The notes beneath the pieces were generated by a model. That model worked only from the letters and a program-made list of their open reading frames with translations, was not told where the DNA came from and searched no databases. The translations under genes and the position numbers were made by a program. Shown here one piece after another: positions 1 through 64,000 of a stretch of 64,000 nucleotides of DNA. Source of the stretch: Octopus vulgaris (Eukaryota); the NCBI GenBank assembly GCA_951406725.2, contig OX597829.1, forward strand, positions 29,636,001-29,700,000, written 5' to 3'. Each line of letters opens with the position of its first letter. The first letter of the stretch is position 1.

Positions 1-411
1 GAAAGTATCTGAATATCACGAGATACCCAGCTCTAACTAAGGAGCAAAGGCCAATCGATTTATAATCAGACGAAAAGACAGAAAAAAAAATAGGCGGCAC
101 GTTTGTGGGTCGGAGGTTGAAGTGTGTCTGTAAGAAACTTCACCAAGATCTTCCGGGATCGAAGGAAATTGAACTTAAAATGTAAAGTGGCTGCAAATAA
201 ATATCACAAGACACGTTGTTAGATGCTCCAAACACTGCCAAGTCCGCCGACGCCACCGCGCGCGTACACACACATACACACACATACACACACACACGCA
301 CAAACACACACATACACACACACATTATAAAAGGAAAATACATCCTTTTTCTACACACATGTAACGCAGGGGAAATGAAAAATCATCGAATTACTGAGCT
401 TATTCTTGCAA

Positions 412-801
412 TCTTTATATATAAAAGTGAAGTTGTGTGTCTGTCTCCTACGATTTAGATTCCTAACTACTCCCACATTTTGCGGTGCAGTGTAACCAAA
501 AGCGGGTATCTTATAGTCGTGATTCATATTGAGCCCTTCTGGGTATTAGCGCGCGTCTACGATGAGTCTACGATTTAAAAAAAAATTACCATCATTTTTT
601 CCCATTTTAATGCATTTTTTTGCTATTATATAAGGGAAGTAACTCTCTAAAAATGTATTATTAAATCTCAGAAAAAAAGCTACAGTAATACTGCCCTTTG
701 TGGTTAGCCATATTGAGATGGCTATTATACTTTACAACTTTAAAAATGCTTATATAGTTATTTCCCTTACAAACCCGAGCAACGCCGGGCGAGACTGCTA
801 G
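412..801 (+). mobile_element. Non-autonomous Helitron (~390 bp), copy A
   Basis: A|TC start, 3' hairpin CCCGAGCAACGCCGGG followed by CTAG|T, no TSD. A near-identical copy lies at 49045-49435. Confidence 0.9.
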
Positions 802-1989
802 TTCTAAGATAAAACTGCATTTAGGGATGTTTAAAATCTCAAAATCCCAATCAAGGGAGCCAACTCCAATAGTTTTTGACAACAGCTCGGTTTTCCTTTC
901 CACGGTGCCACTGTTGTTTACCTTTGGGTCAGCCCTTAAGGAGCAGGCCTCTTATCAAAAGCCTTCCATCTGTGACGTCTTTTTCTTATGAGCAAAGAAC
1001 ACTAGATCATAATAATTTTTCAACGTGCTCTCTTTGAAGACAGCAAAGCGCTTGAGTTGAAAATTTGGCTGCTATTTCCAACATGTCGAGCGACCATGTA
1101 GAGGGACAAAGAAAAGAAAAGAAAAAAACTCCCTAAATTACCCATATTTCCGAACAACTGGTGCCCTTTCTTATTATTTCTACCTAACATCTATAATCCC
1201 TTCACTTTTTTGTAGGGCCAAATTTATAATAAAATGGCTTATTCAACCAGTCACATGTGTGTGCATGTGTGTGTGTGCATGCATGTATGTGTATGCGAGT
1301 ATGCGTGTATGTGTATGCATGTTTGTATGTGTGCATGTGTATGCATATATGTTTGTATGTGTATGCATATGTGTTTGTATGTGTGTATGCATAGTTACTA
1401 TGTGTGCGTGCATGCAAGAATGCATATTTGCATGTTCGTATGGGTGTATGCATAGGTATGTATGTGTTGAACACTAAGAAAATAGACAGAAAAACGGAAA
1501 AAAGAAAAAAATTGAAAAAATTAAAATAGAAATATACACACTGCATTCATTTATATGCACTACACCAGAGCAACTGGTGCTCCCCTCCAAAAATTCCGTT
1601 AGTTATTTTCTATATTTATCTTGTCTTAAAAAGAAATTCTAATTCCTTAATAGGAAAGAAATATACGCATATTTATTTTTCCTCCACCACCTTAAATATT
1701 TCTACCTAAACTTTCGTTATCTACAAAATTCCGGAAAATTGATCTATAAAATCAAGTTTATTATTGTAAGATCAACTGTATGATAGCCAGGAACTGTTGT
1801 ATTTTATAATTTTACTCTTCTTTCGCTTGTTTTTTCTAAGTGCATCTCTACCTCGTTTTCTGCGTTACCTGTTCCTATCACACTGTCTTTTCATTCTCTG
1901 ATTTTAAGTCTAGCACGTTTTTCACCTTTATTTTGTTTCTCCTGTCCGTTTCTGTCTATTGGTGTTGATGGAAATCAACTGAAAATAGC

Positions 1990-2421
1990 CGGTTCCCTCA
2001 AAACAGAAGAAAGATTTGTCAAGAACGAAGGAAAGATAGAAGGAAGGAGAGAGACTGAGAAAGAGAAAGAGAGAGGGGGGACTGTAGAAAAATGTGGAAG
2101 GGAAGAGAGATAAAATAGAGGAAAATAGAAAAAGGAGAATGGGACATACAGAAAGAGAACAAGAACAGGAGCTGAGGGAATAGAGGGAGGGAGAGAGTGA
2201 ATTAGTGAAAGTGTGGGGGAAAGAAAGAGAGAGAATTAGTGAAACTGAGGGGGAAAGAAACAGAGAGTTAGTGAAAAAGAAAGCATTACCACCCAACATA
2301 GAGAGGTTCTAAAGAGGCAGAGTCATTTACAGAGAAAGAAAGAGAGGAAGGTTTCGAATCTAGTTGGCAACAATCACTACTGCTTCTTCTGTACTACTGC
2401 AATAGGAACGATTCGTGAACG
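1990..2421 (+). promoter_or_regulatory. Putative promoter/5'UTR region of the esterase gene (GA-rich tract followed by CpG-containing sequence)
   Basis: Lies directly upstream of the start ATG; purine-rich GAGA-like tract at 2030-2350. The transcription start site cannot be determined from sequence. Confidence 0.35.
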
Positions 2422-2647
2422 ATGAATGCGACCGGTGGTGAGAAGGCTAAAAAAACTGTCGGACTCATTGAGTCCGATGCTTTGGGGGATATCTCGGTGA
2501 AAGAAAATATAAAACCGGCCTCCGAATTATCGGTCAGCGAGAACCGCCATCAATTTGAACGTTTCTGTTGTGAAGTTGTGCCCCGACCCGATACCAAACA
2601 TGGAGTAACAGTTCAAGAAATGACCGTACCTACCGTAGACACAGAAA
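2422..2647 (+). CDS. Coding exon 1 of a GDXG/HSL-family alpha/beta hydrolase (carboxylesterase/lipase, Abhydrolase_3)
   Basis: ATG at 2422 opens MNATGG...QEMTVPTVDTE. The donor A|GTGAGT at 2647/2648 is phase 1 and joins exon 2 to give ...VPTVDTE-I-GIPITIYNP, the strand region that precedes HGGG in HSL-family esterases. The context is CpG-rich. Confidence 0.8.
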
Positions 2648-4027
2648 GTGAGTTAACATTGAATATTATTTCATGTATAATCTCTTATAATGTTTGTATG
2701 TCTGTCTCTAACATTTATATGTCCATCTATCTATTTATGTCTTTAAACATATCTATATCAACCGTTTTTTTTCTTACTCTGTCTAATACATCTATTTCAT
2801 GTGCGTTATCTATTCGTGTTATAAGCTTGTCTGTCTTCATGCATACTTTATTTTTGATATCTGTCTACATCCATGTCTAATCTGCAAAACACCGTGTTTT
2901 GCTCACAATATTCACTCACACGTGTGTATACATGTATGTTTTAATTAACCAGAATATTGAGGTAGTGTGTTTATGGTTCAGTTGTAAATAAATTTCTACG
3001 TGCGTAGGTTTCATACACATGTTAAACTTCATGTATCTGTCAGTCATATAACATGTATTTATATCTGTCTCTTGTTATTCATTAATCTCGACATTTCTGT
3101 CAAAAGCAGAATTCTTTTCCCATTCAAATTATATTGATATATTGGTTTATTTTGACTCAGCAACAAAGTGGGAATGAAAAACAGGTTGTTTTTATTTCAT
3201 TGTATCTCACAAAAGAAATAAAAAAAGGAAAAGAAAAAGAACCGGGTCACCGCGGACTTCGCTCGCCGGTAGCCTGTTTCCTTGAAGCTCTTGGAAAATA
3301 TTCCCACTTGTAGCTGCACTCTATTTTGCATGGCATTTTTGCATGCAACACTGCAAAAAGCACATCACCTTTCTCTCAGCATTCGGTTATTAGAATCTTT
3401 CTTTTAATTTCTAGTTTCGGATTTGTTCATAATCTATTTTATCATATTTATTTCCCGCCTTTTGAATTAAAGTGTTTGCGATAAATGTTTTAATTTTCTT
3501 TCTTGTTTTTAAAATTAATTGCTCTGGAGACAAGCAATAGAATGAGGAAGCGGAAAATGGATCAGTGCCTTGTGACTCTTTTTACACCGATTAAGAAGTG
3601 TAAAGGTCTTTCATTCATTAACCTTAAGACTTAGGGAAGTGAAAGATTACAGAATATGTGTTGGTTGCTAAGTTTATTTCTGTTTAGTTTTAAACCGTTG
3701 GAGGTTAGTAGTTGGGGAAAGAGAACCCTGCGGCGGAGGGTGAATAGGGAGGATGGCAAAAGGTTTATGCAAGTAGAAGTTTCTTAATATACATTCGTTG
3801 TACCTCTTTGCTACAAGTGTGTGACTGTCTCTATATTGATGTTCGAACTCGCGTGTGGAGCAGCACATTTGTTCTTCGGAATTGTTTTCCCTGTAATTAT
3901 TCGCTCTAAATCATCTTCATACAGCTTTAGAGTTTAATGAAGGCAAATTAACAATACAATATATAATGTGTATATGTTTACACACGTTTATACATTATTG
4001 ATATTAACGGAAAATATATATAGCGCA

Positions 4028-4090
<63 letters not shown>

Positions 4091-4092
4091 TC

Positions 4093-4161
4093 AAAATAGT
4101 GTACATTTAAACACAAGAGAAAACTGCTTATTGAAGGCAGTTTTCTCTTGTACACTATTTT
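4093..4161. repeat. Imperfect fold-back hairpin between (TA)n tracts
   Basis: ACAAGAGAAAACTGC / GCAGTTTTCTCTTGT form a perfect 15-bp stem; AAAATAGTGTACA / TGTACACTATTTT form an outer stem. Confidence 0.7.
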
Positions 4162-4245
4162 ATATTGAGAATATGTTGTCTGTTGACTTTTTATACATGC
4201 TAGGCCACTGGTAGTGAAATTTCTATAAAAAAAAGTCGCTACCAT

Positions 4246-4283
<38 letters not shown>

Positions 4284-4600
4284 CATAATGTATACATGAA
4301 CACATACTTAAATTTACACGCAAATAATTTTATATGTATGTTTGGCATATACCTATATCTTACAGATATGATATGCACACACTAACAACGAAATAGACGT
4401 TCTACACAAAATAGAGTAAAGCTCAACCAATTGCGGTATTATTGATATTTTCTGCTACTGCTGCTATAGAGAATCTTCTTGCTTGACAACTATATATACA
4501 CTCACTATTGATTATTTCAAGAAGGGGGTGGATGGCTTTATTATATACACATCAAAAGTAATATAGTATACTCTTGTGTCTGTATAGTATATTTATTTGT

Positions 4601-4649
<49 letters not shown>

Positions 4650-4652
<3 letters not shown>

Positions 4653-5690
4653 CACTGTCAGAGCTTTGATGGGGCACCGTCTTCTGAACTGTATGTTCTG
4701 TATATATTTGGTCTCTGTATTGTTCAAGGGTTAAGTTTTCGTGTTGGGTTTCCCTCAAGAAATAGTATCTTTTAAGATGGTGATCTTAATCAAGTTAAGA
4801 GTACCACTTTTGAATAAAGTATTCAATATCTCCCAGACGTACAGTATATATTTGTACTGTGATTGAATAATTACATTTTCTCATATTGGGAGATTTATAT
4901 AAAGCATAAAGACAGGTGTATAAATGAGTGTGTGTATCCTGCAGACATAATTTCAATATATATATTCTCAAGGGTTAGTAAATGAGAAGCTTGTGGACGA
5001 AGGGTTTCAGTTTTGTGTCTCAAGTGTATTATCTTTAGTGAAGGTTCAGAATCTTTTTCTCGATAAAATATCTGGAAATAGAGCAGGTGAGAAGAATGGT
5101 TCTTGTGGATCTCGTGTCGTAATAACTGGAAGTTGAGGAATAAAGACCGAAATCGGGTTCTCTCACATAAGATTCTTCATTTTTTTTCGGGAGGTGGGGC
5201 ATATTGGAACTATAGGGGATATATTGGAAATATAATACTTTGATTATAGTTCCAGGTCAACCCTAATTTTTTTTTATCAGATACTTCAGGCGTAATCATT
5301 CTATTGTTTTTTTCTATGTGTTGATATGTGTTTTTTTTTAATTTCTTTGTGGTCATATAGACTTCCCCACCCTCTCGTTTCGAATGTAGAGGTAGGTTAC
5401 GGAAGTAGGACAAATTAAATACAAAAGTGCTACTGCATTATATTTTGTTCTTTCAATCTCTATTTTCTTTTTCCACCGAAGAATTTCATCCAAGATTTAT
5501 TGCGACGTGAAGAACGTCTAAAAACCATGATAGAATAATGTCCAAGACCTAAGATTTTTAGATGATTTTTCAACCACGCTTATTTGTTAAAAACTCGTCT
5601 GCTTTTGTTGAAGAGAATTTCTTTAGGTTCTTCCATTTAGATGTAGGAATGGTTTAATGTTTACAGATTATGAGGTCCCACTGCGTAGCA
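4650..5690 (-). mobile_element. Highly decayed Penelope-like element 3' part (GIY-YIG-like remnant)
   Basis: Minus-strand translations ILLTCSISRYFIEK and RLGDIEYFIQKWYS*L resemble PLE GIY-YIG motifs (IYxxTC...YIG and ExYFIxKFxPxLN). They are followed by a degenerate hammerhead-like string and then (TA)n. Many stops. Confidence 0.4.
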
Positions 5691-8600
5691 TTTTGGGAAA
5701 ATGTATTTACCTACCCAATTCCATCATGTAAGCGAAATTGTGTACATTGAAACTTTGAAGCCCTGCCAGATGGTCTGTACTTGTAACGTAAAGATCTAAG
5801 CCTTATTGCATATTTGTGTTCTGCTGACTGGACTTGAGAATTGTGTTTTAAGGGTACACATCTGGAATACTCGGCCATTTACACGCTTTTTTTAATAATT
5901 TTCTAGTCAGGAGAGAATGCAGTACTTATGACTCATTACAGAGCCTTCAAGACTTGGGAGAGAGGGAAGGAGTAAGTCAGGTATTCTCAAACTGGAAACC
6001 TGGTTTGAATGCTTGAAGGTGCCAGGTGGTTGTGTTAAACCAGGCCATGGATTAAATCTATTGCTCAAGTAGGTTCTAGCAGAATTTGAACTTCAGAGAA
6101 CTAGAACAATTACTGTAAGGTATCTAGTTTGACTTTGATTCAGTTTGACTAATTTAGAGAATTAAAATAAATATCACAAAACATTCTATCTGATGCTTGA
6201 CCAATTCTGCCGTTTCATCATCTTTTAACGAGTGAATAGTTTAGTTGATGGCTTGGAAATAATGCGGGATATATTACTGGATTGGCCAAGGATTCAATTC
6301 CTCTAAGCAGAATTTTGATGGATTTTAGAACTCTAAGTTCTTGACTTCCTTTTAACATCACAACTTATTTTTCGAAACTTTAAAAAAAAAAAAAAAAAAA
6401 TTAAAGAAAGGTGCAAAGCCACAGTGTTTCATTTATAGGGGTTGAGCAGGAAGCTATCATGTTTTCTTAAAAAAAAAAAATAATAATGAAAATAGATGAA
6501 TTGATTTTATTATATTGGTTCGTCTACATTACCCTGTAAGGAGCATGGGGCTGGAATCCTTGCTGTATACATTCCTCCATGGATGGGATTCTGGTCTGTT
6601 GCAGGATTACTCACTTTTTACCGGTTGAGTGGACTGGAGCCAATGTAAAATGAAATGTTTTTCTCAAGAACTCAACACATTGTCTGGTCTAGGAATTGAA
6701 ACCACAATAACCACTAAGCCATGTACCTCCACATAGTTTTGATATTGGTTTTATTTAATTTTAATGTCTTGAAACACAGCATTACTTGATTATTTCATGA
6801 AGTCTTGTATGCTCTTATTTAAATTTTTTTTTAAATAGTCTGAGAAAATTTAGGGAATTTGTAAATTTAGATAAACTTTTTCACTGTGGAGGAGTCTAAG
6901 ATACTCTTTTTTTTCTTTTTTTTCTTTTTTTCTTTCCTGCCCTCTGAAATAAAGTTTCAAAACATCATTTTCTTCTCTTCATGACATAAGAGCTTATCAA
7001 AATTTATGAGCTTCTGTAACTAAAGTCTGTAAAGTTGTTCTGCATCTGAAAAAACCCCCAAAAAACCATTGCCTACAAAGGAAGATAACTTTGGTAACAG
7101 CAAGGTAATAGCTTTGGTATAAGAACAAATAGATTCATTATTGGTGACATTAAAATGGTATTTCATTCGTTCAATAATTAGCCACAAAGTAAGTAACTGA
7201 GAGTCATTGGTTAATTAGATTGATATTGTTAATGAAGAGATTGAAAACTGGGTGTAATTGGAAAAGAAAAAGGTTTGGGAGATCCAGACAAGAGACTGAA
7301 GGATTATTTTAATGGGGACACACACAGAAGCAGAGGTGATCATCACTGGTTGATGTTATTGAATTGCTATGCAGTGGTAGCAAAGGAAGTATGGTGGCAA
7401 AAGAGACCAGTAGAATAAGTAAGATGCTTTAAAAAATATAAATACCAAAGTCGATTTGTTTGATGAAACCTTTCAAGCATTGCTGCAGTTCAATAATTAA
7501 AACAAGTAAAAGATAAAACATAGGCAAATCCAATCATGGCAGCTTGGGAAAACAGTAATTAAAATAATAGGGATGTTGTCATTTGTCATTCATCTCTGAT
7601 GAAATGAAGTATCATTAAATTTATGACTATCCAGATTTTGGATATCCAAAATGACATTTTCGATACTTAGTATGGTAGAGTGTAATGTAAATATTAGATG
7701 GTTAGTTTTTATAGTTGGTTGATCCATTAAGAAAAACCTTTCTCTTTGGCTTAACTCATTGCCTGACCAAAGCATTTTCATAAGTTTGTCCTAAACATCC
7801 ACACATATTTTCAGACTTTTAGTTAGTCCTTCTTTAGAGCAATATAAAGTGTTCCTTTCAAAGGTTCTAAGTTACTTTGGTGGTTGAAAAAAATGTAATG
7901 TGTATTATATATATTTGCCTTTCCTTTGGACAATATCAGTGGTGTGGAGAGGGGAGATTGGTATGCATGGGTGATTGCTGGTCTTTCACAAACAACCTTG
8001 GAAGAGGAACTTTCTAGGTGCAATCTCATGGTCATTCATGACCAAAGGGGGTCTTTATCCTTATATTTGATAAAGTAATCTGAATGCTAAAGGGTTAAAA
8101 CATGAAGTTTGTAACATAGAATCAAGGCTTGACTAAGACAAGTTGATATCAAAAGAGCTAAGATGAACATGATGTAAAGATTTGAAGGCTAAGTCATATC
8201 TCTAGGATATTTCTGTTGAAATACATTGCTTTTGTTTCAATTAATTTTGAAAATAAATAAAGATGTTAGTAAGATAACTTTGGCGTTATTAAGCTGGTGT
8301 TGAGAACAAAAATGAACATGGAATTTTCATGGTAAGTTTTAATTTAGGTCACTTTTAAACTGGCCCTATCCAGCCAAAATATTCTACCTATTCTAGGTTC
8401 AAACTGGCCAGATCCTGCCTCTCACACCTACCCTACAATGTCATTCTAAAAATGAACAGTCACATCATTGAAATCATAAGCTACAAATTAATGTATGAGT
8501 AATTCCAAGCAATATATATAAGCATTACATCTAACAAAATAATCTGAATGCTAAAGGTTTAAAACAGAAAAATTGTATCCTAGACTCTGCATGTTTTTCT

Positions 8601-9067
8601 ATGCCGGCATAGGCTAGATATATACACATATTAGTGAGACTTCATTTTACATCTGAATGCTTTTACTGTTGCTAACCCTTACCTGTTTTTCATACAAGGG
8701 TTATTTTATTTTTTTTTTTTTTTTCATTCATCTTTGAAAATTCAGAGGTAGTGGATGATTTGATCACAAAAACATTCAACAAACATTGCTATTTGTAGCT
8801 CAATGTTATTACATGCAGATCATAAGATTTAAACATTTATGCATGCATGTACACACACACACACACTGGGCTCTCATACAGTTTCCATCTACCAATTCAC
8901 TCTTGAGGCATTGGTTGGTCTCGGGTGATAATAGAAGACACTTGGTCATGGTACTATGCTGTGAGATAGCACTGAAGACTGCATGATAATAAACAATGTG
9001 AACTCCATATCTACATCACCATATATAGTTTCTCTCTCTAACACCACATATATTTTCTCTATCTTGC

Positions 9068-9098
<31 letters not shown>

Positions 9099-9469
9099 CA
9101 GGTATGTACCATCAGTAATTACTCAGTGTAAGCAGTTGGTAACCTTTATGTAGTAAAACACACAAAAAAATAAGTGAAACACAGGCACGTGACTGAGTTG
9201 AAGGCAGATTTACTTCTACCTTTATAGCCCATAAAGAAAACGGTGTTGTAGGAGTGTACACAGCACGTGTACTACAGCAGAATTATGCATAGCTTAAATA
9301 CTGAGATTGAAAGGCAGGGGCGAATTATGTCTATCTACAAAAAAATATTTTGCATTTTATGCATAGTAATCAGAGTAACCATCATAATTTTATTGAATTA
9401 GGTGCATGTTTTGCATGAAAGGAAAATGTTGTTATTGATCTATTTTATTCAAGATAGGCACTGCCTATC

Positions 9470-9514
<45 letters not shown>

Positions 9515-9520
9515 CATACA

Positions 9521-9644
9521 CCTGAGTAAGCACAAATGTGAAACAAGGTAGGCAAAAATAGTACTCAAATACTGAAGGTAGAGAAATATGCTTTATCATT
9601 AAAACTGCATCTTTTGCGATGTTTTTGCAGCTTTAATGATAAAG
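9521..9644. mobile_element. Shortened relative of the fold-back element
   Basis: The leader CCTGAGTAAGCACAAATGTGAAACAAGG...GTACTCAAATAC...ATATGCTTTAT matches 9673-9750. Short inverted repeat CTTTATCATTAAAACTGCA / TGCAGCTTTAATGATAAAG. Flanked by (TA)n. Confidence 0.65.
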
Positions 9645-9671
9645 TGTATATATATATATATATATATATAG

Positions 9672-9898
9672 ACCGGAGTAAACACATAAATGCGAAACAA
9701 GGTGGAAAAAAGAGTACTCAAATACCAGTGGTAGAGTAATATGCTTTATTTTAAGCAGCAGAAAATTCAACAAAATCTGTTACTCTGAGTTTCTCGTCGT
9801 TCATCAGACAGTTTTTGCTAGCAAAAACTGTCTGATGAACGGCAACGAGAAACTCAGAGTAACAGATTTTGTTGAATTTTCTGCTGCTTAAAATAAAG
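9672..9898. mobile_element. Fold-back non-autonomous element (Penelope pLTR-like) with hammerhead-like cores, copy 1
   Basis: Loopless palindrome at 9744-9898 centred on GCT|AGC (arms 76 and 79 nt, one 3-nt indel), plus a ~72-nt unique extension. Flanked by (TA)n. Second copy at 32136-32364. Confidence 0.8.
9823..9870 (+). ncRNA. Minimal type I hammerhead ribozyme-like motif
   Basis: AAAAACUGU-CUGAUGA-A-CG-GCAA-CG-A-GAAA-CUC-A-GAG-UA-ACAGAUUUU. Conserved core present, stem I pairs, stem III is palindromic (ACUCAGAGU), GUA cleavage triplet at 9859-9861. The 10.1-11.1 pair is non-canonical. Confidence 0.6.
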
Positions 9899-10214
<316 letters not shown>

Positions 10215-13200
10215 TCTCAAAGATCCTTCCTAAACCAAGGCTAGGAAGCTGAATGAACTGGAGTTACATGAAGTGTTTTGCTCAAGAGCAGCACATTGCC
10301 TGGTCAAGGAATTGAAATCACAATCATACAATCATGAGTGCAACACTAAGCTATGTCCCTACACACACACGCACACAAATTAACATACATGCTGGCTATT
10401 ACTGATGAGTCAGTACAAAGGTGTAAGTTGTGTAAAGGAATTTTGTACTGTACACTTTTCTGACTATTGCTAACATTGGTAAATTAGTTGATGTTGTTTA
10501 GCCCCAAGTAAACCTTGATTTGGCAAATCTATGATCAATACAATTTCAGCTGTGACCAGTCTACCTTCATTTTGGGTACCTAGGATAGCATTATTTAAAA
10601 ATTCTGTTCCTTTCCTAAGTTAGTAGAGTGTAATTCGAGGAAGATTTCATAGTTGTTTCTAGCAGTTTTAATGACCATACAGAGGCTTCTTTGTTGGCTT
10701 GTGATGCGTGTGTGTGGTGAGCATGTGTAGGGGGGAAATTAGATGCTAAAAGAATTGGGCCATGGGAATTCCTAAACGCTGATTATTTAGTTCTTATAGC
10801 AAAAACTGCGGAAAAATTAGCGCAAACATTCCAGATGTGATATCAAAATCTAGAATGTAATGGCTTCGGAGTAAACTAGGACTAAAGTTTTATTTAGTAG
10901 AAAAGATAGAACTCTGATACCGCCAAAGAAATGACTGTACTGCTCAATATGCAGAAAAGGATTAGGTAGAAATTTAACGAACCTTATGTGATCTATAATG
11001 CTTAAGTGGTATGTTTGAATCAAAGGCAAGTTGTCAGTGAATAAAGGCTTAGCATGTTGTTACAAGAGTAATGAACCCTCAAAACACTAGTAAAATAAAT
11101 TGCTTCTGTAGAAGTTGTTGAAATTTCTGTCACTTAGGTGACATAATCAGCAGTAGTAGAGTGTGTTCTGAAAACAGAGTAGTCACAACTACAATAGGGT
11201 GGGGTGAAGAGTAGATTGTTTGATGTGTGTTTATGAAATGTGATGCTGTATAGTGGAGATGTAGGCATTAAATGTGAAAGATGTATGAAGGTTGGAAAGA
11301 AAGTGGGCTTGATCTACTGGATCTGTTAAGTTAGTATGCATGAACGAGGCACAGATATTGGAGATAAACTGAGAATTGTTTTTTTTTTTTTTGTATTTGA
11401 GGTAAATAAAATGAAATCCAGAGATATATTAAAGTTAATAATCACTTCATAAAATGTGTGAGGGTGGGGTGGGGTGGGAGAGAATATGAGAAGTTATTGT
11501 CATTGCTAGTTATTGCTGAAGTAATAGATTGGCAGAATCATTAAGAGGATGCCTTACAGTATTTTAATCATCCCTTTAGATTGAGTTCAAATCTGGGTGA
11601 CATTGACTTACTCCAATGTCTATTAAAAAATAGTGTCAGTCAATTTCTGGGAGTCTATAATATATTAGTTTTAGTGGAGGACATAGACAGTTATATAAAC
11701 TCTATATAACCTGTTATACATACATGACTGGTCCATCCTACAAATTTGTGACCCAGTGTCCAATGTAAGAAACTTACTATAGTACTGAGTAGGTCAGTGG
11801 ATTAGCAGAAATAAAAATGAAACAAAGCATCTTGCAGTATTTACTTCTGTGGCTTTATACTCTAAGTTCAAATCCTACCAAAGTCAGCTTTGCCTTTCAA
11901 CTCACTATACTTCTGTATTGCTGTCTCCTTACATGACTGCCCCTTCTAATAACTTGTAACTATTAGAAATTATTATTTCATTCTAAGGGCAGTGGATTGG
12001 CAGAATTGTTAGTATCAAAACAGAATGCCTAGCAGTATTTGTTCTGATTGTACTGTGCCCAAGGTGCCAAACTGGGACTGAATCAGGAACAACATGGTTG
12101 GGAAGAAAAACTTCTTAGCACAGCCACACTAACCAGCATATTTCATACATGTCTCTTACTATAGCCCTGAACTGACCAAAGCCTTGTGAGTGGATTTGGT
12201 AAACAGAAAATTAAAGAAGCCCATCTTATATATTTATAAAGGTGTGTGTTTGTGTGTACCTTGTCGTGACCCTGCTTAGGGGTTAGTGTTGGGCTCACAA
12301 TCATGAGGTAGTGAGTTCCTGGATTGGGATGTGTGTTGTGTTCTTGAGCAAGACACTTTATTTCACGTTGCTCACACAGCTATAGAAACGAGTTGTGATG
12401 TCACCTGTACCAAGCTGTATCGGCCTTTGCCTTTCCCTTGGATAACATCTGTGGTGTGGAGAGTGGAGGCTGGTTTGCATGGGCGACTGCTGGTCTTCCA
12501 TGAACAATCATGCCCAGACATGTACCTTGGAGAGAAACTTTCTAGGTGCAATCCCATGGTCATTCATGACTGAAGGGGGTTCTTTCTTTACTCTGCCATG
12601 TCCATGTGATAGTTATAAATGAGCATTACTGTCATACAAGTGATGTTATTTTCCAGTCTTCAGCGAGAAACATCTAGCTATGGGGACCATATTACCTTGC
12701 TTGAAAACAGGTGAGGGTTGGCGAAAGGAAGGGCATCTGGCAGTAGAAAATCTGCTTCAACAAATTCCATATGACAATGTAAGTATGGAAGCTGAACATG
12801 TAACCAATATTTTCTTAATGGCTCTGTGTGGAATGAAACAAAAACACAACCATTTTTTATATTCTTACAATAATAATGCCCTTTGGAAAGGCATGAATGT
12901 CTCAGTTATCCATTTCTTTCATATATCTATTTACACACACACACACTCTCACTCTCTCTCATACAAAAATTAAATTTGACTTATTTCTATTTATAAATCT
13001 AACACAAACATCAGTCTCAGTGTTAATTATTGTAATTGTTTAATTTAATTAGTTACTGCTGTTTTGTATAAACCAATAGTTACACTTAATCTCTTTCTCT
13101 CTCTCTCTTTCCCTCTCTCTCTCCCCTATCCTATCCTGTATGCTTGTGTGCCCTGTATGTTGTCTTTATTATTGTTGTTTGTTTCCTTGACTATATTAAT

Positions 13201-15974
13201 GCTATATATGGCCCCTCCCTTCTAGAAAGGGGAAGAGTCATATATATATATTATAGCCTTGTCCTTTTAATTCTTGTTCACACAATATTGCACTTGATGA
13301 ACCTAATAGTGTATTTCTTATTGCTGCTTGTGCTCTACAGATGTGTGTGATGATTATCTGTGAAAGAAGATGCTTCTTCATTCACCTTTGATGAATGTAA
13401 CTTTGATTGGGAGGAATTGATATCATCATATGGTACCCAATAACCATTGGCTGTTTCAACCCTGAACCATAAAACCTTTCCAATGGTGGGTCAGTAGTGA
13501 TGACCAAATCGCTGCTTAGCTTCTCTCCCTTGTTTCATGTAGATGTATGTATGTATGTATGTATGTATTTGTATACCTATGATTGAACAGACAAGATTAA
13601 ATGCATTCCATCTGTGATCATTGTTTTTTTTTTTAAAGGTACATTGTTCAACAGTGACACTGTCAAAAAGTGTTTCCTTTTAAAGATGACAGGGTGTAAT
13701 TTGAGGGAAATTTAGTTGCTGCTTCTAGCAGTTTTAGCTCTCACAAGGTAGCATAGAGGCTATCTTGTTTATGTGATTGAGAAATGTGTGTTTAAGTTAT
13801 ACATAATAGTGTTCTGGTTGCATTTTGCTGTGTTGCCAGGACTGGAGAAGTTTTCTTATCCATAAAATATGTGACCTATATAAAAAAAAATACATGTAAT
13901 CATCATCATCATCATCATCATTATTTTAATGTCTGTTTTCTGTGTTGGCACGGGATTGACAGTTTGGCAGATGCTGGCAAGCTAGAGAATGCATCAGGAT
14001 TCACTGTGTTTTGGCATGATCTTTACAGCTGGATGCCCTTCCTAATGCCAACTGCTTTACTGTGTGAACTGTGTACTTTTCACATAACACCAGCCTTGGC
14101 ATGGGTTTAGTGCGTTGGCAGTGACAGTGGTTTTTATATATTCTAATTATTTAGTGTGTATATTATTTAGCTTTGGTTTAGTACCAGATCAGCTCTGATC
14201 ATGCATACTTATAATCAGAGCAATTCTCTCCCATAATTATCCTGTCCTGTTCTCAGTCAGTGCACCATCAACCATGACGTTCATCATTCTTTTCAAGATG
14301 ATGTGTTGTAAGAGAGAGAGTTCTCATTGGAGATTCATGAGTTACATAGAGCACCACCACACACTCATTGTTTAGAATCACTTAGTAAAAAGAACCAAAA
14401 CGTGTGTGTGTATGTGTGAATGAATGATATAAGGACTGTGTGAAGTCTTTGCTGAAGGCATGTGAAATATGTGGGGAGGGTCAATTGGAAAAGCAATGCT
14501 TGTCATCATAATGTAAGAAACAAAAACAGGAAGGTGTGGATATTTAAAAAAAATTTTTTCATGCAAAATTTAAGCTCTGCTCCAAAATGCACTGCCAGGT
14601 GTGGTGAATGGGGGGAAGCTTAGTCTGCAGTATTTGCATATGTGTATGGGTTCATTGGTTACTAGCAGAGCCGTGCACAATTATCTTAATGGTTAGTGAT
14701 GATGATCATGATCATTTAGCATCTGTTTTCCATGCTGGCATGGGTTAGACGGTTTGACTGAAACTGGAAAGCTGTAGGGGTTACACCAGGTTCTAGTCTG
14801 ATTTGGCAGTGTTTCTACAGTTGGATGCCCTTCCTAATGCCAACCACTCCAAGAGTGTAATGGGTTCACTTGGCTTGATGGGTCTTCTCAAGCATGGCAT
14901 ATTGCCAAAGGTCTCAGTTACTTATCACCTCTGTGAGGCCTAACATTCAAAGGGTGCTTTTTATGTGCTACCAGCAAATCAATCCCAGGAATTAACTTGA
15001 GTTTGGCACTTACTTTACCAATTTCTTTTTGCCAAACTACCAAGTTGCAAGGATGTAAACAACCAACATATGTTGTCAAGCAGTGAGACATGGAGACACA
15101 TGTTGGGCTTCCATGCAGTTTCCTCACAAGGCATTGGTTGGCCCAGGACTATAGTAGAAGACACTTACCCAAGGAGTTGCACAATAAGATTAAACCCAAA
15201 ACTACATGCTTGCAAAGGGAACCTCTTAATTACATGGCCATGCTATATCAAGGAAGGATGTAAACGTGAGACAACTAGGTATCTTGTCATCTAAGATTCC
15301 AGATGAACCTAACTCTTGGCAATAAAGGTAATGAAGGAGGCAACATTGAACTCTCTCATTTGCCTAAAAACCAACCAAAGAATTAGTGTTAGTAGAAGTG
15401 TGTAGTACAACAATGGTGGTGCTCAAGCATGACCACAGCAGATGGGCTGAAACAGGTAAATGTCACACTCACTGTCAGAAATGCAGTCAACCATTGATTA
15501 GCCAAATGGATATTTAAAACAATGATTTTAACAATTGTGGTATAAAATTAAGATCAAAGTAACCTTAATTCAATACTCACTTTGTCTTCTAAGGTATTAA
15601 CCTGGTCACAACATATTTCTTCTGACATTGTTTAAATGCTACTGCGTTTTTGGCATTCTTGACCTAATTGATAATCAATATGCAGTGACTTGCAACTTTG
15701 TTTTCAAAGAAAGAGAATTTTGTTTACTATCCTCATGAATATTGAACAGTGTTTATTGAACTTTGTTTAATATATTCATGAATATTGTCTTTTAACACTT
15801 TTCTCCTATATTTCTTGAAATGAAGGCAGTGTATATGAAATATACAGTTCCCTCATTTCAATTGATTTTTTTTTTTAAAAAACAAAAATTTAGTAAAATA
15901 ACTTTCATTATTCACCTGATGTATGGCAGCAAGTTGGCAGTCATTAGCATACTGGGCAAAAATGCAAAAATAGT

Positions 15975-16202
15975 CATATTATGGTCATATTATGTGGAGA
16001 AAATCCCTGGAGAAGGACATCACGCTCGGCATGGTCAGTGGCAAGAGAGGAAGAGGCCGACCAAGAACCCCGCTGGCTTGACACCATCAAGAGTGACATG
16101 GGAATGGCCATAGCCAATCTGAAAGAAGTGACCCTGGATAGAACTGGCTGGAGAACACTGATCCATCGAGTAACCGAGAGTCGACTTCGACTGAGCGGAT
16201 AG
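15975..16202 (+). mobile_element. RTE (BovB-like) LINE 3' end fragment, nested in a SINE
   Basis: YGHIMWRKSLEKDITLGMVSGKRGRGRPRT, then a frameshift, then RWLDTIKSDMG...DRTGWRTLIHRVTESRLRLSG*, which is the typical RTE ORF C-terminus. SINE sequence resumes at about 16206. Confidence 0.85.
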
Positions 16203-16668
16203 ATTGGTATTTCATCTGTCTTTACAGTCTGAGTTCAAATTCTGTCAAGGTTGACTCTGCTTTTCATCTTTTCAGTCAATAAATTAAGTATTAATTGAAT
16301 TCTGGGATCAAAGTAATCAACTTATCCCCTTCCCAAATTTTTTGGCTTTGTTCCAAAATTTATTAAACTAATGTTTGGAACATAAATTAACATGAAATTT
16401 TGATGGAAGGTTTTAATTGAAATCACTTGAAAACAAGAAATTTGATTCGTAGAACCAAGAATGGGCTCAGGCAAGTTGATATCAAAATGGTTAATCCACA
16501 AAATGAAAAAATATCACATACTGACTTTTTTTTTCTTTTTTTTTAACAACTTTCGCTTCTACTTCTACTCATGAAAGAAGTGATATTAATATGGATTTGA
16601 CAAATAACTGACTCCAGAATCTGAAATTGCTGCTGGAAATATTCCTTAGACAACAAAAGTCCTTTTAA

Positions 16669-16885
16669 CCCTTTTATTACCAACCTGGCTGAAATTACCT
16701 CTGACTCTGTAGTACGTCTTATTTTCATAAGTTTTGAATTAAAATCTTCCACCAAACCAAAGTCACAATTTATGTTTCTAACACTAGCTGAATGATAACT
16801 AAGTTATTTTACTAAATTCTTTGTTATATCTAAAATAATTGAAAAAAACACAGAGCATCTCAAAATAAATACAGTAATGAAAGGG
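16669..16885. mobile_element. piggyBac-type MITE (TTAA TSD)
   Basis: TTAA|CCCTTTTATTAC ... GTAATGAAAGGG|TTAA. Same family as 62459-62678 in the opposite orientation. Decayed relatives lie near 8.2, 20.7, 21.5, 51.7 and 52.2 kb. Confidence 0.8.
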
Positions 16886-17615
16886 TTAATTGAAGAAGGA
16901 CAACATATAAAATCATTTTACATCATCTTTTCCATGCTGGTGTGGGTTTCACAGGTAATAATGGTCTGAGTTAGCTGTTATTCAGAGTTATTGTCTTCTT
17001 AGATTGGTTGAGAGATCATGTCTTATTCAAACATAAACTTTTGGTATAGTTTCTATGCATTCCCTATTGACAACCATTTTACAGAGGATATTGAGTGCAA
17101 TTTAGTGTGGCAACAGCACTAGAGAGGTTGTCGTGTCCTCACCATAGCTAGACTGAGTCCTTTCAATGCTATATTGTCTCCTCTCATTTGCTAACCATTT
17201 ACAGACAGTAATATACGCATATGCATGTTATTTCCATTCATTATTATGACTAAGGTGTCTGAATATGCCAACATTCCCTAACTGCAATTATCTGATATGA
17301 GGAATACCCAGATCTTTTTTCAAGATTTCAATAATTATTTAAATTTCTTTTTCCATTTTTTTTTTATACATATATAAATATCTTCTGACAAATCTGTGTA
17401 ATAAATAACTTTTCAAAGATTAAAAGTCTAAAACTTTAATTTGCTATATTTAAAACACAATGAAATGAAATAATTCAAAGTCTGAAGGTGTACAAAACAC
17501 ATCTACATTACCTTGCCATTTATTGTACTTCAAACAAGTCATTGCTATTCTAATTCTTGAGGCATTGTTTTTCAGTTTGTTCATCATTTCTTTAAGCTGA
17601 ATATTATTCAATATT

Positions 17616-17825
17616 CTTTTCTTTAGGCACAAGGCCTGAAATTTTGGGGAGGGGGCCTGTCGATTAAATCAACCCCAGTGTATCACTGGTACTTAATTTA
17701 TCGACCCTGAAAAGATGAAAGGCAAAGTCGACTTCGGCGGAATTTGAACTCAGAATGTAAAGACAGACGAAATACTGCTAGGCATTTTGCCTGGCGTGCT
17801 AACGATTCTGCCAGCTGGACACCTT
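17616..17825 (-). mobile_element. tRNA-derived SINE (family with GCCTTTCATC..GGGTCGATAAA core)
   Basis: Perfect 16-bp TSD AATATTATTCAATATT (17600-17615 and 17826-17841); B-box-like GAGTTCAAATTCC on the minus strand. Other copies near 35705-35931 (-), 55030-55250 (+) and 57956-58160 (+). Confidence 0.85.
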
Positions 17826-20800
17826 AATATTATTCAATATTAGTAACACCACATCATCAGAGTTTTCAATGTCTCAAACTCATCTGCTATCAACCTCAAG
17901 AACTATTATAAACAGAAGGGTAGTGAGAATGGCACCTCTATTATGCTGATGGGCACCTCTATTACATGCTAAATTCCTCACTGAAACTGTCAACTTCTTT
18001 TTTAGAAGAGTAATTTGCTAGCTTTCAATATACCAACTGAGATCAGCTGGTTTGAAATAGTAGCTAAATCTCCCTTAAATCAGTTAACTCTGTTTCAAGC
18101 ATTTAAAGTCAGATCTTCAGTTTTCCCTCATCGTTTTTATGTCCATGCTCTATGCTGGCATGGGTTGGACAGTTTGACAGGAATAGATTTGTCCAAGACT
18201 GCACTGAACTTCTATGCCTGCTTTGATGTGGTTTTTACAGGTGAATGCCCTTCCTAATGCCAACCACTTTACAGTATGGACTGGATGCCTTTTTTTTTTT
18301 TTTTTCATGCCACCAGCACAGTTGAGGTTGCCATGCAATTCACAGGACTATGATCCCAGGGGTACATGGGAAGTCAGTTTCATAGTCAAGGATGAAAGAA
18401 TTACTATGAGAGAGGTGGAGTTGAGCCATTTCCTGCAGTGGGATCTGCATGACCACTCACATCTAGTATTGACAAATATAGAAAGTGACTGACATTTGTT
18501 GCATTAATTCTTACCAGTTGGAGAGGGAGGGCTTGCGGAAGTCATCCAAAGGAAGGTAGAAGACCTTGCACCTACACCCACCACTTCCTTGCAATAAATT
18601 CATAAAAAAAACCTAAAAAAGCTTACAGATGATGATAGTGATGTTGTGTAATGGTTGCTGCTTCTACTACTACAACAACAATTATAACTATTTTCCACCT
18701 ACCACTATTATAATAACTGCCACTACCACTCATCTGCACCTGCATTGCCACTGCCACCATCACTCTACCATCGTTATCACTACCACCATTATCGCCATCA
18801 ATGACCACCATCACTGCCACCACCACTACTACAGTACTAATTTATAAACCTTGTTGTTAATGAAGTGATGACTGAGAGTAAAGAAAAGACAATTGGAACT
18901 AATTATATTTTCATGTAATTTTGTGCCAAATAATTTGTTTATTAATAGCTCAAAATAGTTTTTTAAAAAATGTAAATTTCTTTTTTGAGATAATGATTGA
19001 GAAAAATTTGATTTTCCAACAAGCTATCGGTTATTATTGTATTAACTCTAGTTTTCCACAAATTTGGTTTCTATTGTTGCTTAGTGCTAGACTGACCTGG
19101 ACCAACTAGATTTTTGATTAAGTGTTCTAGCTATAACGATTTTCCTTCTTATATCAAGGTACAGGGACGGCTGTGGAGTTAACAAGTTTGTTTCCCAACC
19201 ACATATTTTCAGGTTCAGTCCCACTGTGTGGTACCTGGAACAAATGTCCTCTACAATAGCCCTGGGGAGACCAAAGCCTTGTGAGTAAATTTGGTAGATG
19301 GAAACTGAAAGAAGCCCATTGCACATATGCATGTAAGGTGTGAGACTTAGTGGGTTGGATATTTGGCTTATAATCATAAGGTTGTGAGTTTGATTCCTGG
19401 CAGCATGGTTGATGTTGCAGAATAGTTGTAAAATGATTATCACTATCATACAAACAGTGTCGTTAATTTCCGATATTCCGTGAAAACGTGTCTGGCCATG
19501 GGGAAATATTACTTTGCTTGGGAACAGGTGAGGGTTGTTATCAAGAAGGTAGTAGATGGGGGTTGGTAGCAAGAAGGGCATCCAGCCTTAGAAAATCTAC
19601 TTCTGACCCATGCAAGCATGAAAGAGTGAACATTAAAATAACAATGATTATGATCTAGGTATTCATTGTCTGATGTATCTTTCTTATTGTTTTAAAAGAT
19701 GTTTGGTTGTGATTTGAGGGAGATTTGGCTGCTATTTTAGCAAGTTGAATGAACAAATAGTATACCTAATAGTCATATTACATTTTTTCACTGCATACTT
19801 TCAAGATGGAAAAAAAATTCTTCATTTACCAAAATTTGACTCCTCTTGTTCTCATTTTATCTTTTTTTTTCTTCTTTTTTTTAAAATCTTTTAGTCATGA
19901 TGGCGGGCAGTGCTCATAACCCTTTTGCAGACCTTCTAAGTTTTGTAGTGGGGATGTTATCCTGGAATTAGAAACTTAGCCTGAATGCTTACAACAGGGT
20001 GAAGGTCCACCAAAGGGCCCCAAAGAATCAGGTAGTTGTGTTAAACTTTACAAAGGATTAAGTCTACTACCCAAGGTCTACACATATGGTCTCAGTACTT
20101 GCATCAGAGTGGACTCTGTTAAAGGCGCCCAAGGTGCTGGCTGACAGATTAAGTCTACTATCATCATCTGTAAGCTTTTTTAGGTTTTTTTAAAATTAAT
20201 TTATTGCAAGGAAGTGGTGGGTGTAGGTGCGAGGTCTTCTACCTTACAAAGGATTAAGTCTACTACTTTTAAGTCTACATAAAGAGTAGGATTTGAACTC
20301 TTTATGTAAAGAGCTGTAACAAATACTGCAAGGCATCTGGCATGATTTTCATATAGCTCTGTCAATCCATCACCCTGGATACTTGGTGCAGCTCTCCAGT
20401 TCACCAGTTTTCAGTCAGACCGTCCAACCCATGCCAGCATGGAAAATGGACATTAAATGATGATGATGGAAGAATGAAATGTAAAATTGAACTCAGAGTG
20501 GATAGTCAGAATACTGTGACATTCTATCCAACACTTTTAACAACTCTGCCAATTTGTTTACTGGGGTAAAAGTATCAGATGTGCATCTTAATGTCGTATA
20601 CAATCCTACAAAGGAAGCGCTGCTGTTTTTACTACTCCTGTGTTTATATTACATACTAATTAGTTTTTGATTTAATAACCCTTTTGTATCTATATTTTTG
20701 TTGAAATACACAGCCTTTGTTTCAATCAATTTTGAAAGTAATGAATTTATGTTTGGAACAAATTAAGGTGGTATTTTGATGGAAGGCTTGAATTTAGATC

Positions 20801-22539
20801 ACTTTAACCTTTTAGTTACCATTCTTCTGTTGAAATACACTATCTTTGCTTCAATTAATTTTGAAAATAGCGAAGAATTTAATAAAATAACTCTGTTATT
20901 ATTAGTGTTTGGAACAAGCTACAGTGAGATAGCTAACACTTCACCTTCATCCCAGGGTCTACACATATGGTCTACACATATGGTCTCAATACTTGCAATA
21001 GAGTGGACTCTGTTAAAGTGCTGGCTGACAGATTAAGTCCACATATGCCATAGTGAGATTTGACCTCCAAGGAATCCCGTCCTATGTTCTTGCAGTTCTG
21101 CTAATCTGTCACCTTTGCTAGTAATTTTATTTTTGTTGATGCCAGAAGGGTGAACAACAAAGTTGACTTTTGTAGGTTTGAATTCTGAGCACAGAAAGTC
21201 GGAACAAATACTGCAAGGCAATCCATTCCATGCTTGAACGAGTGCTTATTTGCTGCCCTAATTTGAAGGGATTTGGCTGCTATTTCTAGCAGATCAACCT
21301 ATAACTTAACAGATCTCTTGGTAATTCATTTTGTGGAACCAGCAAATTATCAATTCTGTTCTTGAAGTGCTTGCTTGAACATTACTAAGTATTCTAAAGC
21401 TGACCTAAAAAAAATTACACACACAGTCCCTCCCAGGAAGCAAATAAAATTATCTGATCAAATCTTAAGTATCATCTCTTTGTTTAACACTTTTGTTACC
21501 AAATTTATGTTGAAGTATGTTAACTAAACAAACACTGCTTTTGTTTCAATTAATTTTGAAAATAATGAAGAATTTAGTAAAATAAGATGGCGTTTGGAAC
21601 ATGGAATTTTGATGGGAGGTTTTAATTTAGATCATTAACCCTTTTGTATACTACTTCTGTTGGAATATACTACCTCTAATTCAGTTTTGAAATTAATAAA
21701 GAATTTAGTAAAATAACCTTGGTAATAAGTTGGAGATTGGAGCATGAATTAACGTGAAAAGCTTTTAGTTTAAACCACTTAAAGACTAGAAGTTTGTATC
21801 ATAGAACCAGGAACTGCCTTAGATAGGATACTATCAAAATGGTTAGCAGACATTGAGCAAAAATCGTGACAGTTTATGTTCTCCAGTCAACAAAAGACCT
21901 ATAGTTCAGTGACTTTGTTGCTTTTGATGTGTGAGGACCAGTGGCGCAAGAAAAAAAAGCAAAAGAACCTTATTTGAAAAACAAGGGTTGGTGATAGAAA
22001 AAGCATTTATAAGTAGAAAATCAACTTCAGTAAGTCTTCCTCTAACCCATGCCAGCATGGGATAAGCAGAGGTAAAAGTTATGATAAACATCATTTTTCT
22101 ATGTTGTGAAACTCTTCATTAGCAATCGGTGTAACACATGGTGGACAAGAATTTGAGATGGTGAATAAAGTCTCTAGTACACAAGCCTCCTATTGTTATT
22201 TCATATTACAAATATGTACATGCAAGATAGCAGGAGGGGGTGGAGTGGAAATAAAAAGGAATGCCAGACAGATACCATCCTGCCAGGTGGTCTCATTTTA
22301 CTTGCTGCTCATATTCAATGTATGCAACACATTTTGAAAAGAAAACTGATTGGGAGTGTTTGTTGTACATTAATGGTATAACTTAGTAGGTGTGTTTGAT
22401 ACTGAAAAGTTGAAGGACCTTTCTTCCCCCACATTTTAAATTATGAAAATATTAGAGAACCAAGGGACATAGTTGTTTTCATTGTTAATTTCAGAACAAT
22501 GAAACAGTGGTAGAAGTTCACATGTAAAGCTACATGAAC

Positions 22540-22829
22540 CTTTCTTTCTTTCTTTTTTCCTTCCCTTCCTTCCTTCTTTCTTTCTTTCTTTCTTCCTTCC
22601 CTTCTTTCTTTCTTCCCTTCCTTCTTTCTTTCTTTCTTTCTTTCCTTCCTTCTTTCTTTCCTTCTTTCCTTCTTTCTTTCCTTCCTTCTTTCCTTCCTTC
22701 TTTCCTTCCTTCTTTCCTTCCTTCTTTCCTTCTTTCCTTCCTTCTTTCCTTCTTTCTTTCCTTCTTTCCTTCTTTCTTTCTTCCCTTCCCTTTCTTTCTT
22801 TCTTCCCTTCCCTTTCTTTCTTTCTTTCC
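22540..22829. repeat. (CTTT/CCTT)n pyrimidine microsatellite
   Basis: Directly visible. Confidence 0.95.
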
Positions 22830-23016
22830 TGATATATTTACAACACTTGTAATGGCTTCCTTTGGAATGGTTACTTGTCTGCTATAAATTTCTAGCTAAA
22901 TAATATTAGAAGCAGTCAATTTACTCCCCCCCCCCATTCAAATAACACCACCAATACAAATATTTAAGTCCAATTGCTATTTTTTAAAAAGTTTATTTAT
23001 CTAGTTCTATTTAATA

Positions 23017-23071
<55 letters not shown>

Positions 23072-26000
23072 AAAATGGGGGTTTGTAGCCAGTTTAAATA
23101 AATTGGTATTTCATACTGTAAAGCTGAAGAATTACAAGAAAAATATGTCTACATTTATTTATTTGTTTATTCATTCTTTCAACTGTTGATATACAAGACA
23201 TATAATCTTACTCAAAGAAAGAGCTAGATTTATTTTCCTCTTTAATAATGTATTCAATTTCTTAAACTGAATTTGTATGCTGTAAGACGGTTTTGTGAAG
23301 AATGAAGTGTGCTGGTGCTGAAATAGCTAAAACTTGGAAAGTAAAATGTGGCCCACTAAACAGAATGTATGGTGTGTAACTTGAGAGAATTAAGTAAACA
23401 TGAAATTGTTGGAATAGAATTAATTTCTACAGCATGTGTTTGTTGTTGGCAATGGTTGCTGACATTGCTTTTGGTCACGAGGCAGTTGAACATTTTGGTT
23501 CTGCTTTGAAGCAAATTGTAATATTTTTACACATATTAATTATTGGGTTATGCTCCACAAATTCATGAACGATTAAACTCAGTTATGTCTATGTGAAGGA
23601 TGGGCAATATTCCATGTTTTATATTTTTCTGTTCTTCAAAAAGAGCTGGATTAAGTTAGGGCCTGTATTATATGATATAAAGTTGCTCTGTTTTTTTAAT
23701 CTTCTATTGGACGGTGGCCATGCTGGGGTACAACCTTGAAGAGTTTAGTTAGACAAGTTGATCCCGGGATTAATTTAAGTCTGGTGCTTATTCTCTCAGT
23801 TTCTTAGTTACAGGGATGTAAACAAACCAACATTGGTTGTCAGCCAGTGATGGTGATAAGGAAGCGAGACACAGACAAAAGCACACATGTGGTACAAAAA
23901 AGTTTTTAATGCTTTGAACATACACTCGTCTATGGTAAGGGTGGATGAGGAGAAAAAAATAGAGAATTTATGACTGCCAATTCCACTCATAAGGCATTGG
24001 TTGGCCCTGGCTATAGAAGACACTTGCCCAAGGTGCAACATCATGGAACTGAACTTGGGACTACATAACTGCAAAGCAAGCTTCTTAACCATACAGCTAT
24101 GCCTGTACTTAGCTGCTTACCCACACAGCCCATGCTTATGCCTAAGTTGTTTTATTGAAGTATAATTGATTTTATGTGAAGTCACGTGGCTTAATGGTTT
24201 GGGTATTCAGCTTATAATTGTAAGGTTGGGAGTTTAATTCCTGGTGACACATTATGTCCTTTAGCAAGTCACTTTATTTCACGTTGCTCCAGTCCACACA
24301 GCTGGCAAAAATGAGTAGTACCTGTATTTCAGTGGGCCAGTCTTGTCACACTCTGTGTCATGCTGAATCTCCCTGAGAACTATGTTAAGAGTACATGTGT
24401 TTATGGAGTGCTTAGCCATTTCCATGTTAATTTCATGAGCTGGCTGTTCTGTTGATCAGATCAACTGGAACCCTCATTGTTGAAATTGATAGAGTGCCAA
24501 TAATTGATTTAATGAATTTAGCTGTATATCTCATTACCTAGTTTATATAGATCAGCTACTGGGGAAGCAGTGGCTACAGGATTTCCAATATTATTTTACC
24601 TGATAAATTGATGTATTTGATATATTTAGGTTCACACTCAAGTGTTAAATGCTATAACTTTAGCTCAAATGCTATAAACTTTACAAGTTCCCATTTACTA
24701 TATACAATAGCATTGCTATTTAAACAGTTAAGATGCACAAATTAAATATTCACCCCTTATATACAAATGTTAATATAAGATAAATTTACTTTTCTGGTCT
24801 TATTGAAAGTGTGACAATATCAATTTAAACTTGATATTTGTAGTATACCTTTTGTTCGTAGCATACTGTTTAAGCAGAAGCTGTACACTGAATTTTTTTT
24901 TCACAACTTTCATGGATTCCCATGACTCACTGTTGCCATCCAATCCTACAATTATGAGCTTGAATTGAGAGCTTGAGTCATAGTGAGTCTTTCATTAGCT
25001 GATTATACAACCATGGATACCTCCCCTATGAATGCATTGCAGTTCCTCTCTTGATAGAGCTTGGTGATCCTGACTGCTGAACTTCGATGATTCCTTTGCT
25101 TAGCATCAATATAAGAAGCACCATTGGCTCAGTTCAGCTCTTCTGCTACCTCTTCAGAAGCCAGTATGCTGCAGTCCTGTGACTTCGCCTTATCCCTGGC
25201 AGGGTGGCTAAACAGGTGCTACGCCTTGCCAAATGGAAATTTGTAACTATGTAGGGTATAGTTGTCACACCTTGAAGTAGTTTCAAAATACCCATATACC
25301 CAAGCACACTAAATATTTCTTATATATTATACAAACTAATGATAACTATTCCCTTGAAATCAAACTGGAATTTAAAAATAAATATTAGTAAAAATTTGAT
25401 CATTCAACCAAAGAAAAAGAATAATTAAGTGCAATTACTGTATTCTGAGTTTAAGGCATTAAAGAAAGAGAAATAGGATTGTATGGCTATTTATTAGCAT
25501 CTGACAAAAATAGTGACTCTTCCAATTATCCATTGATTTATTGCAATTTAATTTAAAGTATATTGGATCATGAAAATATTGTACATGTTGGATCAACCTG
25601 GGATACAAAGCCATTAGTAAAAGATGAAGGCAGTATAGTAATTTTCACCTCTTTAAACCTTGAATTGTTTAGTCAAACAGATTGATGCCAGTACTTATTT
25701 TGAGTCTGGTATTTATTCTATTGGTATCTTTTGCTGAACTGATAAGTTATGGGGATGTAAACAAAATGACACTGGTTGTCAAGTGATGTGACACACACAC
25801 ACACACACACACCACTTAGAAGGTATAGGTTGGTCCATAGTTATAGTAGAAGACAAGGTGCCATGCAGTGGAATTGAACCCGAAACCTCGTCATTGCAAA
25901 GTGAGTTTCTTAACCACACAACCCTGCCTCAGAAAAAGAGCTGAGTTACTGAAACAAAACTGATACCTTGCAAGCATCTAATTTAAAGTATATTGGCTCT

Positions 26001-27173
26001 TGGAATTATTCCAGGTATTGGAACACTATTTATTGATCCAGTCATTCATAGAAGTCGAAGGATGTAGAGTATTGTAGTAAATAGGGTGGTGATGGAGGGG
26101 GGGTACCCCTATAAATGTGGACTCTGTGGTGTATGGTACTAGGTTAATCCGACACAGATTCTATATAAATGCTTACATGTACATTTGTAGAAACAGTGGT
26201 GAAAGATAGCATGTTTGTGTGTGAGGTTGACTATGAAAGCATATGCTCGTTTATGTAGGCAGTATTTTAAGCAGTAGATATACATTGTGTGTGAGTGTGT
26301 TTACGTATGTGTGTGTGTGAGTGAGTGTGACTGAGTGTCTATTGCTTTAATTTAAAAAATGTTACTGTTGATCCCTCTGGTGAGATTATTTTACATTCCT
26401 AAACAGACTTGAAAAATAATCTAATCTAATATGTTGACGCTATTTCATAGTAACTTTGTACCGACATATTTTGATAATGGCCTGACCTTTTATCTTGGCC
26501 CAAGTTTTCTGCTATGATGAAATAAACACCAAACAACATTTAGATTTGTTTGCTGTAATCCTTCACCAATGCCATTGCTGCTACCATCTTCTTTATTGCT
26601 CTATTTGAATGTTTCAATGTTTAAGACTGAATTAAGCATTATGATGGTAATGATGAAGTTATTTATCATGTGAAATATCCACAATTGGGTTGTTATTTAG
26701 CTCAGCATCAAACCTGATTTAACTAGCCTCTTTAAACACATTCAATTTGTGACTAGGCTATGTTTGGGATGTTTTTTTTCCACCCTTTTTTGTTTTATTT
26801 TTATAAGTGGTATCTTCTTTCATCTTTTACTTGTTGCAATCATTGGATTGCAGCCATAGTGGGATATTGCTTTGGAGGGTTTTAGTCAAGTGAATCTACC
26901 CCAGAACTTATTTTTAAGCTTAACACTTATTCTGTTTGTCTCTTAGGTTGAATTACTAAGTTATAAGGATGTAAACAAACCAACACTGGTTGTCAAATGG
27001 TGAGGAGAATAAACAGATACACATGTACTATATCTATATATCTATATATATATATATTATAGATGTGTAGCTATATCTATGTGAATGTGCGGATGTGCAG
27101 ATATACCAATGTGCGTGTGTGTGTGTGTGTATATATATATATATGTTTATATGTATGTGTATATATGTATATA

Positions 27174-30100
27174 CTAGGTTGTGTACTTGGTAATTCCCAG
27201 GGGTAAAGATGTTCTATTGAAACACCTTATTACTGTCATATAAAAATGGAATTTTGTTATAACTGCCACAAAAGGTGTATTTTCCTTCAGAAAAGTACAA
27301 AAGACTGGAGGCTGGCGATATAGGTTTTCGTAGGTTGGCAAAAGAGGTTGTCATAGGGAGAGGCATCTTTGTTCCAAAATTTCATTCTTGCAGGGCTTTG
27401 TGATACACAATGTTTTTGGTTTTGCCATTGGGTGCTGCATAGATGAATAAATTTTCCTGATTTCCAACTCTAGACATAGAGCTGTCCGTGAGATAAAGCA
27501 GGTTCTGTCAGATTAAGGCCTACCAATTCCAATATCTGACCCTGTGCTTTGTTGATGCTAATTGCAAAGCTGAATCTCAGTGGGAATTGTAGCCTTTTGA
27601 AATCAGTTTGTGTGTCCGAAGGAATCGGAGGAATCTTTGGAATGCAAGCATCTTCACCACTTGCTTTCCCAGTCAGTATTGTTGCCTCCAACACTGTCTG
27701 CATCAATTTTTTGATAAGTCTTGTGCCATTGCATAATTTTCGGGGATCAAGGTTTCTTAAAAGCATAACCGGGGTTCCAACCTTTTGAGGCAATTCATGC
27801 GGTGGTAGACCTGTAGTTGCAAGGCTATTAAGGAATTCAACAGGTTAGTGAACAGCATCATTGGTGTGGAACATAGTATCAATTGACTTGTATGTGTGAT
27901 GATCACCAGGCAGTTGTTCCAGAAGGTGATTGTTTACGCCATCGACTGTGACATTTTTTGGCACCAAAATTAAACATCTTCTCAACCAACAATGGTCTGT
28001 GTGTTGTGTGTTCAGATTGGGGCAAACTCTCACCAATAGTTCTTGTATATTTGACACCAAATTGCCAAAGGGTAAACTAATCTTCCCATCCTGCTCAACA
28101 ATTACAGCACCATTTCCAATATCCTTTAATTGCCTGCAGAATTTCTCCATGTGCGCATCACCATCTAACTGCATTCTCATGTTTGTTGTGAGTTTCAGCT
28201 TTCTAACCTTGGTCCAAAGGTATGAAGATTTGATGCTCACATTTACCTCATCTGCTCTCATTCTCTTTGGAATGACTGGGAGTGCTTGTCGAAAGTCACC
28301 TGCAAGGAGTACTGTTAGGCCGCCTATTAGCCTTGAGTTGCGCCTCAGATCTAGAAGTAATCTGTTAAGAACCTCAAAAGACCCCCTTATGACTCATTGT
28401 CACTTCATCCCAAATGATCAATTTGCACTTGGTGAGAATTTTTGCTTTTGTAGTGCCACGACTGATATTGCAGGTTGCTATCTCTTTTTTTTTTCTGGAA
28501 GGTCCAAAGGCAATTTGAAGCACATGTGAGCTGTGCATGCACCGTTTAACAGAGTTACAGCTATTCCACTTGACGCCATGGCAAGGGCTATCTGTTTATT
28601 TTGTTGCAGCTTTGCCAAAATAAGATTGATAATGAATGTTTTGCCAGTTCCACCTGGAGAATCAAGAAAGAAGAGATTACCAGTCTCACTAAGAGTGGAT
28701 GAAATAATGGATTTGAAGGCAGTTTTTTGATCCTCGTTCAATTTGTGTTCATTATCAGCCATAAATGCTGCCATTTCTTCAACATCATAATTGATCTCCC
28801 GTACATATTTGATGTCAAGGGTTTCAGGTGACACATCTGGCTGAGGCAGACCAAAAGCAGCAACTCCACTGCCACCCATGGATTTCTCTCCGTTGTCTAG
28901 GTCATTGAATGCTTCGTTGAAAATAGCCTCATTTTATTCGACATTTTCCAATGGGTTCTGCCTTTGAATTCAGTGTAGTATATCCTCTGACATGCTTTCT
29001 CTGTAATTCTCCCAAAGCGTTACAGGATCACTCAAGGCACATGTCAAAGCATTGTGGAGAATTGACGTAGTTGAGTTGGCATTTTGGCGAAAGAAGCCTT
29101 GTTGAGTGTTTGGTACCAATGAGCATCATCTTCAAGTAGTCCGTGTTTGGCACAGGCCACCCTAAAGGTTGGACAGAGCTCTCCATTAAACATTTGTAGA
29201 TCTTGAAAACATGTTGGGACCTCAGACAATGTGTAGGAGGAGACGTAAAAAGAAGCACTCTTGTTGATTTGGATGGACTGTGTAAACTCTCCCAATAGCA
29301 TTGCTTTGAAATATTTCTTCTGCCTCATAGGTGATAATTGGAGTTCCATTTATGTTTTACCCATTTTTTTTCCTGACCAGGTGTAATAGACAGGTACTTC
29401 AACATAAATCAGGGATCGGGAAAAATTGTTTTGCATAGGTCGAAGAAAGCTGTAAGAGTTGTTTTTGGGGGTTGTTGAAATTGCTGTTGAGCATTATCTT
29501 CCGTGAAATTGACATGCTCTCCAGTTTCAAGATGAACAGCTAGATTCACAACCATTGGATACCATCTGTGAAGTGGGAAGCCAAACATATGTCAAATCAC
29601 CTCGTTTGATGTGTATCTTCCCAGTTGTAATGTCTTATTTCATCCGTTTGCTGTTCATGTGCATTGACTCCAAAAACTGCCATATCGGACCCCTTGTTTA
29701 TGTATTTGCAGATGTATTTTATGTTCTTAACAGAATTACATGATTCGACATTGATGTGTGCCTCAAATATTTTCGATAGGAGTTTGTTGTATGGAACAAT
29801 CCATCTGTTGTCAACTTCAACCTCTTGCTGGTGTGTCTTCAATGTTGCAGTATAACTGCCATGTTCAGATTTGTGCCACCTGTAGAGTGGCTAACCGTCA
29901 TGTCCAGTTCGTGTTTCTTGAACGAATGGTCTGGGGAACCTTTTGCTGCACATATTATTCTCCATGCAAGGAAACGAAGAGTTAAAGCTTCCACGGGGCC
30001 TTCACAATGTTGTAGAGCTGAGCGTCTTGCTCTGGGTTTGGGAACTCTGCAGAAATGATGTCATCAATCAAATCTGGACATATCCTCTCCTTGCACCATA

Positions 30101-30914
30101 TAAGGGTATGTGAATGAGGCAGACCCCATTTCTGCTATTTGATTGTGTACATTGAAGCATTGAGATCACCAAAGAATTTAACATCTCTGAGCAGCTGCAA
30201 AAGTTTTTGCTGTTTCAAGTTAAAGACTCTTGCAATTATGTCATGTCTATCACTGTTATGTTGACCTTCGAAGAGGCAGTGTAAAATGTCTTGCCATTTC
30301 GGATTGCAGGTAAAGGTGATGAATAAATGAGGCATTATTATATGACATTTCTATTTCAAAATTTCTATTACTAAATTATTGACTTCTGTATATTTCGGTT
30401 GAGAAAAGATGTATTTTTGTGGTTCTTGGCTATTTATATTCTTGAGCTTATCAATGAGGGCTGCATTATAAATTTCATCTGTGTTCGGTTTACATACTGG
30501 AGCACATCTGAGCTTAATACCTTCAAGTTTACAGCAAATTTTCAGCAAGGTTATCAAAGTATTTGAGTCAAAGCTGAATTGCAGTTGGATGATTCAGTGT
30601 TTTAACATCATGGTGCAAATGACCCTAAGACTCTTGGTTGTTTGAGATAAAGAAGCTTTTAGTTATATTGCATTTCTGCTAGACAACATTATCAGTTAAT
30701 TCAAGTATAAAACATGTCTCCTAGCAGTTTGTATCTAGCACAGACTTTGTCTTGGACTATTTGAAGCTTTTGAAGTGAAGCTGAACCTTTATACTTCATA
30801 GGGAAGTTGTAGGAAGAAGCTAAGCTACATACAAATACAAGAGGGAGAGAAGATGAACACTCACATGCACAAATTGTTCTCAAATATCTAATATATCGTT
30901 TATACTTATATAGA
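27174..30914 (-). mobile_element. Decayed, internally deleted Helitron with Rep/PIF1-helicase remnants
   Basis: Rep motifs LFITFTCNPKW, GLPHSHTLIW (HUH) and KYICKYINKG; helicase motifs [28 protein letters not shown] and SINKAQGQ...HGQLYV. The 3' end is a degenerate hairpin plus CTAG|T at 27174. The 5' end A|TCTATATAAG at 30914 is tentative. Confidence 0.9.
27390..30335 (-). pseudogene. Helitron RepHel pseudogene (multiple stops and frameshifts)
   Basis: ORF fragments 30135-30335, 29597-29842, 29044-29349, 28478-28879, 27845-28261 and 27470-27793 are collinear in RepHel order. Confidence 0.9.
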
Positions 30915-31014
30915 TGTTTGTGTTCTCCACCCTATACACATACACACAACACACACACATACGTACATACATGTAAATAACATACATTGCATGTACCTAC
31001 ATTGTGTAATGTAT

Positions 31015-31052
<38 letters not shown>

Positions 31053-31603
31053 CATTCTTATACAAGAATGTTTTTGGCAGTACTTTGACTTCGAAGTTTC
31101 AGTCACCTAACCCATTGTCAAATATAATTAATATGTATATATATATATATGTAAATACATATACAACACACACACACACACGCTGTGTCTGTGAAAAGAC
31201 AGATGACAGTTTTATTTATTTTTACCCCTCAACAAGTATTTTATTTTGAGAGAATTTGTTTAACCCAAAGTGGTCCATAATTGGGTGTCATTTTGGTGCC
31301 ATATATCTGTCTGTCTGGTCATGTCTATCTGTGTCTGTATGATCACATGCCTGCGTGTCCATGTGCCTGTGTGCCTGCCTGTTTGTGTATCTCTGAGTCA
31401 AATGTCTTAGCTGGCCGAAACTGTGAAGTCATTGTCAACAATGTTCTTAGAGAAGAATAATAAATTTGTTCTCTACAAAAGCATAGAGTAACCCATCAGA
31501 TTAATATAAAATTGTCTTTTTTTTTTTTAATTGAACATAAAAACAAACATTACGGTTCATCCACACATGTACATATGCTATGTATATTGTGTGTGTGAAT
31601 ACA

Positions 31604-31899
31604 TGTTTGTTCTTTCTCGAGCCACGGCTGGCTCATAAGGGCTGGTTTCCCGGTTTCCTTGGCGTATAGGTTCCCCACCTGGATGGGACGCCAGTCCGTC
31701 GCAGGTGAGCTGCAAGATGCAGGAGGAAAGAGTGAGAGAAAGTTGTGGCGAAGGAGTCAGCAGAAGTTCGCCATTACCTTCTGCCAGAGCTGCGTGGAGC
31801 TTGGGTGTTTTCGCTCATAAACACACACATTGCCAGGTCTGAGATTCGAACCCGCGATCCCTCGACCGCGAGTCTGCTACTCAAACCACTAGGCCATAT
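31604..31899 (-). mobile_element. tRNA-derived SINE (~300 bp, young, CpG-retaining)
   Basis: Reverse complement of 34193-34499; A box TAGTGG and B box GGTTCGAATC on the minus strand. Confidence 0.9.
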
Positions 31900-32135
31900 A
31901 CATTACTGAAGCTGGTTACTGCGATAATTTTATGATGGAACATTTACAATAATACAAAGCAGTTGAGAACATTAAGCAGAGGATATGACAATGATATTGT
32001 TACTTGGCACTCGCTGATATTGTTGATAACCATTTGATAACATTATCTGCAATTGTAATAAGCAGTTACTGCTGCATCACTCCTCACCCTCTCTCTGAAT
32101 TTGTGTCTATATGTATCTGTGCGTATATATATATA

Positions 32136-32364
32136 CTTTATTTAAAGCAGCAGAAAATTCAACAAAACCTGTTACTCTGAGTTTCCCGTTGCTGTTCATC
32201 GGACAGTTTTTCTAGCAAAAACTGTCCGACGAACGGGAACATGAAACTCAGAGTAACAGGTTTTGTTGAATTTTTTGCTGCTTTAAATAAAGCATATTAC
32301 TCTACCACTGGTATTTGAGTACTCTTTTTTCCATCTTGTTTCACATTTATGTGTTTACTCTGGT
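32136..32364. mobile_element. Fold-back hammerhead-like element, copy 2 (opposite orientation)
   Basis: Palindrome at 32136-32292 centred on CT|AG, plus an extension at 32293-32364 that is the reverse complement of 9672-9743. Flanked by (TA)n. Confidence 0.8.
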
Positions 32365-32500
32365 ATATATATATAGTAGACACACACATATTTGTGTTTG
32401 CTATGTTTTACATGCTTCTTTTTCGTGTATATATATATATATATATGTGCATGTGTGCATACATACAAATATAATTATGTATATCTGTTTCTATTTTCAG

Positions 32501-32633
32501 TTGGGATTCCCATAACAATTTATAATCCCCAAATCTCACCTTTAGACGCAGCAATAATGGTTTACTTTCATGGTGGTGGATATATAATGGGGTCAAGAAG
32601 CACTGTTGAAGATACATGTAAAATATTAGCTCT
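32501..32633 (+). CDS. Coding exon 2 of the GDXG esterase (HGGG oxyanion-hole motif)
   Basis: Acceptor TTTTCAG|TT at 32500/32501. Encodes GIPITIYNPQISPLDAAIMVYFHGGGYIMGSRSTVEDTCKILAL. Donor CT|GTGAGT at 32633/32634 (phase 2). Confidence 0.95.
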
Positions 32634-33371
32634 GTGAGTGTTGCTATTCTTTTATATCTCATTCTATTGATTTTTTTTTACTTGCATCACTTTCTGATTG
32701 AATGCACCTTCTATTATTGTTTTTCTTGATGATGATGATGATAGTGTAGAGAAATAATACATTTCAGTTTAAATGCACTTTTAGCTGTAGAGTTATTAAC
32801 TGTCTCAATCATCTGTCTTTGTCCTTGTCTGTCTGTATATATGTGTATCTATGTGTATGTATATCTGTCTGTCTGGTCATGACTATCTGTGTCTGTATGA
32901 TAACATGCCTGTGTGCCTGCCTGTTTGTATGTCTCTGAGTCTGTGTCTGACCACATGTGAAAGCTCATCAGTGCTGTCCACATGTGTCCATATCTGTCCA
33001 TGTGCATTTGCATCTCTCACTGTCTGTTCATCTGATTGACCACATCTGTTTGTGTCTAAATGTTTGACTGGTTTTCATGTCCATCTGACTGACCACATCT
33101 GTCCATGCTAGTCTGTAAGACCGTGTTTTTCTTGTCAGACAGATGAGCAAGTGACTGAACATAGGTGTCTGTCTGTACTCTTTTGTCTGACTATGTCTGT
33201 TTGTGCTCATCTGTCTGAGTATTGTCAGTATCCACTCAGATGTGTTGTTACTAGATCTTACCTGAATATTAGGGTCTGGTGATCTCTTATAGAAAGCTGT
33301 GAAATCTCCCTCAGATTTCTGGACCTTGTAATAAGGTAATGGCTAAACTCCCTTAGCCATTATATAGATGT

Positions 33372-33745
33372 GGGTGTGGCTGTGTGGTAAGTAGTTTGCT
33401 TCCCAACCACATGGTCCTGAGTTCAGTTTCACTCAGTGACACCTTTGACAAGAGTTTTTATATTCTTGAGCTGACCAAATCCTTGTGAGTGGATTTGGGT
33501 GATGGAAACTGAAAGAAGCCTCTGTGTGTGTGTGTGTGTGTGTGTGTGTTTACTCCCATTACTGCTTGACACCAGGTGCTGGTTTGTTTATGTTCCTGTA
33601 ACTTAGCAGTTCAGCATAGATATTGATAGAATAAGTTCCAGGCTTACAAAACAATATAAGTACAGTTATCAATTTGTTTGACTAAAACCCTTCAAAGTTG
33701 AGCTGCACTATGGTCAGATTCCAACGACAGGAAAAAGTAAAAGAA
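33372..33745 (+). mobile_element. Composite tRNA-headed SINE (GGTGTGGCTGTGTGGTAAG... family with an internal (TG)n)
   Basis: The same sequence recurs many times, e.g. about 19165-19600 (+), 35573-36220 (-), 44205-44476 (-) and 52415-52775 (-). Confidence 0.75.
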
Positions 33746-34192
33746 ACATATGTATATATCAGAGTTCCAGATCTCTGAGACTACAAGTTGAACAGTAAAA
33801 ACTAATTGCTATTTCCATTTCCTCATTGTGTTATAATTAGTAAGCAAGGCATACAAATAATTATTGCATTAGTTTAGCTGGTTCACAGAAAATAAGTGTT
33901 AATCAGAATTCAGTGTAGAAACTTACAACACAGCTGTAAACGCAATTGCTACAATATTGTACAAATATCAAAGATTAGAAAACAAAACAAAACAACAAAA
34001 AAAAACCTCATCCTCTTCATTATACAAGCATCGGACATTTGTTGTGTAGCTCAAAGTTGTCACTGATCAGAAGCATTCTAGTTTCAATTACAACCATTCC
34101 ATCCTATTTTCAGGATTAGTGTACTTCAGACTACACCACCCAATGTCTCTTTTTTTTCTTCCCTATTTTGTAATACTGTGGCCATTGCCAGT

Positions 34193-34499
34193 GGGAGCAT
34201 ATGACCTAGTGGTTAGAGCAGCGGACTCGCGGTCGAGGAATCGCGGTTCGAATCTCAGACCAGGTGATGTGTGTGTTTATGAGTGAAAACACCTAAGCTC
34301 CATGCGGATCCGGCAGAAGGTAATGGCGAACTTCTGCTGACTCTTTCGCCCCCAACTTTCTCTCACTCTTTCCTCCTGCATCTTGCAGTTCACCTGCGAC
34401 GGACCGGCGTCCCGTCCAGGTGGGGAACCTATACGCCAAGGAAACCGGGAAACCGGCCCTTATGAGCCAGGCATGGCTCGAGAAGGAACAAACAACAAA
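34193..34499 (+). mobile_element. tRNA-derived SINE (~307 bp) nested in an older repeat
   Basis: CCTAGTGGTTAGAGC (A box), GGTTCGAATC (B box), (AAC)n-like tail, and a 10-bp TSD CATTGCCAGT / CACTGCCAGT. Confidence 0.9.
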
Positions 34500-34933
34500 C
34501 ACTGCCAGTACCGCCTGGCTGGCCCTCGTGCCGGTGCACATAAAGCACCTACTACACTCTCGGAGTGGTTGGCGTTAGGAAGGGCATCCAGCTGTAGAAA
34601 CTCTGCCAGATCAGATTGGAGTCTGGTACAGCCATGTGGTTCGCCAGACCTCAGTCAAATCGTCCAACCCATGCTAGCATGGAAAACAGATGTTAAATGA
34701 TGATAATGATGACTGTTGGGTATATTTTGAGGGAGATTTAGTTACTATTTCTAGTATGTGGTGTGACCATGTAGGAGCTTCTTTTTGATGGGCCAAGTAT
34801 GCAGCAGTAAAATAAAAAGTTAAATCTAAAATTAGTGTGAAATTAATTTTACTTTTACATTATACAGACACATACGTTTGTGTGTGTTTGTTTATGTATA
34901 TATTTATTTATTTTCATCTTTTTCTTCTTACAG

Positions 34934-35055
34934 CAAAGCACAATGTTGTGTTGTAAATGTTGAATATCGGTTGGCACCAGAACACAAGTTTCCTGCTTGT
35001 TACAACGATGCTAAGGCAGTTCTACGTTGGGTCATGATGAATAAATTTCTTGTAG
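34934..35055 (+). CDS. Coding exon 3 of the GDXG esterase (YRLAPE motif)
   Basis: Acceptor TTACAG|C; CT+C gives Leu and keeps the frame. Encodes KAQCCVVNVEYRLAPEHKFPACYNDAKAVLRWVMMNKFLV. Donor G|GTAAG (phase 1). Confidence 0.95.
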
Positions 35056-36239
35056 GTAAGGAATGGATGTTTCTCTATTTATTTTTTTTTTCATTTGTTG
35101 CTGTTTTTTTGTTTAGTTTTCACAGTCTCAAGGCTAAAGAGTTGCCAATCTAAATTGAATTAAAACAAGTGGTGGTGATGGCAGCGTTTTCAGTAAAGGT
35201 GGTGGTGGTGGTGGTTGTCAATTTTAATGCTTGTGATGGTGGTGACTGTTGTTTTTAGGGGTGGCAGAGGCAGTACTATTAATAGCCAGAGTGGTAATCA
35301 CTGTTTTGCTGAAGAGGGCCATTGAAAGTAGTTATGGTGATGGCAGTGACCAGTAACTGTAACAGCAATGACCATGATTATAGTGATAGTGATGATTATT
35401 TTTGATTTTAGGCTCGAGGCCAGCAATTTTGAGGGAAGTTGGTTGGTTGGTTGGTTGGTTTTCAGCAACCCCAGATCATAAATGGTACTTTAATATGTTC
35501 AGCTTAACATTTACCTTTCATCCCTTGAGGGCTGATAAAATATAGTGTCACACCAAATATATCTTATCTTATCTTTCACTTGTTTCAGTCATTGGACTGC
35601 AGCCGTGCTGGTGTACTGCATGGAAAAATTTTTAGTCAAATGTTTCAACCCCAATACTTTTTTTTTTCCAAAGCTTAGTACTTATACTGTCAGTCCTTTT
35701 TTTTATTTCTTTATTGCCCACAAGGGGCTAAACATAGAGGGGGAAAACAAGGACAGATAAAGGGATTAAGTCGATTACATCGACCCCAGTGTGTAATTGG
35801 TACTTAATTTATTGACCCCGAAAGGATGAAAGGCAAAGTCGACCTTGGCGAAATTTGAACTCAGACATAACGGCAGATGAAATACCGCTAAGCATTTCGC
35901 CCGGCGTGCTAACATTTCTGCCAGCTTGCTGCAGTCTTTTTTTTTTTTTTTTTTACCAAACTGCTAGGCCACAGGCGTGTAAACACACCAGCACCAGTTG
36001 TTAAATGTGATGATGGTGATAGGGAACCATCATAGACATAGATACACCACACACACACATACAATGGGCTCTTTTCAGTTTCTGTTTACTAAATCCACTC
36101 ACAAGGCTTTGATTAGCCAGAGGCTATAATAGAAGACATTTGCCCAGGGTGCCATGCAGTGGGACTGAACCCGCGATCATGTGGTTGAGAAGCAAGCTTC
36201 TTACCACAGTGTCATGTCTGTACCTATAAACACATGATA

Positions 36240-36738
36240 CAGGGGCGTGACTCTCAGGTATGCAAGGTATGCGTTGCATGCCCTGTGATTTTTTTTATCC
36301 ATATGATTGGAAAATTAGATAAAATAGTTACTTTGGTTCAAAGAAAATCCGTCCAGTTGTTTTGGAAATATTTTGTCTCCCCTTCTCTCTCAGTGACTCT
36401 ACTTCTGCTTTTAGAAGTCATGCATTGACAAGACCAGCATGTCAGACACTCCCTCTCTGTCTCAGTTTGCCCTTCCTTCCTCTCTCTCTCTCTCTCTCTT
36501 AGTGACTTGTTTAAAAGACATGCTAAGAGGATAGGGCATTTGAAATATTTTTACCCCTTCCTCTTTCTCTTAGTGGCTCGTCATGCTGAGGGAAGACCTG
36601 CATGACCTCCTTCTCTGTCTCTTAGTTTGTCCCTCCTTCCTCTCTCTCTCTTAGTGAATTGATAAAACAGATGCTATAAGGAAAGGTCGTTCAGAAATTC
36701 ATTGCATGCCCAGCCCCGGAAGTCACTGCACGCCACTG
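36240..36738. mobile_element. hAT-type MITE
   Basis: Terminal inverted repeats (TIRs) CAGGGGCGTG / CACGCCACTG and a perfect 8-bp TSD ACATGATA on both sides. Contains an internal ~130-bp tandem duplication. Confidence 0.9.
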
Positions 36739-37229
36739 ACATGATAGCTCAGTTGGTAGAGTAGAGTATGAAATTATATATATCCGTTTCACAAGTTCTC
36801 TTTTCAAGGCAGTTCCGCAAAGTAAAAAATTTTAGTTTTTAACCCTTTAGCATTCAGAATACTCTGCCAAATACAATGCATATTTATTCACATTGTTTTG
36901 AATTAATCATGCATTATCTTGTAGCTTCAAGATTTCAATGGTGTGTTTTTATATTTTGAGAATGACATTGTGGGGTAGGTGTGAGAGGTTGGATCTAGTC
37001 AGTTTTAGCATAAAACAAGTAGAATATTTGGGCTGAATATGGCCAGATTAAACGTTAAAGTTGTTAAAATTTGAGTTTATCCTTAAAATCAATAGTAGTT
37101 GTTCACAAGTTTTGTAACCAGAGTTTCCAGAACACAGAGGTGCTAGCACCAGTTAGTTACTGGGGCCCTTTCAATTAACTAACTCCCTCTTTCAAAATTT
37201 TTGGCTGTGTCTATTTTAGAAAGGATTGA

Positions 37230-37757
37230 GTGAGAGAGCAGTACATGCCATCAAAGTGACACTGGGGTAAAATATACGAAGCCCAGTATACCCATCATGA
37301 CTACCCGTCTGATAAGAGTATTCCAGGCATATGCATTGCAACTATGCGTGCGCGACATGGTGTTCTGATATCAAGACAAACAGCACATGACCTTGCAGGT
37401 GGGGCCCAGTTAAAATTTTCTTCTGGTTGAGTAACCCATCCCACTCAAAAGGTCCCTGAATAAATTGTTGTTTAAGGATGTTGAACGAAACACCTATATT
37501 TCTAGAGGTGAATTATTCAAACCCCAAAGAGTCCCTCTTAACACATAGCTATGATGCTCCCCCACTACTTCTGCTCATGATCAGAGAGGGACATGCTCAA
37601 CTGGTTACGGTCAAACAACTGACAAGCAAATCTGTGGTATTGAGCAGAATATTTGCTGTAGCCCATCTTTTATGCCAAGACAAAACAACATGATAACACT
37701 TCCAATCAGTTAAGATCAGAAGCCACGGGAGCCACTGTCTGGTACTGCATCAGGGCA

Positions 37758-37788
<31 letters not shown>
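37230..37788 (+). mobile_element. Retroposon-like repeat ending in an (ATT)n tail
   Basis: Higher-complexity block terminating in GGGCA(ATT)n. Family not identified. Confidence 0.45.
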
Positions 37789-37789
<1 letters not shown>

Positions 37790-38668
37790 CCTGCTATGGT
37801 CAAGTTTGTCTTTCATCCTTCCATATCCCAATTCTGAATTTGTGACTTTGTGCCTATCCAGGAAGTTATTTTCCTGCTTATGCATGCACTCTGGGCAATC
37901 CTTTACTATTCCATTTATATTCACTTCCTTGTACCTTGAATGTATGCTCTGGCACACCACCACCACCACCATCTTTCTCTCTCCCTCTAACCTCTCTCTT
38001 TCTCTCCCTCTCTCTTTTTTTACTGGGGTAACCATGTATAATCTCTACAGCAAGACACCTGTTTCTGTCATCACCTAGCAAAAAGCCACCTCCTGCAGTA
38101 CCACTGCCCTTCTCAGTTGAGGGATCTTTGTCTTGCAAGTTACTTGGTGTCCTTGATGGTGCTCTTTATTATTAAGGTGGTGAACTGTCAGAATCATTAG
38201 CACACTGGATGCTTAGAGACATTTTTTACAGCTCTTTGGAGTTGATCTACATGCACTTAACTTAACCCTCCTCCTAAATTACTGGCCTTGATCAAAATTT
38301 GAAACTACTACTGCTATTACTATCACAGTTGATTGATATATTAATTGGTGGTGGAAAATTAGTTAGTGCTCTGTGGTATTTATTCTGTTTTTTTTTCTTC
38401 ATTCATATTCTGAGTTCAAATACCATTAGTCAATTTTGCTTTTCAACTTTTTGGAGATGGTAAAATAAAGTACTAATCTAAGACTGGGGTTGATGTAATT
38501 GACTTAGCCCTTCTCTTTAAAATTGCTGACCTTGTGCCAAAATTTGAAACCATTATCATTATTATTGTTTTGAGTAAGCACTCTACAGAATAAAGGTAAG
38601 TATTTTTTTTTTTTTTCAGGTAAACCAAGTTTGTGACTCAAAGTGGATCTCTTTCATTGCTATTCCAC

Positions 38669-38921
38669 CAGGGCTGTGGAGTCGGAGTTGGAAGCAATTA
38701 AGGGGTAGCTGGATTTGGAGTCGGCAAAGCTATACTGACTCCAATTCGCAATATCTTTATTCTTTAATATAAACCAGTTATAACATATAGGCCCACTCAA
38801 AGTACAAGCATATGCATATGCTTTATGAGATATTTAGACCACAATCACTTAATTACAAAAAGAGGAGTCAGTAGAGGAATAGGAGTCGGAGTCAGTTTTT
38901 TGTTTTGACTCCATAGCCTTA
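38669..38921. mobile_element. Decayed hAT-like MITE with GGAGTC subterminal repeats
   Basis: Imperfect TIRs CAGGGCTGTGGAGTC / GACTCCATAGCCTTA and repeated GGAGTCGGAGT. No TSD match. Confidence 0.55.
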
Positions 38922-39776
38922 AATTGATTTTTCAAGACAACCCTATCTCACCTTAGTCTAAGATGCAGCTTGACTTGAGCTGTTGTATTCTTTGGATACG
39001 AAAGGTGCAAACATGGCCATGCGGATTCAGATTTGCTTTGTTACCACATGGACTTGCATTCTATCTCACTCCATGACATTTTGAACCACTGTCTTCTACT
39101 GTAGCTTCAAGTTGATTTGTGCTTTGTAAATGAAATTGGTTGACAGAAACAGCAAAGTCACACACACCCACAAATAGATGTAGGTGTTTATGTGTGTGTG
39201 TGTTGTGCACTTTCTCATGAAAGTGTTGAACTAGAAATGGTGTATGTAGTTTAACATTCTCTATCTGCAAATTGTTCATTAACCCTACACTTCTGAAGGC
39301 AATTGAATTGTTTTTCTTTTAAATTCCTTACTTGAATAATGGGTAGGGGTTAGCAGCCAAACAATGGCTCAATAAGAAATTTAACAAACCGAGCCCTGTT
39401 GCCCTATTTTTACTCACTTTGCTGACACTAGTCAGCACTCCTCCCTTGTTCACTAGATCTAAATTAGAAATTCTTTAACTGGGTTAACCTCAGTGATGGT
39501 GTCTTGTTCTTTTAGCATTTCAACAATTGATACATAACAATTGGGACATTGTAGTTATATGTAATGAATATGTTATATACAGACATGCTTGTATGTGTAT
39601 ATGTATACTTTCCTGTGTATATGTATACTTACATAAGCACAAAGCAGTATTCTTATGACTGTATATTTGCGTATGTACTTATGTAGGGTGTGCCTGGCAA
39701 CTGAGAACAAAACAAATTTCAAAAAACAAAGAAAACAAACAAGAAAACAACATATTCTTAGAAAAATGGTACACAT

Positions 39777-39799
<23 letters not shown>

Positions 39800-39813
<14 letters not shown>

Positions 39814-40390
39814 AGACACATCAAAAAAAGTAGGGCATTCAACAAATCTGTATTTGGCCTTAATGATGGCTCCTGTTCATTTTGCGTTCATGACAGCTGA
39901 CTCTAATAAGTCTTTGGCACTGAGGACCACTGCCTCTTTAATGGCACCCAGGTGCAGTAGTCCAAGGAATTCAAATCAGAGAAACTTGGAGGGAGCATTT
40001 TAGGAATTAAATGATTGTAATAGTGAAAGTCCTTGAGATCCATATGAGAAAGAGCAAAGTCTCTCTGAGACATGCATACTTTTGAACCCAGCTCAGCCCA
40101 CCTTCTCAATCTAGGGCTTGGCCACTGAATCTAGTACAGCTTGTGACATCCAGTTCAGGTGGTGGGATTTATTCTGAGATGTTGTGGGATGACGCGACAT
40201 GGCTGTTGTTACTTGCAATACCCAGGACCATCCGAGACAATGAGAACTTTGAGTGTATCTCACAGAAGTCTCCAACTTAATACTCTCAAAGCTATCCAAT
40301 ACTCTTCTTGATTAGCTTATGGCCTCCAATTTAACTCCAAAGAACCCAAACATTATTCAGCAAGTACCTCAACTGGACCACATAATATCC
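39800..40390 (-). mobile_element. Tc1/mariner transposase remnant
   Basis: LPPSFSDLNSLDYCTW resembles the WPPxSPDLNPxDYxxW catalytic-domain motif. Heavily decayed. Confidence 0.7.
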
Positions 40391-42384
40391 TCAGAGCTTG
40401 TCAGACAGGAACTGCTTTTCTCTTATGTATGACAATTATCTGATGCTATTGTGCATTGTATCTCTGTTGGTGGACCCTGCCACCTTCAGTTTTTCCATGT
40501 GTACAAGAATGCATGCATAAATGAGTGAGCCGGAGGAGTAAAAGCTGTCATAACACTTTCAACTGAACTTAAAAGTATTTCATTATATGACTTCCTTTAT
40601 TAATAGCAGTTTCATTTGTTTTGTCAACCTGATGGTATTGTCATTAATAACTTCCAGCCATATTGATGATGTCTAACCACTGAGAATTTTTTTTTCCCTC
40701 CTCATCACAAATGTCATGTCTCTGACTAAAGAACCCCAACTCTTTTACATCCCAGAACACCAAGTAACTAGCTGCTTTTAAGTAGCTGGTGATTTCTTAA
40801 GTTGTGTGATTGACAACTAGAATATCCTTTCCATATCAATCTATAATCTATCATGTTTAGGTTTTTAATACATCTGGAAAAATAAAAATTAATGAATATG
40901 TTAAAATTCATTTCTTGCCACAAAACATTGTATTAGCATGTCTTCTTTATATTGCTAGCTGAAGTTGTGTTCACAAATACCTTGTGTGTGTGTATGCCTG
41001 TGTATGCGTGTGCATGTGTGTTTGTGTATGCTTGAGTACCATAATGGGGAGAAAAAAAATCACTCAGTACTTGGCATTTTTTTTTATTCATCTGAGCATA
41101 AGCTCTGGTGCTACTTAGTCCTTCTCTATATACAATTCTTCAGATCACAATGTATTAATACTGAATGAAGAGTGTACCGTGTGGTTCTGATTTTAAATCT
41201 ATTTTAAATACACCAATGTTGGTATGCAAATATGTTATGGTTTTGTGTTGGTTAACATTAACTCCTTGTTCTTTGTACATTTTTAGTGTTACATTTTGAT
41301 TTATTTTAGTTCACAATTAAAAAAAATGTTAAAGTCATTATAGCATCTGACAGAATGGTTTGTGGTATTTGTTCTGTGTGTTCTGAGTCCAAATCACTCT
41401 GAGGTCAACTTTTCCTTTCCATCCTCTCAGTTGATAAATATAACACCAATCCTGGATGGTGGATTGACAGTGGTTTATGGCACCGGATGCCATGCAGTAT
41501 CTATTCCAGTTCTTTGCATTCTGAGTTCAAATCCCACTGTGACCTATTTGAGTGAGAGCCCCATCTAATACTACCATGACTTAACAACTTCGGTGCCTTT
41601 AGCAGAGTCTACTCTGTTACAAGCCTTGGACCAGATCTCCAGTTGGAAGATATTTTTCTTTTGTCTGTCCAACCGATCTTGGAGGCCTTGTAAAGGATCA
41701 TGGGTACTGCATAGCTACAGCCTTCCCCCTTGAACTAAAAGATAAAACAAAAACAAACAAAAAGAACAAAACTGAGTTGATATAATTGCGTCATTTTTTT
41801 TTTTTTTTTTTACTATGGTACCAGTACCCAGTTTAAATACTTATATCTTTAAATTTGTGTCTACATGTTCTGAACAGTTATTGTTCTGAGCACTGTATTA
41901 ATAATGGCAACAAGTGGTAGTTAGCTATGTATCTCAAATTTCTAATTTTCCAGCTGGCACCTTGTTATATCCAGGATGCAGTTAATCAGTTCTTTCATTT
42001 AATTATAAGATAGCCAGGTGAAATTTAAGTATATGTTGTTATTGTGTATCCTCAAATAATTTTTGGTCTTTTAGCTTTCAGATTACTGTGTTAAATGTAA
42101 TGCTTTGTTTATTCGAATTTGTTTTGAATTAATCATGCATTATCTTGTAACTTAGAGATTTTGATGATGTAATTGTATATTTTAAAATGTCATTATAGGG
42201 TAGATGTGACGTTGGATCTGGTGGGTTTAACATAATACAGGTTGAATATTTAAGCCAGATATGACCAGTTTAAGGGGCTAGTGCACATAGGGAGTCAGTT
42301 GTTGTTGCTCTAAGTTGTCCCTGATCAAACAGGCCTCACAACTAAAGGTTTTCCAGATACATTGCTCACCCAGATTACACGAAT

Positions 42385-42790
42385 AATGACTGAATGTGAG
42401 AAATTGAATAGTGACTGACTGAGTGAGTGAATGTTTGAAACTGAATAGTGCTTGAGTGTGAGAAATTGAATAAAATCTGAGCAACTTAGTGAGAAATTGA
42501 ATATTGAGTATAAGGTATTTTATAATGACTGAGTGAGAAATTGGATGATGATTGAGTGATTGAGTTTAAGAACTTGAATAGTGACTGAGTGTGAGAAACT
42601 GAATAATGACTGAGTGATTGAGTGTGAGAAATTGAATAGCAACTGAATTTGAGAAATTGAATAATGACTGATTGAGTGTGAGAAATTGCATAATGTCTGA
42701 GTGACTCAGTAAGAAACTGAACAACAATGACTGGGCGATTGAGTATGAGATATTGAATAGTGACTGAGTATGAGAAATTAAATATCAATG
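42385..42790. repeat. Minisatellite, ~25-29-bp unit GACTGAGTGTGAGAAATTGAATAAT
   Basis: Roughly 14 degenerate tandem copies are visible. Confidence 0.85.
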
Positions 42791-45700
42791 AAGAGATTCA
42801 AAGAAAAGATTGAATGTGTGAGTGTGTGTATATGGCAGTGGGGATAGAAAAACAAAAAAAATGTAAAATGGAATTATTACTGAAGTTATATTATTATTAT
42901 TATTATTATTATCCTCATCAGAGAGTGGGAGCATTACACAGCAGGAGTATCATATTTTGTTAGTTTCTTATCTCTAAACAGAATTTGAAGCTGACTATTA
43001 GTGAAGCATATTTTTTTTAAAAAAACATTCACTCTAAAGTATGATTTACTTGGTTTTTTTTTGGTTTTTTTTTTTGGTTTTTTCCACTCTGTGTGGCTGT
43101 GTCTGTAATTGGCTGTATGTGCATGTGGCTGTATATGTGTCTGTGTATCTATGTGTGCATACAGGAATGCATACATAAATGAGTGAGTTGGAGGAGTAAG
43201 AGCTGTCATAACTTTTTTTCAACTGGATTTACTGATAAAATAAAGAAAATATTTAAAAGTTTTCCAATATGTGGCTTCCTTTATTAATAGCAGCTTCATT
43301 TATTCATTTCTTTTTTTTTGGTTCCCTTTCTGAATCTTTTCTGTTCCATTAATGTAAAAAATGTTTATGTGTGTGAGAGAGAGAGAGAGAGAGCAAAACA
43401 TCACATCTATATTATGGTTTCCTATAAGTATTAGAGTTGCTATCTAGGATCTTTAGGTGTAATAGTAAGAGTAAATATGTGAATGTGTATGAGAGAGAGA
43501 GAGAGAGAGAGCAGATTTACCAGATAACCAGACAGAAGGTTTGAAACTTTTATCCAGTTCGTAATACTCCTGTTATGTCAATGGCTAAGACATAACTCTC
43601 AGATAGTCTACTTCAGCACAGTATAAATAAATACCTATGAGAATATAATTGCATAAACAGCAATAGTACATTGAGCGGAATATTTCATTAACTTTAATAT
43701 TGATAATATTGATACCCCATCAAAAAGTGAAATGACAGAGGTATGTATACTGTATGATGGCAAAGACTTCAGTGGTGTATCCGTGGATTTTAAGATGGAA
43801 GGCATGTGGCTTAGTGGTTAAGGTATTTAGCTCATGATCAGAGGTTCATGAGTTCAATTCCCAGCAGTGTATTATGCCCTTGAGCAAGACACTTTATTTC
43901 ATGTTCCTCCAGTCCACTCAGTTGGCAAAAATGAGTAGTTACTTGTATTGGCAACCTTGTCACATTCTGTGTCATGTTGAATCTCCCTGTGAAATACATT
44001 AAGGGTACACGTGTCTGGAGTGCTCAGCCATTCACACGTTAATTTCACAAGTAGGCTGTTTTGTTGATCAGATCAACTAGAATCCTTGTTTTAATCAACG
44101 AAGTACCAAATATTATGGACTATTTCTGTATAAGATGTCTGTCATGTATATATATACAATGCATATGTATATAAGTGTGTCTGTATGCAAATTTGTGTAT
44201 ATATACTCCTTTACTTGTTTCAGTCATTTGACTGTGGCCATGCTGGAGCACCACCTTTAGTCAAGCACATCGATCCCAGGACTTATTCTTTGTAAGCCTA
44301 GTACTTATTCTATCGGTCTCTTTTGCCGAACCGCTAAATTACGTGAACGTAAACACACCAGCATCGGTTGTCACCAAATCTACTCACAAGGGTTTGGTCG
44401 GCCCGAGGCAGTGGGACTGAACTGGAACCATGTAGTTCGTAAGCAAGCTACTTACCACACAGCCACTCTTACGCCTATATGTGTAAATATGTATACATAA
44501 ACATGAACTACATTTATTCAGGTTTAAAATGCACCTTTTTTTATGGTCTGATTTCTAAAACATTGGCTTTACTCTAGGTGCATTTTTATAGCTTACACCA
44601 GTAAAGTTCAAAAGTCACATTTAAATGCTTTTTGTTAATATGCACGAATATTTTTAATGTACTTTTTCCAGCATTTACAGTAAATATGACTAAACATCCT
44701 TTTTTCTATGCATTGTAATATTAAATAAAAGTCAATGTATATGAAACACAAGTTATTTTTTTGCCTAGAATTTTATTACCCATTGTTATAGGTGCACATT
44801 ACATATAGTGCGTATTATGTGGAGGCGCTAGCTTAGTGTAGCACTCGTAGTTGTGAGATTGTGGTTTCAGTTCCTGGACCAGGCAGTGAGTTGTGGTTCT
44901 GAACAAAACACTTCATTTTATGTTGTTACAGTTCACCCAGTTGGCAAAAAGATGTAACCCTGTGATAGACTGGTGTCCCATCCAGGTGGATAGTACAGAA
45001 TATATAATCTGAAGAATCTGTTAAACTGGTTTTATGAGCCTATGACTCAGGAAAGACCTTTGCTTTTTTATTTTTTATATTTAAAAAAAATTTTTTTTTT
45101 TTTTAGTGCTTATTATACATGCATCCCTTAGAAGTTAGGGTACTGAACTCATAATTGTAAAACCATAGTTTCAATTTCTGGATCAGGTAGTGCTTTGTGT
45201 TATTGAGTAAAATGCTTCATTTCATGTCCCTACAGTTTGCTCAGTCATAAATGAGTTCTGTTAGTAGCTGGGAAGTTAATCCTTCTGCTCACCAGTGTCT
45301 CATTCTAAGTTACTTATAAACTAATGAAACTGGCCTTGTGAGCCCTAGTACTCATGATAAATCTAAGTCTTATCATGTCCTTGAGATCAGCCTTCATCAC
45401 TTCCATACATTCCTTCCACTTTGATCTCTTTACTTTTTTTGCCTGACTCTCCTCATTCATGTCTGCATCTGCACAGTCTTCTCTCTTACATACTACATCT
45501 GATACTTCTTAGTAAATGAACATGTGATCAAGTACATTTGAACCATGACTGTTCCATATTCTTGTATTCACTGGCTAGTGTATCCTTCCATTTTTACCCT
45601 TTAATGTTCAAATTACTCTGCCAAGTATAAAGTTTATTTATTCATCATCATCGTCGTCATCATTGTTTAACATCCGATTTCCATTCTGGCATGGGTTGGA

Positions 45701-46204
45701 TGGTTTGACTGAGGTCTGGTGAACCAGATGGCTGCACCTAGCTCCAATCTGATCAGGCAATGTTTCTATAGCTGGATGCCCTTCCTAAAGCCAACCTCTC
45801 CGAGATTGCAGTAGGTGCTTTTTACATGTGAGATTTTGATGTTATTGTCTTCTTTTAGGATGGAATTGTAGCGTAGGTGTGAGAGGTTAGACTTGGCCAG
45901 TTTGAACTTAAAACAGAAGGCATATCTGGGCTGGATATGACCAGTTTAAATGCTAAATTGGTATTGTATGATTCAGTGAAGTTTAGTTTATACTTGTAGC
46001 AAGTCAAGTTACCATGTACAAGCTCTTTCGTGGTCTTATATTTAGAGAGCATCAGTAGAAGGCATGCATTGCATCAGTAATTGATGCAAAAGAGAAAAAT
46101 CTACGAAGAAATCTAAAAATACAAAGATGTAACAAATTTTTTCTTTTAAAATAAAATCTATTTTTGAGAGAAATTTATCTTAAATGATAAAAATATTCAT
46201 TTTC

Positions 46205-46450
46205 TCATGTAACGTGGAACATCATGCACCATTCCTGAAGAGAAGGGATTGATCTCACATTCCAGGAATGTCAGTGATACTTATGGTAAGACATGTTGGC
46301 GAGATGTATCCAGCTAAGCTATCTTTATCTTTCCTGAGAGTATGAGACAAGGAGTGGGGAGCATTGCTTATCATTCCGCTTGATTATTGAGACTGATAAT
46401 TGCAGTACAAGTTTGAATATAGGAGGGAGGGCGTCTCCTTCTTCCATTCA
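46205..46450 (+). mobile_element. Decayed RTE LINE AP-endonuclease N-terminal remnant
   Basis: TWNI...MLARCIQL...YETR...RREGVSFF resembles WNVRTL...ELARYxIDIAALSETR...GVGF. Several stops. Confidence 0.45.
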
Positions 46451-49044
46451 TATCAATGGCTTACACAAGCCATATTTGTGTGTGTGTTGTATATACCATG
46501 TCACATGATTAAAGTTATTTTTTATTTTGAGATATTCACAAAAGATTGAGATTTTATGCGATACCAAATTCTTCAAAGTATTTTCATTTAATTAAAACCT
46601 TTTGGGTTGTGATGGCAGCTTTGATTCCATTAGTTGTATTTATTTATTATTTTTTTAATTTCAAATGTTGTTTATTCCCTCTGCTATTAACATTATTATT
46701 TAAATCCTACTATTAAAGTAATCATGCCATTTCTACTATTATCCTGCTGCACAATTCTTGTCGCACAATTCTTGCCTCACATACAGACATATACAGGCAC
46801 TCGTGTGTGTGTATGTTCATACAAGCATGCACACACATACTGATGTGTGTGAACACATTCTCCCTCAGCATTCACCTATAACCATAAATATATGTAATGA
46901 GTCTTACTCCTCCCCTCTGTCCTCAACTGTTGATTGCTTTATTGGTTGGTTGATTGGTTGACTTTATTCAGTATAAATCACATCACATACCTGTGTGTGT
47001 GGGGGCGGGTGGAATTGTACATGTTTATAGAATCACCATGTAGACAAGCATCATGTGGAGCATTTTAGCTTGACTTGCCCCTTTTATTTTATTCTTTTTT
47101 TCCTGGTTTTCCTTAACCTATGTCCACTCTAAACATTCTACATTCTATTCCAAAGGAAGATTATCTTTTTATCTTTTATTTGTTTCAGTCATTAGACTGC
47201 GGCCATGCTAGAGCATCGCCTTAAAGAATCTTTTAACTGAAAAACCCCAATACATATTTCATGTTTCTTTTTAAAGCCTCGTACTTATTGGCATATTTTT
47301 TGAACTGCTAAGTTATGAGGATATAAACAAACCAACACTGGTTGTTAAGTGGTGAGGAGAGACAAACATATACACATTCAAACACGGTTGAGTTATGTAT
47401 GTATGTGTTTGTGTTGTGCATGTGTATTGCATGTATTGTATGTGTATGTTGAGTGTGTGTTATGTGTGTATTTTGTGTATGGTATGTGTGATGTGTTATG
47501 CTACAGTATATGTGTTAAGCTATGGTATGTATGGTATGTTATGTGTGTATGTTATATATTTTACATATCTTATGCAATTATCTTTATTTGTAAAAGCAAA
47601 TTACAGTACTCAATGTTAGGATAAGTGTGTGTGTGATTTCTTTAGATTTGATGTCTTTTTTTCTTTGTCACTTGAATGCACAAAAATGTAATTCAGTATC
47701 ATCAGTGTAAATCATTGGCTTTTCTCATTTGTGCATCAAAATATGTGATTATCTACAATATATATCTTCTTGTGTCTAGGGTAGGTCATTATGCCAATAA
47801 AAATAAACACATGCATTGGTTCAGTATCACTTTACTTTTGTCCAATCAGTTTACACACACACACCTCATCATTATCATCATTTAATATCTGTTATCCATG
47901 CTGGTCTGTTGTGGCAAGGTTTCTAAAGTTGGATGCCCTTCTTAACACTAACCAGTTATGGGTGTGTTGGGTGCTTATCCACACCCTCAGTGCTCCATGC
48001 AAATATAATATCTAACATTTCATTTCAGTTTTTACAATTTTAATGATGGATCCATTTTATTGATTGGATCCATCTGGCAACACAAACACACACCTGCCTT
48101 TATATACATGTATATCTATTTGTGTTTATGTATGCACTTATGTTTGTGTATGTGTGTGTGTAAAAAGCCCCCACTACACGTGGATTGGTTGGCGTCAGGA
48201 AGGGCATCCAGCTGTAGGAGCATTGCCAGATCAGATTGGAGCCTGGTGCAGCCTTCTGGCTTGCCAGCCCTCAATTAAACCATCCAACCCATGCCAGCAT
48301 GGGAAACAGATGTTAAACGATGATGATGATGACACATGAATATGTAAATGTACATGTGGATATGAGTGTGTGTGTATACATGAATATATAAATGTACTTG
48401 TGTGCACACAGCAACACCCGCTCATGCACTTTTCTCCTCATCTTTTGCCTCTCACCACCAAATCAAATGCCAGCCCCTAACTTGTTTGTTGGCTCACACC
48501 CTTATATATATATATATATATATACATCGTTCACATAAACACAAACATACACACACACACTAGCTATCTTCACACTCTCCTGTTCCAAAAAGCAACTTTC
48601 TCTATCTCTTTCCACTTCTGGTCACTTCAGCCATGTAACCACATGTGCTATTGGCGATATTTTTCTTTCTCTGGACTCTTCCATTTCCCTTTCTGATGAA
48701 GAGCTTATGCTTAAAACATCAAAACCCCTCTCTTTTTTTTTTCCACATTTTACTGATTGTCAAACTAATGCATTCCCTGTGTATGCCCTCTTCTTGTTTT
48801 GTTATAGTTATCTTTAATGTTCAATTATTCACTTTGACCATATATGTATATATTTGGCATTAGGAAGGGCATCCAGCATTAGAAACCATTCCAAAACAGA
48901 CAGGGAGCCTGAACAGCCTTTCAGCTGGTCAACTCCTATCAAACCATCCAACCCGTGTCAGCATGGAAAACTGACGTTAAATGGAGGTGGCGGCAGTGTG
49001 TGTGTATGAGAGCACACACACATACATACATACATATATATATA

Positions 49045-49435
49045 TCTTTATATATAAAAGTGAAGTTGTGTGTCTGTCTCCTACGATTTAGATTCCTAAC
49101 TACTCCCACATTTTGCGGTGCAGTTTAACCAAAACTGGGTATCTTATAGTCGTGATTCATATCGAGCCCTTCTGGGTATTAGTGCACGTCTACGACGAGT
49201 CTACGATTTAAAAAAAATTTACCATGAATTTTTCCCATTTTTATTGCATTTTTGGCATATATAAGGAAAGTAACTCTCTAAAAATGTATTATTAAATCTC
49301 AGAACGTAAAAAGCCACAGTAACCCCCCCCTTTGTGGTTAGCCATATTGAGATGGCTATTATACTTTACATCTCTAAAAATGCTTATATAGTTATTTCCC
49401 TTACAAACCCGAGCAACGCCGGGCGATACTGCTAG
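49045..49435 (+). mobile_element. Non-autonomous Helitron, copy B
   Basis: A|TC...CCCGAGCAACGCCGGGCGATACTGCTAG|T; colinear with 412-801. Confidence 0.9.
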
Positions 49436-50860
49436 TATATATAATAATATGAGGGAATATTAGTTTTAGTTATTATTTTCTACTTTACTTAATTATTGTT
49501 ATATGTTTTATCTTATATTTAATCTTTCTAAAAGATGTAATTTTTCTAAAAGTTATAATTTAATTTTTCATTATTGAATTGATAAAAGGTGGTTTATTTC
49601 CTAATTTATATATATATATATATATGCATGTTTATACACATGTATATATATTATATTATACATATATGTGTGTTATTGTGTGTATAGTTTTTTTTTGTAG
49701 TCCAGATAAAGCAGACCAATGATAGTTGATTGAATAACAAGCTTTATGTGTTCTTCACATACACTATTGCAGATATACCATCTCATAGTATGGTGCTGCA
49801 CACTGCATGTTCTAACATGTAGTGGTATGTAGTGTTTAGTTGTGTGGTAGTTAGGCATCTTATATTTGTTATCCATCTGTTTTTGTATGTTCATACCATT
49901 CTGATGTGGTGGTCACAGAGCTGGGTAAAGTTGCCATTCTTCTGTGCAATTGGTTATAATGAGGTTGTTGACACTTTTTGCAGCTATATTTGTGTTCATA
50001 TTTGTGTGTGTGTGTATATATTTATTTACATGTGTATTTCTATATTTGTTTTTATATATGTGTGTTTGTGTCTATATTTGTGTGTGTATTTATGTTTCTC
50101 ATGTGCATGTGTATTCATTTGTGTGTGTGTGTGTGTCTGTGTGTGTCTGTGTGTGCACGCATCAGGACTGAATAGGTAAGATAGTAGTGTAGTAGTTAGT
50201 GCTTTGGGGTGTTGTGATAGTATCCCAAGTTGCTATGGTAACATTCTTTAATATTTCATATTGTCTGAACTTATGTGAGAGAGATATTATTTTTAGGACC
50301 AGACTGTTGTTATTGTTCCATCCCAGGTCTGCCACTTTTGAGCAGAATTATGATCAACATTCCATTCAGGACCAAGTCACTTTTCTTCTGACCCCCCGCC
50401 TCCCTAATTTTTCTAAAGTTGTGATTTGCTATATAGATTTGACTGTTATTTCTAGCAGATCAAACATCATTATAAAGGACCACCCCTCATTATCTCATTA
50501 GTGAAAATATATATATGAACTGTGTGGGAGGAACACTGATTTTTAGATTAGCAGTTCTAAAGTGTTGTTTAGCATCTTCACCCTTGCTCTCATCCGCTGT
50601 CTGCCCTGATTGAGCAGACCAATAATCAAAGGCATTTCAGCAATAATCATGCAAAAGAAAGGAGTGGTGGTCATAGTAATGGGGTTGGGATGGTTTCAGT
50701 TATGTAGAACTATATTTATGTAATATACTCCTGTCCTTATATAAAAACAGAATGGTGTGATTTGAGGGAAACTTAGTTGCTGTTTCTAACGGTCCTAACC
50801 ACCATATATATGTATGTGTGTGTGTGTGTGTGTCTGTGTGTATATATATATATGTGTGTC

Positions 50861-50908
<48 letters not shown>

Positions 50909-53252
50909 GGCTCCCTTGATTGTGGTGGTGCTGCTGCTGTTGTATGGCTATAAGTATTTGGAAATAATTTTACTGTAAATGTAAAGTTATTTGTAAATAT
51001 GATACACTATCATTGACCTAAATTGGAATGACCTCTGTGAGGGAGTTGGGTGAAGTTAAATGCTTCTCACCACACATTCTTTCTCTTTCTTTTCTCTCTC
51101 ATTTCTCTTTCTTTCATTCTCTCTTTCCCCCCCCCCCACTCTGTGTATTCTATGATGTGTTGAAACTAGGGTTGGGTGATAATTTAAATCTTTTTTAGTA
51201 AGGTGATAAAAAGCACATTTATCTTGGCTGTTTAGCAAGGATATCTAATCTGCTTAAGTTTCTTTATTTTATTTTCTGTTTTTATTTTTTTTTATTTTCC
51301 TTCAACTTAGTAGTGTGTTGGGAGCATTCTACCCTGGGGGGCAGGTACTGCTGAAAAGTACTCTAGAAATTCTATAAGATTCAGAATTGCAACACTAGCC
51401 TGTAATGGACTTGGAACATTGGAACAAAATAGAAAATACATTTTAAAATATGTGAGTTCTAAAAGAAAATATGTTCCACATATGTGACTTGAATATTGTG
51501 TATGGTGTTTGTATGATTAATTTGGTTCTTCTCGAAATGTTTTGAAAACGACCCAAATTGCTAACTGTTGGGTTGTTGTTGTTGCTGTAATCGTCTTTTA
51601 ATCCCAGGATAATCTATGACCAAAGGTATTCTAACAGTGATCATGCCATCCTTTTAGAGTTATCCAATCCATCTTTCCTTTTAACTCTTTTGTTATCATA
51701 TTTCTGTTGAAGTACACTTCTTTTGTGTCAATAAATTTTGGAAATACTGAAGAATTTATTAATATAATTTTGTTATTATTAAGCTGTTGGTTGGAACACA
51801 AATTAACATGGAATTTTTATGGAAGGTTTCAATTCATGGTTTCATGTTGAAACAGGAATTTGGGTTGATAATTAGAATGTCTTATTTGACTTGTGGCTGT
51901 TCAATTTAAATCTTTCTTAGAGATTGATGTATTCTTAATCAATTCAAGAAATGGTATTCTACAAATGAGGTGGAACATACAATTTCTTGTAATCCAGACC
52001 GTCCCATGGTCCTAGCAGCAGATAAAATGGAAAAGGCATTGGCCCAGAAGATGACAAGAGAGATATACTGGAACAGCCACCCTGACTCACCAGGCTTGCA
52101 CCTGCAGATAGCTATCTCCACCCTGATATTAGTCAGCAAGGATATGGTCTGGCAGCTGAGAACACTTGAGGTCTCCATTACCACAGGCTCAACTATTCCA
52201 AACTTAGTTTAATCCTTTTGAAACCAACCCTCTGAAACTTCTCTTGGTTCTGTGATACAAACTTTTCGTTTTAAAGTGGTGTAAATTAAAATCTTCCATT
52301 AAGATTTCATGTTAATTCCTGTTCCAAATATCAGCTTCGTAACAGCTCCATTATTTTACTAAATTTTTAATTATTTTCAAAATTCATTAAAACAATTGTT
52401 ATGTACTTCAATGACTTGTTTCACTCACTGAACTGCAGTCATGCTGGGGCATGAAGGATTTAATCAAACAAATTGACTCCAGTACTATTCTATTGGTCTT
52501 TTGCCAAACTACTAAGTCATGGGGATGTAAACAAACCAACACCAGTTGTCAAGCAGTAGGGGTAGGGTACAAACACAACACTAGCACAAAGGTACAAACA
52601 CATAGATATGATGGTCTTCCTTGCAGTTTCCATCTACCAAATTCACTCACAAAGCATTGGTCAGCCCAGGGATATAATAGAAGACTAGAAGACGCCCTAG
52701 TGCTGTGCAAAGAACCGGACACAAAATCATATGGTTGCAAAGTGAGCTTCCTAACCATACTGCTGTACTGGCGCCTTTGCATAGAGTATGCTTAAGTATT
52801 AAATGTATAAAATACAAATTGTTATAAGAGATTCAAAATATCCTCTCAGATATTTTGTTGTACTAAGGATGGTAAGTTCTGTTTTCCCATCACAAACTGT
52901 GCCCTTATTCAAACCCACCTTCACAGCCTTGTTAATGGTTGTAATTGACCCCTCTCATGTCTGTTGCCAACATACTTAAATTTACTTGGTTCAGTTTTCA
53001 CTTAGTTACTAATAAGCAATATCCATTTTATAACTAAGACCATTATATATTGACCTTTTTTTTTTTTTTTTTTTTTTTTTTGTAAACTGTATTTTGGAAG
53101 CTCAAATCCTCCCCCTCCTGTTTGGAAACTGGAGAAGAGAATTCAGGGGATACCACTCTGGGGTATTTTCTTTGCCTCTACAAGAGTGATATCCCAAAAA
53201 TTCTGAATGCTAGAGATAATTCTTTGCAATCAATAACCTCATTTATTAGGTG

Positions 53253-53290
<38 letters not shown>

Positions 53291-53649
53291 TCTCTCTCTC
53301 TCTCTCTCATGTGTACACATTCATGCTTGCATATACACTCACATTTGTGTACCCACATGCTTATACACTCACATCACTCTTACGCTCTCACATGCATACA
53401 CTCTCACATTCACTCTGTCAGTTTCTTACACTCACTCAAGCTCATTCACACTCACGCTCACTCACTCTCATGCTCACTCACTCTCACACTCATTCACTCT
53501 CGCATGATCACTCTCACTCAACTCTCTCTCTCACCAACTCTTACACTCATTCTCACTTTCTTTCTCTAACACACATTCTCTCTAACATACGCACATTCTC
53601 TCTAATACACATTCTCTCTAACACACACACACACACATTCTCTCTCTCG

Positions 53650-53686
<37 letters not shown>

Positions 53687-54105
53687 ATAATGCTATTTTA
53701 TCAATCTCTCTGTGGCTGCTACACTTCCAAATTAGGTGCCAATCTTTGCTCCTTGTTCCTTTTTTTTTTTTTACTTAGATTCCTCTTATGGTGTGGTCTT
53801 TAATCTAATTACTTTACCATTTGCTGCACCTGATTTGGAATCTTTTGGATGATGCTGTGAGAGGTAGAATGAACTAGAGTGTGTGTTGAAGGGGAGAGGA
53901 GGTAATAAACGATATGGTGAAGAGAGGGAAATAATTGTGTGTGTTATTAAAGACCAGTTATATTGTTGATTTCCAGTTGGAATATATGATTCCCATGGGA
54001 CAATATCACATTCCAACTTTGCAAATTGATGGAGAATATTGAAATTCTTCAAGAGTACTTTTATTTCTTTATATATCTAGTACAGATTTTTGTCTTTTAG
54101 CAAGT

Positions 54106-54133
<28 letters not shown>

Positions 54134-54136
<3 letters not shown>

Positions 54137-54690
54137 TTCAGCTGTATATATATATACACACCCAAACATTCAGCTGTATATATACACACAAACATTCAGC
54201 TGTATATATATACACCCAAACATTCAGCTGTATATATATACGCACAAACATTCAGCTGTATATATATACACGCACAAACATTCAGCTATATATATACACG
54301 CACAAACATTCAGCTATATATATACACGCAAAAACATTCAGCTGTATATATATACACACAAACATTCAGCTGTATATATATACAAACACAAACATTCAGC
54401 TGTATATATATACACCCAAACATTCAGCTGTATATATATACACACACAAACATTCAGCTGTATATATATACACCCAAACATTCAGCTGTATACACACACA
54501 AACATTCAGCTGTATATATATATATATACACGCAAAAACATTCAGCTGTATATATACACACACAAACATTCAGCTGTATATATACACACACAAACATTCT
54601 GCTATATATATATACACACAAACATTCAGCTGTATATATATGCACAAACATTCAGCTGTATATATATACACGCACAAACATTCAGCTGTA
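54134..54690. repeat. Minisatellite: constant core AAACATTCAGCTGTA with a variable (TA)n(CA)n linker, about 20 units
   Basis: Directly visible; unit length about 24-34 bp. Confidence 0.95.
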
Positions 54691-55322
54691 CACACAGCTG
54701 TTCTCTCTAAGAATGGGTCTCTCTCTTTCTCTCTGTAAAATGCACACACATACAAGCACATGTACATACTCCTTGTCTATCCTACATGAGATAGATGTGT
54801 TCCGTAGGTAGAGGTGGTTAAAAATGGAGATTCTTCATGCCCTCAACATTCAGGGACGTTTCTCTTAGTCAATCCAAAACTGACCAGAATTGCACGAAGT
54901 GTATTGCAGCAACTTTGCAATAAGACATTCATAACATATTGATTAGATTTAGCCAATTTTACAAATCTTTCCAACAAGCACCGTTATTTCCAGGAATTGT
55001 ACACCCGTCCAGTTATATGATTTCATCTTGGTGGTGAAGCTAGCAGAATCACGAGCATGCCAGACAAAATGCTTAGTGGCATTTTTGTCTGTCTTTATGT
55101 TCTGAGTTCAAATGCTGCTGAGCTCAACTTTGCTTTTCATTCTGTTGGGGGGTCAATGAAATAAGTACCAGCTAAGGACTAGGGTTGATGTATTCAACTA
55201 GTCCCCTCTTTTGAAATTTCAGGCCTTGTGCCTATAGTACAGAGGATTATACAATTCCATTTTTCAGAAGATGTTTGAAGAACAGTGTTAGATACAAAAT
55301 AAATGTGTTCAAGGGTCTAATG

Positions 55323-55848
55323 CATTGGTTCCCAACCCTTTTATTTAAATGAGTTTTCCAACAGACCCCTTTTAATGTTTATCCTTATATATATATATAC
55401 TAGCAGTATCGCCCGGTGTTGCTCAGGTTTGTTTTGACCCTTTAGAATTGGAATTTTTGAAAAGTAAAAATTTTGCATTATGTAGCTTGTTATTCTCTTT
55501 AAGTTAACATTTTTCTGGTTGAAATTCACTGAAAAATGGCGATACAGCAGTAAAAAAATCATAAAAAATAGGGATTTTCATTGAAAAAAAAGCACCTTTT
55601 TGATGTAAATAATTTTTGGCGTTAACATGGTCTACGGAAGGAAAAGCAAGCCTTTTTCTATCATACTCTCAATTTTGGTCAACTTGCACCGCAGGGTCTC
55701 GGAGGAGATAGTGTTAGTTGAAACCTACCAAACAGACAATTTCAGCTTTATATATATATAGATATATATTTTGAATTTAGTTCACAAACCCCCAATACTA
55801 CCTTTGCAGACCACCAGAGGTCTGCAGACCCCTGGTTGGGAACCACTG
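55323..55848. mobile_element. hAT-Charlie-like MITE interrupted by a Helitron
   Basis: TIRs CATTGGTTCCCAACC / GGTTGGGAACCACTG; TSD GTCTAATG / GTCTAGTG (7 of 8 match, central TA). Confidence 0.85.
55400..55762 (-). mobile_element. Non-autonomous Helitron, subfamily with a different interior
   Basis: Minus strand reads A|TCTATATATATATAAAGCTGAAATTG ... AAACCTGAGCAACACCGGGCGATACTGCTAG|T. Confidence 0.85.
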
Positions 55849-56771
55849 GTCTAGTGGATTGAGTATTGGATTCATATGATCTTGAGATTGTTTCAATTCC
55901 CAGATCAGACAGTACATTGTATTCTTGAGCAAAACACTTCATTTCACATTACCCTAGTACACTAACCTGGAAAAGATTACCAAAACAGTTGGTGATTAAC
56001 CCTATGATGCACTGAAATGAACTATTTAGGAGGAAAGTCTTGCACATTCTTTCATTCATACATGATGGAAACTATAATAAACTTTGGCTTAATGAGCCTG
56101 TAGATTCATGATTGATTTAAGAGCTATGTTAAATACATCAAGAGTACTTCTAGTCTGATTTGGAGAGCAGTATTTGCCATATCAGATTACAACTGGCAGC
56201 ATAAGATATATTTGAGGACTATCAACCCAATTCCATACATGGTAGTAATCCACACTTAGTTTGAAGTGGTTTATTGCTAGCTTAACATTGAATGTTTCTA
56301 AGTTGAGGCACAACCTTCAGTTTGCAGCGGCTGGTGATAGGAAGGGCATCTAACTGTAGAAACCATGCCAAAGCCGACATTGGAACTCAGTGCAACCCTA
56401 TGGCTTGTTGGTTCCTGTCGTTTCCTTTCCAACTCCAGTCAGCATGAAAACAGATATTAAATGATATGACTTGAAAACACGCACACGTTCCACCCTCTTA
56501 ATAAAGAAGAGTATGCATAATGCCCAATAGTGACTCCGTAAGAAGACAGTATGGTCATTGTTGGCATGCCTTTAGCCATGGGTCCACTAGATTAGGGCTG
56601 GCCTGGGGCTAAAGAACAAACACATGCACAAACACACATTCACTTGTGGTCCCACAAGCATACACACTGACACACAGTCACTCCTATTTCTTTCTTCCTT
56701 TCTTTCTACCACTCTTTCTCTCTCTTGCCCCAACTCCTCCACTTGTCTTTGTATTTCACACTTTCCCACCA

Positions 56772-57538
56772 AATCTCTCCCTTTCCTCTCCCTCTCTCCT
56801 CCCCCTCTCTCTCTCTCCTCTCCCTCCTCTCCCTCCTCTCTCCCTCCTCTCTCCTCTCTTTATCTCCCCTCTCTCTCCTCTCATCTCTCTCTCCTCTCCT
56901 CTCCATCTCTCTCCTCTTCCTCTCTCTCTCCTCTCTCTCCTCTTCCTCTCTCTCTCCTCTTCCTCTCTCTCCTCTTCCTCTCTCTCTCCTCTTCCTCTCT
57001 CTCTCTCTCTTCCTCCTCTCTCTCTCCTCTTCCTCTCTCTCTCCTCTTCCTCTCTCTCCTCTTCCTCTCTCTCCTCTTCCTCTCTCTCCTCTTCCTCTCT
57101 CTCCTCTTCCTCTCTCTCCTCTCCCTCTCTCTCTCCTCTTCCTCTCTCTCCTCTTCCTCTCGCTCCTCTTCCTCTCTCTCTCCTCTCTCTATCTCCCCTC
57201 TCCCTCTCTCTCCTTTCTCTATCTCCCCTCTCCCTCTCTCCCCTCTCCCTCTCTCCCCTCTCCCTCTCTCTCCTCTCCATCTCTCTCTCCTCTTCCTCTA
57301 TCTCCTCTTCCTCTCCCTCCTCTTCCTCTGTCTCTCCTCTTCTCTCTCTCCTCTTCCTCTCTCTCTCCTCTCTCTCTCTCCTCTCCCTCTCTCCTCTTCC
57401 TCTCTATCCTCTTCCTCTCTATCTCCCCTCCTCTCTCTCCTCTTTCTCTCGCCCCTCTCTCTCTCTCTACTCTCTCTACTCTCCCTCTCTCTCCCCTCTC
57501 TCCCCTCTCTCCTCCCCTCCCCCTTTCTCCCTCTCCCC
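56772..57538. repeat. ~770-bp polypyrimidine/polypurine (CT-rich) tract
   Basis: Almost pure C/T on the + strand, with a CTCTCTCTCCTCTTC sub-period. Confidence 0.95.
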
Positions 57539-59337
57539 ACAGTTCCACCACCATCAGCCAACAAATACTCTTGTGTATGAATATTCTATATCCATGTATG
57601 TAGTGTGAGATTACACTCATGCATGCACCACATACAGGTACACACACACACACACATGCACGCGGGCAGAGAAAGTCGTACAATTTGACAATGATAAAGA
57701 CTCTCTTTAGGGTCTTTTCTTTTTTATAAATTGTCATTATCGGAAGAAAATCTATTTTATTTCTTGTTTTAAGTGCCATCACTGAATGGCTTGTTGTCTT
57801 GTTGAGAACCGAAGATTCCATTTATGTCAGCCTGCAGACATGATTAATGTTTTTCTTTTTTTTTTACTCTCTATTTATGAACAAAGAACCAAAATTGCAA
57901 AACCAACAGTCTGCCATCGCCACCATCATCATCATCATCATCATCATCATCATTGAAGGTGGCCAGCTAACGGAATCATAAGCACACCAGAAAAAATGCT
58001 TAGAGGCATTTCATTCTGACTCAGATCCTGCCAAGGTTGACTTTACCTTTCATCCTTTCGGGGTCGATAAAATAAGTATCAGTTGAACACTGGGATCAGT
58101 GTAATTCATTTATCCTTGCCCCCAAAATTGCTGGCCTTGTGCCAAAATTTGAAACCATTACTACTACTACTACTACTATGACCAGTGTTGCTATTATCAT
58201 TATTATTTAATTAAAAACAAGAGTTCTTTGTTAATTTACCATGTTATGTTTGCCTGAATCTTGAGAGTTCTACAAGCTTTACCTGTTCTGGTATTATAGG
58301 ACTCTTGTTGTTAGTTCCAATGCAGGATCTGCAAACCTATGAACAAAGGCGTACCAAGTGCATGTGTGTGCGTGCATGTGTGTACACACACATATACTCT
58401 GTTGGATGTGCAACGTAAGCGCACATGTGCTAGAGATTGCTAGTGTATTGAGAGAAAAGCTAGGCATAAGAGGAATTAGATGCAGTATACAAGAGCGAAG
58501 ATTGCACTAGTTGGTCAAAACACTGGAATCTGGTGCAGCTTGTCAGCTCTAGCCAAACTGCCCAACACATGCCAGCATAGGAAACATGTTAAATGATGTT
58601 GATCACACATACACACACACACACACAGTCATCATCATGACCATCATTTAATGCTTGATTTCCATGCTGGCATAAGTCAGATGGTTTGACAGGAGCTGGG
58701 CAAAGCAGAGGATTATGTCAGACTCCACTGTTAGTTATGGCATGATTTCTATGGCTAGATACCTTTTAGGAAAGGTATCTAGCTCTCTTTACAGTGTTTA
58801 CTGGGTGCTTTTTTTATGAGGTTACCAAATAACTTGCAAGACTCCTCAACTGAGGTAGGGAATAGTATTGAGGGAAGTGGCTTTGTGCCAGGTGATGAGA
58901 GGTTAGAGTATGACAGAGGGACAGAAATTGCTGTCTCTGGCAATGAGGGAGATACGGGGGCTACACCAGTTGGAAAATGAGAAAGAAGTAGCACAAGAGA
59001 GAGAGAGATGGTAAAGATGTACTCTTAAGTTACAAGGAGGTGTATATAAATGATGCAGTACAGAGGATTGGATCATGTGCATGGGCAGGTAAGTTCACAA
59101 GAATGTGAAAGGAATGTGGGAGATGGAGGGAGGGGAATGCAGTGAGTGGACATGTGTGGAGGGAAGGATGTGTGTGTGTATACACACACAGGCATTTTTT
59201 GTAACCCCAATTTTCAAAACCTCATGTTCACGAATTGTAAATGCAAAATGGAAAAATTGGTTACCATGGCAAAGAGTGTCACTCTTTGTCTGGCAGCACC
59301 TGTTACCTTGAGTGATCACTTGCAACTGCTTTGTGAA

Positions 59338-60390
59338 TTTGAAGAAACTTTTCCTCGCCAATTAGATTTGATTGAAGAAGGCTTTATATCATCTGAAGTA
59401 TTTAATGTGGATGAGACAGCCCTACTTTGGAAATGAATGCCTTCAAGGACTTTTATTGAGAAAGCAAATTCTTCAATACCAGGATTCAATGCTGCAAAAG
59501 ATAGGATAACGTTGCTTCTGGCAGGAAATAGTGAAGGGGACTGCAAATTCAAGGCCATGCTTATTTATCGATCTGAAAAACCCCTGTGCTTTAAAAGGAA
59601 TTGGTAAGACGAAACTTCCTGTAATCTGGAAGCATAACAAGAGAGCTTCAATGACAGAAACTAAGTTTGAAGATTGGTTTTCTAATCACTTTGTTCCTGA
59701 AGTAGAAAAATATTGTAAGGATAAGAAAATCGTTTTCAAGATTCTTTTGATTATAGATAATACCCCCCAGTCATGCTGCATTTTTAAAGCATCACCATCA
59801 AAATATTAATGTTGTTCCTTTACCTCCCAATACAATTTCTTTATTGCAGCCATTGGGTCAAGGAGCTATTTTATTGTTTAAATCTTACTGTCTCCGTTTC
59901 ACTTTTGAAAGACTCATCAAAGTGACTAATAAAGAAAATGGTCCTACGATTTCAGAATTTTGGAAGAGTTTCAACATCCTTGATGCAATAAAACTGATTA
60001 AGAAAGCATGGGATAAAATTGCTATAAAGATCAAGAAAGGAATTTGGAAAAATTTCTGCCCCAAATTAATTGACAATTTTGAAGGATTTGATCATTTTCA
60101 TGAAGTTCTTCAAAAATAAACCGACAAGATCACAAACATTGCAAAGGAATTGAACTTGGAAATTTCAACTGATGATGTTAAAGAAGCTCTTTATGCTGAC
60201 AGTGATGAAATCACAAGTGAAGAATTGCTAAAAATGGACAAATTTGAATGTGAAGAAGAAAATGAAGAATTGCCCGAAAGATGCTTCTCTGCAAAAAAGC
60301 TAAATGAAGCATTTCTTCACATTGAAAAAGCAGTTGAAATCTTTGATCAGCAAGGTGTCGATTTTGAAAGAAGCTCCACTGTTGAGCTCT
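59338..60390 (+). pseudogene. Tigger/pogo DDE transposase remnant
   Basis: VFNVDETALLWK*MPSRTFI...KDRITLLLAGN...LPVIWKHNKRA...FVPEVEKY...ILLIIDN...LPPNTISLLQPLGQG...FWKSFNILDAI, with stops and frameshifts. No TIRs seen. Confidence 0.9.
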
Positions 60391-60503
60391 ATCAAATAAC
60401 TCCATCTGTTACAAACCTCTCTCTCTCTTAGTTTGTGTATGCTTTTTTTCTTTATTTGTGAAGAGGGAACATTTTAATGTTTCTTCCATTCTTTCTCTTT
60501 TTC

Positions 60504-60770
60504 TCATCATCATCATCGTTTAACATCCGTTTTCCATGCTAGCATGGGTTGGACAGTTCGACCAGGGTCTGGGAACCAGGAGGCTGTACCAGGCTCCAGT
60601 CTGATCTGGCGGTGTTTCAACAGCTGGATGCCCTTCCTAATGCCAACCACTCCATGAGTGTAGTGGGTGTTTTTTACGTGCCAGGGGAGGCTGGCAATGG
60701 CCACGATCGGTTGGTGCTTTTTACGTGCCACCGACACGGAAGCCAGTCAAGGTGGCGCTGGCATTGGCCA
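60504..60770 (-). mobile_element. SINE-like repeat with a (GAT)n tail (GGTTGGCATTAGGAAGGGCATCCAG...CATGCTAGCATGGAAAACGGATGTTAAAC family)
   Basis: Recurs at about 13.9, 14.7, 18.1, 34.55, 45.65, 48.2, 58.6 and 61.3 kb, in both orientations. Confidence 0.75.
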
Positions 60771-62458
60771 CATACAGATGTATATATTTTTATGTGTACA
60801 TGTGTGTGTATATGTTTTCCACCAGTGCCAAAATATACTGTCACCAAAAAAAGCTATCACCAACAAAGGTTGGTTCACTGTCCAGTCAGCCATGCCAAAT
60901 TGTCAGCATCCAAACAGGTGCACTGTATTGTCTCTTTCCGGAGTTAAACCAGAAGTATGTTAAGGACGATACCTATAATACTCTCTGTTTTGTTGACTCT
61001 AAGTAACCAAAAGAATATAGCAGAACTGTTCTGTGGCCAGTTAACCATATACCTCCTCTACAGCAAGTTACCTGTTTCTGTCTCACTATAACCTTTCTCC
61101 ATCTGACACAAGATCACCTCCTCCAATGTCACTTCCTCCCTCAAAGGATCTTTGTCTTGCAAAGTTACTTTGTGACCCTGCAAGTGCTGATGCCATGTAA
61201 AAAGCATCAAGTCCACACTCAGGCATCCAGCTGTAAAAACCATGCCAAAACTGACCTCACCTGTGCTTGTGCCACATAAAAAAGTACTCAGTCCACTCTG
61301 CTGGGTGGTTGGTGTCAGGAAGGGCATCCAGCCATAAAATCCCTGCCAAAATAGACACAGAAGTCTGATGCAGGCTGTCAAACTGTCCAACCCATGCCAG
61401 CATGGAAGGCAGATGTTAAACGATGATGATGATGATGTTGATGAGAGTGGACAAGAGAATGTTTGTGCATGCTTATAATATATTCAGCAATAAAATAGGT
61501 GCAGAGTGTGGTACCTTTGTCTGCTGGATCTTCATGAGATAGAAAATTTAACTAAATTTCAGAAAATTTAACTAAAATTACTTTTTGACTGGGAAAAAGT
61601 AAGAATATCTATTTCCCCAAACCAACTTTGTTCTCTTTGATGTTACACAAAAAAACATTAGTAATAATAGGTATCTTTGTTCAAATTTCATAAGTTCTAA
61701 CTTACAAGAGACCCTTCATAAAATCAGTTAGGGTTTTGTTGATTTAAGAAATTTCATTTTGATGTATGGTATGCTTTCAGAAGACATCAGAGGTGACATA
61801 TATTTGCTACTATAGGTGTTGAACGTAATATTGGTAGAAGTACCACCAATTGGGTGATTTAATTAAATGGTGTGTGGTAATTAATTAAATTGATTAATGA
61901 GAGAAGGCAGTGATCACCAGATGATAATAAAAATATGTGGAATTAGTAAAGTTTAAATAGAAGCAGCATTTGAAAGTGAGACAACTTAGAATATCACCAT
62001 TTGATATTGGAAGTAAAAATCAGGCATTATCTTGGAGCTATGAGATTTTGATGAGGTAGCTGTTGATTTTTAAAACGATATTGTAGGGCTGGTGCGAGAG
62101 ACCAGATCTGGCCAGTTTGAACATAAAACAGGTAGAATACTTTTGGCCTGATACGGCCGGTTTAAATGCTAATGGGTTAAACATTATACAACATTTATAC
62201 AATGTATTTCTGGATCATGGATCTAAGGGAGATAATTTGCTTATTTGTCTCAAAACATTCTACAACAGAAATACATGTAGCAGATATAACAGTGAAATTA
62301 TAAATGTTATAATAATTAGACACATCTTGACATTTCTCTAGAACTGAAAGGGAAAATGCAAAAAATTAAATTAATATTCACAATTCATAAGTAAAAACCT
62401 ATCTGCAAACTGTGGTCTATCTGTACCAATCTCTCTGTTCTTGAAGTTAGCAAATTAA

Positions 62459-62678
62459 CCCTTTTGTTACTGTATTTATTTTGAGATGCTCTGTGTTTCT
62501 TTCAATTATTTTAAACATAACAAAGAATTTAGTAAAATAACTCAGTTATCATTAAGTTAGTGTTAGGAACTTAAATTGTGACTAAGGCTTGGTGGAAGAT
62601 TTTAATTCAAAGCTTATGAAAACAAAACATTTGACCACTGAGCCAGAGCCGGTTTTGGCCGGGTTAGTAACAAAAGGG
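62459..62678. mobile_element. piggyBac-type MITE
   Basis: Perfect 13-bp TIRs CCCTTTTGTTACT / AGTAACAAAAGGG, each flanked by TTAA. Confidence 0.9.
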
Positions 62679-62797
62679 TTAATCACTTGTTGTCTACAGA
62701 ATATTGTGGATATAGTTAGAAAAACCAGCTATCCTAATTCTTAATTCTGAGTCAAACATTTATTTTGATTTATTGTTGTTGTTGTTGTATTCTTCAG

Positions 62798-62895
62798 GTG
62801 GTATGCAGCGAAGTATTGTTGGAGTTGCAGGTGATAGTGCTGGTGGAAACATTGCTGCAGCTGTTTGTCATGAAGTCCCAGGAATAGCTTTTCAG
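62798..62895 (+). CDS. Coding exon 4 of the GDXG esterase (catalytic Ser, GDSAGG)
   Basis: Acceptor TCTTCAG|GT; G+GT gives Gly. Encodes GGMQRSIVGVAGDSAGGNIAAAVCHEVPGIAFQ. Donor CAG|GTAAAC (phase 0). The exons for the catalytic acid and His are not in the window. Confidence 0.95.
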
Positions 62896-62957
62896 GTAAA
62901 CAATCATAATTGCAACTTGGCCTTTCTTTTCTCCACCTCCATCCATTATTCTGATTA

Positions 62958-63762
62958 CAGTGATCCCTCGCTACTTCGCGGTTCAACTATTGCGGATTCA
63001 TGACTTCGTGGATTTTTAACAAGGGACGTCCAGTGATTCACAACCTAAAAAACGTCCTTCTTCTGCTAGCAAAGGGTGGTTTGTTAAGTTTCAGAAACGC
63101 TTCGGCCTAAAAAGTGTTTCGCTGCATGGCGAGGCTGCTTTTGCTGACACGAGCGCTGCTGAAACATACATGAATGAAACTTTCAAGAAGATTGTCTCCG
63201 AAGGTGGATATAAACCCGAACAAGTTTTTGATATGGACGAGACTGGCTTGTTTTGGAAAAGTATGTCGTCGTGAACTTTCCTGTTCAAAGAGGAAGCAAA
63301 AGCCTCTGGCTTCGAAGCATACAAGGATTGTGTGACCCTCGTGATGTGTGGCAATGCTGCGGGATTTTTGTTAAAGCCAGGACTTATTTACAAGTCCTGC
63401 TGCTACTACTACGGTTGCACCTTCGGAAGAAGTGGAAGAGGTGTCCCAGGAAAGGGCACCGCCGTCAGCTTCATCATCATCATTTCTACTGCACAGCAAA
63501 TTCATCACCATCATCATCCAAATTTTACTTCAACAATCTTGATTTAAAAATTTCTTTTTAATCTAAAGTGTTATTGCTTAACAGTTGTCCTTGTTATTAA
63601 TAGACTACTGTAATGGGTGGGTTGTTAACAGTACAGGGAGGGTTTTAAAAGTCCAAATACACATTAAATAAATATTGTAAATATGGTGTCCCTACTTCGC
63701 GAAAATTCGGTTATCACGGCTGGTCTTCGAACCAATTTACTGCGATAAACGAGGGATCACTG
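62958..63762 (+). mobile_element. Internally deleted Tigger/pogo transposon (805 bp)
   Basis: TA|CAGTGATCCCTCG ... CGAGGGATCACTG|TA. Contains ASKGWFVKFQKRFGL...HGEAA...EQVFDMDETGLFWK...VTLVMCGNAAGFLLKPGLIY. Confidence 0.92.
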
Positions 63763-64000
63763 TATCCAGTTGTAGTCAAGTGGATTTGTCATTTTATATA
63801 TTGTTTTCATCATCACTGCCCTCACTGTTGTCACTGTCATCATCTTTTAATGTTTACTTTTCCATATATGAGTCAAATGAAATCTGTTAAGACAGATTTT
63901 CTATTGCTGGATGCCTTTCCTATTACCAAACCTCATCTCTTTGCAGGCAAGTTAATATTTCCCCACGATCAGATATGTTTTGCACAGAAAACTGGATACA

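Follow-up and report, generated by a model that had tools for sequence, protein, structure and literature searches.

A palindromic insertion in Octopus vulgaris, probably assembled head to head from two truncated 3' ends of a Penelope-like element

Introduction

Positions 9672-9898 of the DNA analysed here (the window: 64,000 nucleotides of Octopus vulgaris contig OX597829.1, whose numbering is used for the locus) hold a palindrome that lies between runs of (TA)n and carries a hammerhead-ribozyme motif on each strand. The initial annotation, made from the letters of the window, took it for a self-contained family of ~230 bp, similar to a retrozyme or to a MITE derived from Penelope-like elements (PLEs). 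The question raised by this locus is whether the palindrome is an element in its own right or the product of a larger one, and how its two arms came to lie head to head. The reading that we hold to be probable is that two 5'-truncated 3' ends of a PLE were joined head to head in (TA)n, and that the palindrome was made at insertion from two cDNAs rather than copied as one piece. The genome searched comprises 2.8 Gb in 227 contigs.

Anatomy of the insertion

The insertion is 227 bases long and consists of the last 153 and the last 81 bases of a PLE of about 3.4 kb. A natural copy of this element (L154:3302-6694; 3,393 nt) served as the ruler for the unit positions given below. On this ruler, the left arm with its tail corresponds to unit 3241-3393 and the right arm to unit 3241-3321. 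The features of the locus are as follows.

9647..9670, no strand: left (TA)n target run, read from the letters
9672..9898, no strand: entire insertion, a head-to-head pair of 5'-truncated 3' ends from a putative Hydra-clade PLE
9672..9743, minus strand: tail of 72 nt, unit 3322-3393
9744..9821, minus strand: tailed arm on the left, unit 3241-3321; loop II lacks 3 nt, a private deletion
9745..9750, minus strand: mirror copy of AATAAA in the left arm
9772..9816, minus strand: left hammerhead motif, with C3 at 9807 and H17 at 9781
9818..9821, no strand: self-complementary CTAG common to both arms, the loopless junction, unit 3241-3244
9818..9898, plus strand: right (tail-less) arm, unit 3241-3321, identical to an intact autonomous copy
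9823..9870, plus strand: minimal type I hammerhead motif of the right arm, with the cut predicted 3' of A9861 and a self-complementary, dimer-type stem III
9832, 9839-9848, 9849, and 9852-9860: C3, stem II region, G12, and stem III, respectively, of the right arm
9892..9897, plus strand: AATAAA, one base short of the tail-less end
9901..9927, no strand: right (TA)n target run, read from the letters

The description of the locus as a spacerless palindrome of 155 bp holds: the palindrome spans 9744-9898, and its axis (GCT/AGC, between 9819 and 9820) is flanked by 22 exact pairs and then by a 3-nt gap. The same is true of the right-arm hammerhead followed by AATAAA and of the minus-strand motif that runs on into a ~72-nt tail. 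The 3-nt deletion noticed in the left arm can now be called private, as it occurs in one of the 30 best copies, namely the window's own, and leaves loop II with 1 nt. Judging by its damaged stem-loop II, the left hammerhead is likely a dead motif. Two small stem-loops are predicted in the tail (9680-9740). In full-length tandems, the tail leads directly into the element body, 67 nt upstream of the ATG.

The parent element

The parent was reached through 195 copies whose junction differs from this axis; in the 30 examined, the arms extend further upstream. Copies of the type pLTR-ORF-pLTR have terminal repeats 3.39-3.45 kb apart around an ORF, which in L142 and L154 is an uninterrupted frame of 727 codons. 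Counted by eye, 20 of the 150 matches listed for the C-terminal part lie in such an uninterrupted frame. Linkage to PLE ORFs, on which the initial proposal of a PLE origin had been made to depend, was thus found, and the arms are almost certainly the stub of a PLE.

Pfam and PDB sequence searches with the 727-codon protein gave no match. The best PDB match of its predicted fold was TERT (E 5.7e-10); the fold was obtained with an alignment of 118 proteins and had a pLDDT of 93, versus 35 from the single sequence. The following motifs were recognized: RWK at position 53; DKT at position 129; YRDD, present in 118 of 118 aligned proteins; C578-x-C580-X5-C586; C683xxC686; and C711xH713. The C-terminal pattern VVY...YTG...R...E...N, a candidate GIY-YIG endonuclease (EN), has invariant Y, Y-x-G, R, and N in the same alignment. 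The CCHH motif is absent, with no Cys between the two Tyr motifs. GxKF/Y words in the first 130 amino acids occur in only three of the 118 aligned proteins, and the family protein P0001 has one such word. The homolog P0003 passes the Pfam GIY-YIG model; P0001 itself has no Pfam match.

These features recall the Hydra clade of EN+ PLEs (Craig et al., 2021; PMC8557442), which is characterized by RWK, a change from DKG to DKT, a GxKF/Y motif that is not conserved, a CxCX5C linker, the lack of CCHH, CxxC and CxH, (TA)n targets, and a 3' hammerhead. The octopus family shares with it RWK, DKT, the CxCX5C linker, the lack of CCHH, the CxxC and CxH motifs around E and N of the EN domain, and the (TA)n targets, as well as a 3' type I hammerhead with a palindromic stem III of 4 bp (PMC8557442, File S2). 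Stems I and III of Hydra-2_Amil are nearly those of the octopus family (PMC8557442, supplement). Hydra-1_Obim has a different hammerhead, and its protein, compared by eye in the N-terminal part, is homologous but distinct. The octopus element also departs from the published description of the clade (PMC8557442) in three respects: its unit of 3.39-3.45 kb exceeds the general length of less than 3 kb, which is a tendency and not diagnostic; its tail has 72 nt rather than 30-40; and its stem II has 2 bp rather than the 3-7 in File S2. By these motifs, and by a comparison by eye with the named Hydra proteins, the parent of the insertion appears to be an abundant, recently spreading (young) family of the Hydra clade.

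Partial tandems that yield the pLTRs, an inverted 5'-truncated copy, and a one-sided tail are all present in the family. The inverted 5' pLTR copy anticipated for a PLE is supported, and targeting of (TA)n agrees with the TA runs around the insertion and with the habit of the Hydra clade. In about 14 copies (L121, L129-L156, L240, and L241), the upstream pLTR begins within unit 2616-3165 or still further up; no start falls within 3166-3393. In L240, L241, and L155 the arms exceed one unit, in L241 on both sides, which fits a circular or tandem read-through template. Frames of other kinds were met in passing. One lies just upstream of a full-length PLE (L121:6864-7424, minus strand) and resembles a fragment of a Tc1/mariner transposase. 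Broken frames at 27470-28933 of the window (minus strand) resemble a Pif1-type helicase of a Helitron.

The hammerhead motif

The right arm combines CUGANGA, GAAA, and UH with stems I-III in the layout of a minimal type I hammerhead. This layout and the match to the Hydra motifs support the original identification of such a hammerhead with a palindromic stem III. A scan with Rfam had a different outcome: no hammerhead family was among the 61 matches at E<=10, and only generic hairpins below gathering scores appeared. Members of the young family combine a canonical core with a stem II limited to 2 bp between A/A; in older forms, stem II is often 3 bp long, but the core has U4C. The U4C change reduces hammerhead activity in vitro, although a viroid tolerates it (PMC3088659), and the hammerheads of PLEs cleave slowly even in dimeric form (PMC4209133; PMC6765202).

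Among 16 chosen arms, which are related sequences picked by a core-like pattern, 81% of the cells were paired, versus 26-42% when the arms were slid. These same related and selected sequences display one convincing pair change in stem I, from U-A (8) to C-G (5) between lineages, which is weak evidence for a kept structure, and changes in stem II that look like CpG decay. Conservation of the core relative to its flanks is uninformative in young copies because these decay neutrally. The folding energy predicted for the monomer is -0.3 kcal/mol, versus an MFE of -5.1, and that for the stem III dimer is -7.4. RNA of the stub, from either strand, is predicted to form a hairpin of about -125 kcal/mol, which would exclude the ribozyme fold. 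The idea that hairpin formation could switch off cleavage is therefore a fair folding prediction. The hammerhead of the stub would be a passenger, predicted to be weak in itself and, if the stub is transcribed, locked by its antisense. Another family is represented by a hammerhead-like repeat at L120:2963 and L287:3435 (minus strand), which has a long stem I and the cores CCGACGA or CTGATGA.

A DNA transposon, either a TIR MITE or a fold-back element whose likeness to a hammerhead is incidental, would account for the long inverted repeat and the TA flanks and would agree with the Rfam result. However, the two ends differ from each other, each arm derives from the 3' end of an element that encodes an RT rather than a DNA transposase, and the motif matches published Hydra hammerheads. 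An origin from a DNA transposon is refuted by the linkage to the RT ORF, and we give it practically no weight.

Copies and insertion classes

Exact matches to a 30-nt core numbered 3,754 in the genome, those to a 28-nt word from the 3' end 8,102, and those to a 24-nt loopless axis 229; each reversed control gave 0. Given the abundance of core and axis and the empty controls, the motif is not a product of chance. The best copies are 98-99% alike and have fixed ends. Two further copies lie in the window.

9520..9644, no strand: adjacent older head-to-head stub of the same lineage, with a tail ~83% alike and arms too short for a hammerhead
32136..32364, no strand: second, older family copy, 92% alike, with a C-C-G-A core in both arms

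The first of them adjoins the insertion across one (TA)n run, a repeated use of the same target. The arms of the second differ from each other at subfamily-type sites in N7 and stem-loop II, and, as far as these letters indicate, this copy may possibly have arisen from two different RNAs.

A systematic sample was drawn from contig C1 (0-33.6 Mb) by exact matches to the core or to the 3' word and classified manually. The 69 loci comprised 50 head-to-head two-arm insertions, 2 ambiguous ones, and 17 with a single arm, in all except 8 of which the far end was traced. One tailed and one tail-less end were present in 48 of the 50 head-to-head loci, and the other two had a partial tail. In a palindrome-enriched set, which may include a few duplicated loci, 118 of 122 insertions were tailed/tail-less, 4 were tailed/tailed, and none was tail-less/tail-less. 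Where the tail is lacking, the arm stops at an alternative 3' end of the element itself. Arm length ranged from some tens of bases to beyond one unit in the sample and in 29 further loci up to 69 Mb, and the two-arm insertions form a nested size series from less than 200 bases to more than one unit.

The junctions were diverse: 35 short two-arm loci with both anchors had 27 different ones. Three subfamilies contain the exact axis, and their variants are also seen in arms that extend upstream. This diversity and the recurrence of the axis argue that the parent has given rise to the palindrome repeatedly and that no single mini-element is being replicated, although re-copying of some stubs is possible.

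These counts bear on the self-contained non-autonomous palindrome of the initial annotation, a retrozyme- or MITE-like unit that would be transcribed and re-inserted as a whole by the PLE enzyme. One exact axis common to 229 sites, together with the near identity and fixed ends of the best copies, is what such a unit would leave behind, and non-autonomous PLE derivatives do exist (PMC8557442; bioRxiv 10.64898/2026.07.22.740005). The axis nevertheless covers only 458 arms, versus 3,754 exact cores, and the junctions grade into arms of several kilobases. Head-to-tail tandem arrays of the stub were not seen, and its RNA would be the hairpin of about -125 kcal/mol. The arms form a nested series of truncations of an autonomous element, and the claim of a self-contained ~230-bp family was not supported; we judge this origin to be very improbable. 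The metazoan non-LTR retrozymes (bioRxiv 10.64898/2026.07.22.740005; PMC7229834) are likewise short, non-coding, and PLE-derived and carry a type I hammerhead, but are described as head-to-tail tandems with one hammerhead per unit. Retrozymes further have no coding partner in cis and are marked by abundant circular RNA. The octopus stub is a dispersed head-to-head pair continuous with an ORF-bearing autonomous element and was rejected as a retrozyme of this kind.

The 5' edge of the arms

The short arms have a sharp 5' edge 17 nt upstream of the core. The starts of 114 arms, tallied with three breakpoints set by hand beforehand, were distributed as follows: 32 at unit 3238-3241; 23 at 3242-3254; 26 at 3255-3284; 2 at 3290 or beyond; and 31 extending upstream. 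None of the 114 started at 3225-3237, and none at 3282-3289, the predicted region of the hammerhead cut. The breakpoints carry no sign of hammerhead cleavage, and the cut was rejected as the template 5' end for this PLE family. Of the listed arms that reach 3238, the first 100 include 8 that end exactly there; none of the remaining 92 ends in the next five bases (P = 8e-7). The genome-wide figure of 955 arms with a base other than G after 3238 is inflated by a subfamily variant, since 43 of 100 listed arms have C or T.

Position 3238 is the A of CCATTCT, which we take to fit the initiator consensus. An older lineage, found via the neighbouring stub at 9520-9644, has kept ATTCT, and the bases that follow differ. 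There, the arm starts at ATTCT or at most 2 nt from it in 7 of 29 distinct loci, most of the others being too short to reach it. A DPE-like word at about +29 matches at 6 of 7 letters in older copies but fits poorly in young ones, and carries no weight here.

The edge could also be set by structure, as 3238 in the young family closes, on the outer side, an extended stem I in which AUUC pairs with GAAU. In two older loci (L368 and L370), the edge lies within a near-palindrome, and microhomology could set it. The ATTCT edge of the older lineage falls outside the stem I extension. Full-length upstream pLTRs (~14 distinct copies) never start at 3238, all of them starting at 3165 or upstream, so that long insertions need another template. 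On balance, we lean towards the 5' end of an RNA as the cause of the edge.

A splice acceptor at CTAG was considered and rejected: the older lineage has not conserved the AG, and bases that precede CTAG are found in arms. Assembled contigs of three sequencing runs, whose status as RNA is a guess, cover the element, and those of a fourth barely do. They contain no splice joint in the pLTR. Contigs by themselves give neither starts, strand, nor level, so that they carry no claim about expression. Those matching the tail are far deeper than those matching the ORF, likely because many families share the tail.

Pairing of the two arms

The lengths of the two arms are coupled: by manual classes, 8 loci were long/long, 3 mixed, and 39 short/short (P = 7e-7). 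The arms also agree in subfamily. The variant at site 3313 was found in both arms of 45 loci, in one arm of none, and in neither of 76, the expectation for one arm under random pairing being 56. The corresponding numbers are 15, 2, and 103 for site 3289, and 8, 0, and 94 for site 3256. This concordance fits both two cDNAs and a fold-back, and likewise one RNA or two RNAs of one master.

The second arm could therefore have arisen by self-priming, that is, by fold-back of one strand, with the edge reflecting a structure that the RNA or the cDNA forms at the foot of the extended stem I. Agreement of the arms in subfamily and length and the coincidence of the edge with the outer pair of that stem in the young family are in line with this origin. 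L314:6917-7067, in which a tail-less arm of ~23 nt is joined to a tailed arm at about 3243, resembles a fold-back at the extended stem I. Self-priming on an antisense template has been proposed for PLEs of Adineta, whose junction palindromes were read in this way (PMC3846280). A fold-back should, however, leave a loop, and the commonest junction has none; a 3238/3240 junction would require a loop of 1 nt. The second arm ends at the independent tail-less 3' end, and not at the start of the first arm or at random. Neither the ATTCT edge of the older lineage, outside the stem I extension, nor the differing arms at 32136-32364 are expected from a fold-back. We regard self-priming as unlikely, although it deserves more weight than the other alternatives, and consider assembly from two cDNAs fairly probable.

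In L227, L036, and L092, the arms are separated by a short stretch of filler, templated or poly-T, that resembles the scars of end joining.

A proposed mechanism

Assembly from two cDNAs could proceed in four steps. The putative GIY-YIG/RT protein of the PLE would nick both strands of the self-complementary (TA)n target. From each 3' end, reverse transcription would then be primed at an internal site, of which there are two, separated by 72 nt: the end of AATAAAG (3321) and the end of the tail (3393). One cDNA would result from each. The template of the short class would be an uncleaved 5' RNA leader starting at the A of the initiator-like CCATTCT; with its beginning at 3238, both cDNAs would run off there. 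Finally, the cDNA 3' ends would be trimmed and joined, most often via the self-complementary CTAG, whose annealing would give a loopless junction. Longer products would require a template of another kind, either read-through (tandem) or circular RNA, as has been proposed for PLEs (PMC4209133).

Parts of this scheme have counterparts in PAc, a Poseidon PLE of Anolis (PMC11167929). In vitro, PAc cleaves and extends both strands of AT-rich DNA, uses unprocessed RNA, initiates at a pair of internal sites, one at each border of the tail, and has no need of the hammerhead; the protein is predicted to be a dimer. PAc belongs to a different clade, and the part of PMC11167929 available to us contains no derivation of the inverted structure or of the 5' edge. 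A transcription start and an internal promoter in the pLTR are known from Penelope (PMC2377424; PMC8557442).

A broader version of the model is tentative and, to our mind, just short of an even chance. Every PLE insertion would be double-primed, a protein dimer giving each nicked strand one internal start site, so that one end has a tail and the other has none. The tiny palindromes, which number in the thousands, would be run-off copies of uncleaved leader and would map the transcription start with single-base precision. The hammerhead would have drifted through weak states (U4C, then a 2-bp stem II) while the element spread, and would be dispensable for integration or decoupled from it.

Comparison with known inverted insertions

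Head-to-head copies with a one-sided tail are also known from EN+ PLE units that carry an inverted 5'-truncated copy (PMC8557442, legend to Fig. 2). Pen2a and Pen3a of Adineta likewise combine an inverted copy, a junction palindrome, and a tail at one end (PMC3846280), and pairs of minimal hammerheads on opposite strands occur in Schistosoma (PMC4209133). Inverted 5'-truncated copies, junction palindromes, one-sided tails, opposite-strand hammerhead pairs, and Hydra hammerheads have thus already been published in these three sources; PMC6962438 provides context. Relative to the known inverted units, the octopus stub is a minimal case whose arms enclose neither an ORF nor a loop, and a target duplication is unreadable in its (TA)n surroundings. 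The rule of one tail and the sharp 5' edge were counted here. A search of the published literature, which included part of the PMC8557442 supplement, returned no description of this octopus PLE family.

Implications

How PLEs build inverted, one-tailed insertions is stated as an open matter in PMC8557442. The octopus family supplies insertion products by the thousand, ORFs that are intact, and two end sites exact to the base, which makes the model of two-strand priming directly testable. In genome annotation, stubs of this kind belong merged with their putative Hydra-clade parent and should not be catalogued as MITEs, retrozymes, or microRNA hairpins. The hundreds of near-perfect hairpins could, if transcribed, be substrates for editing or small-RNA pathways. 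The insertion at 9672-9898 is best taken as a minimal product of a young family that appears to belong to the Hydra clade, and its value lies in the countable record of PLE insertion to which it belongs.

Follow-up and report, generated by a model that had tools for sequence, protein, structure and literature searches.

A palindromic insertion in an octopus hydrolase intron as a probable Penelope-like element end whose unlike arms may derive from two templates

The 229-bp insertion at positions 32136-32364 of the window (the whole 64,000-nucleotide stretch of Octopus vulgaris DNA under analysis) encodes no protein and lies inside a (TA)n run; its parts are two arms, one inverted and one direct, and a tail on one side. 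We identify this insertion, called copy 2 here, with high confidence as an end-piece of a Penelope-like element (PLE), and it is likely a Hydra-clade Penelope-like retrotransposon end that was 5'-truncated and dead on arrival. On balance we favor the full explanation in which the two arms of such an end were reverse-transcribed from two templates and joined head-to-head. The two-template step for copy 2, taken by itself, is given about an even chance, because it draws on two phased loci and on allele shares from runs with other species labels. The kind of structure is already known, and copy 2 is an ordinary PLE remnant, of use for a single clue to mechanism. An earlier, sequence-only reading of this DNA had proposed a fold-back insertion of a ribozyme-bearing retroelement, and this was borne out.

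The (TA)n target of copy 2 is present on the left at 32124-32135 and on the right at 32364-32375. The inverted arm (32136-32213, minus strand) has no tail and ends in AATAAAG, while the direct arm (32214-32292, plus strand), a 5'-truncated pLTR end, runs into a 72-nt tail extension (32293-32364, plus strand) that is attached to this arm only. By analogy with the two start sites described in PMC11167929, the AATAAAG end is likely a second start site of reverse transcription. Each arm carries a type I hammerhead motif. That of the inverted arm (32169-32206, minus strand) has the core CCGATGA, a U4C variant; that of the direct arm (32222-32259, plus strand) has the core CCGACGA, with stem I CTGT/ACAG and stem III ACTC-A-GAGT, and its stem II is disrupted by a CpG-type change at 32241. 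The variant core CCGAYGA noted earlier for copy 2 is therefore correct. A short palindrome lies at the axis (32207-32221); it is a perfect 16 bp in the related copy 1 and likely sets the point of fold-back or joining, a role proposed by analogy with PMC3846280. The two arms fold into a single hairpin of -109.4 kcal/mol (z = -22.3), and none of 200 shuffled sequences was equally stable; the corresponding values for the hairpin of copy 1 (9744-9898) are -117.2 and z = -24.6.

Copy 1 (9672-9898, minus strand) is inverted relative to copy 2, with which it shares about 90% identity over 269 nt. It consists of a tail (9672-9743), a tail arm (9744-9819) and an inverted arm (9820-9898), and has the canonical core CTGATGA. 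Directly beside it, copy 3 (9520-9644, minus strand) is an older insertion of a sister subfamily, made up of the tail and a short fold-back of 54 nt (9591-9644, z = -5.3). Its axis differs, being about 50 nt closer to the 3' end than in copies 1 and 2, and the hammerhead is lost; its end is the same as theirs, ATAAAG followed by TG(TA)n. All three insertions in the window read (TA)n, inverted arm, direct arm, tail of about 72 nt, (TA)n, with the tail on one end only and an inverted, 5'-truncated pLTR adjoining a direct one. Insertion into (TA)n was seen in all three and again at the ends of family contigs from public runs, where 172 contigs of one DNA run (X6) and 80 of another (X8) end in TA repeats at the right flank. 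A hammerhead motif scan of the 64-kb window returned four sites, one in each arm of copies 1 and 2. The internal palindrome and one-sided tail, in place of terminal repeats, led us to reject a MITE or other DNA transposon.

This layout matches published PLE units. The unit of endonuclease-bearing PLEs is an inverted pLTR, a direct pLTR and an optional tail in a (TA)n target (PMC8557442, PMC3846280), and the Hydra clade has the (TA)n target, the inverted 5'-truncated copy and the one-sided tail in common with copy 2 (PMC8557442). Hydra-2_aMil (File S2 of PMC8557442; Craig et al. 2021) has the same type I stems I (CTGT/ACAG) and III (ACTC-N-GAGT) and the same cleavage base, and Penelope-13_HM (PMC8557442) resembles copy 2 in its inverted 5' copy and a hammerhead on each strand. 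Copy 2 departs from the Hydra clade as described there in its U4C core, in a 72-nt tail that is longer than the 30-40 bp reported (PMC8557442) and in having no ORF in the window. The hammerhead listed for Hydra-1_oBim (PMC8557442) has other stems and another core than copy 2, and two motif searches of the supplement of PMC8557442, in which line breaks could hide matches, returned no hits to the copy 2 motif; on these two grounds the copy 2 family appears to be an octopus member additional to Hydra-1_Obim. Penelope-like families, some of them recent, are known in O. vulgaris (PMC13282606, PMC8967140). In Adineta vaga, Penelope insertions have a head-to-head inverted pLTR, a palindrome at the junction and a tail on one arm, as copy 2 does (Arkhipova et al. 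2013, PMC3846280). Truncated PLEs with close pairs of minimal hammerheads on opposite strands, again like copy 2, have been described by Cervera and de la Pena (2014, PMC4209133); cleavage by hammerheads of this kind is weak and depends on dimers (PMC4209133). Non-LTR retrozymes (bioRxiv 10.64898/2026.07.22.740005) are non-coding pLTR derivatives in head-to-tail tandem arrays with one hammerhead per unit, whereas the arms of copy 2 stand head-to-head and would give a hairpin RNA, and we rejected this assignment for that reason.

A tblastn search with seven queries gave no PLE ORF in the 64-kb window; the clade and the parent element are consequently assigned provisionally, from the hammerhead and the tail. 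Support for the link between this hammerhead and an element protein comes from a motif scan of metagenomes, which returned ten loci with the same core, none of them of the octopus family; scans of viral and prokaryote collections returned no loci. In one metagenome locus (L001) about 105 nt separate the motif from an upstream ORF end that is 87-89% identical to proteins of around 700 aa with reverse transcriptase and GIY-YIG-type motifs. The Hydra clade is marked by RWK, DKT and CxCX5C (PMC8557442). Among the 120 listed homologues of this ORF, 46 are at least 650 aa long, and in these RWK is present in 34 of 46, a DKT-like motif in 45, CxCX5C in 45 and YRDD in all 46, as read by eye and by regular expression; a Pfam search of five Hydra-type homologues gave no reverse transcriptase or GIY-YIG match. 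A second locus (L006/L008) also combines the core with an ORF end. At positions 1283-1720 of L008 a truncated Hydra-type ORF end adjoins an inverted hammerhead arm and is followed by a direct hammerhead and a tail; its arms are 79% alike and differ in stem II. We regard L008 as a weaker, older parallel to copy 2, although it could alternatively be two insertions. The copy 2 tail is weakly similar to tails behind the related hammerheads of the metagenome loci. Invariance within the hammerhead alignment is partly built into the search pattern and was not counted as evidence. Rfam did not report the hammerheads at E values up to 1; its 48 hits, including mir-745, mir-2237 and mir-338 on copy 1, fall below gathering scores and are microsatellite or hairpin look-alikes.

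To place copy 2 within its family we used contigs of X6, X8 and X9 and raw reads of X22, four of the 24 listed public runs, over positions 32180-32720. X6 and X8 are DNA, with two species labels other than that of the window; X9 is RNA by guess and bears another label than X6 and X8, one that it shares with X22. The contigs placed (4,675 from X6, 2,211 from X8 and 197 from X9) show a multi-copy family, and summed contig depth was not taken as copy number. The result for X22 does not fit a high-copy family: eight reads among 1,934 million letters were placed, all of them tail-only (32300-32372), between microsatellites and with the same three or four differences. Depth in X6 and X8 drops steeply toward the axis, and the left-arm bin reaches 4-12% of the mirrored bins; full palindromes are therefore a minority of family copies. 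Seventeen joints were recovered in all, mostly of ambiguous orientation, and they may be secondary deletions; among the 15 shown, eight are between opposite strands, at varied places. The absence of a C>T row at or above 3% at 32227 suggests that most of the family has the U4C core. The U4C change considerably lowers hammerhead activity in vitro (PMC3088659), and the family may have expanded greatly while carrying a weakened ribozyme. Purified PLE protein, predicted to be a dimer, supports normal insertion with dead hammerheads (PMC11167929), and if the octopus family did spread with a weakened U4C hammerhead, this would favor the idea that PLEs can spread without cleavage.

Comparison of the four arms of copies 1 and 2 bears directly on how the arms were made. 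The earlier reading held that the copies differ symmetrically, in both arms, at three or more positions; the four-arm table gives exactly three such sites, 32227, 32260 and 32284 in right-arm coordinates, and all three informative sites group by locus. The common axis and AATAAAG end that it described are also present, save that copy 2 lacks one nucleotide at the axis. Within copy 1 the sole difference between arms is a 3-nt deletion, while the arms of copy 2 differ by six substitutions and a 1-nt deletion. Five of these six substitutions fall within 13 nt, over core position 7 and stem-loop II, which agrees with the clustering reported earlier for stem-loop II; the clustering is significant under uniform placement (P = 0.008) or uniform mutation (P = 0.013), but not once CpG hypermutability is weighted (P = 0.06-0.24), and we dropped it as a special signal.

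Allele shares in the family, calculated as depth-weighted contig shares in X6, X8 and X9, with the DNA shares drawn from species other than that of the window, give these differences a context. At 32260, A makes up 36, 36 and 20% of depth in X6, X8 and X9, respectively, and the site is a common family polymorphism. For the letters that copy 1 has at 32227 and 32284, the family contigs show no row at or above 3%, an absent row being weak evidence, and copy 2 seems to carry the majority letters at both sites in both arms. Since the first site is a common polymorphism and the other two show majority letters, the symmetry of copy 2 needs no re-copying of one arm from the other. The alternative against which the sequence-only reading had guarded, that old subfamilies lie behind the symmetric differences, is in part what we find.

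The mismatches between the arms of copy 2 are more telling. Three of them fall at alleles that are common in X6, X8 and X9: 32230 (20, 30 and 49%), 32237 (29, 38 and 53%) and 32242 (10, 8 and 25%). The other three, the CpG-type changes at 32235 and 32241 and the change at 32275, look private or minor. The inverted arm carries the minority stem-II set, two letters of which are common to copy 1, and the tailed arm carries the majority set. In simulation, the chance that six neutral changes would reach at least two common non-CpG alleles was 0.0008-0.007. Differences at common alleles argue against arm-from-arm copying at this locus, barring later ectopic conversion. The claim that one arm is re-copied from the other at each insertion fits copy 1, where a single template does so too, and accords poorly with copy 2. 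At 32237 the letter is C in both tail-less arms, and the tail arm of copy 1 is deleted there and uninformative; at 32230 the tail arm of copy 1 has T. Minority alleles could in part come from the inverted arms of one multi-copy, two-armed subfamily, as the left-arm depth of 4-12% is close to the 8-10% share at 32242 in the DNA runs.

We propose the following route for copy 2. The element protein would nick both strands of the TA repeat and begin reverse transcription at two sites, one start giving the tailed arm and the other the arm that ends at AATAAAG. Purified PLE protein nicks and extends both strands, with two starts of reverse transcription separated by an interval equal to the tail (PMC11167929), and although Poseidon_Ac, the element studied, is from another clade, its two tail-bracketing start sites match the layout of copy 2 (Frangieh et al. 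2024, PMC11167929). Two such sites would explain why the AATAAAG end is fixed and why the tail is on one side only. The short palindrome immediately 5' of the hammerhead would then let the cDNA ends anneal and would fix the axis, and two cDNAs, made from two pLTRs or two RNAs, would be joined head-to-head. Symmetric differences between loci would reflect the subfamily of the templates used: matching templates would give identical arms, as in copy 1, for which self-priming fits equally well, and unlike templates would give unlike arms, as in copy 2. Other junction positions, in copy 3, in the eight opposite-strand joints and in L008, were counted in favor of two templates. The data set comprises two phased full palindromes, and motif scans of the metagenome, viral and prokaryote collections added no octopus loci. 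It is conceivable, though short of probable, that inverted-pLTR palindromes of PLEs in general arise from cDNAs primed separately on two RNA templates and then joined, and not from self-priming.

How PLE inverted ends form has been explained by self-priming, proposed in 2013, and by two-strand, two-start priming, seen in vitro in 2024, and a palindrome with unlike arms separates these models. Structures of this type are read as self-priming in PMC3846280; the unlike arms of copy 2 point instead to two templates or to later conversion. Our literature search, in which subscription journals were thinly covered, turned up no study that compares the arm haplotypes of PLE palindromes. If the two-template reading is true, an octopus family thousands strong, with diagnostic stem-II alleles, would record an integration step at every two-armed locus, countable in existing assemblies. 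Copies appear to be numerous enough in octopus genomes for a count of arm pairings.

The alternative that survives best, which we nevertheless consider unlikely, is self-primed fold-back at the palindrome, with arms that start identical and with the stem-II differences of copy 2 introduced by later, short ectopic conversion. It has the published interpretation of junction palindromes behind it (PMC3846280), and it accounts for the near-identity of the copy 1 arms, where three or four letters common to both arms are not listed as common in the family, and for the grouping of the three informative sites by locus. The differing alleles of copy 2 are also confined to one 13-nt tract, as a conversion tract would be. 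Self-priming nevertheless requires a rare second event, and conversion between neighboring arms would be expected to erase differences sooner than to create them. In the opposite-strand joints and in L008, moreover, the inverted arm reaches the 5' edge of the hammerhead while the direct arm begins elsewhere, which is no simple self-copy unless sequence was later deleted.

An improbable variant replaces template choice at each insertion with a fixed, two-armed non-autonomous master that already had unlike arms and was mobilized whole, so that arms would cluster by side and the symmetric differences would be subfamily marks. The axis and end point common to copies 1 and 2, the C at 32237 in both tail-less arms and the similarity between the 32242 share and the left-arm depth share are as such a master would give. 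The low left-arm depth and its steep fall to the axis mean, on the other hand, that most copies are not full palindromes; the alleles at 32230 and 32237, at 20-38% in the DNA runs, exceed the left-arm share, and the T at 32230 lies in the tail arm of copy 1. A 77-bp hairpin RNA would also be expected to template poorly, and the origin of the unlike arms would still need explaining. We give only a slight chance to an artefact of assembly or polishing, in which reads of other family copies would have introduced the arm differences. The setting, a palindromic high-copy repeat flanked by microsatellites, invites such errors, and the best run contains a fraction of 0.88 of the sampled words and not all of them, but the right arm retains minority or private letters at 32241 (beside 32242), 32275, 32334 and 32361, which majority polishing would erase.

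Two templates remain our preferred origin for the arms of copy 2, and its structure is in itself textbook PLE debris, probably with no effect on the host gene. That gene encodes an alpha/beta-hydrolase. The coding part of an upstream exon (2422-2647, plus strand) shows 100% identity, over 75 aa, with an Octopus vulgaris hydrolase (P0121) and 84% with one of O. bimaculoides. Exon 2 (32501-32633, plus strand) has an HGGG motif and matches alpha/beta-hydrolase Pfam families below their cut-offs, and a later exon passes the Abhydrolase_3 cut-off. A contig of X9 (depth 196) covers 32501-32633 with no differences and continues into the upstream exon at about 2618-2647; it joins the two exons and so defines intron 1 as 2648-32500, which contains all three insertions. 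The splice acceptor of exon 2 is confirmed by this spliced contig. The hairpin had been placed 137 nt before the acceptor; the actual distance is 208 nt, and 137 nt is the gap between the last position of the tail (32364) and the exon.

The suggested effect on splicing is not supported, given this distance, a spliced contig without exonisation and a predicted unpaired probability for the last 40 nucleotides of the intron that barely changes (0.48 with the element, 0.44 without). Single arms fold at -3 to -4.5 kcal/mol, against -109 for the whole hairpin. In the pre-mRNA the paired arms would bury the weak U4C hammerhead, and on this modeled pairing neither cleavage nor much effect on splicing is expected. 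An inverted pair of a repeat of about 250 bp (91-94% identity; 31604-31852 and 34245-34494) flanks exon 2. A long-range duplex between its two members could enclose the exon, and the pair arguably matters more for splicing or editing than the hairpin does.

The editing that had also been suggested finds some correspondence at the level of the family, with no result at the level of the locus. In X9, A>G changes at 32246, 32250, 32255, 32256 and 32270 reach 4-24%, against at most 0.4% in the two DNA runs, in material of another species label and assumed to be RNA. They have no T>C counterpart in X9 and occur on the hammerhead-sense strand only. Tests of ADAR context were non-significant, both for a 5' G (0 of 5 sites, P = 0.22) and for arm versus tail (P = 0.14), and two sites that are not A>G, 32316 and 32324, also differ in X9. 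Family-wide A-to-I editing is possible. Co-option of the hairpin as a regulator of how the hydrolase transcript is spliced or edited is the least likely of the alternatives, and a very doubtful one: the intronic double-stranded RNA would be very stable and the five A>G changes set X9 apart from the DNA runs, but these changes are family-wide, the acceptor lies at a distance and is normally spliced, and the roughly six private changes in copy 2, one of which disrupts stem II, look like neutral decay.

Elsewhere in the window, a perfect 15-bp hairpin between two (TA)n runs at 4113-4151 is unrelated to the PLE family by blastn. Intron 1 also holds broken PIF1-type helicase ORFs at 27470-29890 (minus strand; Pfam PIF1, E = 2e-22 for 27848-28393), which we take to be a likely Helitron relic, and a broken DDE_1 transposase is present at 59146-60431 (plus strand; E = 2e-13 for 59757-60116).
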